Shown piece by piece: positions 1 through 64,000 of a DNA stretch of 64,000 nucleotides. How positions within the stretch are numbered: position 1 is the stretch's first letter; every line of letters starts with the position of its first letter. The DNA comes from an uncultured archaeon (GTDB lineage: Archaea > Altiarchaeota > Altiarchaeia > JAFGQM01): positions 24,703 through 88,702 of the forward strand of contig CAZQBY010000005.1 of assembly GCA_964592405.1 (NCBI GenBank). The letters run 5' to 3'. The notes beneath the pieces are model-generated. The model saw only the letters and a list, made by a program, of their open reading frames with translations, ran no database searches and was not told the DNA's origin. Position numbers and translations under genes: made by a program.

Positions 1-507
1 TTTAGGCGACCCTTTGATGCGGATCCGTTTGAGGACTTCTTTGGTAATTTTCGCAGGATGAATGAGATGGTCAATGAGCTCATGCGCAATATGTTCCGCG
101 GAGCTGATATAAGGTCCGGCAAGCCGTTTGTCTATGGATTTTCAATAAAGACCGGGCCGGATGGCAAGCCGGTTATACGGGAATTTGGTAATGTAAAACC
201 CGGTCAGATGCCAATGGTGAGTGATGCACGCGAACCGTTGGTGGATGTGATAGAGGGGGAGAAGGATATAACAGTTATAGTCGAGCTTCCGGGGGTAGAG
301 AAGAAGGACATCAATCTTGAGGTTGTTGGTGGTGCTTTGGAGATTAAGGTGGACACCCCCCAGAAGAAGTATTATAAGTCCGTCCAGCTCCCGGACGAGG
401 TGATTGAGGATACCGCAAATGCTACTTACAACAATGGGGTGTTGGAAGTCAAACTAAGGCGCAAGACAGTGAAAAAGGAAAGAGGAAAAAGAATTAAGAT
501 AAAGTGA
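1..507 (+). CDS. hsp20: Archaeal small heat shock protein (Hsp20/alpha-crystallin), 5'-truncated by the window edge
   Basis: PFVYGFSIKTGPDGKPVIREFGN, EPLVDV and ATYNNGVLEV motifs. Frame 1 is open from position 1 (FRRPFDADPFEDFF...), so the true start is probably upstream. Confidence 0.92.
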   Translation, partial: FRRPFDADPFEDFFGNFRRMNEMVNELMRNMFRGADIRSGKPFVYGFSIKTGPDGKPVIREFGNVKPGQMPMVSDAREPLVDVIEGEKDITVIVELPGVEKKDINLEVVGGALEIKVDTPQKKYYKSVQLPDEVIEDTANATYNNGVLEVKLRRKTVKKERGKRIKIK

Positions 508-514
508 GGCGTGT

Positions 515-2692
515 GTGATGAAACTCAAGTTAAGTGTTAGGGAAGCACCCAAGAGTGATGTGGGTAGAGGGATAGTTAGAATCAGCTCTAAAGCCATGCA
601 GAAACTTGGGGCAACAAGTGGTAGTATAGTCAGTATCAAAGGTAAAAAGGAGGCCGTTGGTGTAGTATGGCGGGATATTGAGGAGGAAGGGGCTGAGGAT
701 ATAATCCGTATGGATGGTATATTGAGGAGTAACGCGGGGGTTGGCTTGGACGAGGATGTTGAGGTTCAGGTGATAGGGGCCAAATATGCCAAAAAATTGG
801 TGCTTTCACCAACACAGGCCATCCAGTATGGTTCTGGATTTGTGGAATATGTTCATGAGCGGCTCCTGAATAAGCCTTTTGTTAAGGGAAACAAAGTTCT
901 GGTGGATGTTATGGGGACTCCGCTCATGTTTGTTGTGACATCCACTGCGCCGGGAGGGGCTGTTGTCATTTCTGAGGATACCGACGTTACAATAGCCAAG
1001 AAGGTTGCTAGTGTGAAGGAAGGTGTCCCATCCGTCAGTTATGAAGATATTGGGGGTCTAAAGGAAGAAATTGAGATTATAAGGGAGATGATAGAGGTTC
1101 CGATGAAATACCCGCAGGTGTTTAAGAAGCTGGGGATTTCTCCGCCAAAGGGAGTCCTGTTGCACGGTCCTCCGGGAACCGGTAAGACGCTTCTGGCAAA
1201 GGCTGTGGCAAATGAAACAGATGCACATTTCATATATCTGGCAGGTCCGGAGATAATGAGCAAGTGGTATGGACAATCTGAGGAAAATCTAAGAAATGTG
1301 TTCAAGGAGGCTCAGGAGAATGCACCCAGTATAATATTCATTGATGAAATAGACGCTATAGCGCCTGCCAGAGAGGAGGTAAGTGGAGAGGTGGAAAAGC
1401 GGGTGGTATCCCAATTGCTGACATTGATGGATGGTCTGGAGGCTCGGGGTGAGGTAGTGGTCATTGCTGCAACCAACCGGCCTGATGCTGTTGATCCTGC
1501 CCTGCGCAGACCCGGACGTTTTGATAGAGAGCTGCAAATAGGTATACCAAACCGTGAAGCCAGAAAAGAAATACTCCAGATACATACCCGGGGTATGCCG
1601 CTGACCGAGAATGTAGATTTGGAACATCTGGCAGACATCACGCATGGATATTCTGGTGCAGATCTTGAGGCTTTGGCCAAGGAGGCTGCAATGCATGCAC
1701 TGAGAAAGGTGATGCCTGAGATAAAGAAGCTCAAGGAAAGTGAACTGACCAAGGACCTCCTAGATAGGCTACAGGTGACTGAAAAGGATTTTGAAGAAGC
1801 CATGAAAAGGGTCGAACCTTCTGCCATGAGAGAGGTGTTGGTGGATATACCCAAGGTTACTTGGAAGGATGTCGGTGGTTTAAAGGAAGTCAAGGAAGAG
1901 CTCATTGAGAGTGTTGAGTGGCCCCTGAAGTATAGCAGGGAGTTCGCAGAGGTGGGTATAAGCCCGCCAAAAGGGATTCTTTTATATGGCCCTCCGGGAA
2001 CCGGTAAGACGCTTCTGGCAAAGGCTGTGGCAAATGAAAGTTCTGCTAATTTTATAGTAGTCAAGGGCCCGGAATTGTTGAATAAGTATGTTGGGGAGAG
2101 TGAGCGCAGTGTCCGGAAGGTGTTCAAGCGCGCACGGCAGGTGGCGCCGTCAATCATATTTTTTGATGAGATAGAGTCTTTGACCGGGACAAGGGGGGTA
2201 CTAAGTGACAGTAGTGGAGTAAAGGAAAGTGTTGTTGCCCAATTGCTGAGTGAGATTGATGGTGTCTCTGAATTGAAGGATGTTGTTCTTATAGGGGCAA
2301 CCAACCGGCCTGATTTGATAGATCCTGCCCTACTCAGGCCGGGCCGGTTTGAGAAAGTGATATATGTTCCCATGCCGGACAGAGAGGCGCGCATGGAGAT
2401 ATTCAGAGTGCACACAAAGAATGTCAGGTTGCACAAGGATGTCAAACTAGATCGTTTGGTTGGCAAGACTGAAGGTTATTCGGGGGCAGATATTGAGGCA
2501 GTTGTCAGGAAGGCTGGCATGCTGGCCATACGGGATGCTATTGGTAGGAAGGGTAAAGGAAAGGGGACTAAAGTTTCCATGAAACATTTTGAGGAGGCTT
2601 TGGAGAAAGTCAAACCCAGTGTTAGTAAGGAGGAAAGTAGCAGGTATTGGAAAGGGCGAGGAGGTGCGCCTGCTGACATAAATGTGGCTTAG
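515..2692 (+). CDS. cdc48: CDC48/VAT family AAA+ ATPase
   Basis: N-domain (DVGRGIVRI, IRMDG) plus two AAA modules, each with GPPGTGKT, IIF(I/F)DEI and ATNRPD...PAL.RPGRF. The hsp20-cdc48 adjacency is typical of archaea. Confidence 0.97.
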   Translation: MMKLKLSVREAPKSDVGRGIVRISSKAMQKLGATSGSIVSIKGKKEAVGVVWRDIEEEGAEDIIRMDGILRSNAGVGLDEDVEVQVIGAKYAKKLVLSPTQAIQYGSGFVEYVHERLLNKPFVKGNKVLVDVMGTPLMFVVTSTAPGGAVVISEDTDVTIAKKVASVKEGVPSVSYEDIGGLKEEIEIIREMIEVPMKYPQVFKKLGISPPKGVLLHGPPGTGKTLLAKAVANETDAHFIYLAGPEIMSKWYGQSEENLRNVFKEAQENAPSIIFIDEIDAIAPAREEVSGEVEKRVVSQLLTLMDGLEARGEVVVIAATNRPDAVDPALRRPGRFDRELQIGIPNREARKEILQIHTRGMPLTENVDLEHLADITHGYSGADLEALAKEAAMHALRKVMPEIKKLKESELTKDLLDRLQVTEKDFEEAMKRVEPSAMREVLVDIPKVTWKDVGGLKEVKEELIESVEWPLKYSREFAEVGISPPKGILLYGPPGTGKTLLAKAVANESSANFIVVKGPELLNKYVGESERSVRKVFKRARQVAPSIIFFDEIESLTGTRGVLSDSSGVKESVVAQLLSEIDGVSELKDVVLIGATNRPDLIDPALLRPGRFEKVIYVPMPDREARMEIFRVHTKNVRLHKDVKLDRLVGKTEGYSGADIEAVVRKAGMLAIRDAIGRKGKGKGTKVSMKHFEEALEKVKPSVSKEESSRYWKGRGGAPADINVA

Positions 2693-4278
2693 TTCAATTT
2701 CGCCTCCACGGTTGTAAAAATCGGGCCTTTGAGCATTAATTCCTTCTTTTTTGATTGCAGATAGCGCATTACATGGTCGTCTATTTTTATATTCAGGTCC
2801 GGCGCCGTCTTAGCTATTTTGAACTGGTGGGAATATGATCTACCGGCTTTTGCAGCCTCTTCAATACCCGCTGCGAAATAATCGGAAATGGCGCGCAGGT
2901 AGGATATTCCGGTGTTTATCCCGTTTTTCCGTATCTCCTTCACCTTTTCGTTTTCATTGAACCCTTCTTTTGGTATGCCATAAATCCCCCCTTTGTAGAC
3001 ATATATCTCATTCATGGCGGCTGGTCCCAAAAGCCGGGTGTTGGCTTCATTTTCTAAGATCGCGACGGTCATATTCCGGCCAGCTATCTTCCCGGAAAAA
3101 ACCTCAAAGCTGCAGGGAGACGGTGCATCTGCATTCTCGGCTGCAGTTTTCTGGATGGCTTCCGAGAGTTCTCTGCCTTTTGTTGTTGTGGGGGCGCGGT
3201 CCACATGTATTGCACGCAGTATATCCTCGTCGGACAGCTCCATGGCTTGGTAAAACTGTGGAAACATTACCTCACGAACATCTGTGATGTTTTCTTTTAT
3301 CATAATTATTCTCTCTATGCCAAAGCCTGCATTGAAGGTTGGGTATTTGATATCATAGTTTGCCAAGGCTATGGGTGAGTACATGCCGATATCGGCTACC
3401 TCTATTCTCCCAGAGTTGCTTCTGGCAAAAACCTCCAATTCGCTTCCATTGGTGTAATAGGTGGAGGTTGTTTGTTTTTGTTCGTATTCAAGATCCTTGA
3501 AACCGAGAGGCCCAAGTATGCTGGCCGTTATTGCCTTCCCGGCTTCCAGCTCCATCTCTGGATCACATACGACACAGCTGGCTCCATAGTGCGCGCGCAG
3601 ATGGGTAGCATCAACCCTCTGCTCCCTCCGGAATCTCAGACCTATGGAAAAGAGTTTTATGGGGAACTCCAGTCTGTCCTGTAATGCTCTGAGTGTTGGG
3701 AACCATGCTGCAGTCATGTGACTGCGGAGAGTTGTGGTTGTCGGCTCTGCCCGCAGGTTTTTCAGTTCATCAAATAATGAGAGTATCTTGGTGGCCTGTT
3801 CTGTTTCTATGTCAAGCCTCTGTCTTATTGTTTCAACTAAATCGTCCCCCTCTATGCGACCTAGTTTATAGTCGCGGAGAACCTCCTTTAGTTTTCTGGC
3901 ATGTGTGTTGTTGAAGTTGGGGGCTACTTTTCTTATTTCCAGGATTTTTGCTTCACTTAACCCAATATCCGGGCGCGGTATGCCTGCCAGATAATAGCAA
4001 CGGTCCAGTATTGCAGGTGCCTCCGGACCATACTGTCTGTAAACTTCTTGCTCATCAATAAAGAGCGTGTTCTCAACCTCTCTAAACCCAAGCCGCAGGA
4101 AGATGGAACGGATCTTATGGACGGTATTCTGGATCGGGTGTGGTTCTGGTTTGGTTGGTTTGAGTAGTTTGGTTATGAAGGCCTTGTTTGGTTTGGGTAT
4201 CCACTTCCCGGCCTTCTTCCAAGTGCCGAAGAAATCTTTTTTGGCTTCTTCCTGAATCTTTTTGGTATTATATATCAT
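2689..4278 (-). CDS. sepS: O-phosphoseryl-tRNA(Cys) synthetase (SepRS)
   Basis: QYGPEAPAILDRCYYLAG, TLRSHMTAAWF, LFSIGLRFRREQRVDATHL, GMYSPIALANYDI and GFGIER motifs. Start moved to the ATG at 4278 (MIYNTKK) to avoid overlap with the upstream gene. Confidence 0.93.
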   Translation of the reverse strand: MIYNTKKIQEEAKKDFFGTWKKAGKWIPKPNKAFITKLLKPTKPEPHPIQNTVHKIRSIFLRLGFREVENTLFIDEQEVYRQYGPEAPAILDRCYYLAGIPRPDIGLSEAKILEIRKVAPNFNNTHARKLKEVLRDYKLGRIEGDDLVETIRQRLDIETEQATKILSLFDELKNLRAEPTTTTLRSHMTAAWFPTLRALQDRLEFPIKLFSIGLRFRREQRVDATHLRAHYGASCVVCDPEMELEAGKAITASILGPLGFKDLEYEQKQTTSTYYTNGSELEVFARSNSGRIEVADIGMYSPIALANYDIKYPTFNAGFGIERIIMIKENITDVREVMFPQFYQAMELSDEDILRAIHVDRAPTTTKGRELSEAIQKTAAENADAPSPCSFEVFSGKIAGRNMTVAILENEANTRLLGPAAMNEIYVYKGGIYGIPKEGFNENEKVKEIRKNGINTGISYLRAISDYFAAGIEEAAKAGRSYSHQFKIAKTAPDLNIKIDDHVMRYLQSKKKELMLKGPIFTTVEAKLN

Positions 4279-4298
4279 CGTGAGGGGGGTCACTTCCG

Positions 4299-5327
4299 CT
4301 ATTTGGGTTGAGGCTCCTGTGGGGCGCCGGGATATGGGGGTGGGGGTAGGGGCACCAGCGGTCGTTCTCTTCTGGAATTCATATACCAAAAGAGTAGAAT
4401 GGCAGATATTATGGTTATGATTATCATGAGCAGGTTTCTTTCATTCAGCGCATACAGGAATGCCGCGGCTATCACAATAACAACCACCCCTTCAAAAAGC
4501 CCCCATTTGGAGCGCACCTTCTCATTTTTGGCTACTGCCCCCCTGTCCCTGCTGAATACTTCTTTGCCCTTCTTTGCAATAACATCTTTCCATTTTTTGG
4601 GGGTTTTTAGGAGTTCAATATCATCTAGTAAACGATCCATCCATGTCTTGGCCCTGAGAGGTATATCATCATAGTTGATTGGGTAACCACCACACCCATC
4701 TATCCGGACGTTGTGGGTGCGCTTTTTGATGGTAAGCCAGAAGCGGTAGACTGGGGACCATATGAGTTCAAATCCGGCAACCGAGACATTGTCTTTGTCT
4801 GCCCGCAACGCTCCAGATATCTTCTGTTTGACAAAATGTTCCAATCTTGTTTCACTGATTTTTGGTTCCACTACCTTTGCATCGCCCCCTACCTGACCCA
4901 TCTCGTCGCTTAGATCTACAAGCTCAATTGGCTCATGATCCCGAAGGTCTTGCAGGTAATCTGCCAGCGCACCGGTTACAGCATCAATAGCAACCCGCCC
5001 TCCAATTTCCTCAGAATCTATGACATTCCCATTCTCATCTCGCATAACCAGTTCACAGGTATATGTAAAGAACCAGTAGGGTTGGAACAACAGTTCCCAG
5101 CCAATAACCTCATATTTCCTCTGATTCTTCTCCTTCATGAAATCCTTTAGAATGGAATTGGCAGTATCCTGATCTACCAAGGTGGGGAGCGTCAGGCGCC
5201 TCTTGACCTTCTTTTCTTTCTTCCCCTCTCCCTGCTCTTCAGTTCCCTTCCCATCCAGTCCGAATATGCTGTCTTCCAGATCTCTCACAAGATCATCAAA
5301 GTCAGCATTTTCATCTCCCTCCGGCAT
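4299..5327 (-). CDS. Hypothetical protein with two internally repeated domains and two C-terminal TM helices
   Basis: 342-aa ORF; WELLFQPYWFF...VAIDAVTG resembles FELIWSPVYRF...VRIDGCGG; hydrophobic C-terminal hairpin and Pro-rich tail. Confidence 0.75.
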   Translation of the reverse strand: MPEGDENADFDDLVRDLEDSIFGLDGKGTEEQGEGKKEKKVKRRLTLPTLVDQDTANSILKDFMKEKNQRKYEVIGWELLFQPYWFFTYTCELVMRDENGNVIDSEEIGGRVAIDAVTGALADYLQDLRDHEPIELVDLSDEMGQVGGDAKVVEPKISETRLEHFVKQKISGALRADKDNVSVAGFELIWSPVYRFWLTIKKRTHNVRIDGCGGYPINYDDIPLRAKTWMDRLLDDIELLKTPKKWKDVIAKKGKEVFSRDRGAVAKNEKVRSKWGLFEGVVVIVIAAAFLYALNERNLLMIIITIISAILLFWYMNSRRERPLVPLPPPPYPGAPQEPQPK

Positions 5328-5430
5328 AATCTAATTTAGGGGGGAGAAGTTAAAAAGCCGTTTGGGGTGTTTGGATTCGCGCTACACTACCCCCAAGCAC
5401 CACAGTAGATGTGCGCGCGCCGTTCCGGGC

Positions 5431-5808
5431 CTATTCAAACTTTCTTTTTAGTATCCTAAACCCGCCGGGAACTATAAGTATCTTTGTCTCAGAAATCCGG
5501 CCCATGTCGCCGTTTAGTTCGCTTTCGAGGTTTTTCAGGTTCCCAACGAGCTTTTTTAATGCCAGCCTGTTGGTCTGGGAAAGCGTTTCCGTGTCAAGAA
5601 TTATTACGTTTCCTTTTCTCAGCTCCCGTTCAATGTCTGCCATGACCTCTGGGGAGTTTGCGCTCAGGCTCTTGACATAGGTGTATTTGTCCTCATCAAG
5701 GAGCTCGCCCTCATGGAGGCCAATACCCTCCAGGTACTCATCTAAATCCACAACTTCATCGCTATCAGAACCCCCTTCCTCAAAACCAAGCCAGCTTTTT
5801 ATTCCCAT
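5431..5808 (-). CDS. sepF: Cell division protein SepF
   Basis: IERELRKGNVIILD, GDMGRISE and KILIVPGG match the archaeal SepF core. Amphipathic N-terminus MGIKSWLGF; start set to the ATG at 5808. Confidence 0.88.
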   Translation of the reverse strand: MGIKSWLGFEEGGSDSDEVVDLDEYLEGIGLHEGELLDEDKYTYVKSLSANSPEVMADIERELRKGNVIILDTETLSQTNRLALKKLVGNLKNLESELNGDMGRISETKILIVPGGFRILKRKFE

Positions 5809-5946
5809 TTTCGTCCCAGATTTAGTATTGTTGATTAGTCGGGGTTTGGAGAAAATCAACTTTCTCTTTTTTATCTTAGTCCACCCAAACTATACGATTT
5901 GTATCATTTATCACTAAAACTATAAAAACGTTTTCTGGGTTCCACC

Positions 5947-7182
5947 ATGGCAAGAGAAAATCTGTTCTCCAAATACCCCACAAAATATAGGATATTCAGT
6001 AACAAGGAGGCGCTATCACCACACTTCACCCCACCAAAACTGCCCTATAGGGAAAATGAAATAAAAAGTGTCGTGAATCTGATGGCCCCAGCCCTCAGAA
6101 TGGAAAAGCCTGCCAACATTTTCATCTATGGTAAGACTGGTGTCGGGAAGACCATCGTTACACGTTTCGTCTCCTCGGAGCTTCTGGAGATGTGTAAAAA
6201 ACAGGGCGTCCCACTCTACATTAGTTATATAAACAACAAGATACACGACAGCAAATACAGGGTTTTGGTCAAATTGCTGAAGGACCTGTGGGGGGCGAAC
6301 AAAGAATACTTTGAGGAACATGGGATTCGGGTACACGATTCAGGGGCCCCGCCAACAACCATTTATGAGACTATCATAGGGTTTATTGATAATCTGGGAG
6401 CGGGGCTTATTGTGGTGCTTGATGAGGTGGATGCGGTCCGCGATCTGGACAGTCTGCTGTACACACTGACACGTGCAAACGATGATGTTAAACAAGGGTT
6501 TATAACAATAATTGGGATATCCAACAACCTCTTCTTCAAAAAGAATATTGACCCGCGGAGCAAGTCCACACTGTGCGAGGAGGAACTGGTCTTCCCACCC
6601 TACAACGCCAAACAACTGACAACAATTCTGAGAGACAGGGTAAAAATGGGGTTTAAAGAAGGTAAGGTTGATCCTTCGGCCATGCGCCTGATAGCCGCAA
6701 TAGCATCCAAAGAGGGTGGGGACGCGCGCTATGCCCTTCGCCTCCTGCGTAAGGCAGGAGAGATCGCTGAGGCCACCAATGCCCGTCTTGTGAAGGTCAG
6801 TGATGTTGAAGAGGCCCAAAAAGGAGTGGAGGAGGATATTGTTCTGGAAAGCCTAAGCACGCTCCCCGACCACCAACAGATTGTCCTCATGGCTCTGGCC
6901 AATCTGGTAGAAAACGCCCAGAAAGACCTCCGTGGTGAGAAAAGAAAACAGTTTATATCAGGAGAAGTATATGATGAGTATAAAAAGACCTGCAAACAGG
7001 TGGGTGAGAAGCCAAGAAGTATGAGGTGGGTGAGAGAGTATCTGAACGATCTGGAAATGTTGGGCTTTATCTCTATGCAGTTTACCGGGAAGGGAAGTAG
7101 GGGGCAGACAAGACTTATTGAACTGGGCGAGGACCCCACAAAGATCAAACAATATATCATCAAATCCCTGAAGCTGGGCTAA
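5947..7182 (+). CDS. cdc6: Cdc6/Orc1 replication initiator
   Basis: LPYRE, Walker A YGKTGVGKT, Walker B VVLDEVD, FPPYNAKQL, GDARYAL and a C-terminal winged helix. Confidence 0.96.
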   Translation: MARENLFSKYPTKYRIFSNKEALSPHFTPPKLPYRENEIKSVVNLMAPALRMEKPANIFIYGKTGVGKTIVTRFVSSELLEMCKKQGVPLYISYINNKIHDSKYRVLVKLLKDLWGANKEYFEEHGIRVHDSGAPPTTIYETIIGFIDNLGAGLIVVLDEVDAVRDLDSLLYTLTRANDDVKQGFITIIGISNNLFFKKNIDPRSKSTLCEEELVFPPYNAKQLTTILRDRVKMGFKEGKVDPSAMRLIAAIASKEGGDARYALRLLRKAGEIAEATNARLVKVSDVEEAQKGVEEDIVLESLSTLPDHQQIVLMALANLVENAQKDLRGEKRKQFISGEVYDEYKKTCKQVGEKPRSMRWVREYLNDLEMLGFISMQFTGKGSRGQTRLIELGEDPTKIKQYIIKSLKLG

Positions 7183-8021
7183 CATATTCTAACATCCACC
7201 CCATACGCGCGCAATATGTTGGCCATACCGGCAACATGTCCAATACCAACAACCACAACCAACCTGCTTTTCTTTTTGAGGAGAGATAGTATATTACTAC
7301 ACATGTGAACATTCCGCTCTTCAACCAAGACTTTATAAGTAGCTGGAAAGCGCCGTTTGAGTGCCTGCATTAACTGGCTGACCGCCGTTCCTTCTTCCAG
7401 TTCTTTAACCTGCGCCCCACAACCAAATAAGGGGCCCGGCCCGGCCCCAAACCTGACTAGAACCGGCCGCAACAGCAGAAATACGAGAGCAGCAACAACA
7501 TTAACCCCCAACCACATTCTCTCCCACAGGGACATGTTTTTTAACAGGCGGTTGAGGCTGATTCGAATCGGCCGGTCTATAAGCGCAACAGACACCCCCG
7601 CCTGCTGTGCAGCCTGAATGGCTGAGAGCATTTCAATACCGGGAACAACTCCAAACATCCTACCAATTTCCCACTGTAGCCACCCCATTAAACCAACCAA
7701 ACTTACCAACCCTCCTGCGCGTGGTGAATAGCGGAAGTGACCCCCCTCTTCCATTTCCTGCAGGGCAAGGAACCTTTGCCGGTCCAGCTCAACACAAACA
7801 ACATCTGGTGATACCATGTCAATAATATCCATCACCCTTCTTGCACTCTTCTGCGAGATGTGGACCGTGCCTACAAGGTATACATATTTGGCCTCATACC
7901 TTTCTCTCTTGCCCTTGTGAACCCTCCTTTTATTTGTTCCTTTAACCATTCCTGTTCCCTGCATCCCAAACCCATTACTATCACAAACAAGAAAAACTAA
8001 ACCCTCGGACACCCGAGCCAT
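7179..8021 (-). CDS. TraB/PrgY family protein (start uncertain, possibly about 7949)
   Basis: YLVGTVHIS, VCVELDRQR, PGIEM, LIDRPI, LVEERN and VVVGIGHVAG are TraB-family motifs. Confidence 0.85.
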   Translation of the reverse strand: MARVSEGLVFLVCDSNGFGMQGTGMVKGTNKRRVHKGKRERYEAKYVYLVGTVHISQKSARRVMDIIDMVSPDVVCVELDRQRFLALQEMEEGGHFRYSPRAGGLVSLVGLMGWLQWEIGRMFGVVPGIEMLSAIQAAQQAGVSVALIDRPIRISLNRLLKNMSLWERMWLGVNVVAALVFLLLRPVLVRFGAGPGPLFGCGAQVKELEEGTAVSQLMQALKRRFPATYKVLVEERNVHMCSNILSLLKKKSRLVVVVGIGHVAGMANILRAYGVDVRIC

Positions 8022-8123
8022 GTCTCAAAAAACATGCGTCAGACAACACTAAAGAGGCCGAATTGACAAAGCTTTTTATACCTTTCTTCATAAACATTAA
8101 GGAACTTAAACCTTGGGTGAAAA

Positions 8124-8411
8124 ATGAGCATCAAAATATCGGAGCTGTATGGGACCGAAATATACACAAGCAAAGCCAAACACATCGGCAAGGTCGAAGA
8201 CATAATCCTCAACCTGCAGAAGGGCGAGATAATGAGAATCACGCTCGCTCCACTAAAAAGTGGCTTCCTTTCCAAAAGCAAGGTAGAAGAGATACTCAAG
8301 GAAAACAGCATTAGCTATCAGGATGTTGAGGAGGTTGGAGACATTGTCTTGGTGAAGCCCACCGTGCGCGCCGCAACTGCAGCAGCCAAGGGCGGGGCAC
8401 ACAGACACTAA
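8124..8411 (+). CDS. PRC-barrel domain protein (CdpB2-like)
   Basis: ISELYGTEIYT...IGKVEDIILN...VEEVGDIVLV PRC-barrel pattern. Confidence 0.85.
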   Translation: MSIKISELYGTEIYTSKAKHIGKVEDIILNLQKGEIMRITLAPLKSGFLSKSKVEEILKENSISYQDVEEVGDIVLVKPTVRAATAAAKGGAHRH

Positions 8412-8457
8412 CTTCCCACCCCAATTTTATAACACTCTACTGCTAAGTCTAGCCTAA

Positions 8458-9807
8458 ATGGTTCTTGACAAGCTCTCCTCAGGCCTGCAGAGGGTCCTAG
8501 AGCGTATTAGGGGGTCTGGTGTAGTCGACAGGACCACAGTCAGGGAGATAGTCAAGGAAATACAGAAGACGCTCATCTCAGCAGACGTCAAGATAGAGCA
8601 AGTCTTTGAAATATCAAGAATCATTGAGGAAAAAGCTCTAAAAGAGCGCCTGCCCGCCGGCATCCCACGAAAGGAACACCTTATAAAAGTGGTTTATGAG
8701 GAGATATCCAGACTAATGGGGGGCGAGGAAGCAAGATTCGAGCTGGACCCCAAAAAGCAAAACAGGATAATACTTGTGGGGGTTCAGGGTTCCGGAAAGA
8801 CAACACAGGCTGCCAAACTAGCAAAATATCTAATGAAAAAGGGATTTAAACCAGCCCTGATATGCGCAGACAAATTCCGTCCCGGTGCATTGGAGCAACT
8901 ACAGCAGCTCGGCAGGGAGATTAATGTTCCAGTTTACGGGGAGCAGGATGAGAAGAAGCCTTGGAACATTGCCAAGAGAGGGCTGGAGTACTTCAAAGAT
9001 AAAAACGTTGTTATAATAGATTCAGAGGGGCGACATTCGCTGGATAGAGATCTTATGGATGAGATAGAACACCTGCATAAGGAGGTCAAACCTGATTACA
9101 CATTACTGGTCCTGGATTCCACAATAGGCCAGCAGGCAGAGGTCCAAGCGCGCGCATTTAAGGAGCGCGCAGGCGTAAATGGCATCATACTCACAAAATT
9201 GGATGGTTCGGCCAAGGGTGGTGGCGGCATATCGGCATGTGCTGCAACAGGAGCTCCTGTTTTTTTCATAGGAGTTGGTGAGCGCATAGATGATTTGGAG
9301 CGGTTTGACCCAAAGGCATTTGTTGGCCGTCTGATGGGGTTTGGCGACATTAAGGGGTTGCTGCAGAAGTTTGAAGAGCACGTAGAAGAAGAGGAGCTCG
9401 AAGATATAGCAAAGCGGATGATGGCCGGCAAGTTCACCCTCCTAGATGTTTATCACCAACTGGAGCACGTCAAGAAACTTGGGCCTCTGAACAAGGTGGC
9501 CGAGATGCTCCCCGGGTTTGGTAAAATAAGTGGCACCAAACTCCTCCCAAAGGAGGTACTCAATGTGCAGGAGGAAAAACTCAAAAGATTCAGACCAATC
9601 CTACAGTCAATGACCTACCATGAACTCGAAAACCCAAAACTAAACCGTTCACGCGTTGAGAGAATAGCTGCCGGCTCTGGGACAGAACCCGAAGATGTGC
9701 GCGCACTTATACAACAATACAACCAAATGCGTGCGGGCTTCAAAAGACTCCGCAAGGACAGACGGTTTGCCAAAATGTTTAAATCAATGGCAGGCGAGGC
9801 GGCGTGA
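8458..9807 (+). CDS. srp54: Signal recognition particle protein SRP54
   Basis: GVQGSGKTT, DSEGRH, TKLDGSAKGGG and FIGVGE in the NG domain; M-domain FTLLD and SRVERIAAGSG. Confidence 0.97.
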   Translation: MVLDKLSSGLQRVLERIRGSGVVDRTTVREIVKEIQKTLISADVKIEQVFEISRIIEEKALKERLPAGIPRKEHLIKVVYEEISRLMGGEEARFELDPKKQNRIILVGVQGSGKTTQAAKLAKYLMKKGFKPALICADKFRPGALEQLQQLGREINVPVYGEQDEKKPWNIAKRGLEYFKDKNVVIIDSEGRHSLDRDLMDEIEHLHKEVKPDYTLLVLDSTIGQQAEVQARAFKERAGVNGIILTKLDGSAKGGGGISACAATGAPVFFIGVGERIDDLERFDPKAFVGRLMGFGDIKGLLQKFEEHVEEEELEDIAKRMMAGKFTLLDVYHQLEHVKKLGPLNKVAEMLPGFGKISGTKLLPKEVLNVQEEKLKRFRPILQSMTYHELENPKLNRSRVERIAAGSGTEPEDVRALIQQYNQMRAGFKRLRKDRRFAKMFKSMAGEAA

Positions 9808-9939
9808 ACTCCCCAAACAACCCCACTTTTTTCTTTTTAAGCCTTTTTCTTCTAATTATCCAGGTGGTAAAACCAACTAGCAGACCTGAATTTTGGTCTT
9901 GAAAAGCGGCGCTTTTCCATGTTCAAAATTTAGGCTTGA

Positions 9940-11859
<1,920 letters not shown>

Positions 11860-11866
11860 GGAAGAC

Positions 11867-14734
11867 ATGATGGATGATGCTGATGGGAAAGACCAACAAC
11901 AGAAAGACCAGCAACAGGAGGCCGGCACTCCAAACGACCCAACAGTCGGCAGTATCGGAAGGCAGATAATCCCTCAAAATATTGAGGATGAGATGAAGGA
12001 GTCATATATAGATTACTCCATGTCAGTCATAATAGGGCGCGCCCTGCCGGATGTCCGCGACGGACTAAAACCAGTTCACCGTAGGATACTCTATGCCATG
12101 AATGAACTTGGTCTACAGCACAATAAACCATATACCAAATCCGCCACTGTTGTTGGTGAGGTTCTTGGAAAATACCATCCCCACGGAGATACTGCAGTCT
12201 ATGATACTCTAGTCCGCATGGCGCAGGACTTCTCACTGCGCTACCCACTCGTTGATGGTCAGGGTAACTTTGGTTCAATAGACGGGGATCCCGCAGCTGC
12301 TTACAGATATACTGAAGTGAGGATGTCCAAGATAGCCGGCGAGATGCTTGCCGACATTGAGAAGAACACCGTCGATATGGTATCAAACTACAACGAGACA
12401 CGGCAGGAGCCCACAGTACTCCCCTCCAGATTTCCAAACCTCCTAGTCAACGGATCATCCGGCATAGCCGTCGGCATGGCTACGAACATGCCCCCCCACA
12501 ACCTATCCGAAGTCATTGACGGAATAACCGCTACCATAGATAATCCCCAAATAACGATTCAGGAGCTCATGCAGTATATCAAGGGCCCGGATTTCCCAAC
12601 AGGAGCCACCATTTGTGGTCAGGGCGGCATAGTCCAGGCCTATACAACTGGCAGGGGTAGTATCAGGATAAGGGCAAAGGCAGAAATAATAAAAAACAAA
12701 AACAGGGAGTCGATAATCGTCACGGAAATACCCTACCAGATAAACAAGGCCAACCTGATAGGCTCCATAGCCGAGCTGGTTAAGGATAAGAAGATAGATG
12801 GCATCTCGGATATAAGGGACGAATCTGATAGAGAAGGTATGCGCATAGTCATTGAGATAAAACAAGGGGCGCAGGCCGATATTGTCCTGAATCAGCTCTA
12901 CAAACATACGGCCATGGAGGCCACTTTTGGTGTCATAAATCTTGCTCTTGTAGACAACAAACCCGTAGTTCTCACTCTCAAGGGGCTCATAACCAATTTC
13001 ATAAAACATCGCAAAAACGTCATAACACGAAGATGCCAGTTCGAACTCAAAAAATCTGAGGACCGCATCCATATTCTTGAGGGCTTCAGAATAGCTCTCA
13101 ACAACATAGATGGTGTGGTCAAGCTCATCAGGGGTTCAGAGAACATAGAATCGGCCCGCACAAGTCTTGTCAGCAGTTTTGGGCTTTCGGATAAACAGGC
13201 CAAAGCCATACTGGAAATGCGCCTCCAGAAGCTGACCGGTCTGGAGCGTGAGAAAATAGAGCAGGAATATGGGGAACTTCTCAAATACATAAAGTGGTTA
13301 AAGGAGGTCTTGGCTGATGAGGGGCGGATTCTCCAGATAATCAAAGATGAACTTGCTGAAATAAAGAATACCTATGGAGATGAGAGAAGAACTGAAATAG
13401 GTGAGGCAGTTGATGATATTGATATTGAAGATCTGATACCTGAGGAGCGCATGGTTGTTTCCATAACCAACCAAGGATATATCAAGAGACTGCCCCTGAC
13501 CACATACCGTGCACAGAGAAGAGGGGGCAGGGGAGTCATAGGGATGGATACAAAGGAAGGAGATTTTGTCGAACAGCTTTTTATAGCCTCAACCCATGAC
13601 TACATGCTTTTTTTCACCAACAGGGGACGGGTTTACTGGCTCAAGGTCTATCAGCTTCCAATTGCAGGGCGGTATTCCCGCGGCTCAGCGATAGTAAACC
13701 TCCTCCAACTGGAAAAGGATGAAAAGGTGGAGGCCGCTATCAGAATAAATGAGTTCAAAAAAGGTTATTATCTGGTAATGATAACCAAGGAAGGCCTGAT
13801 AAAAAAGACAGAGCTGGAGGCTTACAGCCGTCCGAGGAAGGGGGGAATAATAGGGATAAGACTCAGGGAGAATGATGAGCTGGTAAGTGTTCTCCTGACT
13901 AAAGGAGATGACGAGATACTGGTCTCAACCAGAAACGGAAAGGTAATAAGGTTTAGTGAAACTGATGTGCGCGCAGTGGGGAGAAACTCTATGGGAGTCA
14001 GAGCCATAAAACTGAAGAACGAAGACAAGGTGGTCAGTGCGGTGGTCATAGATGTGGAATCGTCCCTTCTCACAATCACAGAGAACGGATATGGCAAGCG
14101 GACGCCGTTCAACAAATACTCCCTTCAAAAACGCGCCGGCCAAGGAGTTATAGATATCAAAACAACTGAGAGAAACGGGGGCGTGGTTGGATCCATAACA
14201 GTCCGAGAGGATGATGAAATAATGTCCATAACGTCAAAAGGGATTATAATAAGAACCCCAGTCTCTGACATATCCCAAATCGGCAGGAATACCCAGGGGG
14301 TCCGGATAATGAAGCTTGAAGAAGGCAACAAGGTAGTATCCATTGCGCGCATAGTAGGTGAAAAAGAGGAGGAAGAGATAGAGGGCGAAGTGGAAACCAT
14401 GGCAAAAGGTGCAGAAGCAGAAGAAGAGCCTCTAGCCGAAATCGAGAGGATCTCAGAAGAAAGACCTGCGCCCAAAGCCGAAGAGACAGACGAAGAAACA
14501 AATAAAACAACTATAGAGAGGGCCCTAGAGGAGATCGAGCCGGAGAGAAAGGAGCATACAGAAAAACCTGAAGAGCCTGTGCCAAAGGCGGATAAAACCA
14601 TCTTCCCGAGAGAAGAGATTGATGAACCAAAATCAGGCAGGGAGGTCCCGGATTATCTACTACGCTATATCAAAGCAAATCCAAAATCACCAAAAGCAAT
14701 CAAGGTTGCGCGCGAATATGGTATAGAACTGTAA
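11867..14734 (+). CDS. gyrA: DNA gyrase subunit A
   Basis: [22 protein letters not shown], catalytic AAYRYTE, GyrA-box QRRGGRG, beta-pinwheel repeats and an acidic tail. Confidence 0.98.
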
Positions 14735-14809
14735 TGGGCCTGGCCAGATTTGAACTGGCGACCTCTCGATTATCAGTCGAGCGCTATAACCAGGCTAAGC
14801 CACAGGCCC
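14735..14809 (-). tRNA. tRNA-Ile(GAU)
   Basis: Reverse complement GGGCCTG...CTCGA-CTGATAA-TCGAG...GTTCAAATC...CAGGCCCA folds as a cloverleaf; CCA not encoded. Confidence 0.95.
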
Positions 14810-14916
14810 GTGCCTCTATTTTGAAGATAAGTACTCAAAAAGTTTTCGGCCCCCGGGCTACATCAGCCACCCCAATACATAAATGAGCTGATAATATCAA
14901 TAATTAACACATAAAT

Positions 14917-15663
14917 TCAGAGCGAAAGCAGATTTCGGAGCCTCAAGAACCTCGGCGGCCTATAGTCCGCCCCAACCAGGTTGGCTGCCAGCTGCTTGTA
15001 GCTAACGGCCGCTTTGGAGTAGGGGGAGTGAAATACTAGGGGTGTCCGTTCGAATATCGACCTCTTTATTCCTTTGTCCTCTGGTATCCGGGCAAGCACA
15101 GGCGCCTCACAGAGAGCCTCAATTTCGTGCACAAGAATCTCTGCCGCATCATTCTCTACCCTGTTTACTATAACCCCAAGATTGTCCTTTCCCATGTTCC
15201 TGGAGATCTCAAGTATCTTGATGGCATCCGTTACCGAGGGGACATCCGGATTTGTTATAACCAAGATGTCATCGCACGCCTCCATAATATGGTATATATC
15301 CTTACTAAATCCAGGGGGCGCATCTACTATCACCAATCCCTCCAGACCATCCCTGATAACATCCTTGAAACCAGACATATCCACTATACTCTGCTCTAGA
15401 GAAAGGGATGCAGGGATTATCTTCATGCCGCGCAGCACCACCTTAACTGCTTTGTATATATGTGTCCTCTTTTTTAGGACATCCTGAAGAGATGAGCTTG
15501 CATCCGGGAGACCGAGATGTACTGTCAGATTGGCGGAACTAATATCTGCATCTACCAGTATGGACTCATGACCAAATTCATGGAGGGCTGCAGATAGGTT
15601 AATGGCCGTGACAGTCTTTCCGACCCCCCCTTTGCCGGAGAGAACACCAATTACTCGTTGCAT
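14917..15663 (-). CDS. minD: MinD/ParA family ATPase
   Basis: Deviant Walker A SGKGGVGKT, LVDAD, IVDAPPG, IVNRV; amphipathic C-terminus RFLRLRNLLSL. Confidence 0.9.
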   Translation of the reverse strand: MQRVIGVLSGKGGVGKTVTAINLSAALHEFGHESILVDADISSANLTVHLGLPDASSSLQDVLKKRTHIYKAVKVVLRGMKIIPASLSLEQSIVDMSGFKDVIRDGLEGLVIVDAPPGFSKDIYHIMEACDDILVITNPDVPSVTDAIKILEISRNMGKDNLGVIVNRVENDAAEILVHEIEALCEAPVLARIPEDKGIKRSIFERTPLVFHSPYSKAAVSYKQLAANLVGADYRPPRFLRLRNLLSL

Positions 15664-15786
15664 TATAGTGATTTACACCAAAGAACTCCACTATACTATC
15701 AGGAAGCCCAATAAAAATCAGGAGCATCCATTTTAATATCTGCAACAACAATATATCGCTACAGGTTATTTAATAGGGGTGCAGAT

Positions 15787-16209
15787 ATGGACAAAATTGT
15801 TGCGGTTGCCTCTATACTCGCTATAGTCGCCATACTCTCAGTGACCTTGATTCTAAATCCTTTTGCCCCCCCTTCACCCCTTCAGGAGGGGGCTGTCGAG
15901 GAGAGTGATGGCACTGGCGGAGTTGTGGGGACGGCTCCTGAACCAGAATCGGAAGGTGATGAAGCGACCCACCCAGAGATAAATATCAATCAGGCAACAA
16001 TAGAGTCCATAATAACCCCCAAAGTAAGTGGAAACTGCACCCTCTACAAACACGTAGTGAAGAACAAATGGGAGTGTTTTGGAACTGCTGGCAACTTCAG
16101 CAAAATAGCCACAAACGAATACCGGCCAGCAGAATCAGACACCTACTTTTGCAGGCCTACCGAGTATGGGTGCAAGCTTTACCAGAGGGTGGACTTCCAA
16201 CTGGGATAA
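15787..16209 (+). CDS. Membrane-anchored hypothetical protein with a small Cys-containing C-terminal domain
   Basis: N-terminal TM segment, acidic/Pro linker, four Cys in the C-terminal domain. Confidence 0.7.
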   Translation: MDKIVAVASILAIVAILSVTLILNPFAPPSPLQEGAVEESDGTGGVVGTAPEPESEGDEATHPEININQATIESIITPKVSGNCTLYKHVVKNKWECFGTAGNFSKIATNEYRPAESDTYFCRPTEYGCKLYQRVDFQLG

Positions 16210-16330
16210 TGTGCGCGCACACAATAATCCAGGCAACTCGGATGTGAGGGCTCTGGGAGATATTGTTTTGCTGACGTGCTGTATGATTATCCTTTGGTGA
16301 GGCCGGCCGCCAGAGGCGATCCTCATAAAA

Positions 16331-16404
16331 AGCCCCCGGAGGGATTTGAACCCTCGACTTGCTGATTACAAGTCAGCCGCTCTGCCAGACTGAGCTACGG
16401 AGGC
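16331..16404 (-). tRNA. tRNA-Thr(UGU)
   Basis: Reverse complement GCCTCCGTAGCTCAG...GCTGA-CTTGTAA-TCAGC...GGTTCAAATCC...CGGGGGCT. Confidence 0.95.
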
Positions 16405-16460
16405 AAGCACCCCCACATATGATTTCTCCCACAAGCGCTGCATCTGCCCAAGGATAGGAA

Positions 16461-16536
16461 TAGCGGGGGTGGGATTTGAACCACACGACCTTCGGGTTAT
16501 GAGCCCGACGAGCACTCCTGGCTGCTCAACCCCGCT
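16461..16536 (-). tRNA. Initiator tRNA-Met(CAU)
   Basis: Reverse complement AGCGGGG... with A1-U72; anticodon arm TCGGG-CTCATAA-CCCGA with the three G-C pairs typical of initiator tRNAs. Confidence 0.93.
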
Positions 16537-16633
16537 ATTAGAATAGTTAGGGGGGTATATTCGAAGTATGGACCATAAAAAATCAAGATGGTTGCGATTC
16601 CAAACCTTTTTTTCTAAAAACCTCAATATTATC

Positions 16634-16898
16634 AGCGGGCTAGGCCGGGGAGCTAGGGGTTCCCTCTTTCCCAAAATCCCCTTCAGGGAGCCGAATCCGA
16701 GGGGCGATTCGGTCTGGGTGGAGATGGATGGTTTTCCTCTGTGTCGATCCCTCGTCCCTTGGGGGCACATGTGATCCGAATCTGGTCAGGCCCTGACGGG
16801 AGCAGCCATAAGGATTATGTGTGTCGTCTAAGGAATCGCGAGGGGGAGCATGTAAACCACTCCTATCCATTTGGACCGTCTCCACCCGAGGGCCCGCT
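16634..16898 (+). ncRNA. ffs: Archaeal SRP RNA (7S), about 265 nt, apparently lacking helix 6
   Basis: 5' AGCGGGCTAGGCCGGGG pairs with 3' GCCCGCT (helix 1); helix 8 SRP54-binding motif GTCAGG-CCC-TGAC-GGG-AGCAGC. Confidence 0.9.
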
Positions 16899-16979
16899 AC
16901 CCAATCTTTCAATATGGCTTTTCTTACCCCTTCTTCTAATTTGACACTTGGATCTAAGTGTGTTCTAGGGTCGATCTGA

Positions 16980-17510
16980 GCCGAGGTCGGCGCAAACCCT
17001 CGCGGTTTGCTCACCTCAGCGCTCATAAGCAGAAAGGAAACCTACGCCGAGGTTGGGCGAACCTTCGGTTCGCAACCCTCGGCTAATATTCAGGGAGGAC
17101 GTTCACGCCGAGGTCGGGCTCGCTTCGCTCGCGACCCTCGGCACATTTGTAGAAGAGCTACCTTTGCCGAGGTGGGTGTAAACCTCTGCGGTTTGCTCAC
17201 CTCAGCGCTCATAAGCAGAAAGGAAACCTACGCCGAGGTGGCGGAATCTGGCTAACGCGCCAGATTGGAGATCTGTGGACCTCCTGTCTACCAAGAACGG
17301 GGGCCATTTCCAGACATCTGGTGCCCTTCGGGGCGTCTGGGTTCAAATCCCAGCCTCGGCGCTTCATTGTCTAAGCGACGCCTCGCGCCGAGGCGTCTGT
17401 TCACCTGCGCAACTTAGCGGCGAACAGGTGAACATCCCAGCCTCGGCGCTTCCTTCTCTAGGCAAATTAGCTGAGGGTCCCTGCAGCTTCGCTGCAGGTC
17501 TGACCTCGGC
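16980..17510 (+). repeat. Array of six hairpin units bounded by the tRNA-Ser acceptor stem, with 22-26 nt spacers, surrounding the tRNA-Ser gene
   Basis: Units at 16980-17020, 17046-17083, 17107-17142, 17166-17206, 17387-17447 and 17470-17510 start with GC(C/T)GAGG and end with CCTC(G/A)GC. A 52-nt exact repeat lies at 17002-17053 and 17188-17239. Confidence 0.88.
17232..17361 (+). tRNA. tRNA-Ser(GGA) with a 45-nt intron at position 37/38 (17271-17315)
   Basis: GCCGAGG/CCTCGGC acceptor stem with G discriminator; CCAGA-TTGGAG|A-TCTGG after splicing; long variable arm GCCC-TTCG-GGGC; GGTTCAAATCC T-arm. Confidence 0.92.
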
Positions 17511-17576
17511 GCTTCTACTCTACTTAGCTTAAGCTTGGCGCTAAATCTATTTATCCCACAACGCGCTAACCTAACC

Positions 17577-17828
17577 ATGGAAACTGTATGGCTTGGCTAT
17601 TTTGCCGGCATCCTTACAATGGCAGCATTCGTCCCACAAGTTCTGAAGAGTGTTACAACCCGGAGTACAAAAGACCTATCGCTCCCCATGCTTGTGATAA
17701 TGGCAGCCGGTCTGTGGATGTGGCTCACATACGGACTGGCAACTGGCGATCCGGCATTGATATTCACAAATATCATTCAGGGGAGCCTTGCGACAAGTCT
17801 TGTGATACTCAAGCTTAGGTATGGATAG
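17577..17828 (+). CDS. SemiSWEET / PQ-loop transporter
   Basis: AFVPQVLKS, TKDLS, LWMWLTYG and IFTN motifs; three TM helices; ATG at 17577. Confidence 0.9.
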   Translation: METVWLGYFAGILTMAAFVPQVLKSVTTRSTKDLSLPMLVIMAAGLWMWLTYGLATGDPALIFTNIIQGSLATSLVILKLRYG

Positions 17829-17876
17829 TCTGTTTTTCTTACCTTTTCCATATAATCCCCGTTCAACAAGTCCAAC

Positions 17877-19808
17877 ATGCTTGAATCCACTTGGACCAAC
17901 CACACTGGGAAAAGCCGTATTGGAGTCCGACTACCCGGAAAGAGGGGGTTTTATGTCTCAGCCCCTCTCCTCGGAGCTACACTATTCCTTGTAGCAGCGG
18001 TCTTGGCCGCCACAGTTGCAATAGAGAACGAGGCCCGTATACAGGTGGCAAGGAGCGCAGATATTCTGGGCAAGCTGCAATTCATGTCGCAGGCCATACT
18101 GGCTGACAGTTATAATGTCCTGTTGCAGACCAAACTTGAGGTCATGACAAAAGATTTCCTAGAGAGGGGATATTTTGATATAGACACACAGGAGAATGAC
18201 TGGAAGCAGTCAGTCAAGAGCAATCTGCAGAGCTATTACATAGACAACTTGGGCGAAACACTTGGACTGGATATAGCCGCCTATGCTAAGGCATATAGCA
18301 ATGTCCCAGGAATAGACAAGTGCTGGGTAGGGCATGCAGGAGACTACCAGTCAACACCCACTACTTATGACTCCAGCACGAATGATGGCAGTATTATGGT
18401 TATGGCAGCATCCTATGGTGAACGTATAGAGTGTGATGTCAGAGAACCCGAAGGACATCTTTCAGTGGACATACTGGGGAGGGCCTACAGAGTCAACATA
18501 CGTGTTGCAAAGCTCTATGATACTGCCAGATGGGTGATACTCACAACAAAAGGAGCACTGAACAGTGGCATAACCGGCGTGCCGGAGCCAGTAGCCTCTT
18601 GGAGCAGTTCCAGATGGATCAGAATCAAAAAGACGGATAATATCCCCGTGAATCCACAGGACTCACAGAATCTTCAGGCCATAATAGAGGACTGGAGCAG
18701 GATAATGAAATGGCTGGGCGATAGGATAATAAGCATATCCAACAACTATCTGAGTAGCAGCGGGCTGGTGGGTATCAGCCTTAGGGAGTTAGACATTGAA
18801 AAGGAAGAAAACGGGAAAGAACGGGGGCTGATGGACTTTGATATTTCATGCGCGGGGGAGAAGCAATACAGAAACTGTATGCCGTTTAGACTCAAGATAA
18901 CACTGGGAGATGCCGACTGCAGTAAGGGCGGGGAGCCCGTCATGTATGGATCAGAAAGTTTCTATCATCTGGCAGAGGAAAACCGATGGTGGATCAAATG
19001 CGGGGCGTCTGCCTGCCCACAGGAATTTAATGAGATCATGTACCAGATACTCAAGCCGATAGAAAGCGTCTGCGTGGACTACTTTGCCTATGTGGACTCA
19101 GTTTATCCGGTCTGCAGGAAGTGGATAGCAAAGGAAAAATCACTTACGATAAAAGGGGTTGTGGAGGACGACCACGAGGACTACTTGGCCACAGGATCCG
19201 AACATACACAGTTTAGGTTTAAGGACCAGCAGCCGAATGTTGATGTGACTACTACAAAGAAAAACCGCCTCAGATGTGATAAAGAGGGAATTGGTGAGCT
19301 GAAGGAGAATGACATCAATGTATACAAAAACAATGTGATCATCCTGCTGGAAAACATCATCATGAAATTTGGGGTGGCACGGGTTCCGGGCAGTTCTCTA
19401 AAAAGATGGGTAGACAAGGGAAGTGTTATAAGAGACCTAGATGATCCAACCCTGAAGCAGATATACAAGAACATCTATGGTCAGGGAGTCTTCCCCAAAA
19501 TCTGTTTTATGGGAGGTATTGCATCCAGCGACGAGTGTAAGAAACCCGAAATGTCGGAAAAACCCCAGATTGAGATATGGGTGGATTGGGACGAGACCAG
19601 AGAAAACTGCATAAATATGGTGGATAAGCTCTGCCAGACCTTCTACAATGACCCATCCCTAACAGCAGTTCCTGAATATACTGAGACATTCTGCAGGAAC
19701 CTCTTCCCAAGGAAGGAGGATGCAGTAGGAGGATATGGAAGATTGAGATGCGCCGGCAAGGGGGACGGGATATACATAGAGATAGGTCCTGGAGACACTA
19801 CCCCCTAA
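17877..19808 (+). CDS. Large Cys-rich protein with a class III (type IV pilin-like) signal peptide
   Basis: KRG|F followed by a hydrophobic helix; N-terminal region similar to the protein at 59557-62325. Confidence 0.75.
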   Translation: MLESTWTNHTGKSRIGVRLPGKRGFYVSAPLLGATLFLVAAVLAATVAIENEARIQVARSADILGKLQFMSQAILADSYNVLLQTKLEVMTKDFLERGYFDIDTQENDWKQSVKSNLQSYYIDNLGETLGLDIAAYAKAYSNVPGIDKCWVGHAGDYQSTPTTYDSSTNDGSIMVMAASYGERIECDVREPEGHLSVDILGRAYRVNIRVAKLYDTARWVILTTKGALNSGITGVPEPVASWSSSRWIRIKKTDNIPVNPQDSQNLQAIIEDWSRIMKWLGDRIISISNNYLSSSGLVGISLRELDIEKEENGKERGLMDFDISCAGEKQYRNCMPFRLKITLGDADCSKGGEPVMYGSESFYHLAEENRWWIKCGASACPQEFNEIMYQILKPIESVCVDYFAYVDSVYPVCRKWIAKEKSLTIKGVVEDDHEDYLATGSEHTQFRFKDQQPNVDVTTTKKNRLRCDKEGIGELKENDINVYKNNVIILLENIIMKFGVARVPGSSLKRWVDKGSVIRDLDDPTLKQIYKNIYGQGVFPKICFMGGIASSDECKKPEMSEKPQIEIWVDWDETRENCINMVDKLCQTFYNDPSLTAVPEYTETFCRNLFPRKEDAVGGYGRLRCAGKGDGIYIEIGPGDTTP

Positions 19809-19874
19809 ATCCGCTGGATATATCCGCCACATATCCTAATTGTGACTTTTCTAACTTGATGTTCAAAACCTATT

Positions 19875-20525
19875 ATGCTTTTTGACCACCACATCCATTC
19901 CAAATATTCTGCTCTCGACTCCGCTTCGGAGATAGGGGACATAATAACATCAGCCAGAGAGCGGGGACTTGGAGGGATAGCAGTGAGCGATCATGATGAG
20001 ATAACCGGGTCGCTTATTGCTGCAAAACGGTCTTCAGACGACCTGATTATAATTCCTTCGGTAGAAATAAGTTCAGCAGATGGGCATATTATCGGATTTG
20101 GCATCAAAAAAAAGATTGAGGCTGCCCTTTCGGCAGAGGAAACCATAAGGAGGATACACCACCTCGGAGGCATAGCTATAGCGGCCCACCCCTACGATGT
20201 CTTCAGGCACGGTGTAAAGGATCTGTGCTGGAAGCTGGACTTTGATGCCATAGAGGTGAACGGCCACTGTCTTTATGGAAACAGGGAGGCTGAGAGGGCT
20301 GCAAGGGAGCATAAAAAACCACTGGTTGGAGGGAGCGATGCTCACGCATTGGGTGGCATAGGTGTAATAGCAACCGAAGTCAATGGCAACGGAGCAGATG
20401 AGATTATGCAAAACATCATGGAAGGTAAGTGCAGACCAGTTTACTGCAGGAACAGAATTTCACTCAAAACCTCAATAATTACAGACAAAATCTTTAGAAA
20501 ATACCACCTAGCAAGGAGGCTATAG
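19875..20525 (+). CDS. PHP-domain metal-dependent phosphoesterase
   Basis: DHHIHS, VSDHD, EIS..GHI, AAHPY and GGSDAH metal-binding motifs. Confidence 0.92.
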   Translation: MLFDHHIHSKYSALDSASEIGDIITSARERGLGGIAVSDHDEITGSLIAAKRSSDDLIIIPSVEISSADGHIIGFGIKKKIEAALSAEETIRRIHHLGGIAIAAHPYDVFRHGVKDLCWKLDFDAIEVNGHCLYGNREAERAAREHKKPLVGGSDAHALGGIGVIATEVNGNGADEIMQNIMEGKCRPVYCRNRISLKTSIITDKIFRKYHLARRL

Positions 20526-20828
20526 CTTTGACATTATATTACGGAGAATGGTCTTTCCCCTCTCAAACTCCTCAATTCCTGCCTCTGTAATGTGATAATA
20601 CTTGCGATTGCGGCCATCCACATGTTTGTCTATTTTCCGGACAAGACCCCTATGCCTCAGGGAATACAGAACACGATAAGCCGTCACGTTGCCTGGCTTG
20701 AAACCAAAACGCTTGGCTATGGCCCCTCGCAGTTCATAACCATACATGTCCCCCTCTCTGAGCAGAGAGAGTATGTAAAGCCAGAGATTCTCCTTCGTAA
20801 GCTTATGCATAAGACGTTTGGAAGACAT
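20520..20828 (-). CDS. PadR family transcriptional regulator
   Basis: MYGYEL, YRVLYSL...GLV and RKYYHITEAG. Confidence 0.92.
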   Translation of the reverse strand: MSSKRLMHKLTKENLWLYILSLLREGDMYGYELRGAIAKRFGFKPGNVTAYRVLYSLRHRGLVRKIDKHVDGRNRKYYHITEAGIEEFERGKTILRNIMSKL

Positions 20829-20870
20829 GGTTTATTATGATTTATAGACATAAAACTATGTGAAATCCTG

Positions 20871-21563
20871 ATGGCGAAACTAGGGCAGCATGTCATGGTT
20901 GATAAGCGGGTTTTGGAGAGGATTGCGGACAGCGCACAAATCAGAAAGGGCGACAGGGTGCTGGAGATTGGAGCAGGAGATGGCATTTTGACAGAAGAAC
21001 TTGTAAACAGGGGCGCCCATGTAATTGCAATAGAGATAGACGGGAGACTGTTTGAAAGTCTTAGGGCGAGGTTCCCCAGTCAGCAACTTATCAATGCTGA
21101 TGCCCTGCGGGTCAGGTGGCCGCCATTTGACAAGTGTGTTTCCAACCCGCCTTATTCTATTTCCAAGAAGCTTATACTCAAGCTACTCCAACACAATTTT
21201 AAACTTGGAGTTCTTACTCTCCAGAAAGAGTTTGCAGAGAAGCTGGCAGCAAAGCCGGGAGAGAAAAAATATGGAGTTGTATCTGTCTGCACACAGCTCT
21301 GCTGTGATATTGAATTACTTGGCAGGATTCCAAGAAATGCGTTCAGACCACAGCCGAAAGTGGATTCAAGACTCGTTCGCCTCACAACAAGGCTGAGGCT
21401 GGATACCGGCTTCCTCTCATTTGTAAGAGAAATGTTTCAAAAGCGCAACAAAAAAGTTGGTGCTAGAAGGGTCAGAGAGCTCAGGCCAGAGGATTTTTTA
21501 ACCCTTTACCAACATAATAAAACCCGGAGCAGACCGGCTCATTGCCAGTTCCCCAGCCTGTGA
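20871..21563 (+). CDS. rsmA: 16S rRNA dimethyladenosine transferase
   Basis: LGQH, VLEIGAGDG, IEID, SNPPYSIS, QKEFA and FRPQPKVDS. Confidence 0.95.
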   Translation: MAKLGQHVMVDKRVLERIADSAQIRKGDRVLEIGAGDGILTEELVNRGAHVIAIEIDGRLFESLRARFPSQQLINADALRVRWPPFDKCVSNPPYSISKKLILKLLQHNFKLGVLTLQKEFAEKLAAKPGEKKYGVVSVCTQLCCDIELLGRIPRNAFRPQPKVDSRLVRLTTRLRLDTGFLSFVREMFQKRNKKVGARRVRELRPEDFLTLYQHNKTRSRPAHCQFPSL

Positions 21564-21812
21564 TTCAAAAGAAACAGTAAAAAATCCTCTAGATACCCCT
21601 CCACTCCGTATGCTCATCAATATCCTTTGTGTATGTGGGTCCCCCATCTGTGATTGGAGGCAGTCTGACCAAAACAAATTTTTGAAAGTGATTAAAAATT
21701 ACCAACAGCGAAGGGCAGAAGCTGAGCATTGGTTAAATATCTATAACATCAAGATATAGTTGGTATAGTTTGTGATGCCTATCAAATTTTTCATCTCTAT
21801 AATCTCTATATA

Positions 21813-22376
21813 ATGGTTGAGATAATCCAGATCGAAGAGACCCGCCCTTCTTCCATTGCGGAGCGCATAAGGGGGGGTGAGGTGTTCATATACCCGACGG
21901 ATACAGTCTATGGCATAGGCTGCGATGCATTCAACAAAGATTCAGTGAGACGCATATTCAGGATAAAGCAAAGACCCAGGAACAAACCGCTATCGGTGGC
22001 CTTTTGCGACATTGACCAGCTCCTCCGTTGCGTCTCCCTAAGTAGTGGGCAGGAAGCGCTTCTCAGGAAACGGTTGCCCGGACCATATACATTTATAGTC
22101 ATGAACAGGACAATACCAAAGATTGTAACCGGTGGGCTGGATACAATCGGTGTCAGAATTCCTGACTACGGGCTGGTGAGAAGGATAATCCGGGAGGCAG
22201 ACACGCCAATAGTAACAACCTCGGCTAACATCTCTGGGGAGAGGGCACCCGACTCCCTCCATGAGATATCATGCGATCTTCTCAACAGAGTTGATTTTGT
22301 AATTGACGCCGGGAAATGTGAACTTGGCAGACCCTCGGAAGTCATAGACCTGACAACCGGCAGGAGGCTGCGCTGA
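21813..22376 (+). CDS. tsaC: Threonylcarbamoyl-AMP synthase (single-domain TsaC/YrdC type)
   Basis: YPTDTVYGIGC, KQRPRNKPLS, PGPYTF, GVRIP and TTSANISG; no C-terminal SUA5 domain. Confidence 0.93.
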   Translation: MVEIIQIEETRPSSIAERIRGGEVFIYPTDTVYGIGCDAFNKDSVRRIFRIKQRPRNKPLSVAFCDIDQLLRCVSLSSGQEALLRKRLPGPYTFIVMNRTIPKIVTGGLDTIGVRIPDYGLVRRIIREADTPIVTTSANISGERAPDSLHEISCDLLNRVDFVIDAGKCELGRPSEVIDLTTGRRLR

Positions 22377-22433
22377 AGATTCCTATAGTATCCGCGATCC
22401 GGACTTTTTACTCCTGCCGGATAAACTAATGAA

Positions 22434-23849
22434 ATGGCTCTGAGCTCGGTATTGAGGAAGGTTGATGAAAAAAAGGGCAGTATAATAAAACTGAAGGAAA
22501 AGGCATCCATCTCACATTTCAGGAGAGAGAGATCCAAGACCGGATTTGAGGTCGAATTTTTGCTAGTCGACGGCAAAGGGCGCGTGTCCAACAGGGCAGA
22601 CTCTGTCATCAGGCATATAAAAGACAACAGCATAGCCAATGAAGTCATAAGGGAATGTTGTCATTCCTATATTGAGATGGGGGTATATCCGAGGATATAC
22701 GTGCGTAATGTGGCAACAAAGTTCCTTGGAGATATGCTTAGTGTCCTGGATGTTGTCGAGGGACTGGGCCTGCAGATATTCCCTTTGGCCATGTATCCTT
22801 ACAATTACAGGCCAAAGATGAGATGTGATGGGTGGTATGGGCTCAAGAAAAAAATCTTCGGCAAAAAGTGGGAATATGCCGGCAGATGTGCTGGCTTCCA
22901 TCTTCATTATTCATTACCCAAGGGGATATTCAGTTATGAGGACCGCCATCTGGTCAAAGATGCACTGCAATCTGAGAAGGAGAAGACTCTGAATTCCTAT
23001 AATTTTGCAATTGCAATCGACCCGGCCCTGACAGCATTCACACAATCCTCACCACTTTTCAACGGAAGATTTCTGGGCAAGGATTCAAGATTGCTCCTAT
23101 ACAGAGGAGGTAAGACTCTGGGATACGATGGCCTCTATACTGACTATCCGCTGTTTGGTGCACTGTCGGGTTACATATACAGCTACGAGGATCTCATAGA
23201 TCTGGTTTCAATGCGCCATCGGGAGTGGCTCAGGATTGTCAAAAGCGCTGGAGGGGATGTAACCATCCTGGAAAACAAAAACAAACTGGATTTTGCTTGG
23301 AACCCTGTGAAGATAAACAAGGTTGGATCAATAGAATTGCGCAATATGGACATGAACATGCCCTCAATTTTGATGGCAGTGGCAGTCTTGGTGAAATACG
23401 CTTTGAGGGATATCCAGAGGGAGGGACTGAGGGTTGTGCCGGACATCCTAGCTATAGACGAACCATTCAGATTTGAGGATGATACCATATATATCCCCCC
23501 ATTCAGACATGTGAGTGATAGGTTACAGAAGGGAGTAGCACTGGAGGGATTTGAGAACGATCTGGTTTATGCCTACTGTAAGAGGTTTTTTGCATTATGT
23601 CTGCATTTCGTTAACAGGAAGTATTATCCGGTCCTAAAACCTATTAAGGAGATGCTTAAGGGGAGAAAAACAGTCTCTGATGAGATTATAAACATGATAA
23701 AAAAGAGGGGCCATGATTGCAGAGGGGAGGTGCCTGAGCAAATCCTGAGGGAAATTGTTCTTTATTACTCAGGGAGACTTAGGCGCGATATAAACAAAAC
23801 AAGAAGGCTTATGGAATCCCTGACTGAGGAGGAGCGCGTCTGGCTCTAG
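22434..23849 (+). CDS. Glutamate-cysteine ligase family 2 (GCS2)-like carboxylate-amine ligase
   Basis: GFEVEFLLVD, YIE, GFHLHY, SSPLFNG...DSR and IELRNMD correspond to GCS2 motifs. Confidence 0.75.
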   Translation: MALSSVLRKVDEKKGSIIKLKEKASISHFRRERSKTGFEVEFLLVDGKGRVSNRADSVIRHIKDNSIANEVIRECCHSYIEMGVYPRIYVRNVATKFLGDMLSVLDVVEGLGLQIFPLAMYPYNYRPKMRCDGWYGLKKKIFGKKWEYAGRCAGFHLHYSLPKGIFSYEDRHLVKDALQSEKEKTLNSYNFAIAIDPALTAFTQSSPLFNGRFLGKDSRLLLYRGGKTLGYDGLYTDYPLFGALSGYIYSYEDLIDLVSMRHREWLRIVKSAGGDVTILENKNKLDFAWNPVKINKVGSIELRNMDMNMPSILMAVAVLVKYALRDIQREGLRVVPDILAIDEPFRFEDDTIYIPPFRHVSDRLQKGVALEGFENDLVYAYCKRFFALCLHFVNRKYYPVLKPIKEMLKGRKTVSDEIINMIKKRGHDCRGEVPEQILREIVLYYSGRLRRDINKTRRLMESLTEEERVWL

Positions 23850-24958
23850 GATAGAAAGCTGCGAGTGAAACCAATTATTGCTTCTGTCGCCTTTACCATC
23901 CCGGGTATTAATGCATATTCTCCTGGTTTGTGAGCCTGATTATTCTCACCGGGGCCAAATATTATAGCGGGGGTACCTCGTCTGTAGAAATACTCTGAGT
24001 CTGCCCTTCCCAGTGCTATCATCACCTCAACATTCTCTCCAAAACTTTTTTGGATGCTCTCCTGAAAGGCTTTGACAAATCTTGAGTCCTCATCAAGGAA
24101 ATAGCCAGGAGAGAAATAGGGTATCTCCACATCTGCCCTCACACCAGACTGTTTAATGGCCCTCGTAATCTTGCTTTTGACATCCTCCCTCCCGGGAAGT
24201 GTCCTGTAGTCCACAGTGACCTTGCAGAGCGAGGGTATGATGTTGGTGGCGGGTGAGTTACTATTTATCCCGACTATGGAAAGCGTTTCTGGCAGTTCCC
24301 TGCCAAAGTAGTGGCCCCTGAGCAGGTCGTGCTCTTTCAGATGCTGCACAAGCTTCACTGCCTCTTCTATTGCATTCTTTCCAGTATGGGGCCTAGATGA
24401 GTGTGTGCTCTTGCCTCTGACATCTATCTGCAGTATCATCCTCCCCCTGCATCCAGCTGATATCTTGGGAACCCCTTTATACATGGTTGGTTCGAGCACT
24501 ATACAACCATCTGCCGTATAACGCTCTGCCGCGTACATACTTCCCTTCGGCAGGCGCCTGTTCTTCAGGACCGATTCCTCAGCTACAGTAAAGGCTAGAA
24601 TGAGCTTACCTTTCAGTTCTCTCTCGTCAATGCTCTTTGCAATCTCCATCATAGAGGCCACTCCGGCTTTGCAATCGGAGGCTCCCAGACCGATTATCCT
24701 GTTCCCTCTTATCTCACCAGAATATGGATCACTGTTATATCCCTGTGGTGGGACCGTGTCCAGATGCGCATTGAGCATAAGCGACTTTCTACCAGAGCCC
24801 AGCTCGGTGTAAACACTGCCAACTTCGTCAGTTATAGTCCGGATACCGAAACCCTCCAGGTCGTTCTGCACGAACCTTGCTATAGTCCCTTCACTGCCTG
24901 TGATGCTGGGAATGCGGATAAGCTCCTGCAGGGTCTTCACTAACCGCTTTCTGTCCAT
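23846..24958 (-). CDS. M20 family metallopeptidase/deacylase (ArgE/DapE-like)
   Basis: NAHLDTV, GLGASDCKAG, VAEE, LEPT, GKSTHSS and FGPG...AHKPGE. Confidence 0.92.
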   Translation of the reverse strand: MDRKRLVKTLQELIRIPSITGSEGTIARFVQNDLEGFGIRTITDEVGSVYTELGSGRKSLMLNAHLDTVPPQGYNSDPYSGEIRGNRIIGLGASDCKAGVASMMEIAKSIDERELKGKLILAFTVAEESVLKNRRLPKGSMYAAERYTADGCIVLEPTMYKGVPKISAGCRGRMILQIDVRGKSTHSSRPHTGKNAIEEAVKLVQHLKEHDLLRGHYFGRELPETLSIVGINSNSPATNIIPSLCKVTVDYRTLPGREDVKSKITRAIKQSGVRADVEIPYFSPGYFLDEDSRFVKAFQESIQKSFGENVEVMIALGRADSEYFYRRGTPAIIFGPGENNQAHKPGEYALIPGMVKATEAIIGFTRSFLS

Positions 24959-24997
24959 CGGACTGGTATTTTATGCTTAGTGGATGAAAAATAAGCG

Positions 24998-25062
24998 GTG
25001 ATGAAGCGAACAACCACTGAGGCTTTCGCAAGAAAGCCGGTGATGAGCCTTATGAGCACTGA
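24998..25062 (+). ncRNA. Box C/D sRNA with two guides (predicted 23S Um2552-equivalent and tRNA-Met Cm34)
   Basis: C box GTGATGA (24998), 12-nt guide, D' CTGA (25017), hairpin GGCTTTC-GCAA-GAAAGCC, C' GTGATGA (25040), 12-nt guide, D CTGA (25059); intergenic. Confidence 0.9.
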
Positions 25063-25089
25063 AAGTCATGCCTGTCGCAAGGTCCGCTT

Positions 25090-25842
25090 TCACATACCCT
25101 CTTCATAAAACCTTCTAAATGTAATTCCAAGCTCCCTGGAATCCTTTCCTTCTTTCCACTGCTTTTTGCGCTTCAGTTCTTCTATCCTCTCTCTTAGGGT
25201 CTGTCCAACCTGTATTAGGAATTTTTGTCTTACCCTGTATGGATAGTGCGGTTCCCTCTCCATCATCAATTCCATGAGGGCTGCTGGATAGGGATCTGCG
25301 AGATATTTTCGGCCACCCCATTCGAACATAACCAGAGAGTGCGGGGTATTGACATCCGATATGGTGCGCACATGCCTGACTCCTTTGGCTCCCTTGGCCT
25401 TTAGGGCGGCTATCAGGGCATCACACCCACTCTTACATCCCCATGCCGGATAAGGTTCTGTTCCCCTAGACCTTATGAATGGTGCAGGTATCCTCCCTGT
25501 TGTAAAGATATCATGTGCAGTTTGGTTATCATATACATGTTTTAGGACAGCCCTGTTTTTCTCCGGCGTGTAAAACCCACGAATCGATTCGATCATACGA
25601 TGGATTCCATCAATACTGTCTGGGAAGCTTCTTGCAAATTCCCTAACAGCACCGGTTACTCTTGTGGGATTCGTCATGCTCCTCAATAAACGTCTCCGCC
25701 CCTTTCCAGTTTTCTTAATAGCCCTCTCAGCTATATATTTTCGGCGGTATTGTGAGAAATAAGTGGAATACATCCTCTGGCGCTCATCTTTGCTCAGCGA
25801 CAGTCTTCTCCTCCGCTTCTCCGGTTTCTTCTGAGGTGTCAT
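25090..25842 (-). CDS. Basic hypothetical protein with a possible transglutaminase/papain-like Cys-His-Asp triad
   Basis: WGCKSGCDALIAAL, PHSLVMFEWGGRKYLADP; Arg/Lys-rich N-terminus. Confidence 0.65.
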   Translation of the reverse strand: MTPQKKPEKRRRRLSLSKDERQRMYSTYFSQYRRKYIAERAIKKTGKGRRRLLRSMTNPTRVTGAVREFARSFPDSIDGIHRMIESIRGFYTPEKNRAVLKHVYDNQTAHDIFTTGRIPAPFIRSRGTEPYPAWGCKSGCDALIAALKAKGAKGVRHVRTISDVNTPHSLVMFEWGGRKYLADPYPAALMELMMEREPHYPYRVRQKFLIQVGQTLRERIEELKRKKQWKEGKDSRELGITFRRFYEEGM

Positions 25843-25857
25843 TTCCTCTCACTATTT

Positions 25858-28173
25858 TCACCAGTCTGACAAGGACATCTGTCTGCCCATCCCCTTCAGC
25901 TCCTCCTCCTGATAGCCAAGTGCCTCCAATATGCGCATGACTGCTGGCAGGACCTGATTGTTGATGTAGTACTCGGCGTCGTAGTCGTTCTCGTCAACGA
26001 AGGCCAGCATCTCTGCCTTGTCGCTTATGGAAGAACCTTTTTTGGTTATGATGTACTGGATAACATCGCCCACCTGGACTTTTTTACCCCTTTTCTGGGC
26101 CTTTTTCGCTGCCATGACATGGGGGCCTATATTCTCATAGTCACCCAAAGAGCGTGTCAGTTGGGTGTGGATTATAAGATCCTTCAGGGGGACCCGGCCC
26201 TCCCGCAATTCCTGAACAACGCCCTTCACAATCTCCGCTGCCTTTTGCGGATTATTTTCCCACAGGATTGTGTTGAGGACGCGCTCCTGTGTCCTCTTGG
26301 CTATGGGGGCCCAGTCACGGCGCCTGGTTTCCAGCCCCCTCACCATCAGGCGCTTGTTGGAATCTATCAGTGCATACCTCTTTTTTGTTACAAAAACCCC
26401 CCTTGGATAATAACCCTCAAACTCCAGCTCCATGGCGGGCGGTAGTTTGCTGTTTATTTTTCTCAGGAAATCGTTTTTCATCTGTTCTAGTTTCTTTCTC
26501 ACCGGAAGGCCTGGTATGGAAATCATCAGACTGTCGGTATCTCCATACACAACATTATAGCCTTCCTTTTCCGCTGTCTTTATTGTATCCTTTATGTATT
26601 CTCTGCCCCATGCAGCAACCGAGCTGGCACACTCATTGTTATACCATCTTGCACGGGAGAAACCCATATATCCGTAAGCACTGTTGGCCAGAATCTTCAA
26701 TGCCTGCTGCCGGGCGTCCAGACTCTTTATCCTTGTCTCGTCGCCCTTTGCTTCAATAAGCTTCTTCAGTTCAAGTTTGACCTTGGCCCGGCTTTTTAGT
26801 ATCCCCTCCAAGAGCTCTGGTATGAGGCCCTTTCGTTTCTTGCAGAACCTTGCACCGTTTGGAGACACATGGGCATCGTCCTTGCAGCACTCGCAGTTTA
26901 TTGTTGAGGGATCAACATTATGTGCGATTATTATAGAGGGGTATAGCGACCGGAAATCAAAGACAAGGATGTTATCATGAATTCCCTTCTTTGGCTCAAC
27001 AACATAGGCTCCCTCATAGGTGTCCTTCTTCCGGCGGGCGTATTCCCTCTCATCCGGCTTTGACGGAACCAAAATCCCCTTGTCGTGCGCAATCTTCATC
27101 AGGAGCCACTCAATGGCATTGCCAGTCCCCATACGGGATACCTCAAATATCGGTTGACGTATAAGCTGGGCCAGCTCATATTGTGTCGGCAGGACCTCCA
27201 CAGCTATCCTCAGGCACGAATCCGCATCGGAAATAGCGTAATCAAAAACCATGTCAGTGTTCTCTCCCTTATCCCACCATTCACTTATCCTCTCAACATC
27301 TATGTCCGGCTTTTCTTCGTCAAAGAGTGCCCGGTGGACATCCTCAAGTGTGTAGCGTGGCAAATGGAACATCCTGCGACAGATTGGGTAGAGGTCTACA
27401 TGCGGTCTTCCAGTAACGCGCGCTCCCATCTCCATGCCCCTGCGCTCCAGCTTGACTACGTAATCTGCAGCCCCCATGTTCAGGGGAATACCAAGGGCCT
27501 CTGAACACTCCTTCAATACAGGAAAATCAAAGTTGTCACCATTATAGGTAACTAGCAGGTCTATACCCTGCTTCCTTACAGTGTCTATGAGAGCCTGTAT
27601 TATGGCCTTCTCATCAGAAAGGTTTTCAACAATACTATTCTTTGAATCATACTTGTAGTTCCAGACTTTCCGAAGACCTGTACTGTCCGAGTAACTTATG
27701 ACTATTGGCCGGGTTTTTCCTCCACTCTGGACGGTTTCAATATCAAAGGCAGCTATCCTGAGAAGATCATTACGCGCCCCCTTCATCGGAACCAGATCTG
27801 AATCTATGATATACCTCTGGACAAAACGTATGTCGTCCTCCCGCGTCTCAAGACAGTTTTTGAGTTCTGATATGCTGCCACGTATCTGTGGAACATTCCG
27901 CGGATGCCCAACGACTATTCTAATCACATCCACCTCATTTGTGATATCTGTCTTCCTGACTATCTCTGCCTTTTTGATCTGCGGAAAACCGGCAGATTCT
28001 ATTTCCCTGAGAAGGTCCTGCACGCTGGTCTTGGGCAGAGCAAAAAAATAGGGCTCAAAGCCCTGCACCTCTTTTATCTCCTTATCTCCACCTCTTTTTG
28101 AAGAGGGGTAAAAGAGCTCAATGACTGCCTTATCATCTTCAGTCTTGTATGCCGCATCGAGAAGGATGTCCAT
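25858..28173 (-). CDS. polB: Family B DNA polymerase (PolB3-like)
   Basis: Exonuclease motifs AFDIET, TYNGDNFDF and YAISD; polymerase motifs DFRSLYPSII, KILANSAYGY, YGDTDS and TKKRYA; no intein. Confidence 0.97.
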   Translation of the reverse strand: MDILLDAAYKTEDDKAVIELFYPSSKRGGDKEIKEVQGFEPYFFALPKTSVQDLLREIESAGFPQIKKAEIVRKTDITNEVDVIRIVVGHPRNVPQIRGSISELKNCLETREDDIRFVQRYIIDSDLVPMKGARNDLLRIAAFDIETVQSGGKTRPIVISYSDSTGLRKVWNYKYDSKNSIVENLSDEKAIIQALIDTVRKQGIDLLVTYNGDNFDFPVLKECSEALGIPLNMGAADYVVKLERRGMEMGARVTGRPHVDLYPICRRMFHLPRYTLEDVHRALFDEEKPDIDVERISEWWDKGENTDMVFDYAISDADSCLRIAVEVLPTQYELAQLIRQPIFEVSRMGTGNAIEWLLMKIAHDKGILVPSKPDEREYARRKKDTYEGAYVVEPKKGIHDNILVFDFRSLYPSIIIAHNVDPSTINCECCKDDAHVSPNGARFCKKRKGLIPELLEGILKSRAKVKLELKKLIEAKGDETRIKSLDARQQALKILANSAYGYMGFSRARWYNNECASSVAAWGREYIKDTIKTAEKEGYNVVYGDTDSLMISIPGLPVRKKLEQMKNDFLRKINSKLPPAMELEFEGYYPRGVFVTKKRYALIDSNKRLMVRGLETRRRDWAPIAKRTQERVLNTILWENNPQKAAEIVKGVVQELREGRVPLKDLIIHTQLTRSLGDYENIGPHVMAAKKAQKRGKKVQVGDVIQYIITKKGSSISDKAEMLAFVDENDYDAEYYINNQVLPAVMRILEALGYQEEELKGMGRQMSLSDW

Positions 28174-28277
28174 TTAAGGCCTTAGGATAAAGATTTTTAA
28201 TAACTTTACAACAGGATTAATATATACCACAACCACCGCTCTTGCCTTTTTATTTCACATAATATAAAAGAAGTGGA

Positions 28278-28595
28278 ATGAGCAGACGGGAGCATGGTGA
28301 GAAAAGAGAAGAGCGCAGACCTAAGGGGAAAAAGGGTGAACTGCAACGGCAGCTGGAGCTTGTTAGCAGTCTTGTCGAGCAGGTCAGGGCCATGGACTCG
28401 GAAATCGACCTTATAAAACAAAAAATCAACCTCATAATCAGAGAGATAAAAATCCTCAAACGGGCCGTCCTCGTGGAAAAAAAGGAGATCAAGGAGCTGA
28501 AAGTTGAAGAAGAGAAGGACAAGAGCCGGTTTGAGAGTATTCTTGGCATACTCAGGGGTTCAAAAGAGGGGGAAGAAGGGTCGGAAACCCCGTAA
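28278..28595 (+). CDS. Hypothetical coiled-coil protein
   Basis: 105-aa charged ORF with heptad pattern, filling the intergenic gap. Confidence 0.6.
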   Translation: MSRREHGEKREERRPKGKKGELQRQLELVSSLVEQVRAMDSEIDLIKQKINLIIREIKILKRAVLVEKKEIKELKVEEEKDKSRFESILGILRGSKEGEEGSETP

Positions 28596-28602
28596 CGGGC
28601 AA

Positions 28603-29766
28603 TCAAACTATCCTAATCTCTGCCGTTTCACCTATGAATTTTCTCTGTTTCCCATCGATCTCATAGGATATGGTAGCGCCCCTGACTTTTAATCTCCATC
28701 CAGCGTCAAGTGGTGGAATTTTCAGCGAGTAGGTTATAAACACTCGTCCACCGACATCAAGATCAAACTCCCACGTCAGGTTGTTGTCGGAGATGCTGAC
28801 TGGTTTTGGGGAAAACTCTGATGGAGATAACGCCTTTGGAGGAGAATCAAATACCATGACAGAAATTGGCGACTTTTCTATATTTGATACTATGATTGTG
28901 CGCTCAAGCTCATTTGTCTTTCCATGAACGGCAGTATCGCTGGATAAAAAGGATTTTATGGCAGACCTGCCGAACTGTGACCGAAAATATATCAGCAGGC
29001 CTATTATCAGTACCAGGGGCCCAAGTATAAGGGCTAATTTTACCGGCTCGAGGAGGCTGCTCTTCAAATCTTTTGCCCGCGCGATTAACCGGAATGCTTC
29101 ATCCGCAGTTTTATGGGCCTCTGCCAATGCGGGGCTGTTCTCATCAGGTTTTAAAGAGGGTATTTCTTCAGAGGCATCAACATAGAGGCTCCTTGCGATT
29201 TTGAATTTCTCCCTTGCATTATCTAGCATAGACAACATACTCGGCGTTACCTGCGATGTCCGCTCTATTAGATCCTTCAGGTTTTCCACACCCGTAACAC
29301 AAACTGAGGAGATGGATGCCGGAAGGAGAAGCACCTTATCATATACCTCTTCCAGCAGGGAATCTGCACTTTCGTAGTCCTGCCTTTCATAGGCTGCCTC
29401 TGAATCCGAGATTTTCTGGAGCAACGGCTCAATTTCAGCTTCTGCCTGCTCCACAGCGCGCGATTCCAGATTGGTTCTCATCTGCCCGATCAGATATTCC
29501 GACTCATCAAGAGATAAGCGAAGATCTGAGTATTTCCTTAGAAATCGCATCTGTGGAGTTGAGAGCTGATCCCTAAGGGCATCGAGCTCCTTGGTTATCG
29601 AGATTATTGTCTCAATATCCTTATTGGCACGTGCCAAATCGAGCTCCGCCTCCTTCTGGGTCATCTGTGATACCAACAGGGAGTAGGAGGATGTATCTAT
29701 CGAGGAGGCAGAAGCCTGGAGTAGCATCACGAGCAGTAGGGCCGACAGGAATATTTTCCCAACCAT
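28603..29766 (-). CDS. Hypothetical membrane protein (signal peptide, helical ectodomain, TM, beta-rich C-terminal domain)
   Basis: Signal-like MVGKIFLSALLLVMLLQASA; TM LALILGPLVLIIGLLIYF; Ig-like ending LTWEFDL...ITYSL. Confidence 0.72.
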   Translation of the reverse strand: MVGKIFLSALLLVMLLQASASSIDTSSYSLLVSQMTQKEAELDLARANKDIETIISITKELDALRDQLSTPQMRFLRKYSDLRLSLDESEYLIGQMRTNLESRAVEQAEAEIEPLLQKISDSEAAYERQDYESADSLLEEVYDKVLLLPASISSVCVTGVENLKDLIERTSQVTPSMLSMLDNAREKFKIARSLYVDASEEIPSLKPDENSPALAEAHKTADEAFRLIARAKDLKSSLLEPVKLALILGPLVLIIGLLIYFRSQFGRSAIKSFLSSDTAVHGKTNELERTIIVSNIEKSPISVMVFDSPPKALSPSEFSPKPVSISDNNLTWEFDLDVGGRVFITYSLKIPPLDAGWRLKVRGATISYEIDGKQRKFIGETAEIRIV

Positions 29767-29821
29767 TTTATTTTTATAGGGTCGCCATTAATTTAAACAG
29801 CCCTAAATTAAAACAAGTGAG

Positions 29822-30328
29822 ATGACCGGCCATGAGAGCGTCAGACATCTGGAGTGGTTTGACCATATGCTTGAGAGCACATTCACCATTGTTGCAGTAA
29901 TACTCTTTATAATATCCATTAGCCTTCTGATTCTTGGTCTGATAGAGCTGGTAAGGGGTTGGAACATTATGTTCGGCAGTCCTGCACTGGATCTCCTTGA
30001 GGAGACTCCATCAAGTGTATTGATAACCGGACTTGGTATGATTGTCATAGGGATAGCAGTACTTGACCTCACAAAATCCATACTGGACGAGAAGAGGGCT
30101 CAAACAAGGCAGAAGAATGCACAGGAAAGAGCCCGGGATTTCCTTACCCGTTTTCTGCCAGTAATAATCTTCGCTATTTCAGCAGAAATCTTTGTAAGGA
30201 TTGCTCAGGTAAGTTCAACAGTCCAGTCGGGCCTCTTCTTGGAGATGGCAATTGTGGGAATTGCCGTCGGGGTTATGCTGGGGGGGCTTGCGATATATCT
30301 TAGGATGACTGCAGCAGAGGGAAAGTAG
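29822..30328 (+). CDS. Four-TM membrane protein (PsiE-like)
   Basis: Four hydrophobic helices; IAVLDLTKSILDE and TRFL pattern. Confidence 0.65.
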   Translation: MTGHESVRHLEWFDHMLESTFTIVAVILFIISISLLILGLIELVRGWNIMFGSPALDLLEETPSSVLITGLGMIVIGIAVLDLTKSILDEKRAQTRQKNAQERARDFLTRFLPVIIFAISAEIFVRIAQVSSTVQSGLFLEMAIVGIAVGVMLGGLAIYLRMTAAEGK

Positions 30329-30385
30329 GCAGCAGGAGAGAAGCGGCTAGACTTCCCTTTCCAGCCGTATACCTCAGTTCTTAGA

Positions 30386-31552
30386 TTATGCGGCTCTGGC
30401 AGCCCCCCATCTCACAAGCAGGCTTGAGAACAGGGCCGGAATTATGAATTTGAAGACTATACTCGATGCCACAATTACCGAGTATAGTCCCACACCCACC
30501 AAACCATTGTCAAAGAGTATCCTGATAATTATTATACTGGTGCTGAACCGCACGGATATCCCAATCCCCAGCAGAATGGAGTGCTTTGTTCCCAGTTCCT
30601 TTCTCCCAATAATCCAGCTTCCTAGGATCTTGGTTCCATTGGATACAAGGACAATCAGAAGTATGAGAAGCGGATAAGAAGCAAGATATCTTATATCCAT
30701 GGTCGCTCCGATCCAGAGGAAGAATATGGGGGCAAAAAAGCCATAGCACATGGTTTTGACTTCGCTTTCTATCATATTCAGCCTCTTGGGGGGTATGAAG
30801 GTTTTGAGGGCGATACCAGAGATGAGGGCAGCAACGGGGGTTGCATATGCGTATTCACCAACCGCCAGAAACAGAAACAGAATGAAGAGCACAAACAGAA
30901 ATGTGCTTTCAATATCCGAGAAGGCAAATCTTCTGCCTTCCTTTTTTAGTTTGGTCAGGCCAAAGGCCAAAGCGAAGAGTGTGAGAAGGGAAGCCAGTAC
31001 TGCCACTATGCTTAAATGTGGTACCGAGGCACTGGACCCTATAACAACCATCAGACACACCAGCAGTATTATTTCAATCACATCATCCAGAATTCCAATT
31101 CCAATTATGCTTTGTCCAAGTTTTGTGTTGATTATCCTGAATTCATCCAGAATAGGAATCAGGACTGCTTCACCAACCGTAGCAAAGGAGGTGGCCACGA
31201 TAATGGAAATAATCCAATCATAGCCAAAGACAAACCGGATCAGGAGACTTCCGAAAAAAGCCTCAAAAAGGATTACAAAAAAGGTTGCCCTGACTATAAA
31301 CCATTCCCGCTTCTTTAACTCCTTCAGATCCAGTTCAAATCCTATGACGAACAGCAGGAAATACATTCCAAGCTGGGCTAGGAAGAGAAAAGTGGGGGAG
31401 GAGGTAACTTCTATAAACGGGTTATGGACAGCAAGCAGGGCACCAAAGATGAGCGCTGCGAATACCCACGGCATGCGTATACGCTCCATCAGCCTCCCAA
31501 CTATGAAAGTAAACAGGAAGGCAATACTCAGGAACAGGAACAGATTAATCAT
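30386..31552 (-). CDS. Cation:proton antiporter (CPA2/Kef-like)
   Basis: About 12 TM helices; LGMYFLLFVIGFELD, ILDD and FFAPIFFLWIG. Confidence 0.9.
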   Translation of the reverse strand: MINLFLFLSIAFLFTFIVGRLMERIRMPWVFAALIFGALLAVHNPFIEVTSSPTFLFLAQLGMYFLLFVIGFELDLKELKKREWFIVRATFFVILFEAFFGSLLIRFVFGYDWIISIIVATSFATVGEAVLIPILDEFRIINTKLGQSIIGIGILDDVIEIILLVCLMVVIGSSASVPHLSIVAVLASLLTLFALAFGLTKLKKEGRRFAFSDIESTFLFVLFILFLFLAVGEYAYATPVAALISGIALKTFIPPKRLNMIESEVKTMCYGFFAPIFFLWIGATMDIRYLASYPLLILLIVLVSNGTKILGSWIIGRKELGTKHSILLGIGISVRFSTSIIIIRILFDNGLVGVGLYSVIVASSIVFKFIIPALFSSLLVRWGAARAA

Positions 31553-31626
31553 GGTATTTATATGCAGAATCTAACCTAAGTATCTATATCTACATCCGAG
31601 GTTATATAAAGTTTTACGGGTAGCTC

Positions 31627-32595
31627 CTATGTGGACTCCAAAAGCGCAACCCTGCTTTCCTCCTTTGTGTCCTTCAGCCTAAACCCCGTCAGTTCCCCGA
31701 GCCTCACGGCCGTCTCTGTTATCTCCTTCTGCGAGAGCATATTGTCCAAAGTTAGCCGTCTCCGGGAATAGCCAACACACATATAGGACTTCACTTCCAC
31801 ATAATCCGGATCCGCCTTTTTTATTAGTTCTGCGAACTTTGGGAGGAATTTCGGATTGTCATTCCAGCCGCGGACCATGGTTACGCGTATCACGCGTCTG
31901 CACCTGAAAAGCGGGAATATGTCTATGCTCTCATTGAGGCGCTCCCAGCCATCGGGGATAAGGGGGCGGTTGAGCTGTTTGTAAAGGCTCTTGGTTGGGG
32001 CCTCAAGACTCAGGTATAGTTGTGTCGGCTCCTTGCTGAGCTCCTTTAGCCTGTCTGGAAATGTCCCATTTGTGACAAGGAAAGTGGAAGTAAAATCATG
32101 TTTGTGAAAACTCTCGATAAGCTCTCCAATCTGCGGATATATGGTGGGCTCACCAGCTAGGCTGATGGCTGCGTGGTTTGGATATTGTGCCTCTTTCCAC
32201 TTCTTCTGATCCACACGGTCCTTCAGCCCGCCATAACCGCTCAGGAGAAGGCGCTGCGCCCTGACAGATTCCTCCACTATGAAATCCGGGTCATCCCACT
32301 CCCTGAGCTCTGTTCCGATTGTCCACTCTACCGGGCGCCAGCAGAAGACGCACTTTTGCGTGCAGTATGCAACAGCCGGTGTCATCTGAAGACAGCGGTG
32401 GGACCTGATGCCATAGAACTTCTCCTTGTAGCAGTAGTCTCTATTCATAAGGCTCCTTCTGAGCCACTCACAGGTCTTCACAGCCGAATGCCTGCCCACG
32501 AGGTGATAGTGTTGCTTCACCAGAAGCTTCCGCAATTCCTCCGGGAGTATCGGTTCTTTGGTTCCGGACTTCCCGCCCTCTTCCTCAGAAGCCAT
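31627..32595 (-). CDS. taw1: 4-demethylwyosine synthase (radical SAM TYW1/Taw1)
   Basis: HSAVKTCEW, CYKEKFYGIRSHRCLQMTP, CTQKCVFCWR, ISLAGEPT and EVKSYM. Confidence 0.96.
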   Translation of the reverse strand: MASEEEGGKSGTKEPILPEELRKLLVKQHYHLVGRHSAVKTCEWLRRSLMNRDYCYKEKFYGIRSHRCLQMTPAVAYCTQKCVFCWRPVEWTIGTELREWDDPDFIVEESVRAQRLLLSGYGGLKDRVDQKKWKEAQYPNHAAISLAGEPTIYPQIGELIESFHKHDFTSTFLVTNGTFPDRLKELSKEPTQLYLSLEAPTKSLYKQLNRPLIPDGWERLNESIDIFPLFRCRRVIRVTMVRGWNDNPKFLPKFAELIKKADPDYVEVKSYMCVGYSRRRLTLDNMLSQKEITETAVRLGELTGFRLKDTKEESRVALLEST

Positions 32596-32721
32596 AGGCT
32601 GTAATCTGAAACTGCTGACAGAAAAATGGCTTTTTTAGGGACATAAAATCTGTCCGAAAACCATCATGTTTTTATACTTTAAGGCGTTAACAATTCCGGT
32701 TTATTCTTTTAACTGACTAAA

Positions 32722-33033
32722 ATGGCAAGATTTGTTGTTGCGAGGCAGTTGGGCGGTAAACGGGCCATTACGACCACCGGGAAGGAGATAGGCAGAATTG
32801 ACGACATAATAGTTGATGAGGCCACCGGCGAGATGGAGAGTATTATTATAGAACCGGACTCAGAAACAGCAGAAGATGTCAGGTTCCCAAAGGACAGCAG
32901 GGGCGACTTTGTAATACCTTTCAAGGCCGTGAGGGCAATTAGCGATGTGGTTGTTGTTGAGGAGGCCCCAGCGCCTGTCGGGCCCGCGGCTGCTCCGGCA
33001 GCACCCAGACACCACCACCACAGCTCTGCTTAA
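32722..33033 (+). CDS. PRC-barrel domain protein (CdpB1-like)
   Basis: ARQLGGKRAITTTGKEIGRIDDIIVD...IPFKAVRAISDVVVV. Confidence 0.87.
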   Translation: MARFVVARQLGGKRAITTTGKEIGRIDDIIVDEATGEMESIIIEPDSETAEDVRFPKDSRGDFVIPFKAVRAISDVVVVEEAPAPVGPAAAPAAPRHHHHSSA

Positions 33034-33090
33034 GCTCCACTTTCTCCAGACCCGTTAAACTTGTCAGATTCCAAGTCCCTGTAGGATGGG

Positions 33091-33870
33091 TTAGGACCTA
33101 TCTAATCTTTTCTTACCTTCTTCTTTCACTGCCCTGACCAATCTGTGCACCTTTCCTTTGACATCCTTCGCATTTTCTATGGCAGTCCCCACTTGGACAG
33201 CGTCTGCGCCCGCCCTGATGTCGGTGCGCACCTGCTCCTCGGTCCGAATACCACCAGCAACAATATAGAAGGTCTTTGGGCTTATGACCGTGCTGACAGC
33301 CTTTACCATCTCTGCGGGAATAGGCCTTGGTGGGTTGGAGCCAGCATCCGTTAAGACAAACCTGAAGCCCATCATCTCAGCTGCCAGTGCAGTGGCGGCT
33401 GCAATCTTCGGCTTGCTCAGGGGTATGGGTTTTGCGTCACCCACCCATGAAACTGTCCCCCCATCACCAACAACCAGATATGCGACCGGCAGCGGTTCGA
33501 TGCCTATCTTCCTGATGACAGGTGCTGCAAGAGTCTGTGCCTCTGTTATCCAGTAGGGGTTACGGGAGTTGAGCATGGACATAAAATATATAGAGTCGGC
33601 TTTGGCGGTCAGTGTTGCTATATTGCCGGGGAAGAGATTTACCGGAATATCAACAACCTCTTTGATCTTGGAAACGGTTTCGTCGAGTGCCCGGCCCTGA
33701 ACACCTGTCGATCCCCCCACAACTATAAGATCGGCACCTGCTTCATAGGCGCTTGCAGCCACACCTGCAGCATCCTTCAGAGACTTGTAATCAAGAGGAT
33801 CGATGACCGCAAAGAACAGGGCACCATCCTCTCTCTTCTTGTCATTCAGATAATCCTCTACCTTCCCCAT
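33091..33870 (-). CDS. Geranylgeranylglyceryl phosphate synthase (PcrB/GGGPS)
   Basis: IDP, VGGSTG, LFPG, FMSMLNSRNPYWI, DAGS, VAGGIR and GADAVQVGT. Confidence 0.94.
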   Translation of the reverse strand: MGKVEDYLNDKKREDGALFFAVIDPLDYKSLKDAAGVAASAYEAGADLIVVGGSTGVQGRALDETVSKIKEVVDIPVNLFPGNIATLTAKADSIYFMSMLNSRNPYWITEAQTLAAPVIRKIGIEPLPVAYLVVGDGGTVSWVGDAKPIPLSKPKIAAATALAAEMMGFRFVLTDAGSNPPRPIPAEMVKAVSTVISPKTFYIVAGGIRTEEQVRTDIRAGADAVQVGTAIENAKDVKGKVHRLVRAVKEEGKKRLDRS

Positions 33871-33909
33871 CGCTCCTATATTTTAATACAAACCCATAAA
33901 AACCTACTG

Positions 33910-35184
33910 ATGGCAGATTTGTTGGTGAGGGGTGGGAAGATCGTCGGACCAACAACAATACTCGAGGCCAATTTGGTTATAGACGATGGCAGGATATCAA
34001 ACATCACCAAGCAGGACGTCCCAGCAGATGAGACAGTGGATGCGCGCGGACTTTATGTCATCCCCGGTCTGATAGATGCACACGTACACTTTCGTGACTT
34101 TGGGCAATCCTACAAGGCCGACTGGAAGAGTGAGTCACGTGCAGCCGCCGCTGGCGGCGTCACGACGGTCCTTGACATGCCCAACAACAAGCCCAGTATA
34201 AATAATAACAGGCGCCTGGAAGAGAAGCGGGAGATTGCCAGTAAGAAAAGCATTGTCGACTTCGGTCTGTATTTTGGAGCAGAGAACAACAATTTAGAGG
34301 AGATAAAAAATCTGGAGAATATTGCCGGAGTCAAGTTTTTCTTGGGAAAGAGCACAGGTGATCTGCTCTTCAATGAGGAAAATCTGCCTCAATTCTTCAG
34401 GGTGCTTAAGGAGAGGGGCATGCTCGCTGCCTGCCACTGTGAAAAGCTCGCTCTCCTTGAGAAATACAGGAGAGATAATTTCAGATATTTCTCTGATGTG
34501 CGCCCGACAATATGTGAGAGCATGTCCATAAGGGATGTTATCCACAGCATGCATAACAACAGGGTACATATCTGCCATGTTACAAGTGATATGGGAGTAA
34601 GGGAGATTATCAAGGCAAAAAAACTAAACAGAAAGTTCAGTTGCGAGGTTACCCCACAACACCTCCTTCTCAGCAAGCTCGATGAGGCTGATGCCGGCAG
34701 TTATCTGAAAATGTATCCCCCTCTGCGCCCAAAGCCTGACCAGACAGCTCTCCGGCGCGCATTAAAAGCCGGTATAATCGATATGGTTGTCACAGATCAT
34801 GCACCCCATACTATTGAGGAGAAAGGAGAGGACTTCGACAAAGCCCCCGGCGGCGTTCCGGGAATAGAGACACGCCTGCCGCTAGTACTTGGCATTCTCG
34901 AACTTAGGGGGCTGGTCGAAACGTGTGCGCGCAGACCAGCCGAAATATTCCATATAGAGAGAAAGGGTATCCTGAGTGAGGGATATGATGCAGATTTTGT
35001 ACTGCTGGATTTGAATAAAGAATACAGGATAAGGAATGATGCCCTTTTCACAAAATGCGGCTGGAGTCCCTTCAACGGCTGGACCGTCAGGGGAAAAGTT
35101 GAAGCAACATATGTAAGGGGGTCTCAGGTATTCGATGGGGAGCAACCCATAGAAAACAAGGGCTCTGAAGTCCGGTTCACCTAA
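33910..35184 (+). CDS. pyrC: Dihydroorotase
   Basis: PGLIDAHVHFR, DMPN, HCE, HICHV, CEVTPQHL and TDHAPH; first gene of the pyr cluster. Confidence 0.95.
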   Translation: MADLLVRGGKIVGPTTILEANLVIDDGRISNITKQDVPADETVDARGLYVIPGLIDAHVHFRDFGQSYKADWKSESRAAAAGGVTTVLDMPNNKPSINNNRRLEEKREIASKKSIVDFGLYFGAENNNLEEIKNLENIAGVKFFLGKSTGDLLFNEENLPQFFRVLKERGMLAACHCEKLALLEKYRRDNFRYFSDVRPTICESMSIRDVIHSMHNNRVHICHVTSDMGVREIIKAKKLNRKFSCEVTPQHLLLSKLDEADAGSYLKMYPPLRPKPDQTALRRALKAGIIDMVVTDHAPHTIEEKGEDFDKAPGGVPGIETRLPLVLGILELRGLVETCARRPAEIFHIERKGILSEGYDADFVLLDLNKEYRIRNDALFTKCGWSPFNGWTVRGKVEATYVRGSQVFDGEQPIENKGSEVRFT

Positions 35185-35244
35185 ACCTTTTATATGCCAA
35201 ATCTCTAAAATAAATAAATTCTCACCTTGTAGCGGAGACGCTGC

Positions 35245-36360
35245 ATGTTGAGTGGGGGTTTGATGGTAAGGGGCGCGCTTATACTACAGGATGGCACAGT
35301 TGTTGAGGGGGAAGGTTTTGGAGCCATCAAGGATGCCGAGGGAGAGGTAGTTTTTAATACCTCAATGGCTGGCTATCAGGAATGTCTGACAGACCCTTCG
35401 TATAAATATCAGATACTCATGCCCACATACCCACTCATAGGCAACTATGGCATAACCCCGGAACGCTTTGAGTCAGACAGGATTCAGGTTGAGGGGTTCA
35501 TTGTCAGGCAACTCTGTGAGAAGCCCAGTCATGGCCGCATGCTCAAGAAGCTGGATGAGTGGCTGGAGGAGGAGGACATACCGGGCCTGCAGGGAGTTGA
35601 TACCCGTTTTCTGACGCGGAAAATAAGGAATATGGGAGTAATGAATGGTATTCTGAAACTTCCTTATGAGCCCAGGGAGCTCGATGGTCTGAAAGAGCGC
35701 GCACAGAAGTTGAAATCGATCTCGGAGCTGGATCTGGTGGACCTAGTCACAGTAAAAAAGCCTATGCTACATGAGCCAAAGAGCGGTGAGATTAGGAAGA
35801 CTGTGGTCCTCATAGACTGTGGAACCAAGATGTCCATAGTCCGGAATCTGGTGGACAGAGGGTGCAGGGTTATACGTGTGCCGGCAGGGACAGCTGCAAA
35901 AAATCTTTTGGACTACAATCCGGATGGCGTGATGATATCAAACGGCCCAGGCGACCCGGAGCGCGCGGATTACGTAACCAAAAATATCAAAAAACTTATT
36001 GATGAACAGTTGCCCATATTTGGTATATGCTTTGGCAACCAGCTTGTTGGGCGTGCACTGGGAGGAAAGACATACAAACTGAAGTTCGGCCACCGTGGTG
36101 CCAACCAACCGGTGAAGGATCTGCAAACCAACAAGGTCTATGTCACATCCCAGAACCATGGCTTTGCATTGGATGCGGATAGCCTTCCCAAGGACGAGGT
36201 AAAGGTTACTCACATCAACCTGAATGACAACAGCGTAGAGGGCATAGCCCACAAATCACTGCCTGTATACACTATCCAGTATCATCCAGAGGCACATGCC
36301 GGTCCATGGGACAGCGAATATCTTTTTGACGATTTTATAGCCATGATGCAGTCTCACTGA
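35245..36360 (+). CDS. carA: Carbamoyl-phosphate synthase small subunit
   Basis: GEVVFNTSMAGYQE, SNGPGDP, GICFGNQ, FGHRGANQPV and QYHPEA. Confidence 0.97.
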   Translation: MLSGGLMVRGALILQDGTVVEGEGFGAIKDAEGEVVFNTSMAGYQECLTDPSYKYQILMPTYPLIGNYGITPERFESDRIQVEGFIVRQLCEKPSHGRMLKKLDEWLEEEDIPGLQGVDTRFLTRKIRNMGVMNGILKLPYEPRELDGLKERAQKLKSISELDLVDLVTVKKPMLHEPKSGEIRKTVVLIDCGTKMSIVRNLVDRGCRVIRVPAGTAAKNLLDYNPDGVMISNGPGDPERADYVTKNIKKLIDEQLPIFGICFGNQLVGRALGGKTYKLKFGHRGANQPVKDLQTNKVYVTSQNHGFALDADSLPKDEVKVTHINLNDNSVEGIAHKSLPVYTIQYHPEAHAGPWDSEYLFDDFIAMMQSH

Positions 36361-36411
36361 TGGGAATTGCTAGAACCGCTGATAAGGACAGAAATATGGA
36401 AAAAGTGGGAA

Positions 36412-39400
36412 ATGAAGCGTGAAGACATAGGAAAGGTCCTGATAATAGGAAGCGGCCCGATACAGATAGGTCAGGCTGCCGAGTTCGATTACAGTGGCAG
36501 CCAGGCATGTCTTAGTCTGAGAGAGGAGGGTATCCGGACAGTCTTGGTAAACAACAATCCTGCCACCATACAGACTGATACTGATATTGCCGATGTGGTC
36601 TATCTGGAGCCGTTGATGCCAGAGAGTCTGGAAAAAATAATAAAAACAGAGCAACCTGACGGCATACTGCCAACTATGGGTGGACAGACCGGGCTGAACT
36701 TGGCAGTTGAGCTAGACCGCCTTGGTATCCTGGACAGATATGGTGTTGAGGTTCTTGGAACCCCAATTGACACAATCAAGAAGGCCGAAGGACGAAAAGA
36801 ATTTGCAGAGCTGATGAACAAAATTGGTGAGCCCATATGCAAGAGCAAATCCGTTTTTAGTCTGCACGAGGCACAGGAGGCAATATTTGACATAGGTTAT
36901 CCTGCAATAATAAGACCAGGATACACCCTTGGGGGAACTGGTGGGGGGGTGGTGTTTGATGAAAAGGACCTCCCTAGAATAGTCCAGCGCGCACTCAGCA
37001 GAAGCAAGAACGGCGAAGCACTGGTAGAGGAATATGTCGGAGGGTGGAAGGAGATAGAATATGAAGTCATGCGCGATTCAAATGACAACTGCATAACTGT
37101 CTGCAACATGGAGAATGTTGACCCAATGGGAATACACACGGGTGAGAGCATAGTCGTTGCTCCGACCCAGACGCTTAACGATATGGAATATCAGCTGCTC
37201 CGAACAGCATCGCTCAATATTATACGCGCGCTTGGTGTGGAGGGTGGATGTAATGTCCAACTGGCCCTGCACCCGAAGACCATGGACTATCGGGTAATTG
37301 AGGTCAATCCAAGGGTTTCAAGGTCATCTGCCCTGGCCTCCAAGGCCACGGGCTATCCAATCGCACGTGTGGCGGCAAAGATAGCCGTTGGCATGACATT
37401 GGATGAAATACCCAACGAAGTTACAAAAACTACCCCGGCTTCTTTTGAGCCAGCCTTGGACTATATAGTATGCAAGATACCACGCTGGCCATTTGACAAA
37501 TTCAGGGGAATGTCACGCAGAATAGGGACTGAGATGAAGAGTACAGGAGAGGTAATGAGTATCGGCAGGACATTTGAAGAAGCCCTTCAGAAAGCCATAC
37601 GCTCTCTGGACCAGAGAAGAATGGGCATATGTGCAGATGGGCGCCGGGAGGAAAAAAACGACGACATTATAAAAGAGCAACTGGAAAACCCAACCGATAC
37701 ACGCATATTCTATCTCTATGATGCGCTTAAGAAGGGCTGGAGTATAAATGAGCTTTATAAATACACCAAGATAGACCGATTCTTCTTGGAGAAACTCGGG
37801 AATATAGTCAGGATGGAGGAGCAGCTTAAGAGGGCAGGAAACAGGCTGACTCCAAAGCTGTTGCGGAAGGCCAAGAGGCTTGGCTTCTCCGATTTCCAGA
37901 TAGCAAATTTGTCCGGAAGGTCTGAGAGGGATATCAGGGAGCTAAGGAAGGGACACAAAATCGAAACGACGTTCAAAATGGTTGACACCTGCGCGGCTGA
38001 GTTTGAGGCAAAAACACCATATTATTACTCAAGTTATGAGACTGAGAATGAGACCAAGACATCACACCGAAAGAAGGTTATTATCCTTGGAGGGGGTCCG
38101 ATACGTATAGGGCAGGGCGTTGAATTCGATTACTGCACTGTTCATGCAGTTCTGGCCCTGAGGGAGATGGGATATGAAGCCATCATAATCAACAATAATC
38201 CGGAGACTGTATCAACGGATTTTGACACCTCAGATAAGCTGTATTTTGAGCCCCTAACCGTGGAGGATGTCCTGAATGTAGTTGACCGGGAGAAGGAAAA
38301 CCTAGTCGGCATTATGGTGCAGTTTGGTGGTCAGACTGCAATAAATATCTCCGAAGGGCTGGCGGATTCCGGAGTGAGGATACTTGGGACACCGGCCGAG
38401 GCAATAAATCTGGCAGAGGACCGGAAGAGCTTTGGGAGAATGCTAAAAAAACTGGGAATTCCCTCTCCGGAGTGGGGTACTGCAATGTCATTTGACGAGG
38501 CTCTGGAAACTGCACACAAAATCGGATATCCTGTCTTGGTAAGGCCCTCCTATGTTCTTGGTGGCAGGGCAATGGAGATAGTGTTCAATGATGAGGATCT
38601 GGAGTCTTATATGAGGGAGGCAACCAGAGTCTCACCAAAACATCCCATACTAATAGATAAATTCTTGGATGGAGCAACGGAGATAGATGTGGACGCTGTC
38701 TGTGATGGAAAGGATGTTTATGTAGGTGGTATAATGGAGCATATAGAAGAAGCAGGCATACACTCCGGAGACTCCTGCTGTGTTGTCCCGCCGCAAATAC
38801 TTGATGAGGAGACAATCAGCACGATAACTGAATACACCAAGAAACTGGCTTTGGGCCTTAAGACCCTCGGGCTGATAAACATACAGTATGCAGTAAAGGA
38901 TAAGAGGGTCTATGTTCTGGAGGCAAACCCGCGTTCATCAAGGACCATACCCTTCATTTCCAAAGCCACGGGTGTCCCACTTGCCAAGATTGCAGTCAGG
39001 GTGATAATGGGCGAGAGACTGAGGGACATCCTGGACAGCTTTGATTATACAAGGAAGATTAACCACGTGGCTGTCAAGGAGGTTGTACTTCCATTTGACA
39101 AGTTGAGAATAGACCCGATATTAACTCCCGAAATGCGCAGTACTGGGGAATCCATGGGAATAGACCACAACTTTGGTAATGCATACTACAAAGCGCAATA
39201 CGGGGCAGGGATACGCCTGCCGGATAGGGGCAACGTCTTCTTCTCAATAGGCGATGACAGGGAAAAAAAGGAGGCTGCCAAACTGGCAAAGCAGCTGGCT
39301 GACATGGGTTTTGACATCTATGCTACAGAGGGGACCTACAATGTTATGCTAAGAGAGGGGGTCGGTGCGCACATGCTAAAGAAGGTGAGCGAAGGCAGCC

Positions 39401-39642
39401 CAAATGCTGTTGACATGATAGAAGGGAAAAGACTGGACTTTGTGATAAATGTCCCAAAAAGAGGGGTAAAGGCACGTGATGACGAGCGCCGTATAAGGTT
39501 TGCCGTGCTGGACTATGACATCCCATATGTGACGACCATGGCTGGGGCGAGGGCAGCAGTGGAGGCAATAAAAAGCGCGCGGGCAGGCGACATAGAAACA
39601 AGGAGTCTAAACAATTATTTTGAAAAAACCAAAGAAAACTGA
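36412..39642 (+). CDS. carB: Carbamoyl-phosphate synthase large subunit
   Basis: IGSGPIQIGQAAEFDYSG, two ATP-grasp modules and an MGS-like C-terminal domain; start set to the ATG at 36412. Confidence 0.98.
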   Translation: MKREDIGKVLIIGSGPIQIGQAAEFDYSGSQACLSLREEGIRTVLVNNNPATIQTDTDIADVVYLEPLMPESLEKIIKTEQPDGILPTMGGQTGLNLAVELDRLGILDRYGVEVLGTPIDTIKKAEGRKEFAELMNKIGEPICKSKSVFSLHEAQEAIFDIGYPAIIRPGYTLGGTGGGVVFDEKDLPRIVQRALSRSKNGEALVEEYVGGWKEIEYEVMRDSNDNCITVCNMENVDPMGIHTGESIVVAPTQTLNDMEYQLLRTASLNIIRALGVEGGCNVQLALHPKTMDYRVIEVNPRVSRSSALASKATGYPIARVAAKIAVGMTLDEIPNEVTKTTPASFEPALDYIVCKIPRWPFDKFRGMSRRIGTEMKSTGEVMSIGRTFEEALQKAIRSLDQRRMGICADGRREEKNDDIIKEQLENPTDTRIFYLYDALKKGWSINELYKYTKIDRFFLEKLGNIVRMEEQLKRAGNRLTPKLLRKAKRLGFSDFQIANLSGRSERDIRELRKGHKIETTFKMVDTCAAEFEAKTPYYYSSYETENETKTSHRKKVIILGGGPIRIGQGVEFDYCTVHAVLALREMGYEAIIINNNPETVSTDFDTSDKLYFEPLTVEDVLNVVDREKENLVGIMVQFGGQTAINISEGLADSGVRILGTPAEAINLAEDRKSFGRMLKKLGIPSPEWGTAMSFDEALETAHKIGYPVLVRPSYVLGGRAMEIVFNDEDLESYMREATRVSPKHPILIDKFLDGATEIDVDAVCDGKDVYVGGIMEHIEEAGIHSGDSCCVVPPQILDEETISTITEYTKKLALGLKTLGLINIQYAVKDKRVYVLEANPRSSRTIPFISKATGVPLAKIAVRVIMGERLRDILDSFDYTRKINHVAVKEVVLPFDKLRIDPILTPEMRSTGESMGIDHNFGNAYYKAQYGAGIRLPDRGNVFFSIGDDREKKEAAKLAKQLADMGFDIYATEGTYNVMLREGVGAHMLKKVSEGSPNAVDMIEGKRLDFVINVPKRGVKARDDERRIRFAVLDYDIPYVTTMAGARAAVEAIKSARAGDIETRSLNNYFEKTKEN

Positions 39643-39674
39643 GAATTTTAATAATCAAAGACCTAAACTAAACG

Positions 39675-40574
39675 ATGGATATTATCTCTACAAGATCGAT
39701 GGATAAGGATCTTATAGAAGAGATTATCGGGAGTGCCAAAAGATATGATTCAGACAAGGACTTTACTAATGTCTTGAGGGGAAAGATACTTGCAACCCTC
39801 TTCTTCGAACCCTCCACAAGGACCCGCTTCTCTTTTCAGACAGCCATGCAGAGATTGGGTGGAAAGTGTGTGGGGTTTTCATCGGTGGAGGGAACGTCTG
39901 TCAAGAAGGGTGAGACCCTTGTGGACACAATAAGGATTATCTCCGGCTATGCAGACTGCATTGTTGTGCGCCACTCCAAGGAAGGGGCGGCCAAACTGGC
40001 TTCTGAAGTATCTCAGGTTCCGGTTATAAACGGTGGTGACGGGAGCCACGACCACCCGACACAGACACTTCTGGATTTATACACCATCAGAAAGAATCTT
40101 GGCGGCTTTGACGGATTGAACATAGGCATTTGTGGTGATTTGAGATATGGCAGAACTGGCAGACCCCTGTCAATAGCCCTTAGTAATTGGAATGTCAATC
40201 TGTATTATATCTCCCCCCCACAGCTCAGTATGGACAAGGGGACCATACGCTATCTAAAAAGCTCGGGCATAACTGTCAATGAGGTCATGAAGATTGAGCA
40301 GGTCATAAAGGAGCTGGATGTACTCTACATGACGCGCATACAAAGAGAGAGGTTTCCAACAGAAGAGGAGTATCTGAAGTTTAAGGGAGTCTATGTGGTT
40401 GATAAGGAGCTCATGTCTAAGGCCAAGGAGGATTTTATACTTATGCATCCACTGCCCCGCGTGGATGAGATAAGTACTGAGGTGGATAGTGACCCACGTG
40501 CCAAATACTTTGAGCAGGCACGCAATGGCATACCAACAAGAATGGCAGTTCTCCACAAGGCAATTACAGGATGA
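39675..40574 (+). CDS. pyrB: Aspartate carbamoyltransferase catalytic subunit
   Basis: FFEPSTRTR, HPTQTLLD, TRIQRER and MHPLPR. Confidence 0.98.
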   Translation: MDIISTRSMDKDLIEEIIGSAKRYDSDKDFTNVLRGKILATLFFEPSTRTRFSFQTAMQRLGGKCVGFSSVEGTSVKKGETLVDTIRIISGYADCIVVRHSKEGAAKLASEVSQVPVINGGDGSHDHPTQTLLDLYTIRKNLGGFDGLNIGICGDLRYGRTGRPLSIALSNWNVNLYYISPPQLSMDKGTIRYLKSSGITVNEVMKIEQVIKELDVLYMTRIQRERFPTEEEYLKFKGVYVVDKELMSKAKEDFILMHPLPRVDEISTEVDSDPRAKYFEQARNGIPTRMAVLHKAITG

Positions 40575-41020
40575 CTAAAAAAACCCTAAAGGTGCAGAAA
40601 ATTGAAGAGGGGACGGTAATAGATCATATAACTGCAGGTAAGGGTTGGGAGGTCGTCAGACTGCTTGGCTTTGAGGAATTTCCGGAGACAGTTATGGTTC
40701 TATCTAATGTCCATTCAAGAAGTATGGGTAAGAAAGATGTTATAAAGGTTGAACACAAACAGCTGGACAAAAATGAGGTTAATAAGATAGCTCTTGTTTC
40801 CCCAAAGGCGTCTGTCAATCTGATCAGGGAATTTGAGGTTAAAAAGAAGTACAGGGTAGAACTCGAGAAGGAGATTATCGGGATACTTAGATGCACAAAC
40901 CCGGCCTGTGTTACCCACGTGGAGCCGGTAAAGACAAGATTCACGGTCGAGAAACAGGATCCTCTGACTCTCAGGTGTACCTACTGTGAGAGGATACAAA
41001 GGGGATTGGACTTCGTCTGA
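40571..41020 (+). CDS. pyrI: Aspartate carbamoyltransferase regulatory subunit
   Basis: GTVIDHI, KKDVIK and Zn ligands CTNPAC...CTYC. Confidence 0.97.
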   Translation: MTKKTLKVQKIEEGTVIDHITAGKGWEVVRLLGFEEFPETVMVLSNVHSRSMGKKDVIKVEHKQLDKNEVNKIALVSPKASVNLIREFEVKKKYRVELEKEIIGILRCTNPACVTHVEPVKTRFTVEKQDPLTLRCTYCERIQRGLDFV

Positions 41021-41025
41021 ATATT

Positions 41026-41310
41026 ATGGCAGGTAGAGGCAGGAGACGCGCAAGAAGAGTTGCAGATGTGAGGCCCCCCCTTATCCCACTCATGGCCAGA
41101 GGGGAACTCCAAAGGCTGAAAGAAAAACACAGTGGGCCCCAAAGTGATTCAATGTTTGCGGCAGAGTTTGTCAAATTAGCGAAGCGACATGGCATAAGCC
41201 CTATGGATTTAATCCGGTTTGGTCTTACCAAAAACCCACCCGACCAGCGCAGGATTATAGCTATTCTGAATGAACTTGATCCGGAAGCAAATGCCCGACC
41301 ACTGGATTAA
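41026..41310 (+). CDS. Small basic hypothetical protein
   Basis: 94-aa ORF filling the pyrI-argF gap exactly; Arg-rich N-terminus. Confidence 0.55.
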   Translation: MAGRGRRRARRVADVRPPLIPLMARGELQRLKEKHSGPQSDSMFAAEFVKLAKRHGISPMDLIRFGLTKNPPDQRRIIAILNELDPEANARPLD

Positions 41311-42206
41311 GCGATTTTGAGCAGCCTCAGCATGATAGCATTCTGCATCCACATCCGGTTTTCTGCCTGATCCAGAATCACACTCTGCGGCCCATCTATG
41401 ACCTCGGTTGCCACTTCCTCGCCACGGTGGGCAGGCAGACAGTGCATGAAGATGGCTTTTGGCTTTGCAAGCTTCATCAGGCCCTTGGTAACGCGGTACC
41501 CATCCAAATCAGCAAGCCTTTTTGTGCGCTCATCCTCGGCGATGTGCATGCTCATCCATGTATCGGTGTAGACGACGTCTGCCCCTTTGACAGCATCTTT
41601 TACATCATGCATCAGCTTGCACCCCTTCTCCACAACGGGCCCATAGCCCTCCGGGAAGCCACAGCGGAGCTCGATGCCCAGTTTGGGCGCGGCGGCTGCC
41701 CACGAATTGCACGTGTTGTTTGAGCAGTCGCCAACAAAAGCCACTTTCAGGCCCTCTAGTTTTCCAAATTTCTCGGAAACCGTGAGCAGATCACTAAGTA
41801 TCTGGCAGGGATGATTGGTGTTTGTCAGCCCGTTTATCACCGGCACGGTCGCGCTTTTGGCGAGCTCTTCGATTGTAGAATATTCAAAAACACGCGCCAT
41901 TATGAGGTCCACATACCGGCTTGTCACACGTGCCGTATCCCCTATGGTTTCTCCGCGGCCCAGCTGTATATCACCTTTGGAGAGAAAAATCGCCGAACCA
42001 CCCATTTTTGACATGCCGGCCTCAAAAGAAACCCGCGTTCGGAGTGAAGGCTTCTCAAATATCATGCCAAGAACCCGGCCCTCCATTGCCTTTGCATATT
42101 TTTCCGGATTGAATTTTATGTCTTTAGCCAAAGCCAGCAAATCGAGGATTTCTTCCTTAGTGAGATCTCCAAGATTTATAAGGTTCTCCATAACACGGTT
42201 CTCCAT
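41307..42206 (-). CDS. argF: Ornithine carbamoyltransferase (alternative start at 42191)
   Basis: FEKPSLRTR, HPCQ, YTDTWMSM, FMHCLP and QAENR. Confidence 0.96.
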   Translation of the reverse strand: MENRVMENLINLGDLTKEEILDLLALAKDIKFNPEKYAKAMEGRVLGMIFEKPSLRTRVSFEAGMSKMGGSAIFLSKGDIQLGRGETIGDTARVTSRYVDLIMARVFEYSTIEELAKSATVPVINGLTNTNHPCQILSDLLTVSEKFGKLEGLKVAFVGDCSNNTCNSWAAAAPKLGIELRCGFPEGYGPVVEKGCKLMHDVKDAVKGADVVYTDTWMSMHIAEDERTKRLADLDGYRVTKGLMKLAKPKAIFMHCLPAHRGEEVATEVIDGPQSVILDQAENRMWMQNAIMLRLLKIA

Positions 42207-42427
42207 AACATTAATGTTTGGACTCTTTCCCAGTTTTGAAATTTTTGCATATATCCTTGCATATATCCTTTAATCCTTTATCCTTTGGATATCTTTTGGA
42301 TATATTGTTATCGGATATTTTACGAGGAGACTTATAAAATAAGGATAAAATAAGGCCATAAGATAGGCATCAATTAAGGGTTTAAATAATCTGTGTTTAA
42401 AACTTCGGGGGGTATTCGAAATCGAAA

Positions 42428-43663
42428 ATGGGTGTGCACGAAATCCTAAAAAAGATTGAGACAGTTCCGGTTCCAAAAGTGGAGAAGGTCTGTCTGGCCT
42501 ATTCCGGAGGTCTGGATTCATCACTTGGTGCGGAGCTTCTAAGGCGCAAATATAAGGCAAAAGAGATTGTGCCAATAACCGTGGATGTTGGACAAGGGGA
42601 AGAAGAGATAGCAGAGAGCAGACGAAAGGCCAAGATACTCGGTATCAGGCCAATACTCATAGATGCAAAAAAGGAGTTCACGGAGAAATGGCTGACAAAA
42701 GCCATAAGGGCGAATTCTGATTATGAGGGATATCCTGTTTCCACCTCCATGACCCGGCAGCTTGTAGGGAAGATAGTCGCAAAAAAGGCACGTGAGCTTG
42801 GATGCGATGCAATAATGGAGGGATCAAGTGGCAAGGGCAATGATCAATATCGCCTCCACAACACCATCAAGATATTCGCCCCTGAGATAAAGATACTTGT
42901 CCCTGTCAGGGATTTCGATCTTACCCGGACTGAGGAGGAGCAGCTCTGCAGGGAGTGGGGAGTCCCGGTCACAGAGATGATAAGTGGCGGAGATGACAAG
43001 ACCATGTGGTGTAGATCAATAGCAAGCGGCGCCATAGATCTAAATCAGGAACTTCCAGATAATATCTGGATGTGGCTGGTGCCACCAGAGAAAGCCGGTG
43101 ATGGGGGGGAAGAGATTGAGATTGAGTTTGAGAGGGGAATACCTGTGGCAATGGACGGCAGGAGAATGCCGCTCGACCAGCTAATAGAAAAGCTGAACAT
43201 CGTGGCCGGCCGCAATGGTATAGGCAAGATTGATATGTTTGAGGACGGCATCATGGGTCTGAAAAGCAGGGAGATATATGAAGCTCCTGCGGCCCATGTT
43301 ATCCTCAAGCTCCATAGGGATCTGGAGGGCATGTGTCTGACGAAGGAAGAGCGCATGTTCAAGGCGGCTGTAGACCAGAAATGGGCTTACCTAACATACC
43401 ATGGTATGTTCTTCCACCCGCTACGCGCAGAGCTGGATGCGTTCATTGAGAAATCGCAGGAGTTCGTGAATGGTATCTACAGGGTGAAGCTCTACAAGGG
43501 TAACATAGACATAATATCGCGCGCATCTGATACCTCGTTGTTCTCCGAGGAGATACGTTCAATAAAGAGCAGGGGCTTCAATCAGCGAGCCTGTGCAGAT
43601 GCTGCAAAGATACGTGGTCTGCCCTTTGAGATACTTGCAAAGAGGAAGATTCCGGAGGAATAG
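42428..43663 (+). CDS. argG: Argininosuccinate synthase, divergent copy 1
   Basis: LAYSGGLDSS, SGKGNDQYR and GLKSREIYEAPA; directly upstream of argH. Confidence 0.92.
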   Translation: MGVHEILKKIETVPVPKVEKVCLAYSGGLDSSLGAELLRRKYKAKEIVPITVDVGQGEEEIAESRRKAKILGIRPILIDAKKEFTEKWLTKAIRANSDYEGYPVSTSMTRQLVGKIVAKKARELGCDAIMEGSSGKGNDQYRLHNTIKIFAPEIKILVPVRDFDLTRTEEEQLCREWGVPVTEMISGGDDKTMWCRSIASGAIDLNQELPDNIWMWLVPPEKAGDGGEEIEIEFERGIPVAMDGRRMPLDQLIEKLNIVAGRNGIGKIDMFEDGIMGLKSREIYEAPAAHVILKLHRDLEGMCLTKEERMFKAAVDQKWAYLTYHGMFFHPLRAELDAFIEKSQEFVNGIYRVKLYKGNIDIISRASDTSLFSEEIRSIKSRGFNQRACADAAKIRGLPFEILAKRKIPEE

Positions 43664-43715
43664 CTCAGAACCAAGCAACTTCCGGCTTTTTCTTTTATTA
43701 TGAGCAAACTTAGCG

Positions 43716-45065
43716 ATGGCCAAGCTTTGGGACAAGGGCTATACCCTCAACAAAGAGGTGGAGAAGTTTACAGTAGGCGAGGACTACATTCTGGACAAGG
43801 AACTGGTGGAGGCTGACATAGCCGGCAGCATAGCCCACGCCAAGATGCTGGCCAAGATAGGTGTTTTGAAAGAGGCCGAGTTCAGCAAGCTCAGGGCTGA
43901 ACTACTCAGGATCCTAGACTTGCACTACAAGGGCAAGTTTGAGATTAAGCCAGAGGATGAGGATGTCCACACGGCGATTGAGAACCACCTGACCAGCAAG
44001 CTTGGCGACCTAGGCAAGAAGATACATGCCGGACGGTCGCGGAATGATCAGGTGCTGGTGGACTTGCGGCTCTATTCGAAGTTGAAGATTCTGGAGATAG
44101 AAGATAGCCTGCTGAAGCTCTGCCAGGCCCTGCTGGACTTCGCGGAGAAGAACAAAAACATTCCAATCCCCGGGCGGACACATACCCAGCTGGCGATGCC
44201 CAGCTCACTGGGACTGTGGGCCGGCGCTTATGCCGAGTCGCTGCTGGACGATTTGGAGCTATTGAAGACTGCTTACGATCTCAATGACCAGTGCCCGCTC
44301 GGGAGCGCGGCCAGCTATGGGGTTTCTCTGCCCATAGACCGGCAGATGGTGGCCGATTTGCTGGGCTTCAAGAAGGTCCAGAATAACGTGCTGTACGCCA
44401 ACAACAGCCGGGGGAAGGTGGAATCAATCATACTTGGAGCGCTCTCGCAGGTGATGGTGGACTTAAGCAAGTTCGCCAATGACGCCATTCTCTTCACCAT
44501 TCCGGAGCTCGACTATTTTGACCTGCCGGATGAGTTCTGCACCGGCAGCAGCATAATGCCCAACAAGAAGAATCCGGGAGTTCTAGAGCTGGTGCGGGCC
44601 AAGAGCAACAAGGTGCTGGCTGCTTATTATCAAGTAGTCGGAACAATAAAGGACCTGTATTCAGGCTACAACAGGGACTTTCAGGAAACAAAAAAGCCGC
44701 TGATGGAGGGACTGGCCATAACAAAGGCGTCGCTCGACATATGCGCGCTGGTTGTCTCGGGTCTCAAGGTCAACAGGGTCAAATGTATCCGGGCATGCAG
44801 GCCGGAGATATTCGCCACCGACAAGGCAGTGGAGCTGGTCGGCAAGGGCATGCCATTCCGGGACGCTTACAAGAAGGTGGCTGCGGAGCTGGACAGGCTG
44901 GAGGGGGAGGATGCAGTAGCGAATATAAAGGCAAAAAAGCATCTGGGCGCCACAGGCAATCTGGGACTGGGCAAAGCCGCCGCCAAGATTAAGGCTGAGA
45001 AGGAGAAGTTTACCAAGGAGAAGAAATCGCTCGAGCTCATGTTCTCCAAGCTGAAGAAAATCTAA
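43716..45065 (+). CDS. argH: Argininosuccinate lyase
   Basis: EDVHTAIE, HAGRSRNDQ, PGRTHTQ and TGSSIMPNKKNP. Confidence 0.96.
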   Translation: MAKLWDKGYTLNKEVEKFTVGEDYILDKELVEADIAGSIAHAKMLAKIGVLKEAEFSKLRAELLRILDLHYKGKFEIKPEDEDVHTAIENHLTSKLGDLGKKIHAGRSRNDQVLVDLRLYSKLKILEIEDSLLKLCQALLDFAEKNKNIPIPGRTHTQLAMPSSLGLWAGAYAESLLDDLELLKTAYDLNDQCPLGSAASYGVSLPIDRQMVADLLGFKKVQNNVLYANNSRGKVESIILGALSQVMVDLSKFANDAILFTIPELDYFDLPDEFCTGSSIMPNKKNPGVLELVRAKSNKVLAAYYQVVGTIKDLYSGYNRDFQETKKPLMEGLAITKASLDICALVVSGLKVNRVKCIRACRPEIFATDKAVELVGKGMPFRDAYKKVAAELDRLEGEDAVANIKAKKHLGATGNLGLGKAAAKIKAEKEKFTKEKKSLELMFSKLKKI

Positions 45066-45124
45066 AACCAGTCTGATTTTTCTTGTAGCCCTTCTTAAAC
45101 ATAGTAATTTCGGGGGCAGGCAGG

Positions 45125-47188
45125 ATGAAACTGAATAGGATAACTTTGTTCAAGAACGGCATCGGGTTCTTCGAGGGCGAGGCCTGTGTGAAAGAAGGCC
45201 GCTTCTCAATGGAATTCAAGAAGGAGCAGATGCCCGATGTTTTGAAGACGTTCCAAATCGTATCAGAGAATGGCGATTGCATACCCTTTTCTGTATTTGA
45301 CACAGCCAAGACGCTTGAGAAGACCTTAGAGGATATCGGAATAAACATCCCACCTGACGGCTCGTTGAAGGAGCTCCTAAAGCAGAGCATAGGCTATGAG
45401 GTCAGCGTCAAGCTGAAGAGCGGGAAGACTCTGGATGGCATCGTGCTGGGACTGGACCAGAAGACTTCCGTGTCAAAAGGGGGGGATTCTATTAAAGAAC
45501 CAACTGTGGTCCTACACTTAGACGACGGCAGCGTCAAGAGCGTGCCATTTGAGGACATGCTTTCCATATCACTAAAGGATGAGGGGAGAAAGGCAGAACT
45601 CAAGCGCTTCCTTGAGGAGATGAGGAAGAGCAAGAAGAAGGAGGCCAAGGCTCTGGACTTTGTGTTCGCTGGGAGTAAGTCTCCAAAGAGGGCGCGGATC
45701 TCCTACCTGGCGGAGATTCCTGTTTGGAAAGTGTCCTACCGCCTGAACATGGACGGCAAGAAGGGCAGGTTATCCTGCTGGGCAATCGTCGAGAACGGGA
45801 CCAGCCAGGACTGGGAGGATGTGCAGCTCTCTTTGGCTTCCGGAAAACCCATATCATTCAACTATGATATATACACTGGTAGGTACGCCCGCCGACCGAC
45901 GCTCACTATGCCGGAGGAGAGTACCCTCCTGCCGGCAGACTTTCAGGAAGTCGTACCAGAGCGGGATTTGGCTGTGCAGGATGAGGAGGCCCTTGATAAA
46001 GAGAAGCGCCTTACTAAGTGTGAAAAGACTAAGATGGAGCCTTCCAGTATGAGAGGATACACGCCACCTGTACCTATGGCGGCCCCTCAGATGCCGGAGG
46101 AGAAGCCCGAATTCGCCGAGAGAGAGGTCAGCTTCTCTAGAGAAATCTCAGTGCACTCATCGGAGGTTGAGGACACGACAATCTACAGCATAGCCGGGAA
46201 GGTCAACGTTCCCAAGGGCAAGTCGCTGTCTATTCCATTGTTCTCAAAAGAGGTAAAAGTCAGCAAGGTTTCGGTGTACAATGCGGACAATCATTCCAAA
46301 CATCCGATGCGCGTCGTGGAGCTCACCAATGATACCAAGTCTGCCTGGCAGACCGGACCTCTAGTGATATTTGACTCTGGGATCTATACAGGCGAGTCCA
46401 TACTCAAGAACATCAAGGTGGGCGAGAAGAAGAAGCTTTCTTACGCCTTGGACACGGACATCTTCGTCAGCGACCTGGGCGGCTCCATAAAGAGCATAGT
46501 TTCCAGGGTCCTGTGCGAGAAGGGTGTCGTCTACTTTGAGTACTGCGATGAGGAACTCAACGAATATGCGATAAAAAACAAGGGGGACTCCAAGAAGAAG
46601 GTGATAATAGAGCACCCGAAGAAGTACGGTGCAGTCTCAGTGTCTCCAAAGCCGGACGAAGAAACGACCGATTTCTACCGCTTTACAGTCAATGTCGGAG
46701 CGAAGGAGACGAAGAAGCTGAAATTCAAAATAGTGACAAGCAAGACCAATAGCGTCAAGCTGCTGAACAACCCGGACCTTGCCACTAACCTCTCTTGGTA
46801 CCTCAAGAACAAGTGGCTGAGTGGCAGGGAGGCAGACCTCATAAAGGGCTTCATCAGCGAGCAGATGAAGATAAATGAGCTCAAAAAAGAGCTGGCCAAC
46901 AAGGAGAAAGAGCGAGACCGGCTAATCCAGGACCTGAAGAGGGCAAGGGACAACTACAAGCTGTACGCACGTAATGGGAAGGGCGCCAGCACTGCCGAGA
47001 GCGCGGAGAAGGAAAAGCTGAGGGCAAAGTACAGGAAGAAGATCTCAGATATAGACTTGGAGATAGATGCGGTCAACGACGAGATAGAGAAGCTGCAGAA
47101 GGATATAAGGGAATGTGAGAAGAGCCTTGCCGATAGGGTGTCAAACACTTGGTTCGTAAAGAAGTTCAAGAGGGGGATATTCGGATGA
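45125..47188 (+). CDS. DUF4139-like protein with a C-terminal coiled coil
   Basis: ITLFKNGIGFF, DVLKT, WKVSYRL and WAIVENGTSQDWEDVQLSLASGKP. Confidence 0.8.
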   Translation: MKLNRITLFKNGIGFFEGEACVKEGRFSMEFKKEQMPDVLKTFQIVSENGDCIPFSVFDTAKTLEKTLEDIGINIPPDGSLKELLKQSIGYEVSVKLKSGKTLDGIVLGLDQKTSVSKGGDSIKEPTVVLHLDDGSVKSVPFEDMLSISLKDEGRKAELKRFLEEMRKSKKKEAKALDFVFAGSKSPKRARISYLAEIPVWKVSYRLNMDGKKGRLSCWAIVENGTSQDWEDVQLSLASGKPISFNYDIYTGRYARRPTLTMPEESTLLPADFQEVVPERDLAVQDEEALDKEKRLTKCEKTKMEPSSMRGYTPPVPMAAPQMPEEKPEFAEREVSFSREISVHSSEVEDTTIYSIAGKVNVPKGKSLSIPLFSKEVKVSKVSVYNADNHSKHPMRVVELTNDTKSAWQTGPLVIFDSGIYTGESILKNIKVGEKKKLSYALDTDIFVSDLGGSIKSIVSRVLCEKGVVYFEYCDEELNEYAIKNKGDSKKKVIIEHPKKYGAVSVSPKPDEETTDFYRFTVNVGAKETKKLKFKIVTSKTNSVKLLNNPDLATNLSWYLKNKWLSGREADLIKGFISEQMKINELKKELANKEKERDRLIQDLKRARDNYKLYARNGKGASTAESAEKEKLRAKYRKKISDIDLEIDAVNDEIEKLQKDIRECEKSLADRVSNTWFVKKFKRGIFG

Positions 47189-47243
47189 ATTTGTCGTGAG
47201 CAGGTTCCAAGTTCTTGCTCGCGCATTTGGGCATACCGGCCCA

Positions 47244-48431
47244 TTATTCCCTCAGTTTCCCCGCCACCTCGCTGGGAAGCCCCCACAGCTTGATGAAGCC
47301 CTCGGCCGACTTGTGGTCGAAGACGTCTTTCTTGTCGTATGTGGCCAGGCCCAGACTGTAGAGGGAGTTGGGTGACTCCCGCCCCACGACCTGCACACTC
47401 CCTTTGTAGAGCTTGAGCCTGACCTTGCCGGTGACGTGCTTCTGCGAGGATTCCAGGTAGGCGCTCAAATCATCCATGAGCGGGTCGAACCAGAGCCCAT
47501 AGTAGACCATCTCGGCGAACTTCTGGTCTATGCGCGCTTTGAAAGACTTCTGCTCGCGCGTGAGCACCATTCCCTCCAGATCCGCATGCGCGGCTATTAT
47601 TATGACTGCAGCCGGGGCTTCATAGACCTCCCTGCTCTTGATTCCGACCACCCGGTCCTCTATCATGTCTATCCGCCCGACGCCATGCTTGCCGCCGATT
47701 CTGTTGAGCGCGTCGATTAACTCTACTCCGCTCATATTCCTGCCGTTCAGGGAGACGGGCAACCCCTTCTCAAAGCCTATCTCGACGTATTCGGCCTTGT
47801 CCGGCGCCTTGTCCGGGTCGGCTGTCCAGCTGAAAGCGTCGCTCGGCGGCTCTGTCATAGGGTCTTCCAACACGCCGGCCTCTATGCTGCGGCCCCAAAG
47901 GTTCTCGTCCAGCGAATAGGGATTCTTTGATGTGACAGGGACTGGAATGCCGTTCTTCTTCGCGTATTCTATCTCCTCCTCACGCGTCATCCAGTTCTCC
48001 CGCACTGGGGCTATTATCCTGAGCTTGGGATTCAGTGCGCGCACTCCAACCTCAAAGCGCACCTGATCGTTGCCCTTGCCTGTGGCACCGTGCGCCACTG
48101 CATCTGCACATTCTTTCTCTGCTATATCAACCAAATATTTCGCTATCAGTGGCCGGCCAAGGGCTGTCCCGAGGGGATATCTTCCTTCATACATGGCATT
48201 AGCCTTGATAGCCTTGCAAATATAATCCCTGAAGAACTCCTCCCGCACGTCAAGGGAATAGGTGGCCACTGCACCAAGCTTCTTTGCCTTTTCCTCAATA
48301 GCCTTCAAATCTGTCTTCCCCTGCCCCAACTCAAGAGTAAGTGTAACGACATCAGTTTTGTACCTCTCCTGTAGCCACTTGACTGCCACAGATGTGTCAA
48401 GGCCTCCGGAATAGGCAAGAACAGTTTTCAT
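47244..48431 (-). CDS. argG: Argininosuccinate synthase, canonical copy 2
   Basis: VLAYSGGLDTS, YPLGTALGRP, HGATGKGNDQVRFE, YSLDENLWGRSIE and GIKSREVYE. Confidence 0.97.
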   Translation of the reverse strand: MKTVLAYSGGLDTSVAVKWLQERYKTDVVTLTLELGQGKTDLKAIEEKAKKLGAVATYSLDVREEFFRDYICKAIKANAMYEGRYPLGTALGRPLIAKYLVDIAEKECADAVAHGATGKGNDQVRFEVGVRALNPKLRIIAPVRENWMTREEEIEYAKKNGIPVPVTSKNPYSLDENLWGRSIEAGVLEDPMTEPPSDAFSWTADPDKAPDKAEYVEIGFEKGLPVSLNGRNMSGVELIDALNRIGGKHGVGRIDMIEDRVVGIKSREVYEAPAAVIIIAAHADLEGMVLTREQKSFKARIDQKFAEMVYYGLWFDPLMDDLSAYLESSQKHVTGKVRLKLYKGSVQVVGRESPNSLYSLGLATYDKKDVFDHKSAEGFIKLWGLPSEVAGKLRE

Positions 48432-48470
48432 GGTTTATATTTCATTTTCACCAAATAAAAGGGGTTTCTG

Positions 48471-49154
48471 GTGGCAAATATGAAGATTCCAAGGCATATA
48501 GCTCTCATTCCTGACGGCAATCGTAGGTGGGCGAGGGAGAAGGGACTAAAACCATGGGAGGGCCACAGGACTGGGATAGAACGGTTCAAGGATTTTCTCG
48601 ACTGGTGTTACGATTTGGGGGTTGAGGAAATAACGGCATATTCGCTATCAAGAGAGAATCTAACGAAAAGGACACCTGATGAGATGAGGTTTTTGTTTAA
48701 GCTCTATGAGGATGGTTTCAGGGAGCTGCTCTCCTCACCAAAGGTCATTGATAGAGAGGTCAGGGTAACTTTTGCCGGAGATTTAGAACCCTTTCCAAAA
48801 AGCCTGAGGGAGCTCATCTCAGATATCGAAGCCAAGACTGGGGAGTTCCAGAAGAGGCGCCTGAACCTTTGTCTCAACTATTCAGGGAGGGGTGAGATAT
48901 TGTATGCAGTGGAGAAGCTCATAAAGAACAGAAGAGATATAACGGAAGCCAACCTAGAGGAGTTTCTGCAGGTGAAGACTGCACCAGACCTTCTCATACG
49001 CACAGCTGAGCACAGGATAAGCAATTTTCTGCTCTGGCAGTGTGCATATAGTGAAATATATTTTACTGAGAAACTGTTTCCGGATTTCACCCGTGATGAT
49101 CTCATGCAGGCCCTGAAACAGTTCGCCAATACGGAGCGGAGGTATGGAAAGTGA
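48471..49154 (+). CDS. uppS: cis-prenyltransferase (undecaprenyl diphosphate synthase)
   Basis: HIALIPDGNRRWA, YSLSRENL, NYSGR and DLLIRT..RISNFLLWQ. Confidence 0.95.
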   Translation: MANMKIPRHIALIPDGNRRWAREKGLKPWEGHRTGIERFKDFLDWCYDLGVEEITAYSLSRENLTKRTPDEMRFLFKLYEDGFRELLSSPKVIDREVRVTFAGDLEPFPKSLRELISDIEAKTGEFQKRRLNLCLNYSGRGEILYAVEKLIKNRRDITEANLEEFLQVKTAPDLLIRTAEHRISNFLLWQCAYSEIYFTEKLFPDFTRDDLMQALKQFANTERRYGK

Positions 49155-49639
49155 TATTGGGCAGGGGGGAAATATTCAAACTGGTCAGAGAGAAGAAGCT
49201 TATTGAGGAATTTGATGACAGGTGTCTGGAGGGGGCAGGATATGACCTCCGCATAGGCAAATTCTATAGGGTCTTTGGAAAGACGTATCTCAGTCCTGAC
49301 AAAAGAAAACTGCCTGAAATAGAAGAGATAACGGAGGAACAACTTATACTCAAACCCGGCGACTACATACTGATGGAAACCATAGAAAGGATAAACATGC
49401 CTGCAAATCTGGCTGCACGCGTCCTGAACCGCAGTTCACTCTTTAGGTGTGGAGCGACGACATTCAACGCCTTCGTGGATCCGGGATACTGCGGAAGGCT
49501 AACATTCGGACTCAAGAACATCTCCAGCCATGACCTCAGTATAGCCAAGGGAACCAGAATAGCGCAGATAGTGTTTGAGGAGGTTGTAGGGCAGACAGAG
49601 TTATACCGGGGGAGATATCAGGGAGGGAAGGTAGTCTAG
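49151..49639 (+). CDS. dCTP deaminase/dUTPase family protein (probably dUTPase-type)
   Basis: GYDLR, RSSLFRCG, VDPGY.G, RIAQ and YQG; the deaminase Glu expected after the DPG motif is absent (GRLTFGL). Confidence 0.85.
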   Translation: MILGRGEIFKLVREKKLIEEFDDRCLEGAGYDLRIGKFYRVFGKTYLSPDKRKLPEIEEITEEQLILKPGDYILMETIERINMPANLAARVLNRSSLFRCGATTFNAFVDPGYCGRLTFGLKNISSHDLSIAKGTRIAQIVFEEVVGQTELYRGRYQGGKVV

Positions 49640-50169
49640 AGAAGCTTTCTCAACTCTTCCCGACAGTTCTCACAAAAGAACGGCCTTTTGGCATCAACCA
49701 GCATGATATTGTCTGAAAATGACATGACACATTCTCTCCTCCTGCAGTGTTCCAGACCATAACAGTGTCCCAGCTCGTGGGCCGCCTCCTTCACTGCACG
49801 CTCTTTCACTCTCTCATAATTGGATTCCTTTCCATAGAAGCGCTCGTCCAAGCGGTAGAGAGATATCATACACAATCTGCCGCCCTTCTGGGCCACACCA
49901 AATATAAAATTCATATCACCCATAAATATGTCAAAGTTTGCAACAGCTATTATCTTATCAGCTTTGAGGTCTTTTGTCATTTCGTTTAGATAAGAAACCA
50001 GCTTATCGGCATCATACTGCTCCCGCTCGCGGTTGTATATATCCTCCTGCAGCGTTGGTATGGGGGGAAGTATCTCAACCCTTGAGAGAAAGGTGTTTCC
50101 CAAATGCTCCTTGAGATCAGAGAGTATCCTATCACTTATCTTGAGTATGGGGAGAATCAAGATTGACAT
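49636..50169 (-). CDS. amzA: Archaemetzincin Zn metalloprotease
   Basis: REQY, NFIFG, KEAAHELGHCYGLEHC...CVMSFS...FCENC. Confidence 0.93.
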   Translation of the reverse strand: MSILILPILKISDRILSDLKEHLGNTFLSRVEILPPIPTLQEDIYNREREQYDADKLVSYLNEMTKDLKADKIIAVANFDIFMGDMNFIFGVAQKGGRLCMISLYRLDERFYGKESNYERVKERAVKEAAHELGHCYGLEHCRRRECVMSFSDNIMLVDAKRPFFCENCREELRKLL

Positions 50170-50208
50170 ATCAAAGTTTTAAGAAAAAAAGAGAAAAACA
50201 GCCAAGGA

Positions 50209-51117
50209 TTAGCTCCTCAGCCGCGTGCCACAGGACTGGCAGAATGTGGTTCCTGAATCATTCAGAGTCCCACATGCTGGACATTTTATCTGTGAAACCT
50301 GTTGAGCTGTTGTAGTTGCTGTTGTTGTCTGGGCCTGTGCAGGCTGGGCAGTGCCTGTAGCAGATGTCCCCCCTCCCTGAATGATTACGGGAGCCGATGC
50401 TGGAGCAGGGGCTTGGATTATGTTTGTTGTAGTTGCAACAGGCTGGCTGGCAGGTATCGGGGATGCCAGGATAGCAGACATCAGGGCTCCGCCCATGCCA
50501 CCGATTATTCCAACGATTATGGGGGTTATCAATACTACCCCCAGAAGCCAACCTACCCCCAGAAGGTTAAGGAGATCAACACCAGACGCCTGGCCTGCTC
50601 CTCCTACTGCCAAGAAGACATAGAGCGCCACTATCACGAGGGCAATGTAATAGCCCACAATCACAGAGGAAAACCCGGATACGAAGCCTCTACTGGCGGC
50701 GCCCCGCGATATGACACCGGCAATGACTCCGGCAATTAGGGCTGCTATGATAGGCAGTAGTACTCCAACTATGTTAACCGCCAGAGCGGAGGTAAACAGG
50801 GGTCCTAAACCCAAAGCCGCAGAGCCGACTAATATGCCCAAAAGCATGAGGTCCATATTCATTCCAGCCATATTGGGGGGCCCTCCTATGCCCATGCCAC
50901 CAAGAGAATTGAGGGCACTGGAGACCTCAATTATGGAGATGCATACAGGCTGCACCGGAACTCCCATTGCTGGCATTCCCATCGCGGTAGCTATACCACC
51001 AATGTCCACACAAACTGGGATGAACAGACCGAATATGCCGTTTAGAACAAAGAACACTATGAAGCCAAGCAGTATGGCCAATCCCATGGAACCTTGTTTA
51101 TAAGCCATTTTAATCAA
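50209..51117 (-). CDS. Gly-rich multi-TM membrane protein with a C-terminal zinc ribbon
   Basis: Several Gly-rich TM helices, a T/Q/A-rich linker and CPACG...FCQSCG. Confidence 0.8.
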   Translation of the reverse strand: MIKMAYKQGSMGLAILLGFIVFFVLNGIFGLFIPVCVDIGGIATAMGMPAMGVPVQPVCISIIEVSSALNSLGGMGIGGPPNMAGMNMDLMLLGILVGSAALGLGPLFTSALAVNIVGVLLPIIAALIAGVIAGVISRGAASRGFVSGFSSVIVGYYIALVIVALYVFLAVGGAGQASGVDLLNLLGVGWLLGVVLITPIIVGIIGGMGGALMSAILASPIPASQPVATTTNIIQAPAPASAPVIIQGGGTSATGTAQPAQAQTTTATTTAQQVSQIKCPACGTLNDSGTTFCQSCGTRLRS

Positions 51118-51367
51118 TATTTACATAAACTCAATTGAAGGTTTATCTGCTTAAGTAACTAGTAGGGAAATAAAAATAATTTGAGATTTGCTACCCGGAG
51201 TTGCTATCCAGAGTTTGAAGTGTTGGAGCCCGGAGCATCAAATGAAAAAGGCAGGATATTAAACGAGTTTTAAAAATATAGAATTTTAAAAATATGCATT
51301 CAAACTAATACAATATCAAACTAATACAGTAAATCAATAAATCATACGAGTCAATAATCCAGAAAAA

Positions 51368-51712
51368 ATGGTTTTGGGCATGGTAAAAAAGGCGGAGTAT
51401 GAGAAGGTTGTAAAGGGCAACAATGAGCTTCGCGCAAAAATGGAGAAACTCCGCTTGGAAAACGCCCTCCTGAAGGACCAGATACGGGCCCTCAGCACAC
51501 TTCCACCAGATGCAGGCCAACTGTACATCTTCATCCAACTCAAGATGAGTGTTACACTGGATGACATAATGAAGAGCCCGAAATTTTCTGGCATGGGTAA
51601 GAGAAAGATAAACACTGCACTAAAAAAACTCCTAAAGAGACGGCTGATTGAGGTTAATGTGCAGAATGGGGAGGAGAGATATTCTGTCAGAACCCCTGAA
51701 ATACCGGGTTAG
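51368..51712 (+). CDS. Hypothetical protein (coiled coil plus possible winged HTH)
   Basis: N-terminal heptads, then INTALKKLLKRRLIEV...RY, a wHTH-like pattern. Confidence 0.65.
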   Translation: MVLGMVKKAEYEKVVKGNNELRAKMEKLRLENALLKDQIRALSTLPPDAGQLYIFIQLKMSVTLDDIMKSPKFSGMGKRKINTALKKLLKRRLIEVNVQNGEERYSVRTPEIPG

Positions 51713-51766
51713 GAACAACAGAGAGTATATGCCCCCTATGCCCTCCCAGAATTCTGCTACCGGTTT

Positions 51767-52786
51767 TTACAAATCCAAAGATTTACAAATCCTGAGAATA
51801 TCCGAATATATGGCACTCTGAGTCTCTCTTCCTCCTGCCCCACGACCTATTATCGTTATGTCCTTTCCGATATCTGTTTTGAACAGGACAGCATTCAGAT
51901 TGCTCTCGATATTGAGCGGGTGGTTCTCCGGAACGAGTTTGGGTCCCACAGACAGACGGCCGTCTCCTATCTCAGCTATCAGCTTGATGGCATAGCCATT
52001 CTTCTTTGCAAGCTGCACCGCCTCCTTTGTAATCCCCCTTATACCAGTTATCTCAACATCCGAGAATTTTTTCTCCATACCCATTATATCATTGGCCAGT
52101 ATTACTGCCTTGGCTGCTGCATCTATTCCATCGATGTCATAGGTTGGGTTTGCTTCTGCATAGCCCAGCTCCTGAGCCTCCCGCAGGGCTGTTTCAAAAT
52201 CCATCCCACCCTTTGACATTTTGTTTAATATATAATTGGTGGTTCCATTGAGTATCCCCTCCATGCTTATAATCCTGTCCGCTTGTATACATTCACGGGC
52301 AAGATTCATCAGGGGCATGCCTCCTCCGGCAGCTGCTTCATAAAGAAGCCACAGATTCTTCTTACTTGCCAGCCCTCTGAGTTCCGAAAAGCGACTGGCA
52401 ATAGCACACTTGTCCGAGCTGACTACATGGAGACCATTTTTTAGGGATGCTTCTATCAGTTCAGCACCGGGGTTTCCTGTCCTAATATCACTTGGAACTA
52501 CTTCGACTGCTATATCTGCATGGACAGCTTCTATCATCTCTACCGAAGTCATCTTTTTCCACTGGACGAGGGTGTCGAGCCACTTTCCCTGTTTCCTCAC
52601 CTCAAGGGCTGCCTTCAGATCAATACCGTTCTCGTCAACAAGGCAGCCATTGTGCTCGCCTATGCCAACCACTATAATCTTGACACCATGCCTTTTCTGG
52701 ATATGGGCCTGTTTTTCTAAGAGCACCTGCGCAAAACCTCTTCCAATGACACCGAATCCAAACAACAATAGTCTGACTCTCTTCAT
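51767..52786 (-). CDS. hom: Homoserine dehydrogenase
   Basis: GFGVIG, YEAAAGGGMP, GILNGTTNYIL, AQELGYAE, DAAAK and GRGAG. Confidence 0.96.
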   Translation of the reverse strand: MKRVRLLLFGFGVIGRGFAQVLLEKQAHIQKRHGVKIIVVGIGEHNGCLVDENGIDLKAALEVRKQGKWLDTLVQWKKMTSVEMIEAVHADIAVEVVPSDIRTGNPGAELIEASLKNGLHVVSSDKCAIASRFSELRGLASKKNLWLLYEAAAGGGMPLMNLARECIQADRIISMEGILNGTTNYILNKMSKGGMDFETALREAQELGYAEANPTYDIDGIDAAAKAVILANDIMGMEKKFSDVEITGIRGITKEAVQLAKKNGYAIKLIAEIGDGRLSVGPKLVPENHPLNIESNLNAVLFKTDIGKDITIIGRGAGGRETQSAIYSDILRICKSLDL

Positions 52787-53301
52787 GTTTGTATGCCGGT
52801 TATGAGCAATAAACCCTTCTTTTTGGCTGTTTTCTTTAACCTTTCCATTGCAGATTCCAAGGCTCCAGCATTCCCTGCACTTATTTCAGCAAAGACCGAG
52901 GATGGAGCCTTCAGGCTCTTAAGGCTGATGTCCAAAGACTTTATCATAACATCCCTGTCACAGACAGTATATATTGTGTCTCTTATATCAGTATCAATGA
53001 CATGGCCTATTAGGATAAACTCCTGAGTCAGCTGCAACTGGCCGACAGCTCCGCTTATGGACTTCCTTGTTATCTCTATGCCTTCAGTCTCCAGTGATTT
53101 TTCTATGGACCCAAACTGTTTTCCTGTAGCTTGGAACTGTATTATGACAGGAACCCTGCCCTCCCGTTTTTGCTCTCTCAGGTGGCTTATGGAGAAAAGA
53201 TTGGCACCATTCTTGGCGATAATATCCAGCACCCTTGAAAGCTCTCCCGGCCTATCTTCAAGTTTTATCTCGATCTTACACTCTTCCATTATGTTGTCCA
53301 T
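52783..53301 (-). CDS. ACT-domain protein (probable allosteric partner of Hom)
   Basis: LEDRPGELSRVL..I...GANL.SISH and ILIGHVIDTDI; 4-bp overlap with hom. Confidence 0.87.
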   Translation of the reverse strand: MDNIMEECKIEIKLEDRPGELSRVLDIIAKNGANLFSISHLREQKREGRVPVIIQFQATGKQFGSIEKSLETEGIEITRKSISGAVGQLQLTQEFILIGHVIDTDIRDTIYTVCDRDVMIKSLDISLKSLKAPSSVFAEISAGNAGALESAMERLKKTAKKKGLLLITGIQT

Positions 53302-53314
53302 TGCGTCTTGTTAC

Positions 53315-53719
53315 CTATCCTGATTTCCCATGGGCCTTCCCTTGGGCCTTGAGAATTCTTAATGCCAGATATGCGGCGTTCTGGCCGTTGTCTATCCCAA
53401 CACAAGCTACTGGCACACCTTTTGGCATCTGTACAACAGATAACAGGGCATCAAGACCCCCCAGCTTTGACGAAACCGGTACGCCTATGACCGGCCTGTC
53501 CGTCTTGGATGCCACCACACCTGGAAGGGCAGCGGACAGCCCGGCTATACAGATGAACACTTCTGCATTGCTACTCCTGACTATCTTGTCCAAGCGCTCT
53601 GGCTCACGGTGGGCTGAGCAATACTCCATCCTGTAATCAACATCCGCATCCCTTAAGACACCCTCTACCCTCTTCACTATGGCTTCATCTGACTTGGAAC
53701 CAGCCAGTATCAGAATCAT
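53315..53719 (-). CDS. purE: N5-CAIR mutase / AIR carboxylase
   Basis: [41 protein letters not shown] and NAA. Confidence 0.96.
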
Positions 53720-53754
53720 GGCTTATTTATGCCCTAGCATCATAAAAATAATTA

Positions 53755-53988
53755 ATGGAAAGCCTGAAAGAAAGAGTTGAAAAATATCTTCAGCGGGCCA
53801 GGCCGCTTTTCTCAAAGCTCAGAAAGACGGACGGGGCCGGAGCGGAGAAAGTCTATGACAGCGCAATGAGATATTACTCTGATGCAGAGCATTTTTACAA
53901 GAAGGGGGAACATGCCAACGCACTGGCTGCGCTGGAATATGCCGAAGGATGGATGGATGCCGGAAAGGAAATGGGCTTTCTGGAGTAG
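53755..53988 (+). CDS. DUF357 family protein
   Basis: YYSDAEHF...ALAALEYAEGWMDAG. Confidence 0.85.
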   Translation: MESLKERVEKYLQRARPLFSKLRKTDGAGAEKVYDSAMRYYSDAEHFYKKGEHANALAALEYAEGWMDAGKEMGFLE

Positions 53989-54013
53989 GCATGGGATAGT
54001 CGTCTTATGGAAT

Positions 54014-54847
54014 TCACTCGTTTATGAGATTCTCCAAGCCCTCACTCTTAAGGACTGCATCTATAAACTCCTCCTTGGGAGGCCGGATTCTGTATTTCTT
54101 GAAGACCTCTTCCCTGCTCAGGCCGGTCTTCTCCAGCTCTTTGCCTATGGCCTCGTCCTGAGCCTTCAGCTTCTGGATGCTCTCTTTCAGTTTCTGCTTC
54201 AGCAGCTCGCGGTTGCCGGTCTCCTTGGCCACGCGCACCTCTTCTTTCAGAGATTCCACCAGGCGCCTCTGCATCTCCAAGCGCCTGTCGAGGAGGCTCT
54301 TGATCCTCTCGCTTATCAGCTCCTCCGCCTCGGCCTTGGTTATGCCTCCCTCTTCCTTGACCCTCTGGTTTATTTTGGCCAAGAGCTGAAATCCTTCACC
54401 AGTCAGCTTCAGCGGCACGGCTATGGGATTTTTGCCAGTGCGGTAAATGACCAGTCTGTGGTTCAGAGAAAACAAGAATCTGACAAGATAGTACAGTGCG
54501 CCCAAGACTGCTATAGATGCGAGATATACACTCAGTTCCTGTGCAGTTACCGGAACACTTATGGCCTGTTCCAGTTCCTTAATGAGCAGGTCTAGAATGC
54601 TAACAGCTGGTTGAAGATAGAGGAGAGCAAATGCAAATCCCAGTAATATCAGAACCGCTGTCAGTTGCCCATAGTTCACGAGCCTCTTATGCTTGACGCC
54701 GGCTATGTCCCTATATTTCAAGGACTTGCTTCTGGGAGGAAACTTCCGGACAATGACAAGACCTTCCTTCCTGGCCTCTATGTGGGTGAGCAGAGAGTCA
54801 TAGGAAGCCAAAACTTCCCCTTCTCCTTCGAATTTCTCAAGGGTCAC
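54014..54847 (-). CDS. Hypothetical membrane protein (two TM helices plus C-terminal coiled coil)
   Basis: 277-aa ORF with two hydrophobic segments and a charged helical tail; GTG start at 54847. Confidence 0.7.
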   Translation of the reverse strand: MTLEKFEGEGEVLASYDSLLTHIEARKEGLVIVRKFPPRSKSLKYRDIAGVKHKRLVNYGQLTAVLILLGFAFALLYLQPAVSILDLLIKELEQAISVPVTAQELSVYLASIAVLGALYYLVRFLFSLNHRLVIYRTGKNPIAVPLKLTGEGFQLLAKINQRVKEEGGITKAEAEELISERIKSLLDRRLEMQRRLVESLKEEVRVAKETGNRELLKQKLKESIQKLKAQDEAIGKELEKTGLSREEVFKKYRIRPPKEEFIDAVLKSEGLENLINE

Positions 54848-54884
54848 GGGTAATCGTTAAATTAAGTGGATAGGCTTAAAAAGG

Positions 54885-56210
54885 TTACCTGAGAAGCTCC
54901 TCGACATGGTCGAACCTCTTCTGCAGGAGTTCCTGTGTCCCTATGTCCCTGCGATGCTCTAGGGGTCCCCTGACATAAGAGGTTGCCCTTTCGGCTATCC
55001 TCTCAGCCTCCTCAATACTGTCTGCGATGCCGGTAACTGAGATGGCACGCGAACCGGATGTGAGGATCTTGCCGTTCCTTTCGTCAACTGAGGCATAGTG
55101 CAGTCTTGCCCCAGTTTCTGCTATGGATTTTTCATCTACTGTTATCTCTACTCCCTTCTTCGGCTTAGTGGGATAACCCTCCGGGACCAGATATTTGCAG
55201 ACAGTTGCCTTCTTGGCAAACCCCATGTCCACGTCTTCCAATCCCCCATGGACCATCGCCTCCAGGACTTCGACAAAATCACCCTCAAAGAGCGAGAGAA
55301 CGTTCATCGCCTCCGGATCTCCAAAGCGGGCGTTGAACTCAATGAGTTTGAGGCCGTTGGAAGTGAGCATGAACTGGCCGTATATCACGCCCTTATAGAC
55401 CTGGCCGGTCTCTTTCTTAAGGGCCCTGACAGCTTCACGAATTGTCCTAAGTCCGAACTCATAATGTTCCTTCTTGAGGAATGGAAGGATGTAGCCCCTG
55501 CCCGTATAGGAACCCATGCCGCCGGTGTTTGGACCCCTGTCCCCTTCATATGCGCGCTTGTGGTCCTGCACCATGGGCATACCAAGTATCTCGTCAGGCG
55601 AGACAAATGCCTGCAGAGTGAATTCCTCACCTACGAGTTTTTCCTCAATGACTACAATATCCATGGTCCCGACATCCCCCCTGAGTATCTTCTTTGCATA
55701 TTCCCGGACATCCTCTTTGTTTTTGAGATGCTCCCCCATTATCTTTACACCCTTGCCTCCGGTCAGACCGGCAGGTTTAACCACCACATCCATGGCCAGA
55801 TCGTTTACAAATTCATCTACTTCCTCAGGGGTTACAAGGATTTTGAATATTGGGGTACCCGGTATGTTGTATTTCTTCATCAGGTGTCGGGTGAATGCCT
55901 TATCCGTTTCTAAGCGAGCGGCACTTTTGTTTGGACTTGCGACATCCACATTCCGCTCTTCCAGTGCATCTGCAACACCCGCCTCCAGCGGTGCCTCTGG
56001 GCCTATGATGGCAAGCTTTACCCCTTTGGAGCTTGCCCACTTTGCAACACCTGTCGGATCGCAGATATCTCCTACCGTATACTCTCGGCACAATCTGGCA
56101 ATCCCGGGATTTTTCCTGGACATGTAGGCATAGAGCTCAGCATCGCTTTTGCAAATAACTTCGGCTATCGCATGTTCCCTCGCACCGTTGCCAACAAGCA
56201 GAACTTTCAT
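54885..56210 (-). CDS. purD: Phosphoribosylamine-glycine ligase
   Basis: MKVLLVGNGAREHA, IGPEAPL, GGKGV, QDHKRAYEGDRGPNTGGMG and EFNARFGDPE; start at the ATG at 56210. Confidence 0.97.
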   Translation of the reverse strand: MKVLLVGNGAREHAIAEVICKSDAELYAYMSRKNPGIARLCREYTVGDICDPTGVAKWASSKGVKLAIIGPEAPLEAGVADALEERNVDVASPNKSAARLETDKAFTRHLMKKYNIPGTPIFKILVTPEEVDEFVNDLAMDVVVKPAGLTGGKGVKIMGEHLKNKEDVREYAKKILRGDVGTMDIVVIEEKLVGEEFTLQAFVSPDEILGMPMVQDHKRAYEGDRGPNTGGMGSYTGRGYILPFLKKEHYEFGLRTIREAVRALKKETGQVYKGVIYGQFMLTSNGLKLIEFNARFGDPEAMNVLSLFEGDFVEVLEAMVHGGLEDVDMGFAKKATVCKYLVPEGYPTKPKKGVEITVDEKSIAETGARLHYASVDERNGKILTSGSRAISVTGIADSIEEAERIAERATSYVRGPLEHRRDIGTQELLQKRFDHVEELLR

Positions 56211-56258
56211 CTTAGCGGGGGAATTTGTAGTTAAAAATATAAAAGAACATAATAAGCC

Positions 56259-56334
56259 AGCAAATAAAACAACAAAGCAAGCTAACAATAAAAACAACAA
56301 AGCAAATAAAACAACCTAGCAGATAAACAACAAA
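56259..56334 (+). repeat. Imperfect tandem A/C-rich repeat, about four copies of AGCAAATAAAACAACAA
   Basis: agcaaataaaacaacaa, agcaagctaacaataaaaacaacaa, agcaaataaaacaacct and agcagataaacaacaa between the ATPase stop and the purD start. Confidence 0.6.
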
Positions 56335-56375
56335 TAGTCCGGTATAAGCGATTCGTTATATATAAAGCGATTTTG

Positions 56376-58760
56376 TTATACTTTGGATGCTCTTATTGCC
56401 AGCCGTCTTGCCTTGGCCTGCGCTGCCTTTTTGTCCTGCAGCTCTTCCAGCTTCTTCTTGCGCGCAATAAGGGGCTTTACATAACGCTCATCTACCCATG
56501 TTTTCCAGTCCGAGTATATTTTCTCATAATCAATCTCCTTTCCGGCAGATTTCATCTCCTCCCCTATAAGCTGCATCTGGTTGTGGATAGGAACGGTGTA
56601 CTTGCTCTCCAGGATTATCGGGAGATCATATTTCCTCCTCACCTCAACCAAATAGTTCTTTGTTTTGGCCCTCAGGTTTATTTCGTTCCAGATGTCCTGA
56701 AAACTTATGCCACGCATGCGCATTATCTTCTCAAATATCTCGCTCTCCTTGGTTGTCTCATATATCTTCTCATCAATGTAGAGTTTGTTAAGTTCCCAAT
56801 CATCCGTCTTGGCTGTATATGTCAGTATGTCTTCAAACCCGTTTTCCAGATAGGGGTCATGCTCCCAGTGCTTCTTGACCTCCGTAACCTGTATGACCCT
56901 CCTGTGTTTGGCAAGCGAACCCTTGAAGCGTATGGGCGCGCAGACAATGACCAAATCCGTTGCCTTGAAAGATGTGGTTGGTACACCCAAATCATTGACT
57001 ATCCTGTCCCATACAGAATATGCGCTTTCACCATGTATTGTTCCCATTACTACATTACCGACGGCGCCAACCCGCATTGCCTCATAGAGGACTTTGGCCT
57101 CAGTCGAACGTACCTCACCAACTATGAGAACCGAGTCTCCCAGCCTCAAAGCCGTTCTCAGCGCTTCTTCAGGTGCTATCTCACTCTCAGTCTGGGATGT
57201 CTGAATTGCGGAACGTGTCTTGAGTCTCTGTATGTTAAGACCAAGTCCCTTCATATACTCAACAGGAAGTTCAAGCGTATCCTCCTGTGTCAGTATCCTT
57301 AGATTCTGCGGTATCTCCAAAATCAGGGCATTCAGGAATGAGGTCTTGCCCGATCCCCTTGAACCGGTAACGATTGTGGATGCCTGCGCGTCAATGAAAA
57401 AGGATAGCAAGCCTGCCCCAAGGGGGTTTATCATCTTCACATCTATGAATTGCGGGAGGGTCCATGGAGTCTCCTTGTGGCGCCGAAATGTCAGTGATAT
57501 GCCATTCGGGCTTAGAGGCTTTCCTATCACACAAATCCTTGAGGACAGAATGTTGAGGTCCATGTCCAAAACAGGGTGGGATTCGTCAAACGGCCTTCCG
57601 GATATCGCCCTGAATTTGGATATCATGCTGCGCGCTTCATCAATTGTATATATTATGTTGGTTTCACACTGGCCATATTGGGAGTGGACCAGATAAACAG
57701 GATAACGGCCTATCGGGGCGTCTATATAAATGTCAGTTACCCGGTCATCAGAAAGTACAGTCTCCAGGAGACCAAAACCCACAGTATATCTGGCAACTAT
57801 CTTGGCCAGTTTCTGTAAATCCCTATACTCAAGTTTTATCTTATTCTGCTCAGCTATGTCGGCTAGTGTCCCCTCATATATACGCTCAAAATAGCGTCTG
57901 GTCTCGCTTGGATCCTCAAATTCAACACCCTCTATCTTCTGTTCTGATACAAGTTCCTTGGTCTTGTTCAGCAGGAAATACTGGTCCGGGGCAAGTGAGT
58001 ATTCTGGAGGATAGAGGTAATAAAGATATGATATCTTCTCCGGATGTTTATAAATCTCCACTTCTGAATCTCCAATTGTGTAAGAGTCCACAAGCTCGAC
58101 TCCTTTGGGGGCAGTGGTCTCAAGGCGGGTGCGTATGAATGTAGGTTTTATGGAACTTTCAAGTATGGTTTTGTAGATAGTGCGGCCAGTTGGAACCTTA
58201 TGCAGCTTTGATATCACCATACTGGCACGCCTTATAAGGGTTGTTGCTTCTAGGAGATTTTTTACTTCCATCAGGGTTTTGATATAGGGCTGCGAGCACT
58301 TCTGGTAGGCGGCATCCCCCTGCTGGTATCTGGCCCTTTCCTTTTCGAGTTCCTTCCTGAGATTAAAGTAGGCGGCAACAGGATCGGTTCTCAGGAGGTT
58401 GTGCACCAGATTTGTAACATAATCTATTCTTTCGGGGAGATATTTGTCACAGCCCTCCACGCCAAGGTGGCTTGGACTCCAAATCCTTTCCGATTTGAGA
58501 CGGCTGAGGACCTGTGCAATCTCCTTCAGTATCCGCGTTTGTTGCTCGTTGTAGAGATGTTCGTAAAACTCCTCCAGATTTATGGAATCGACATCCGGAT
58601 GCTCTACCAGCTTATCAAGGGTGCGGGCCATGCACTGGGGATAATCTGCCACAGATGAACCATAGACGCAGTTGCGGCAGTTCACAACCATCTCTTTCTT
58701 GCCCTCGCTATGCTTTATCATTGCACCGCAGGTTTTCAGCATATCTATGGTTTCAACCAT
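56376..58760 (-). CDS. Type IV pilus/type II secretion ATPase (TadA/VirB11/FlaI family) with an extended Cys-containing N-terminus
   Basis: Walker A GSRGSGKT, QEDTLEL, LRTALRLGD, VGEVR and GTIHG; N-terminal NCRNC...QC; start at the ATG at 58760. Confidence 0.92.
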   Translation of the reverse strand: MVETIDMLKTCGAMIKHSEGKKEMVVNCRNCVYGSSVADYPQCMARTLDKLVEHPDVDSINLEEFYEHLYNEQQTRILKEIAQVLSRLKSERIWSPSHLGVEGCDKYLPERIDYVTNLVHNLLRTDPVAAYFNLRKELEKERARYQQGDAAYQKCSQPYIKTLMEVKNLLEATTLIRRASMVISKLHKVPTGRTIYKTILESSIKPTFIRTRLETTAPKGVELVDSYTIGDSEVEIYKHPEKISYLYYLYPPEYSLAPDQYFLLNKTKELVSEQKIEGVEFEDPSETRRYFERIYEGTLADIAEQNKIKLEYRDLQKLAKIVARYTVGFGLLETVLSDDRVTDIYIDAPIGRYPVYLVHSQYGQCETNIIYTIDEARSMISKFRAISGRPFDESHPVLDMDLNILSSRICVIGKPLSPNGISLTFRRHKETPWTLPQFIDVKMINPLGAGLLSFFIDAQASTIVTGSRGSGKTSFLNALILEIPQNLRILTQEDTLELPVEYMKGLGLNIQRLKTRSAIQTSQTESEIAPEEALRTALRLGDSVLIVGEVRSTEAKVLYEAMRVGAVGNVVMGTIHGESAYSVWDRIVNDLGVPTTSFKATDLVIVCAPIRFKGSLAKHRRVIQVTEVKKHWEHDPYLENGFEDILTYTAKTDDWELNKLYIDEKIYETTKESEIFEKIMRMRGISFQDIWNEINLRAKTKNYLVEVRRKYDLPIILESKYTVPIHNQMQLIGEEMKSAGKEIDYEKIYSDWKTWVDERYVKPLIARKKKLEELQDKKAAQAKARRLAIRASKV

Positions 58761-58864
58761 TTTTGGGTGGTTATTTAATTTGAGATGTCTTAAAAATCGA
58801 CCTTCATGCATCCAACGCTTTTTGAGCACTTTTTATCCCGCCACCCGTATAGGTTCTAGAAAAA

Positions 58865-59530
58865 ATGACCGGAGAGGGGCAGGGGAAGGGGCCCGGATTG
58901 GCCGGAGAGAGAGAAATCCAGATAGATGCAGACAGGGGCAGCATCCAAGAGCAGTCGGGTTTTTGCAATGGTCTAAAGGGTTTTTGCAATAGCCTGAGGA
59001 GGGACCTGCAGGATGTGGAAGGCATAAGAAATGCCCTCTATTTTCTACTGGTATTCGCCGCATCCTTTATCCTCATGATCCTAGTGATAATACCTATAAC
59101 CTCCCCATTCTGGTCGGCCATGGGATCACTCCATGCCGGGGCTGCCCAGTGGATATTGTCCGAATTTGGCATAGAATCACAGACCAATGCCAATGTATTG
59201 GTCATGGATGTTCAGGGAAAGGAGACGCATTTCCTCATATCCCGGCTCTGTTCCGGAGACATCGAGACAGCTCTGCTCATATCCCTGATAATAGCATCGC
59301 TTGACATCCTGCTGGTATGGCGGATTCTTGGAGTTCTTGTGGGCACTGTGCTGCTTTTATCAATAAACCCCCTGAGAATAGCCCTGACCCTAGCGATAAC
59401 CAAGAACTCCGGCATGGCTACCGGCGATCTCTACCATAACATCATCTTCAGACTTTTCTTGTTTGTAATATTGGTATTATACTATTTCGCCTGGTATCGA
59501 ATTTTCGCTGGGCGCAGGTGCAGGCCGTGA
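58865..59530 (+). CDS. Archaeosortase/exosortase family protein
   Basis: Multi-TM protein with the Cys (RLCSG), Arg (NPLRI) and His (YHN) pattern of this family. Confidence 0.8.
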   Translation: MTGEGQGKGPGLAGEREIQIDADRGSIQEQSGFCNGLKGFCNSLRRDLQDVEGIRNALYFLLVFAASFILMILVIIPITSPFWSAMGSLHAGAAQWILSEFGIESQTNANVLVMDVQGKETHFLISRLCSGDIETALLISLIIASLDILLVWRILGVLVGTVLLLSINPLRIALTLAITKNSGMATGDLYHNIIFRLFLFVILVLYYFAWYRIFAGRRCRP

Positions 59531-59556
59531 AAAAAACTATACAAAAAACTCGGATC

Positions 59557-62325
59557 ATGGTGGATAAGAAGGGGTTTAGCACCCTGCTCCTCATACTTCT
59601 GGGATTCGTCTTCTTCCTAATAACAGGTATCATAGTTTTCCAAATACAGACAGAGAACGAACAGATAATTGATAGCACTCGCTCACAGACCGGCGAAAGC
59701 AGATTGAATTTCATTGCACAGGCTATCCAGACGGACTTTTACAACACCTTCCTTCAGGGAGAGTTTGAGAATATAGTTGCGACATTCCTTGAAGGAGAGG
59801 AGCACATCATTGACCCGTATAAGACTTTCAAGCAGAACATGGGCGGCAAGCTTGAGCAGTACCTATCTGACGCAGCAAACTCACTTGTGAGAGAGGGAGC
59901 AGCTGCACAGCTCTATGCTGATGCCTATAGTGCTATCCCCACCATTTCATGCACTCCGCGAGAGTCAAGGGGAGGGTCTGCACAGGTCTGGGTAAGGGAA
60001 TCCGAGAATGGTGTTCTGGAACTGACCGGAATGACACTTGGTCAGAAAATATTCTGCATGGACACAGATGAGGACAGCAGCTTGGAAATATTGCTCACAG
60101 CCCGCAACTACTGGCTCTCTACTAGGGCCATAAAGATGCACAATATGGCAGTAAAGGCCATAAAATCGGCCAAGCTACAACTGGACGGGGAAGAAGGTGT
60201 GGCACAGATACTGAGTGGATGGAAACTGGCCAATGATGCAGATGTCAGAAGCCAGTTACTTCACGGGCCTGAGGGCTGGATACAGAAAGTAAGTTTGATA
60301 AGTGCCCTCACGGCAATGGAGGAGGATGGTATAGTTCTCGAGCCACTCAGTGTTAGCATAAGCAATGGGAGGGGTGAGCCATTCACCGCAAATGACATAG
60401 AAAAATTCGTCTGCTATGGCGATGTCAAAAGAGGGGCTGAGGGCATCAGTGAGCCGGCACAAACCTGCCGGCCAGATGATATCGAACTGGTGCTGGGCGA
60501 GGAGCCTCCGCAGGGGGAGAGCAATCTGGTTTCCCTGAACTTCAAACCGGATATGAGTAAAACCAAGTTTAGAATCACCGTGGAAGAGGCCGGGGTGAAG
60601 CTGGAACTGGAAATACCCGGCTTGGTTGAGCTTTTGGGTAAACTGTTAGAAGAAGCACTCACTGAATCATCATCCAGTGGTTATGCCAGATATAGCGGAG
60701 TTACCCACCTCTGCAATGCATTTAGGGGAAAACCCAGCTCGGTGACTATAAGCGGGAGCATATTGGAAACAAAAAAGGAGTTCATACCCCCGGGGATGGG
60801 GGACAATATCATCAGAATGCGCTTCAGGAGCACACCACAGAGCCTGGATACCTCCCAAATAACGAATGATGTTGACTGTGATGATGGCACCCACACGGAT
60901 GTTATAAAACAGAACGTCATAGACATGCTCACCGATGATGGGAAGAGACAATTCCGCTTTAGGGTTGAGAAAGGCCCAGATGGCAAAACGGCGATAAAAC
61001 AGGAAGATATAGATGAGCTACAGAGGCTCATAAATGCAAATCCCATGGTAGCCACCACTGGAGAGAACCGGGTGATTAACCTTCATGGAAGGGTAACTAT
61101 TAAGGGAGAAACTGTCCACCTGACACCATCTAGTGAATCTCCCCGTCTTGGTGGCGGCAGCGCAGGCAGTGAGGGTGGGGCCGGGATTGAGAGCAGTGTT
61201 CTTGGGGGTGAAGAGCAGACAACTCCTGCGGGTCCTGTTGGGGAACCTATCAGTGAGCTGAATAAGATCATGAGGCGGGCCGAGGAAGCCGCTGGGGAGC
61301 TTTCAAGGGCCGGAAGTTTAAAAGGCGCTGAGGCCTTTGGCCGCACGGCCACCGCCGTCTGCAAGCTTATGGGGCTAAGACACTGGATGGATATGGGCGA
61401 TATTGGCAAGGCGCTAATGGCAATGTGCGGAATAGGAAACATCTTTGGAGATGTCGAGACAAAAACCCTTTGTGATCTTGCTGCACTTTATCAGGCAGTG
61501 AACAGCGGCAGTATGCGCACAGTCCTCGCGATGCTTTCAGGTATTCTGAGCAAACAGGGGTTCGATTTTGTGGTGACTGGGGATATGATACAGGCAGCTT
61601 TACAGACCGGGGATGTGGAGAATGTTCTGATGGCTGTCTCAACCGCCGCCAGACTTTCCGGAGACATAGAGACTGCCGATTATCTGGCACAACTCGCCCA
61701 GATTATACATGGTGTCAAAAGCGGCAATGTATTAGGTCTGGTTGCCAATCTCCTCAGCAGACTGGGTGACAATGAGCTGGCAGGTCTCTGGTCGGCATTG
61801 GATGGTATATGGAGAGGGGTACAGAATGGCGACCTTACGGCGGCATTGGGAAGCATGTTAAACTTGGCTAGAAGACTGGGTTATGAGGGCATACTTGCGC
61901 AGGTCATAAATCAGGTGCAGGGACAGTTCAACATGATTCTTGATTGGAGCAATGCCTTGGATGTATGCAGGGGCAAGATACCATGGGATCTGGTATGTAT
62001 GGAACCCAGTATCGGCAGCGCGGTTTGCAAGCCAGAGACTAGACCATGCATAGGTGGTGGCATTGGTAAATTCAGTCACGCCATGCCAAGCCTAGAATTA
62101 CCCAAGCTTTGCAATGATATGTTTTTCAGTTTGGGCTTCCAGATAGACTGTGTCTGCGTTTATGTTTGCACACCTGCGACCGGACCACCTCATAATGAGT
62201 GGTATCCAAGAACAGTACGTGTAGATCTTAATATGGTCATGATGCTCTTGGATGAAGAACTCTACAAACGTGCAATAGGAGCCCATCTTGGTGATCTTTT
62301 GGGTTACTGTAAGATGGATCCATAG
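59557..62325 (+). CDS. Giant protein with a class III signal peptide, helical repeats and a Cys-rich C-terminus
   Basis: MVDKKG|FSTLLLILLGFVFFLITGII; paralogous N-terminal region to 17877-19808; start set to the ATG at 59557. Confidence 0.8.
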   Translation: MVDKKGFSTLLLILLGFVFFLITGIIVFQIQTENEQIIDSTRSQTGESRLNFIAQAIQTDFYNTFLQGEFENIVATFLEGEEHIIDPYKTFKQNMGGKLEQYLSDAANSLVREGAAAQLYADAYSAIPTISCTPRESRGGSAQVWVRESENGVLELTGMTLGQKIFCMDTDEDSSLEILLTARNYWLSTRAIKMHNMAVKAIKSAKLQLDGEEGVAQILSGWKLANDADVRSQLLHGPEGWIQKVSLISALTAMEEDGIVLEPLSVSISNGRGEPFTANDIEKFVCYGDVKRGAEGISEPAQTCRPDDIELVLGEEPPQGESNLVSLNFKPDMSKTKFRITVEEAGVKLELEIPGLVELLGKLLEEALTESSSSGYARYSGVTHLCNAFRGKPSSVTISGSILETKKEFIPPGMGDNIIRMRFRSTPQSLDTSQITNDVDCDDGTHTDVIKQNVIDMLTDDGKRQFRFRVEKGPDGKTAIKQEDIDELQRLINANPMVATTGENRVINLHGRVTIKGETVHLTPSSESPRLGGGSAGSEGGAGIESSVLGGEEQTTPAGPVGEPISELNKIMRRAEEAAGELSRAGSLKGAEAFGRTATAVCKLMGLRHWMDMGDIGKALMAMCGIGNIFGDVETKTLCDLAALYQAVNSGSMRTVLAMLSGILSKQGFDFVVTGDMIQAALQTGDVENVLMAVSTAARLSGDIETADYLAQLAQIIHGVKSGNVLGLVANLLSRLGDNELAGLWSALDGIWRGVQNGDLTAALGSMLNLARRLGYEGILAQVINQVQGQFNMILDWSNALDVCRGKIPWDLVCMEPSIGSAVCKPETRPCIGGGIGKFSHAMPSLELPKLCNDMFFSLGFQIDCVCVYVCTPATGPPHNEWYPRTVRVDLNMVMMLLDEELYKRAIGAHLGDLLGYCKMDP

Positions 62326-62366
62326 ACCATAAAAAGGCGTAGTGGTTATTGATATGAAAGCAAAAA

Positions 62367-63194
62367 ATGAAAGCTTCGGCCGTGCCTAGACTAATGCGCT
62401 TGGAGAACAGCGCAATGGCGGGCGTCGCCGTAGCCATAGGCTTCATTATTGCAGGAGGACTCAAATTAGGGGATGCTGGTTCATGGGTTGGAATAATCCT
62501 TGCAATAGTCTCGGTCTTCATGATAACCGGAGCCGGCAACACAATCAACGATTATTATGACAGAGACGCCGACAGAAAAAATGCGCCGCATCGTCCGATA
62601 CCTTCGGGCGACATCTCTCCAAGGCATGCCCTTTATCTTGCGATGATATTGTTTTTGGCAGGAGTATTCATTTCTTCCTTCATAAACTACGCCTGCTTGG
62701 CATTGGCCGGTTTTAATTCCATATTACTTTTCCTCTATGGACGTAATCTCAAGTCCAGCTTCTTTGTGGGGAATGTGGCAGTATCCTACCTGACAGCCTC
62801 AACATTTATCTACGGCGCCCTCGTTATCCAGAACCCACTACCGACGATATTCCTTGTCCTGCTGGCGTTTCTTGTCAATGTCGGGAGGGAAATGATTGGA
62901 GATGCCGGAGACATAGAGGGTGACAGAAAGGCGGGCATAACGACAATAGCAACCAGACTTGGCATAAGGAAAACATGGTTATACGGGCGCGCATACATAG
63001 TGGCAGCCATACTCCTGAGTCCCATACCTTATCTGACAGGTATAATGGACCTTTATTATGTTGGTCCTGTGCTGATAGCAGATGGTATATTTGTTGTTTC
63101 AATAATTACATCCAGCGCCAAGCTGAATCAACAGTTAACCAAAATAGGCATGTTTATAGGACTTGTGGCATTCCTGCTGGGAGCAGTCCTATAA
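62367..63194 (+). CDS. Digeranylgeranylglyceryl phosphate synthase (UbiA family)
   Basis: GNTINDYYDRDAD...RPIPSG, GREMIGDAGDIEGD and TIA. Confidence 0.9.
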   Translation: MKASAVPRLMRLENSAMAGVAVAIGFIIAGGLKLGDAGSWVGIILAIVSVFMITGAGNTINDYYDRDADRKNAPHRPIPSGDISPRHALYLAMILFLAGVFISSFINYACLALAGFNSILLFLYGRNLKSSFFVGNVAVSYLTASTFIYGALVIQNPLPTIFLVLLAFLVNVGREMIGDAGDIEGDRKAGITTIATRLGIRKTWLYGRAYIVAAILLSPIPYLTGIMDLYYVGPVLIADGIFVVSIITSSAKLNQQLTKIGMFIGLVAFLLGAVL

Positions 63195-63809
63195 GTGGGT
63201 ATCGACCACCTCTTGTATTCTTTTCTGCACGTGTTCCACCCTTCCGGCATTGCTGATAACTTTCCAGATCCTCCCGGGCTTGCTCAGTTTTGTCCGCTCC
63301 CCGTAAGCCAGACTCAGGAGCTTTTTCTGAACCTTTTTCTGGAAGTTGAGCACCTCAAACACTTCCTTTTCCTTGTGGCTCATCCTCGCTAGGGCCTTCT
63401 CTGAGGCAACCTCAAGAACTATGACCAGATCAGGTTCCGGAACAAAAGAGTTCATCTGGGATATCCAGTTGTCGCTGACTCCCTGGACTGACTGATAGGC
63501 GATGGTGGAATAGTAATATCTGTCTGATATCACAATACCGCCGTTCTCAAGGGCAGGCCTTATCACCTTGTCCACGTGCTCAGCCCTGTCCGCTGTGAAC
63601 AGGAGGGTGAGGGTTTCCGGTGAAACCTTTATCCTGCCTGAGAGTATCATGCGTATGGCCTGTCCTATAAAACCATTGGTGGGTTCCTGGGTGAGAACAA
63701 CCTTGTATCCCCTCTTCTCCAGATATTCTGCCAGCAGGCCAGCATGTGTCGACTTGCCACTCCCATCCGCTCCTTCCAAGACTATCAACTTTCCGGTTCT
63801 TATGCCCAT
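63189..63809 (-). CDS. tmk: Thymidylate kinase
   Basis: LEGADGSGKST, EPT, LFTADR, SDRYYYSTIAYQ and PDL. Confidence 0.96.
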   Translation of the reverse strand: MGIRTGKLIVLEGADGSGKSTHAGLLAEYLEKRGYKVVLTQEPTNGFIGQAIRMILSGRIKVSPETLTLLFTADRAEHVDKVIRPALENGGIVISDRYYYSTIAYQSVQGVSDNWISQMNSFVPEPDLVIVLEVASEKALARMSHKEKEVFEVLNFQKKVQKKLLSLAYGERTKLSKPGRIWKVISNAGRVEHVQKRIQEVVDTHL

Positions 63810-63834
63810 TTAATTCACGCCAACTTAATTTTTA

Positions 63835-63842
63835 TTTATAAA
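63835..63842 (+). promoter_or_regulatory. Putative TATA box (TTTATAAA) in the divergent tmk / downstream-gene intergenic region
   Basis: Archaeal TATA consensus in an AT-rich intergenic region. Confidence 0.45.
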
Positions 63843-63949
63843 GCTAAAATATAGCACTCTAACAGCCTTCACTCCAGAGAACCTGCAGTGGGGCTGCTTT
63901 TTATTTCATCCCTTTTTATTTTATTCATCTAAAATATAGGGAGACAAAA

Positions 63950-64000
63950 ATGGGCAAAGCAAAGATGTTCGGTGGAGCTGCTGTAGTGTTCGGCTTGATA
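63950..64000 (+). CDS. 5' fragment of a probable secreted or membrane protein
   Basis: GGAG upstream of the ATG at 63950; MGKAKMFGGAAVVFGLI is signal-like; runs off the window. Confidence 0.55.
   Translation, partial: MGKAKMFGGAAVVFGLI

Follow-up and report, generated by a model that had tools for sequence, protein, structure and literature searches.

What places hairpins on both sides of a tRNA gene, each closed by that tRNA's own acceptor stem, and are such hairpins maintained as DNA or as RNA? The tRNA-Ser(GGA) locus of this archaeon, which lies in the 64,000-nucleotide stretch of DNA analyzed here (the window), raises this question. Integrating elements classically land at tRNA genes, and the repeats described at such sites are simple direct copies of a tRNA segment. 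In the window, an array at ∼16980 to 17511 comprises six hairpin units, all closed by the tRNA-Ser(GGA) acceptor stem GCCGAGG/CCTCGGC. On re-inspection of the sequence we found all six at the positions given by an earlier sequence-only reading, and the arm-to-arm spacers listed there (25, 23, 23, 25, 26, and 22 nt, in order) agree with those obtained from the 7-mer positions. The exact acceptor 7-mer GCCGAGG occurs 20 times on the two strands of the window compared to 6.6 ± 2.6 times in 100 shuffles, none of which reached the observed count, and 11 of these 20 copies fall inside 16980 to 17510.

The six units had been read as one series, and although all are present they are of two module types, units 1 to 4 upstream of the tRNA (type A) and units 5 and 6 downstream (type B), all on the plus strand. 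In unit 1 (16980 to 17021), a head copy of the tRNA 5′ end is combined with a 7-bp inner hairpin; the unit has a folding energy of −20.9 kcal/mol, and its type recurs in contig C6 and in genomes G002 and G007. Units 2 (17046 to 17084) and 3 (17107 to 17143) both have perfect 7-bp closing stems; unit 2 encloses a 7-bp hairpin with a TTC loop, whereas the inner part of unit 3 is, according to its fold, a direct repeat and not a clean hairpin. The core of unit 3 is common to a unit 5′ of tRNA-His on contig C17. Unit 4 (17166 to 17207), which adjoins the tRNA, is a 92%-identical copy of unit 1 plus its spacer (direct repeat family D2), and its type recurs 5′ of tRNA-Ser across the class. The four spacers that follow units 1 to 4 (∼17022 to 17045, 17085 to 17106, 17144 to 17165, and 17208 to 17231) form direct repeat family D1; they are 22 to 24 nt long and 66 to 92% alike, and each starts with an A+T-rich box. 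An archaeal SRP (7S) RNA gene (16633 to 16899, plus strand; Rfam RF01857, 103 bits against a gathering score of 96.5) lies directly 5′ of the array and may be cotranscribed with it.

The tRNA-Ser(GGA) gene itself (17232 to 17361, plus strand; Rfam tRNA, 47.9 bits) has a G discriminator and a 45-nt intron in the anticodon loop region; it was missed by ARAGORN with default settings and was detected once introns were allowed. Downstream of it, unit 5 (17387 to 17448; covariance model R1, 43.5 bits, E value of 5.7e-8) combines a distal arm and an inner stem of 10 bp with a duplicate of the tRNA's T-stem 3′ strand, acceptor 3′ strand, and discriminator, and its folding energy is −36.5 kcal/mol. Unit 6 (17470 to 17511), of a short downstream type, encloses an inner hairpin of 8 bp in a hybrid closing stem that pairs a 5′ arm of the tRNA-Ser(GCU) type with a local-type 3′ arm, and it is also present at the start of contig C14. 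The deviations from the perfect stem are as previously noted, a C·A mismatch at pair 3:70 in units 1 and 4 and a U·G pair at 3:70 in unit 6, and the G discriminator is indeed kept in units 1, 4, 5, and 6. A global fold of 16960 to 17530 gave a z-score of −8.2, in which the nesting is arbitrary since all arms are mutually complementary.

The same anatomy is found well beyond this locus. In each module, a variable inner hairpin is enclosed by two arms, one far from the tRNA and one near it, and a 22- to 29-nt spacer is the fourth part. The near arm directly repeats the terminal segment of the neighboring tRNA. Upstream modules copy tRNA positions 1 to ∼8-11, and downstream modules copy the last 12 to 17 nt (T-stem 3′ strand, acceptor 3′ strand, and discriminator) around a conserved core; the units are 36 to 67 nt long and have no cargo. 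We observed the same arrays at two further tRNA-Ser loci of this archaeon, and units closed by the own acceptor stem accompany 14 to 15 of the 33 tRNA genes, or about half, in its genome (G000). The upstream tRNA-Ser unit is present in 16 of 61 genomes from 6 of the 9 families of the class, with a reversed-pattern control of 0, and motifs in its spacer are also kept across six of the nine families. Downstream units, always 3′ of a tRNA, are found in all eight genomes of one family and in none of 53 other genomes. Among metagenome tRNA-Ser loci with an identical 23-nt 3′ end, 1 of 61 had the upstream unit and 2 of 59 the downstream unit. The feature is specific to this lineage of hydrothermal-vent archaea. 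A full-text literature search, judged by titles and the openings of abstracts, returned no description of hairpins closed by the cognate acceptor stem beside tRNA genes, and cognate-stem hairpin repeats piling up on both sides of tRNA genes seem to be an undescribed pattern.

To quantify the match between units and their tRNAs we searched for a copy of each tRNA's own 12-nt tail, with at most one mismatch, within 300 nt downstream. Such copies were found for 10 of 33 tRNAs in G000 compared to 2 of 614 mismatched tRNA/flank control pairs, for 6 of 33 in G005 (controls, 0 of 612), and for 6 of 17 in G002 (controls, 0 of 138). At the tRNA-Ser(GCU) locus the units are closed by the variant stem of that tRNA, and in G003 a unit covaries with an altered acceptor pair 7:66. 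All 19 matches of the downstream model in G000 lie 0 to 400 nt 3′ of a tRNA on the same strand, 13 of them after a gap of 20 to 31 nt, and all 20 nhmmer matches in this genome lie just 3′ of tRNA genes. The sequence-only reading had held that hairpins occurring genome-wide irrespective of tRNA identity would point to ordinary REP or MITE repeats. They do occur genome-wide, but strictly tied to the identity of the neighboring tRNA, and so they are not ordinary repeats of this kind.

The two arms of a downstream unit are not equally well kept. Over 28 units, mismatches to the tRNA affect 23 of 364 positions in the tail copies, 14 of the 28 being without mismatch over 13 nt, compared to 38 of 196 positions in the far arms, which thus decay about three times faster per nucleotide than the tRNA-identical arms. 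This inequality is what target duplication predicts. Parts are also exchanged between loci: downstream units of tRNA-Ser(GCU) combine the arm and core of the GGA locus with a local T-stem and acceptor tail, and unit 6 in the window is the reverse combination. Cores common to tRNAs of different identity reach up to 79% identity against a median of 44%, and identical tandem copies occur at the Val, His, and Ser(GCU) loci, where they break the assembly. For the tRNA-Gln and tRNA-Lys loci of G000 and G002, two genomes of the same genus, the flanks show no alignment beyond the tRNA, and insertion boundaries are therefore unreadable from this pair.

The earlier remark that structure is conserved while sequence varies was correct and could be quantified by covariation. 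Across 76 distinct units, pairing holds in 91.8% of stem cells compared to 70% in shuffles, and both sides have changed in 140 cells compared to 33, values reached by none of 500 shuffles. The inner stems covary strongly and the palindrome is maintained. In the copies of the upstream tRNA-Ser unit in G000 and G007 there are 2 differences in 41 positions, both in the loop. In the downstream-unit stem, read on the tRNA-sense strand, A·C mismatches number 27 and G·U (G·T) pairs 11, in a count that ignores relatedness, which is the opposite of the prediction for a sense-RNA helix. The excess of A·C over G·T could reflect mutation bias. Eleven of 25 distinct upstream units, and also the tRNA-His unit, have the C·A mismatch at pair 3:70. 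Inference of the hairpin strand from folding energy was rejected, as the sums over 19 units are equal, −488.4 kcal/mol for sense and −496.2 kcal/mol for antisense being no difference. Extended −1:73 pairing of the precursors, in 21 of 33 tRNAs compared to ∼16 expected from base frequencies, is unremarkable.

Links to integrases are found in the relatives. In G001 a tyrosine integrase lies directly 3′ of tRNA-Ser(TGA), and in G003 one lies directly 3′ of tRNA-Thr. The same element left end also follows the tail of a downstream unit in G002 and in G001, and at the right end of the G003 element an 11-nt tail copy is followed by a spacer and then a downstream unit; the attachment region of this element, the one that was reconstructed, contains no hairpin. 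Inserts bearing ORFs between units occur only in relatives G001 and G002, with toxin-antitoxin cassettes between units in G002. As in integrated elements, direct repeats flank each module (head copies of 8 to 11 nt, tail copies of 12 to 17 nt), whereas a recombinase and cargo between the repeats are absent from the window and from G000 and present at other tRNAs in G001 and G003. No PF00589 integrase was found in G000 (87% complete), no recombinase adjoins the array in the window, and a pattern scan of IMG/VR for the downstream core gave 11 chance matches, none confirmed by the model, and no full-length element with a core of this type. A search of the genome for a reverse transcriptase was also negative. 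An IS200/IS605 origin was rejected: Y1-transposase traces in the genome are limited to a truncated IS200-type TnpA at contig C1:66-212, which has an unrelated end hairpin, and TnpB-like matches are weak and below the cutoff. With GyrA as the query, a search for related loci gave distant homologues alone (38 to 67% identity), nearly all from bacteria, and the GyrA clusters of a protein atlas were exclusively bacterial.

The array is best explained by two families of short palindromic DNA modules, based on duplicated tRNA gene ends, that have piled up locally, and the pattern most likely records site-specific insertion and duplication at these ends. In its full form, in which DNA-level modules resembling attachment sites spread through duplication of tRNA ends and undergo passive transcription, we favor this account tentatively, at slightly less than an even chance. 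Modules would arise and spread by integrase-type site-specific recombination or by duplication in the terminal 8 to 17 bp of tRNA genes, which would leave the gene intact and duplicate its end. The folded palindrome would reproduce the acceptor-stem duplex and serve as a recombination site, as attC does in integrons; unequal exchange would amplify units in tandem, and the extra tail copies may stay usable as secondary attachment sites for larger integrase elements. We infer that transcription of the modules is incidental and that they are probably passive leader and trailer hairpins in the pre-tRNA, removed by RNase P and RNase Z. The unit nearest tRNA-Ser, found across the class, is old and may have been co-opted as a structured leader.

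In favor of this DNA-level account we counted the cognate arms, the strict linkage to tRNAs, the unequal and hybrid arms, the sharing of cores, the tandem copies, the maintained palindrome, the A·C excess, the integrases in relatives, and the lineage specificity. Counted against it were the lack of an integrase in G000 or beside the array in the window, the lack of a full-length element with the downstream core, the hairpin-free attachment region in G003, the equal sense and antisense folding energies, and the recurrent C·A mismatch at 3:70, which the model does not predict. A free element of ∼85 to 90 bp is also hard to picture as a recombination substrate, and the junctions in the relatives fit insertion of the unit first and the element second, or the reverse. 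The conservation of the upstream tRNA-Ser unit and its spacer motifs in six of nine families was counted against it as well; this class-wide unit looks more like purifying selection on a functional leader than a footprint.

Selection on the units as RNA is an alternative. They would then be either cotranscribed minihelices, each an acceptor stem with a single hairpin, that RNase P and RNase Z excise, or else structured leaders and trailers, and they would control pre-tRNA folding, processing, or stability or titrate enzymes reading the acceptor stem, such as SerRS. The presence of the tRNA-Ser-adjoining unit in six families with a control of 0, the retention of its stems while loop and spacer change, the compensatory changes in inner stems, the discriminator kept in four of the six window units, and an RNase P RNA in the genome all fit an RNA role, as do A+T-rich, promoter-like boxes 5′ of the first unit, which would place the units in the transcript. 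In the spacers such boxes appear too close to the next unit, and independent promoter-driven genes seem doubtful. An RNA role is nevertheless unlikely, as A·C outnumbers G·U on the sense strand, the far arms decay, the non-Watson-Crick C·A pair at 3:70 is frequent, downstream units are limited to one family with rapid core turnover, identical tandem copies exist, and one core serves tRNAs of different identity. A cmscan of 14000 to 19000 (Rfam RF00005, E ≤ 1) moreover returned the real tRNA alone and none of the six units. For these reasons (the Rfam result, the decay, and the mismatch spectrum), a cotranscribed tRNA-mimic cassette is the least supported of the three explanations offered by the sequence-only reading, and the other two, decoy attachment sites and a tRNA-templated miniature element, fit better, given the duplicated terminal 8 to 17 nt, the cores common across tRNA identities, the identical tandem copies, and the occurrence of units in relatives at the same junctions as tyrosine-integrase elements.

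Decoys selected by the host, with extra tail and head copies diverting tRNA-targeting integrases from the functional gene, would account for the nearly exact tail copies and for the integrase-type elements or remnants that lie distal to a downstream unit in G002 (contig C15), G001 (contig C91), and G003 (contig C38). A later module inserted at the tRNA tail would give the same picture, however, and integrase elements sit directly at the tRNA in G001 (contig C6) and at tRNA-Thr in G003. Decoys would merely dilute the risk, and they leave the inverted arm, the inner hairpin, and the old upstream tRNA-Ser unit unexplained; we regard host selection for this role as quite improbable. We consider it very unlikely that the units are decayed tandem tRNA duplicates, pseudo-tRNAs in which internal deletions removed the D, anticodon, and variable arms with no specific mechanism or function. 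The spacers on each side of the tRNA are mutually related (families D1, D5, and D6), and the 3′ half of unit 5 plus the next spacer matches the tRNA 3′ end and trailer at 76% identity over 51 nt (family D4), both as expected for duplicates, but unit 5 is alone in this collinear similarity, which elsewhere is limited to terminal segments. Remnants of D or anticodon arms are not visible in the units, the 5′ halves of which appear to be reverse complements of the 3′ halves rather than copies of a tRNA 5′ half, and neither the covarying inner stems, the cores common across isotypes, nor the same compact architecture at nearly half of the tRNAs and in eight genomes fits such decay. An assembly artifact, with reads of several tRNA-Ser loci collapsed or chained in a metagenome-assembled genome, is hardly credible. 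The sequencing runs listed for 15700 to 18700 were eight DNA runs. Arrays at other loci do contain N runs and end contigs, and no single Logan contig from three to four DNA runs spans the window array, but these contigs reproduce the unit-level sequence piecewise without differences (for example 17054 to 17209 and 17210 to 17361 in run X2 and 17321 to 17452 in run X3), and the same architecture is present in seven other genomes of the family, with the upstream unit in other families too.

Several known systems come close to these modules, among them the attachment sites of integrated elements. Archaeal tyrosine-recombinase elements leave duplicated tRNA gene segments (attL/attR), with pT26-2-like elements at tRNA-Ser and tRNA-Leu and pTN3-like elements at tRNA 5′ halves (PMC8371274). 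As in the systems described there, direct repeats of a 3′ or 5′ terminal segment lie beside an intact tRNA gene, and tRNA-Ser is a favored target. Integrase elements of this kind occupy the same junctions in relatives of the archaeon studied here; elements targeting the 5′ end must also supply the sequence upstream of the tRNA, and the upstream spacers do likewise. In contrast to attL/attR as presented in that work, the units are 36 to 67 nt long and cargo-free, fold back through an inverted copy of the duplicated segment, and form arrays with 22- to 29-nt spacers on both sides of the gene, with no integrase found in G000. The word "hairpin" does not appear in the main text of PMC8371274.

The hairpins themselves appear analogous in architecture to the attC sites of integrons. 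In both, outer arms of 7 nt are conserved in an imperfect palindrome whose internal loop is unpaired and whose interior varies, structure is kept better than sequence, and arrays are formed. The toxin-antitoxin cassettes between units in G002 and a hint of single-strand bias in the mismatch types are further likenesses. However, neither an integron integrase nor an attI site nor a cassette promoter was found, each tRNA has arms of its own instead of a universal core, the arrays are anchored on tRNA genes, and the "cassettes" in the window are 22- to 26-nt spacers without ORFs, whereas integron cassettes usually contain one ORF. By analogy, the lineage might possess an integron-like archaeal recombination system anchored on tRNA genes, in which the closing stem of the hairpin site would be the acceptor-stem duplex of a particular tRNA and a tyrosine recombinase would insert, stack, and shuffle miniature cassettes at either gene end without inactivation, occasionally with genes such as toxin-antitoxin pairs, the tRNA gene acting as attI and the units as attC. 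We put this forward as a speculative and rather doubtful extension.

Other repeats and structures are more distant. REP and BIME sequences are short imperfect palindromes clustered in intergenic DNA, often within neighboring transcripts. Unlike these and MITEs, the units lie strictly beside tRNA genes, with arms that copy the cognate tRNA, and no cognate transposase with repeat-like ends accompanies them, the sole TnpA trace being the one described above. RNase P, RNase Z, or the CCA-adding enzyme can act on tRNA minihelices and tRNA-like structures, with which the units share a 7-bp acceptor-like stem that is often followed by the cognate discriminator base; the units differ in having no T arm, in frequent mismatches near the top of the stem, and in a mismatch spectrum that speaks against a sense-RNA helix. 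A CRISPR array was rejected because the constant parts are only 7 to 10 nt long and alternate in orientation and the variable parts are themselves hairpins.

This archaeal lineage has dozens of compact fold-back modules that flank tRNA genes on either side, with stems fitted to the individual tRNA, a conserved structure, and cores that pass from one tRNA identity to another. As recombination sites, the modules would represent a new attachment-site design, a hairpin that imitates the target duplex, and a new kind of archaeal miniature mobile element. If they act as RNAs, they would form a family of cognate-specific leaders and trailers of tRNAs, or of mimics of the acceptor stem, with a bearing on pre-tRNA processing and synthetase recognition. 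In either case, the modules explain the assembly breaks at tRNA loci in these genomes, annotation pipelines should expect such tRNA-end fragments, and the arrays offer a testable handle on how integrases choose tRNA ends.

Six hairpin units (u1-u6) surround the tRNA-Ser(GGA) gene within positions 16980-17511 of the window, each closed by the gene's own 7-bp acceptor stem, GCCGAGG/CCTCGGC, as the sequence-only reading had claimed. With the discriminator included, u1 (16980-17021), u2 (17046-17084), u3 (17107-17143) and u4 (17166-17207) lie upstream of the tRNA and u5 (17387-17448) and u6 (17470-17511) downstream. The arm-to-arm spacers of 25, 23, 23, 25, 26 and 22 nt were also as first described, but the clean inner hairpin ascribed to u3 was an error, since folding showed its interior to be a direct repeat. 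The tRNA itself (17232-17361; Rfam tRNA, 47.9 bits) carries a 45-nt intron and was called by ARAGORN with introns allowed, having been missed by the default search. GCCGAGG occurs 20 times on the two strands of the 64-kb window compared to 6.6 ± 2.6 times in shuffles, none of 100 reaching 20, and 11 of the 20 copies fall in the 531-nt array stretch. Contigs from three to four independent DNA runs reproduced pieces of the array without differences, none spanning the whole, which leaves unit order and number provisional.

The window spans C5:24703-88702 of the host genome (G000; 1.13 Mb, 22 contigs, 49% G+C), and the DNA runs containing the sequence are hydrothermal-vent and marine metagenomes. 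The host is an archaeon whose genome encodes an archaeal RNase P RNA and has introns in 16 of 33 tRNA genes. An archaeal SRP (7S) RNA gene (16633-16899, + strand) ends 80 nt upstream of u1 on the same strand as tRNA-Ser, a linkage known from methanogens. Just upstream of it, on the - strand, are tRNA-Ile(GAT) (14735-14809), tRNA-Thr(TGT) (16331-16404) and tRNA-Met(CAT) (16457-16538), all without flanking units by the strict acceptor-stem rule. Directly downstream of the array are two + strand ORFs of 76 aa (17588-17818) and 643 aa (17877-19808), neither with a Pfam match at E ≤ 0.001; by eye, the former resembles a membrane protein with two or three helices. The window also encodes a full-length DNA gyrase subunit A (11867-14734, + strand; PF00521 and six C-terminal repeats), in a small archaeal genome, and its closest relatives found were almost all from bacteria or Methanosarcinales (38-67% identity).

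The array is one of several. At the end of contig C6 of G000, an array of this kind lies upstream of another intron-containing tRNA that shares the acceptor stem and was typed as Leu by ARAGORN and as Ser(UGA) by reading of its anticodon loop, and a copy of u6 lies at the start of C14. The tRNA-Ser(GCU) on C14 has a variant acceptor stem, GCTGAGG/CCTCAGC, and its flanking units are closed by that same variant. The sequence-only reading had suggested looking for cognate hairpins at all tRNA loci. With both acceptor 7-mers required at no more than one mismatch, 12-75 nt apart and within 400 nt, 12 of the 32 G000 tRNAs scanned (one was skipped) were flanked by one or more units with their own closing stem, for a total of 14 upstream and 13 downstream units. 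For two of these tRNAs, Glu (-268) and Asn (-179), the match falls within coding sequence and appears to be fortuitous. A sharper test compared each tRNA with its own flank and with mismatched tRNA/flank pairs. The positions of tRNA ends came from a simple rule based on the T-loop in ARAGORN calls, and some of those calls are mis-typed. A 12-nt copy of the tRNA 3' end (tail copy) was found in the own downstream flank for 10/33 tRNAs in G000 (control, 2/614), 6/33 in G005 (0/612) and 6/17 in G002 (0/138). In G029, of another family, a 10-nt copy of the 5' end (head copy) lay upstream of 6/22 tRNAs (control, 4/298), and in G014 neither head nor tail copies exceeded the mismatched-pair control. 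We also noted in G029 that the 5' part of the tRNA is copied in front of the gene, twice in tandem at tRNA-Met (locus L196) and once at tRNA-Glu (L194). Each copy comprises roughly the first 10-30 nt, and after it come a hairpin element resembling an intron and a repeated stretch of the upstream region. As a metagenome control, we collected 66 loci with a tRNA-Ser of identical 23-nt 3' end and recognizable 5' end; where enough flank was present, an upstream unit occurred at 1 of 61 and a downstream unit at 2 of 59. The units are therefore a feature of this lineage and not general to tRNA-Ser genes with this stem.

Two main module types with mirror-image architecture could be distinguished, type A upstream and type B downstream of the tRNA. 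Type A (u1-u4; elsewhere at the three Ser loci and at His) reproduces tRNA positions 1 to about 8-11 exactly at its 5' end; at its 3' end is an arm that matches less closely, with the discriminator, and a 22- to 24-nt spacer follows. Type B (u5) runs from a 20- to 31-nt spacer through a less exact 5' arm and a conserved core, a 9- to 10-bp stem (AAGGT.../...ACCTT in most copies) with a 17- to 22-nt loop, to a tail copy comprising the 3' strands of the T-stem and acceptor stem together with the discriminator. In both types the tRNA-proximal arm directly repeats the tRNA end, including a few nucleotides of the tRNA body, and the far arm approximates its reverse complement. The short downstream unit u6 represents a third type.

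Type A units were sought in 61 genomes of the class, all metagenome-assembled, incomplete and, as relatives, non-independent samples. The pattern (head copy, 12-42 nt, CCTC, 18-36 nt, tRNA-Ser head), which prescribes the 5' arm and some of the 3' arm, was found in 16 genomes from six of the nine families, and its reversal in none of the 61. All 25 distinct units fold into a closing stem and an inner hairpin whose sequence varies with compensation. At pair 3:70, 14 units have C-G and the remaining 11 have C.A; the unit upstream of tRNA-His in G000 has the same C.A and a core in common with u3. Between G000 and G007, which belong to different genera, the tRNA-adjacent unit differs at two loop positions out of 41 while the spacers have diverged, and in G003, where acceptor pair 7:66 is altered, the upstream unit is altered to match.

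For type B, a covariance model, a further step proposed in the sequence-only reading, was built from 27 units of the window's family. It gave 19 matches in G000 at E ≤ 1, all located 3' of a tRNA in its orientation at a distance of 0-400 nt, 13 of them after a 20- to 31-nt gap, placing a unit at 14 tRNAs (15 counting one weak match); an nhmmer profile agreed, with 20 of 20 matches just 3' of tRNA genes. Across the class, this family-trained model matched all eight genomes of the window's family (4-20 times each) and none of the 53 in the eight other families. Most seemingly orphan matches in relatives proved to adjoin intron-containing tRNAs. Compensatory changes were seen at all nine inner-stem pairs. 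Among 76 distinct units, in an alignment fitted to the model, which favours the pairing score, 91.8% of cells were paired, compared to 70% after shuffling and 31-47% when partners were slid, and both sides had changed in 140 stem cells against 33 in shuffles, the observed score being reached by none of 500. Inner-stem mismatches on the tRNA-sense strand were A.C/C.A in 27 cases versus G.T/T.G in 11 (binomial P = 0.014, kinship ignored). Over 28 units, mismatches to the tRNA were counted at 23 of 364 positions in tail copies and at 38 of 196 in far arms. Different tRNA identities have cores in common: median core identity was 44% (351 pairs), and for example the core at Arg(TCG) of G000 shares 79% identity with that at Ala(TGC) of G002 and 77% with that at Ser(GGA) of G007. 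The units downstream of Ser(GCU) are hybrids, combining the Ser(GGA)-locus arm and core with the local tail, and u6 is the reverse combination. Identical tandem copies, broken by assembly gaps, occur at Val, His and Ser(GCU).

Other features were noted in G000. A conserved pyrimidine/purine hairpin element (CCCTTTCTTT...AAGAAAG...GTGCTTCACCCC) lies inside tRNA introns, at C17:6425-6577 (tRNA-His) and C1:69498-69774 (tRNA-Trp), and just 3' of tRNA-Ser in genomes of other families (L011 and L012), L012 having a second tail copy about 150 nt beyond it; this element may be mobile and intron-like. A truncated IS200/IS605-type TnpA (Y1 transposase, 36 bits, one in-frame stop) at the contig start (C1:66-212) was rejected as the source of the units, its GC-rich end hairpin being unrelated to them. 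The base before position 1 pairs with the discriminator in 21 of 33 G000 tRNAs, with about 16 expected from base frequencies.

Archaeal integrases favour tRNA 3' ends, pTN3-like integrases target the 5' half, the tRNA then being expressed from the element's promoter, and pT26-2-like elements target tRNA-Ser(TGA), tRNA-Ser(GCT) and tRNA-Leu(TAA) (PMC8371274); the main text of that review of archaeal tyrosine recombinases does not use the word "hairpin". Full-text literature searches, judged by titles and the beginnings of abstracts, gave no account of tRNA genes flanked by hairpins whose closing stem is that of the cognate acceptor. The tRNA gene fragments (PMC9897764) and tRNA disruption by a mobile element (PMC3293823) described in these sources concern simple fragments, whereas the units here are fold-back modules.

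No PF00589 recombinase was found in G000; two of five family members searched have one. On C6 of G001 a 363-aa integrase begins 60 nt past tRNA-Ser(TGA), and on C38 of G003 a 370-aa integrase follows tRNA-Thr(GGT). These belong to related integrated elements (locus L171, 1093-9000, and locus L172, 881-12500, respectively) that carry a tyrosine integrase and KaiC-like ATPases, L172 also encoding a 1,005-aa restriction-modification-like protein, and both open with a small hairpin right after the discriminator. On its right side, 11.8 kb away, the G003 element ends in an 11-nt tail copy, followed by a 25-nt spacer and a type B unit. The same left end follows a type B unit tail 3' of tRNA-Ser(GGA) in G002 and G001, leading into a stretch of 1-1.8 kb with HicAB and a ParE-like pair; this stretch closes with another tail fragment and more units. 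In G002 (L161, C15:20500-24300), the HicA/HicB pair and a pair of 88 and 110 aa occupy 1890-3279 between the downstream units; the 110-aa protein is ParE-like by a weak Pfam match, and homologues of the 88-aa protein lie 3' of tRNA-Ser in G001 and of tRNA-Tyr on C14 of G000. Unit tails thus coincide with element borders, and unit-first and element-first orders both fit.

Duplicated tRNA ends form the basis of the modules, which follow the cognate tRNA and are kept as palindromes. That they represent plain decay of tandem tRNA copies, with compensatory changes throughout the inner stem, is very improbable. A functional RNA leader, or a mimic as the sequence-only reading had offered, is rather unlikely. 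The upstream tRNA-Ser unit, found class-wide with a recurrent C.A at 3:70, looks like it is under selection, which counts against a purely DNA-level role. The unequal and hybrid arms, the common cores and the sense-strand A.C excess fit DNA-level modules better than a function of the sense RNA. We consider host-kept decoy attachment sites, another of the options first raised, improbable.

Cores have been exchanged between loci, tandem amplification has occurred, and the units co-occur with integrase junctions. We give somewhat less than an even chance to the reading that the modules are DNA-level, attachment-site-like sequences. Against this stand the missing recombinase in G000, the improbably small size of a free unit as an element, and the failure of an IMG/VR pattern scan with a covariance model check to find a full-length parent element. 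The integrases and the element borders at tRNA and unit tails indicate that integrase-mediated insertion at tRNA ends is real in this family. Under the DNA-level reading, to which that chance applies as a whole, the modules would have spread by site-specific recombination or duplication inside the terminal 8-17 bp of tRNA genes, the folded palindrome would imitate the acceptor-stem duplex, by analogy with integron attC sites, and the units would ride passively in pre-tRNAs.
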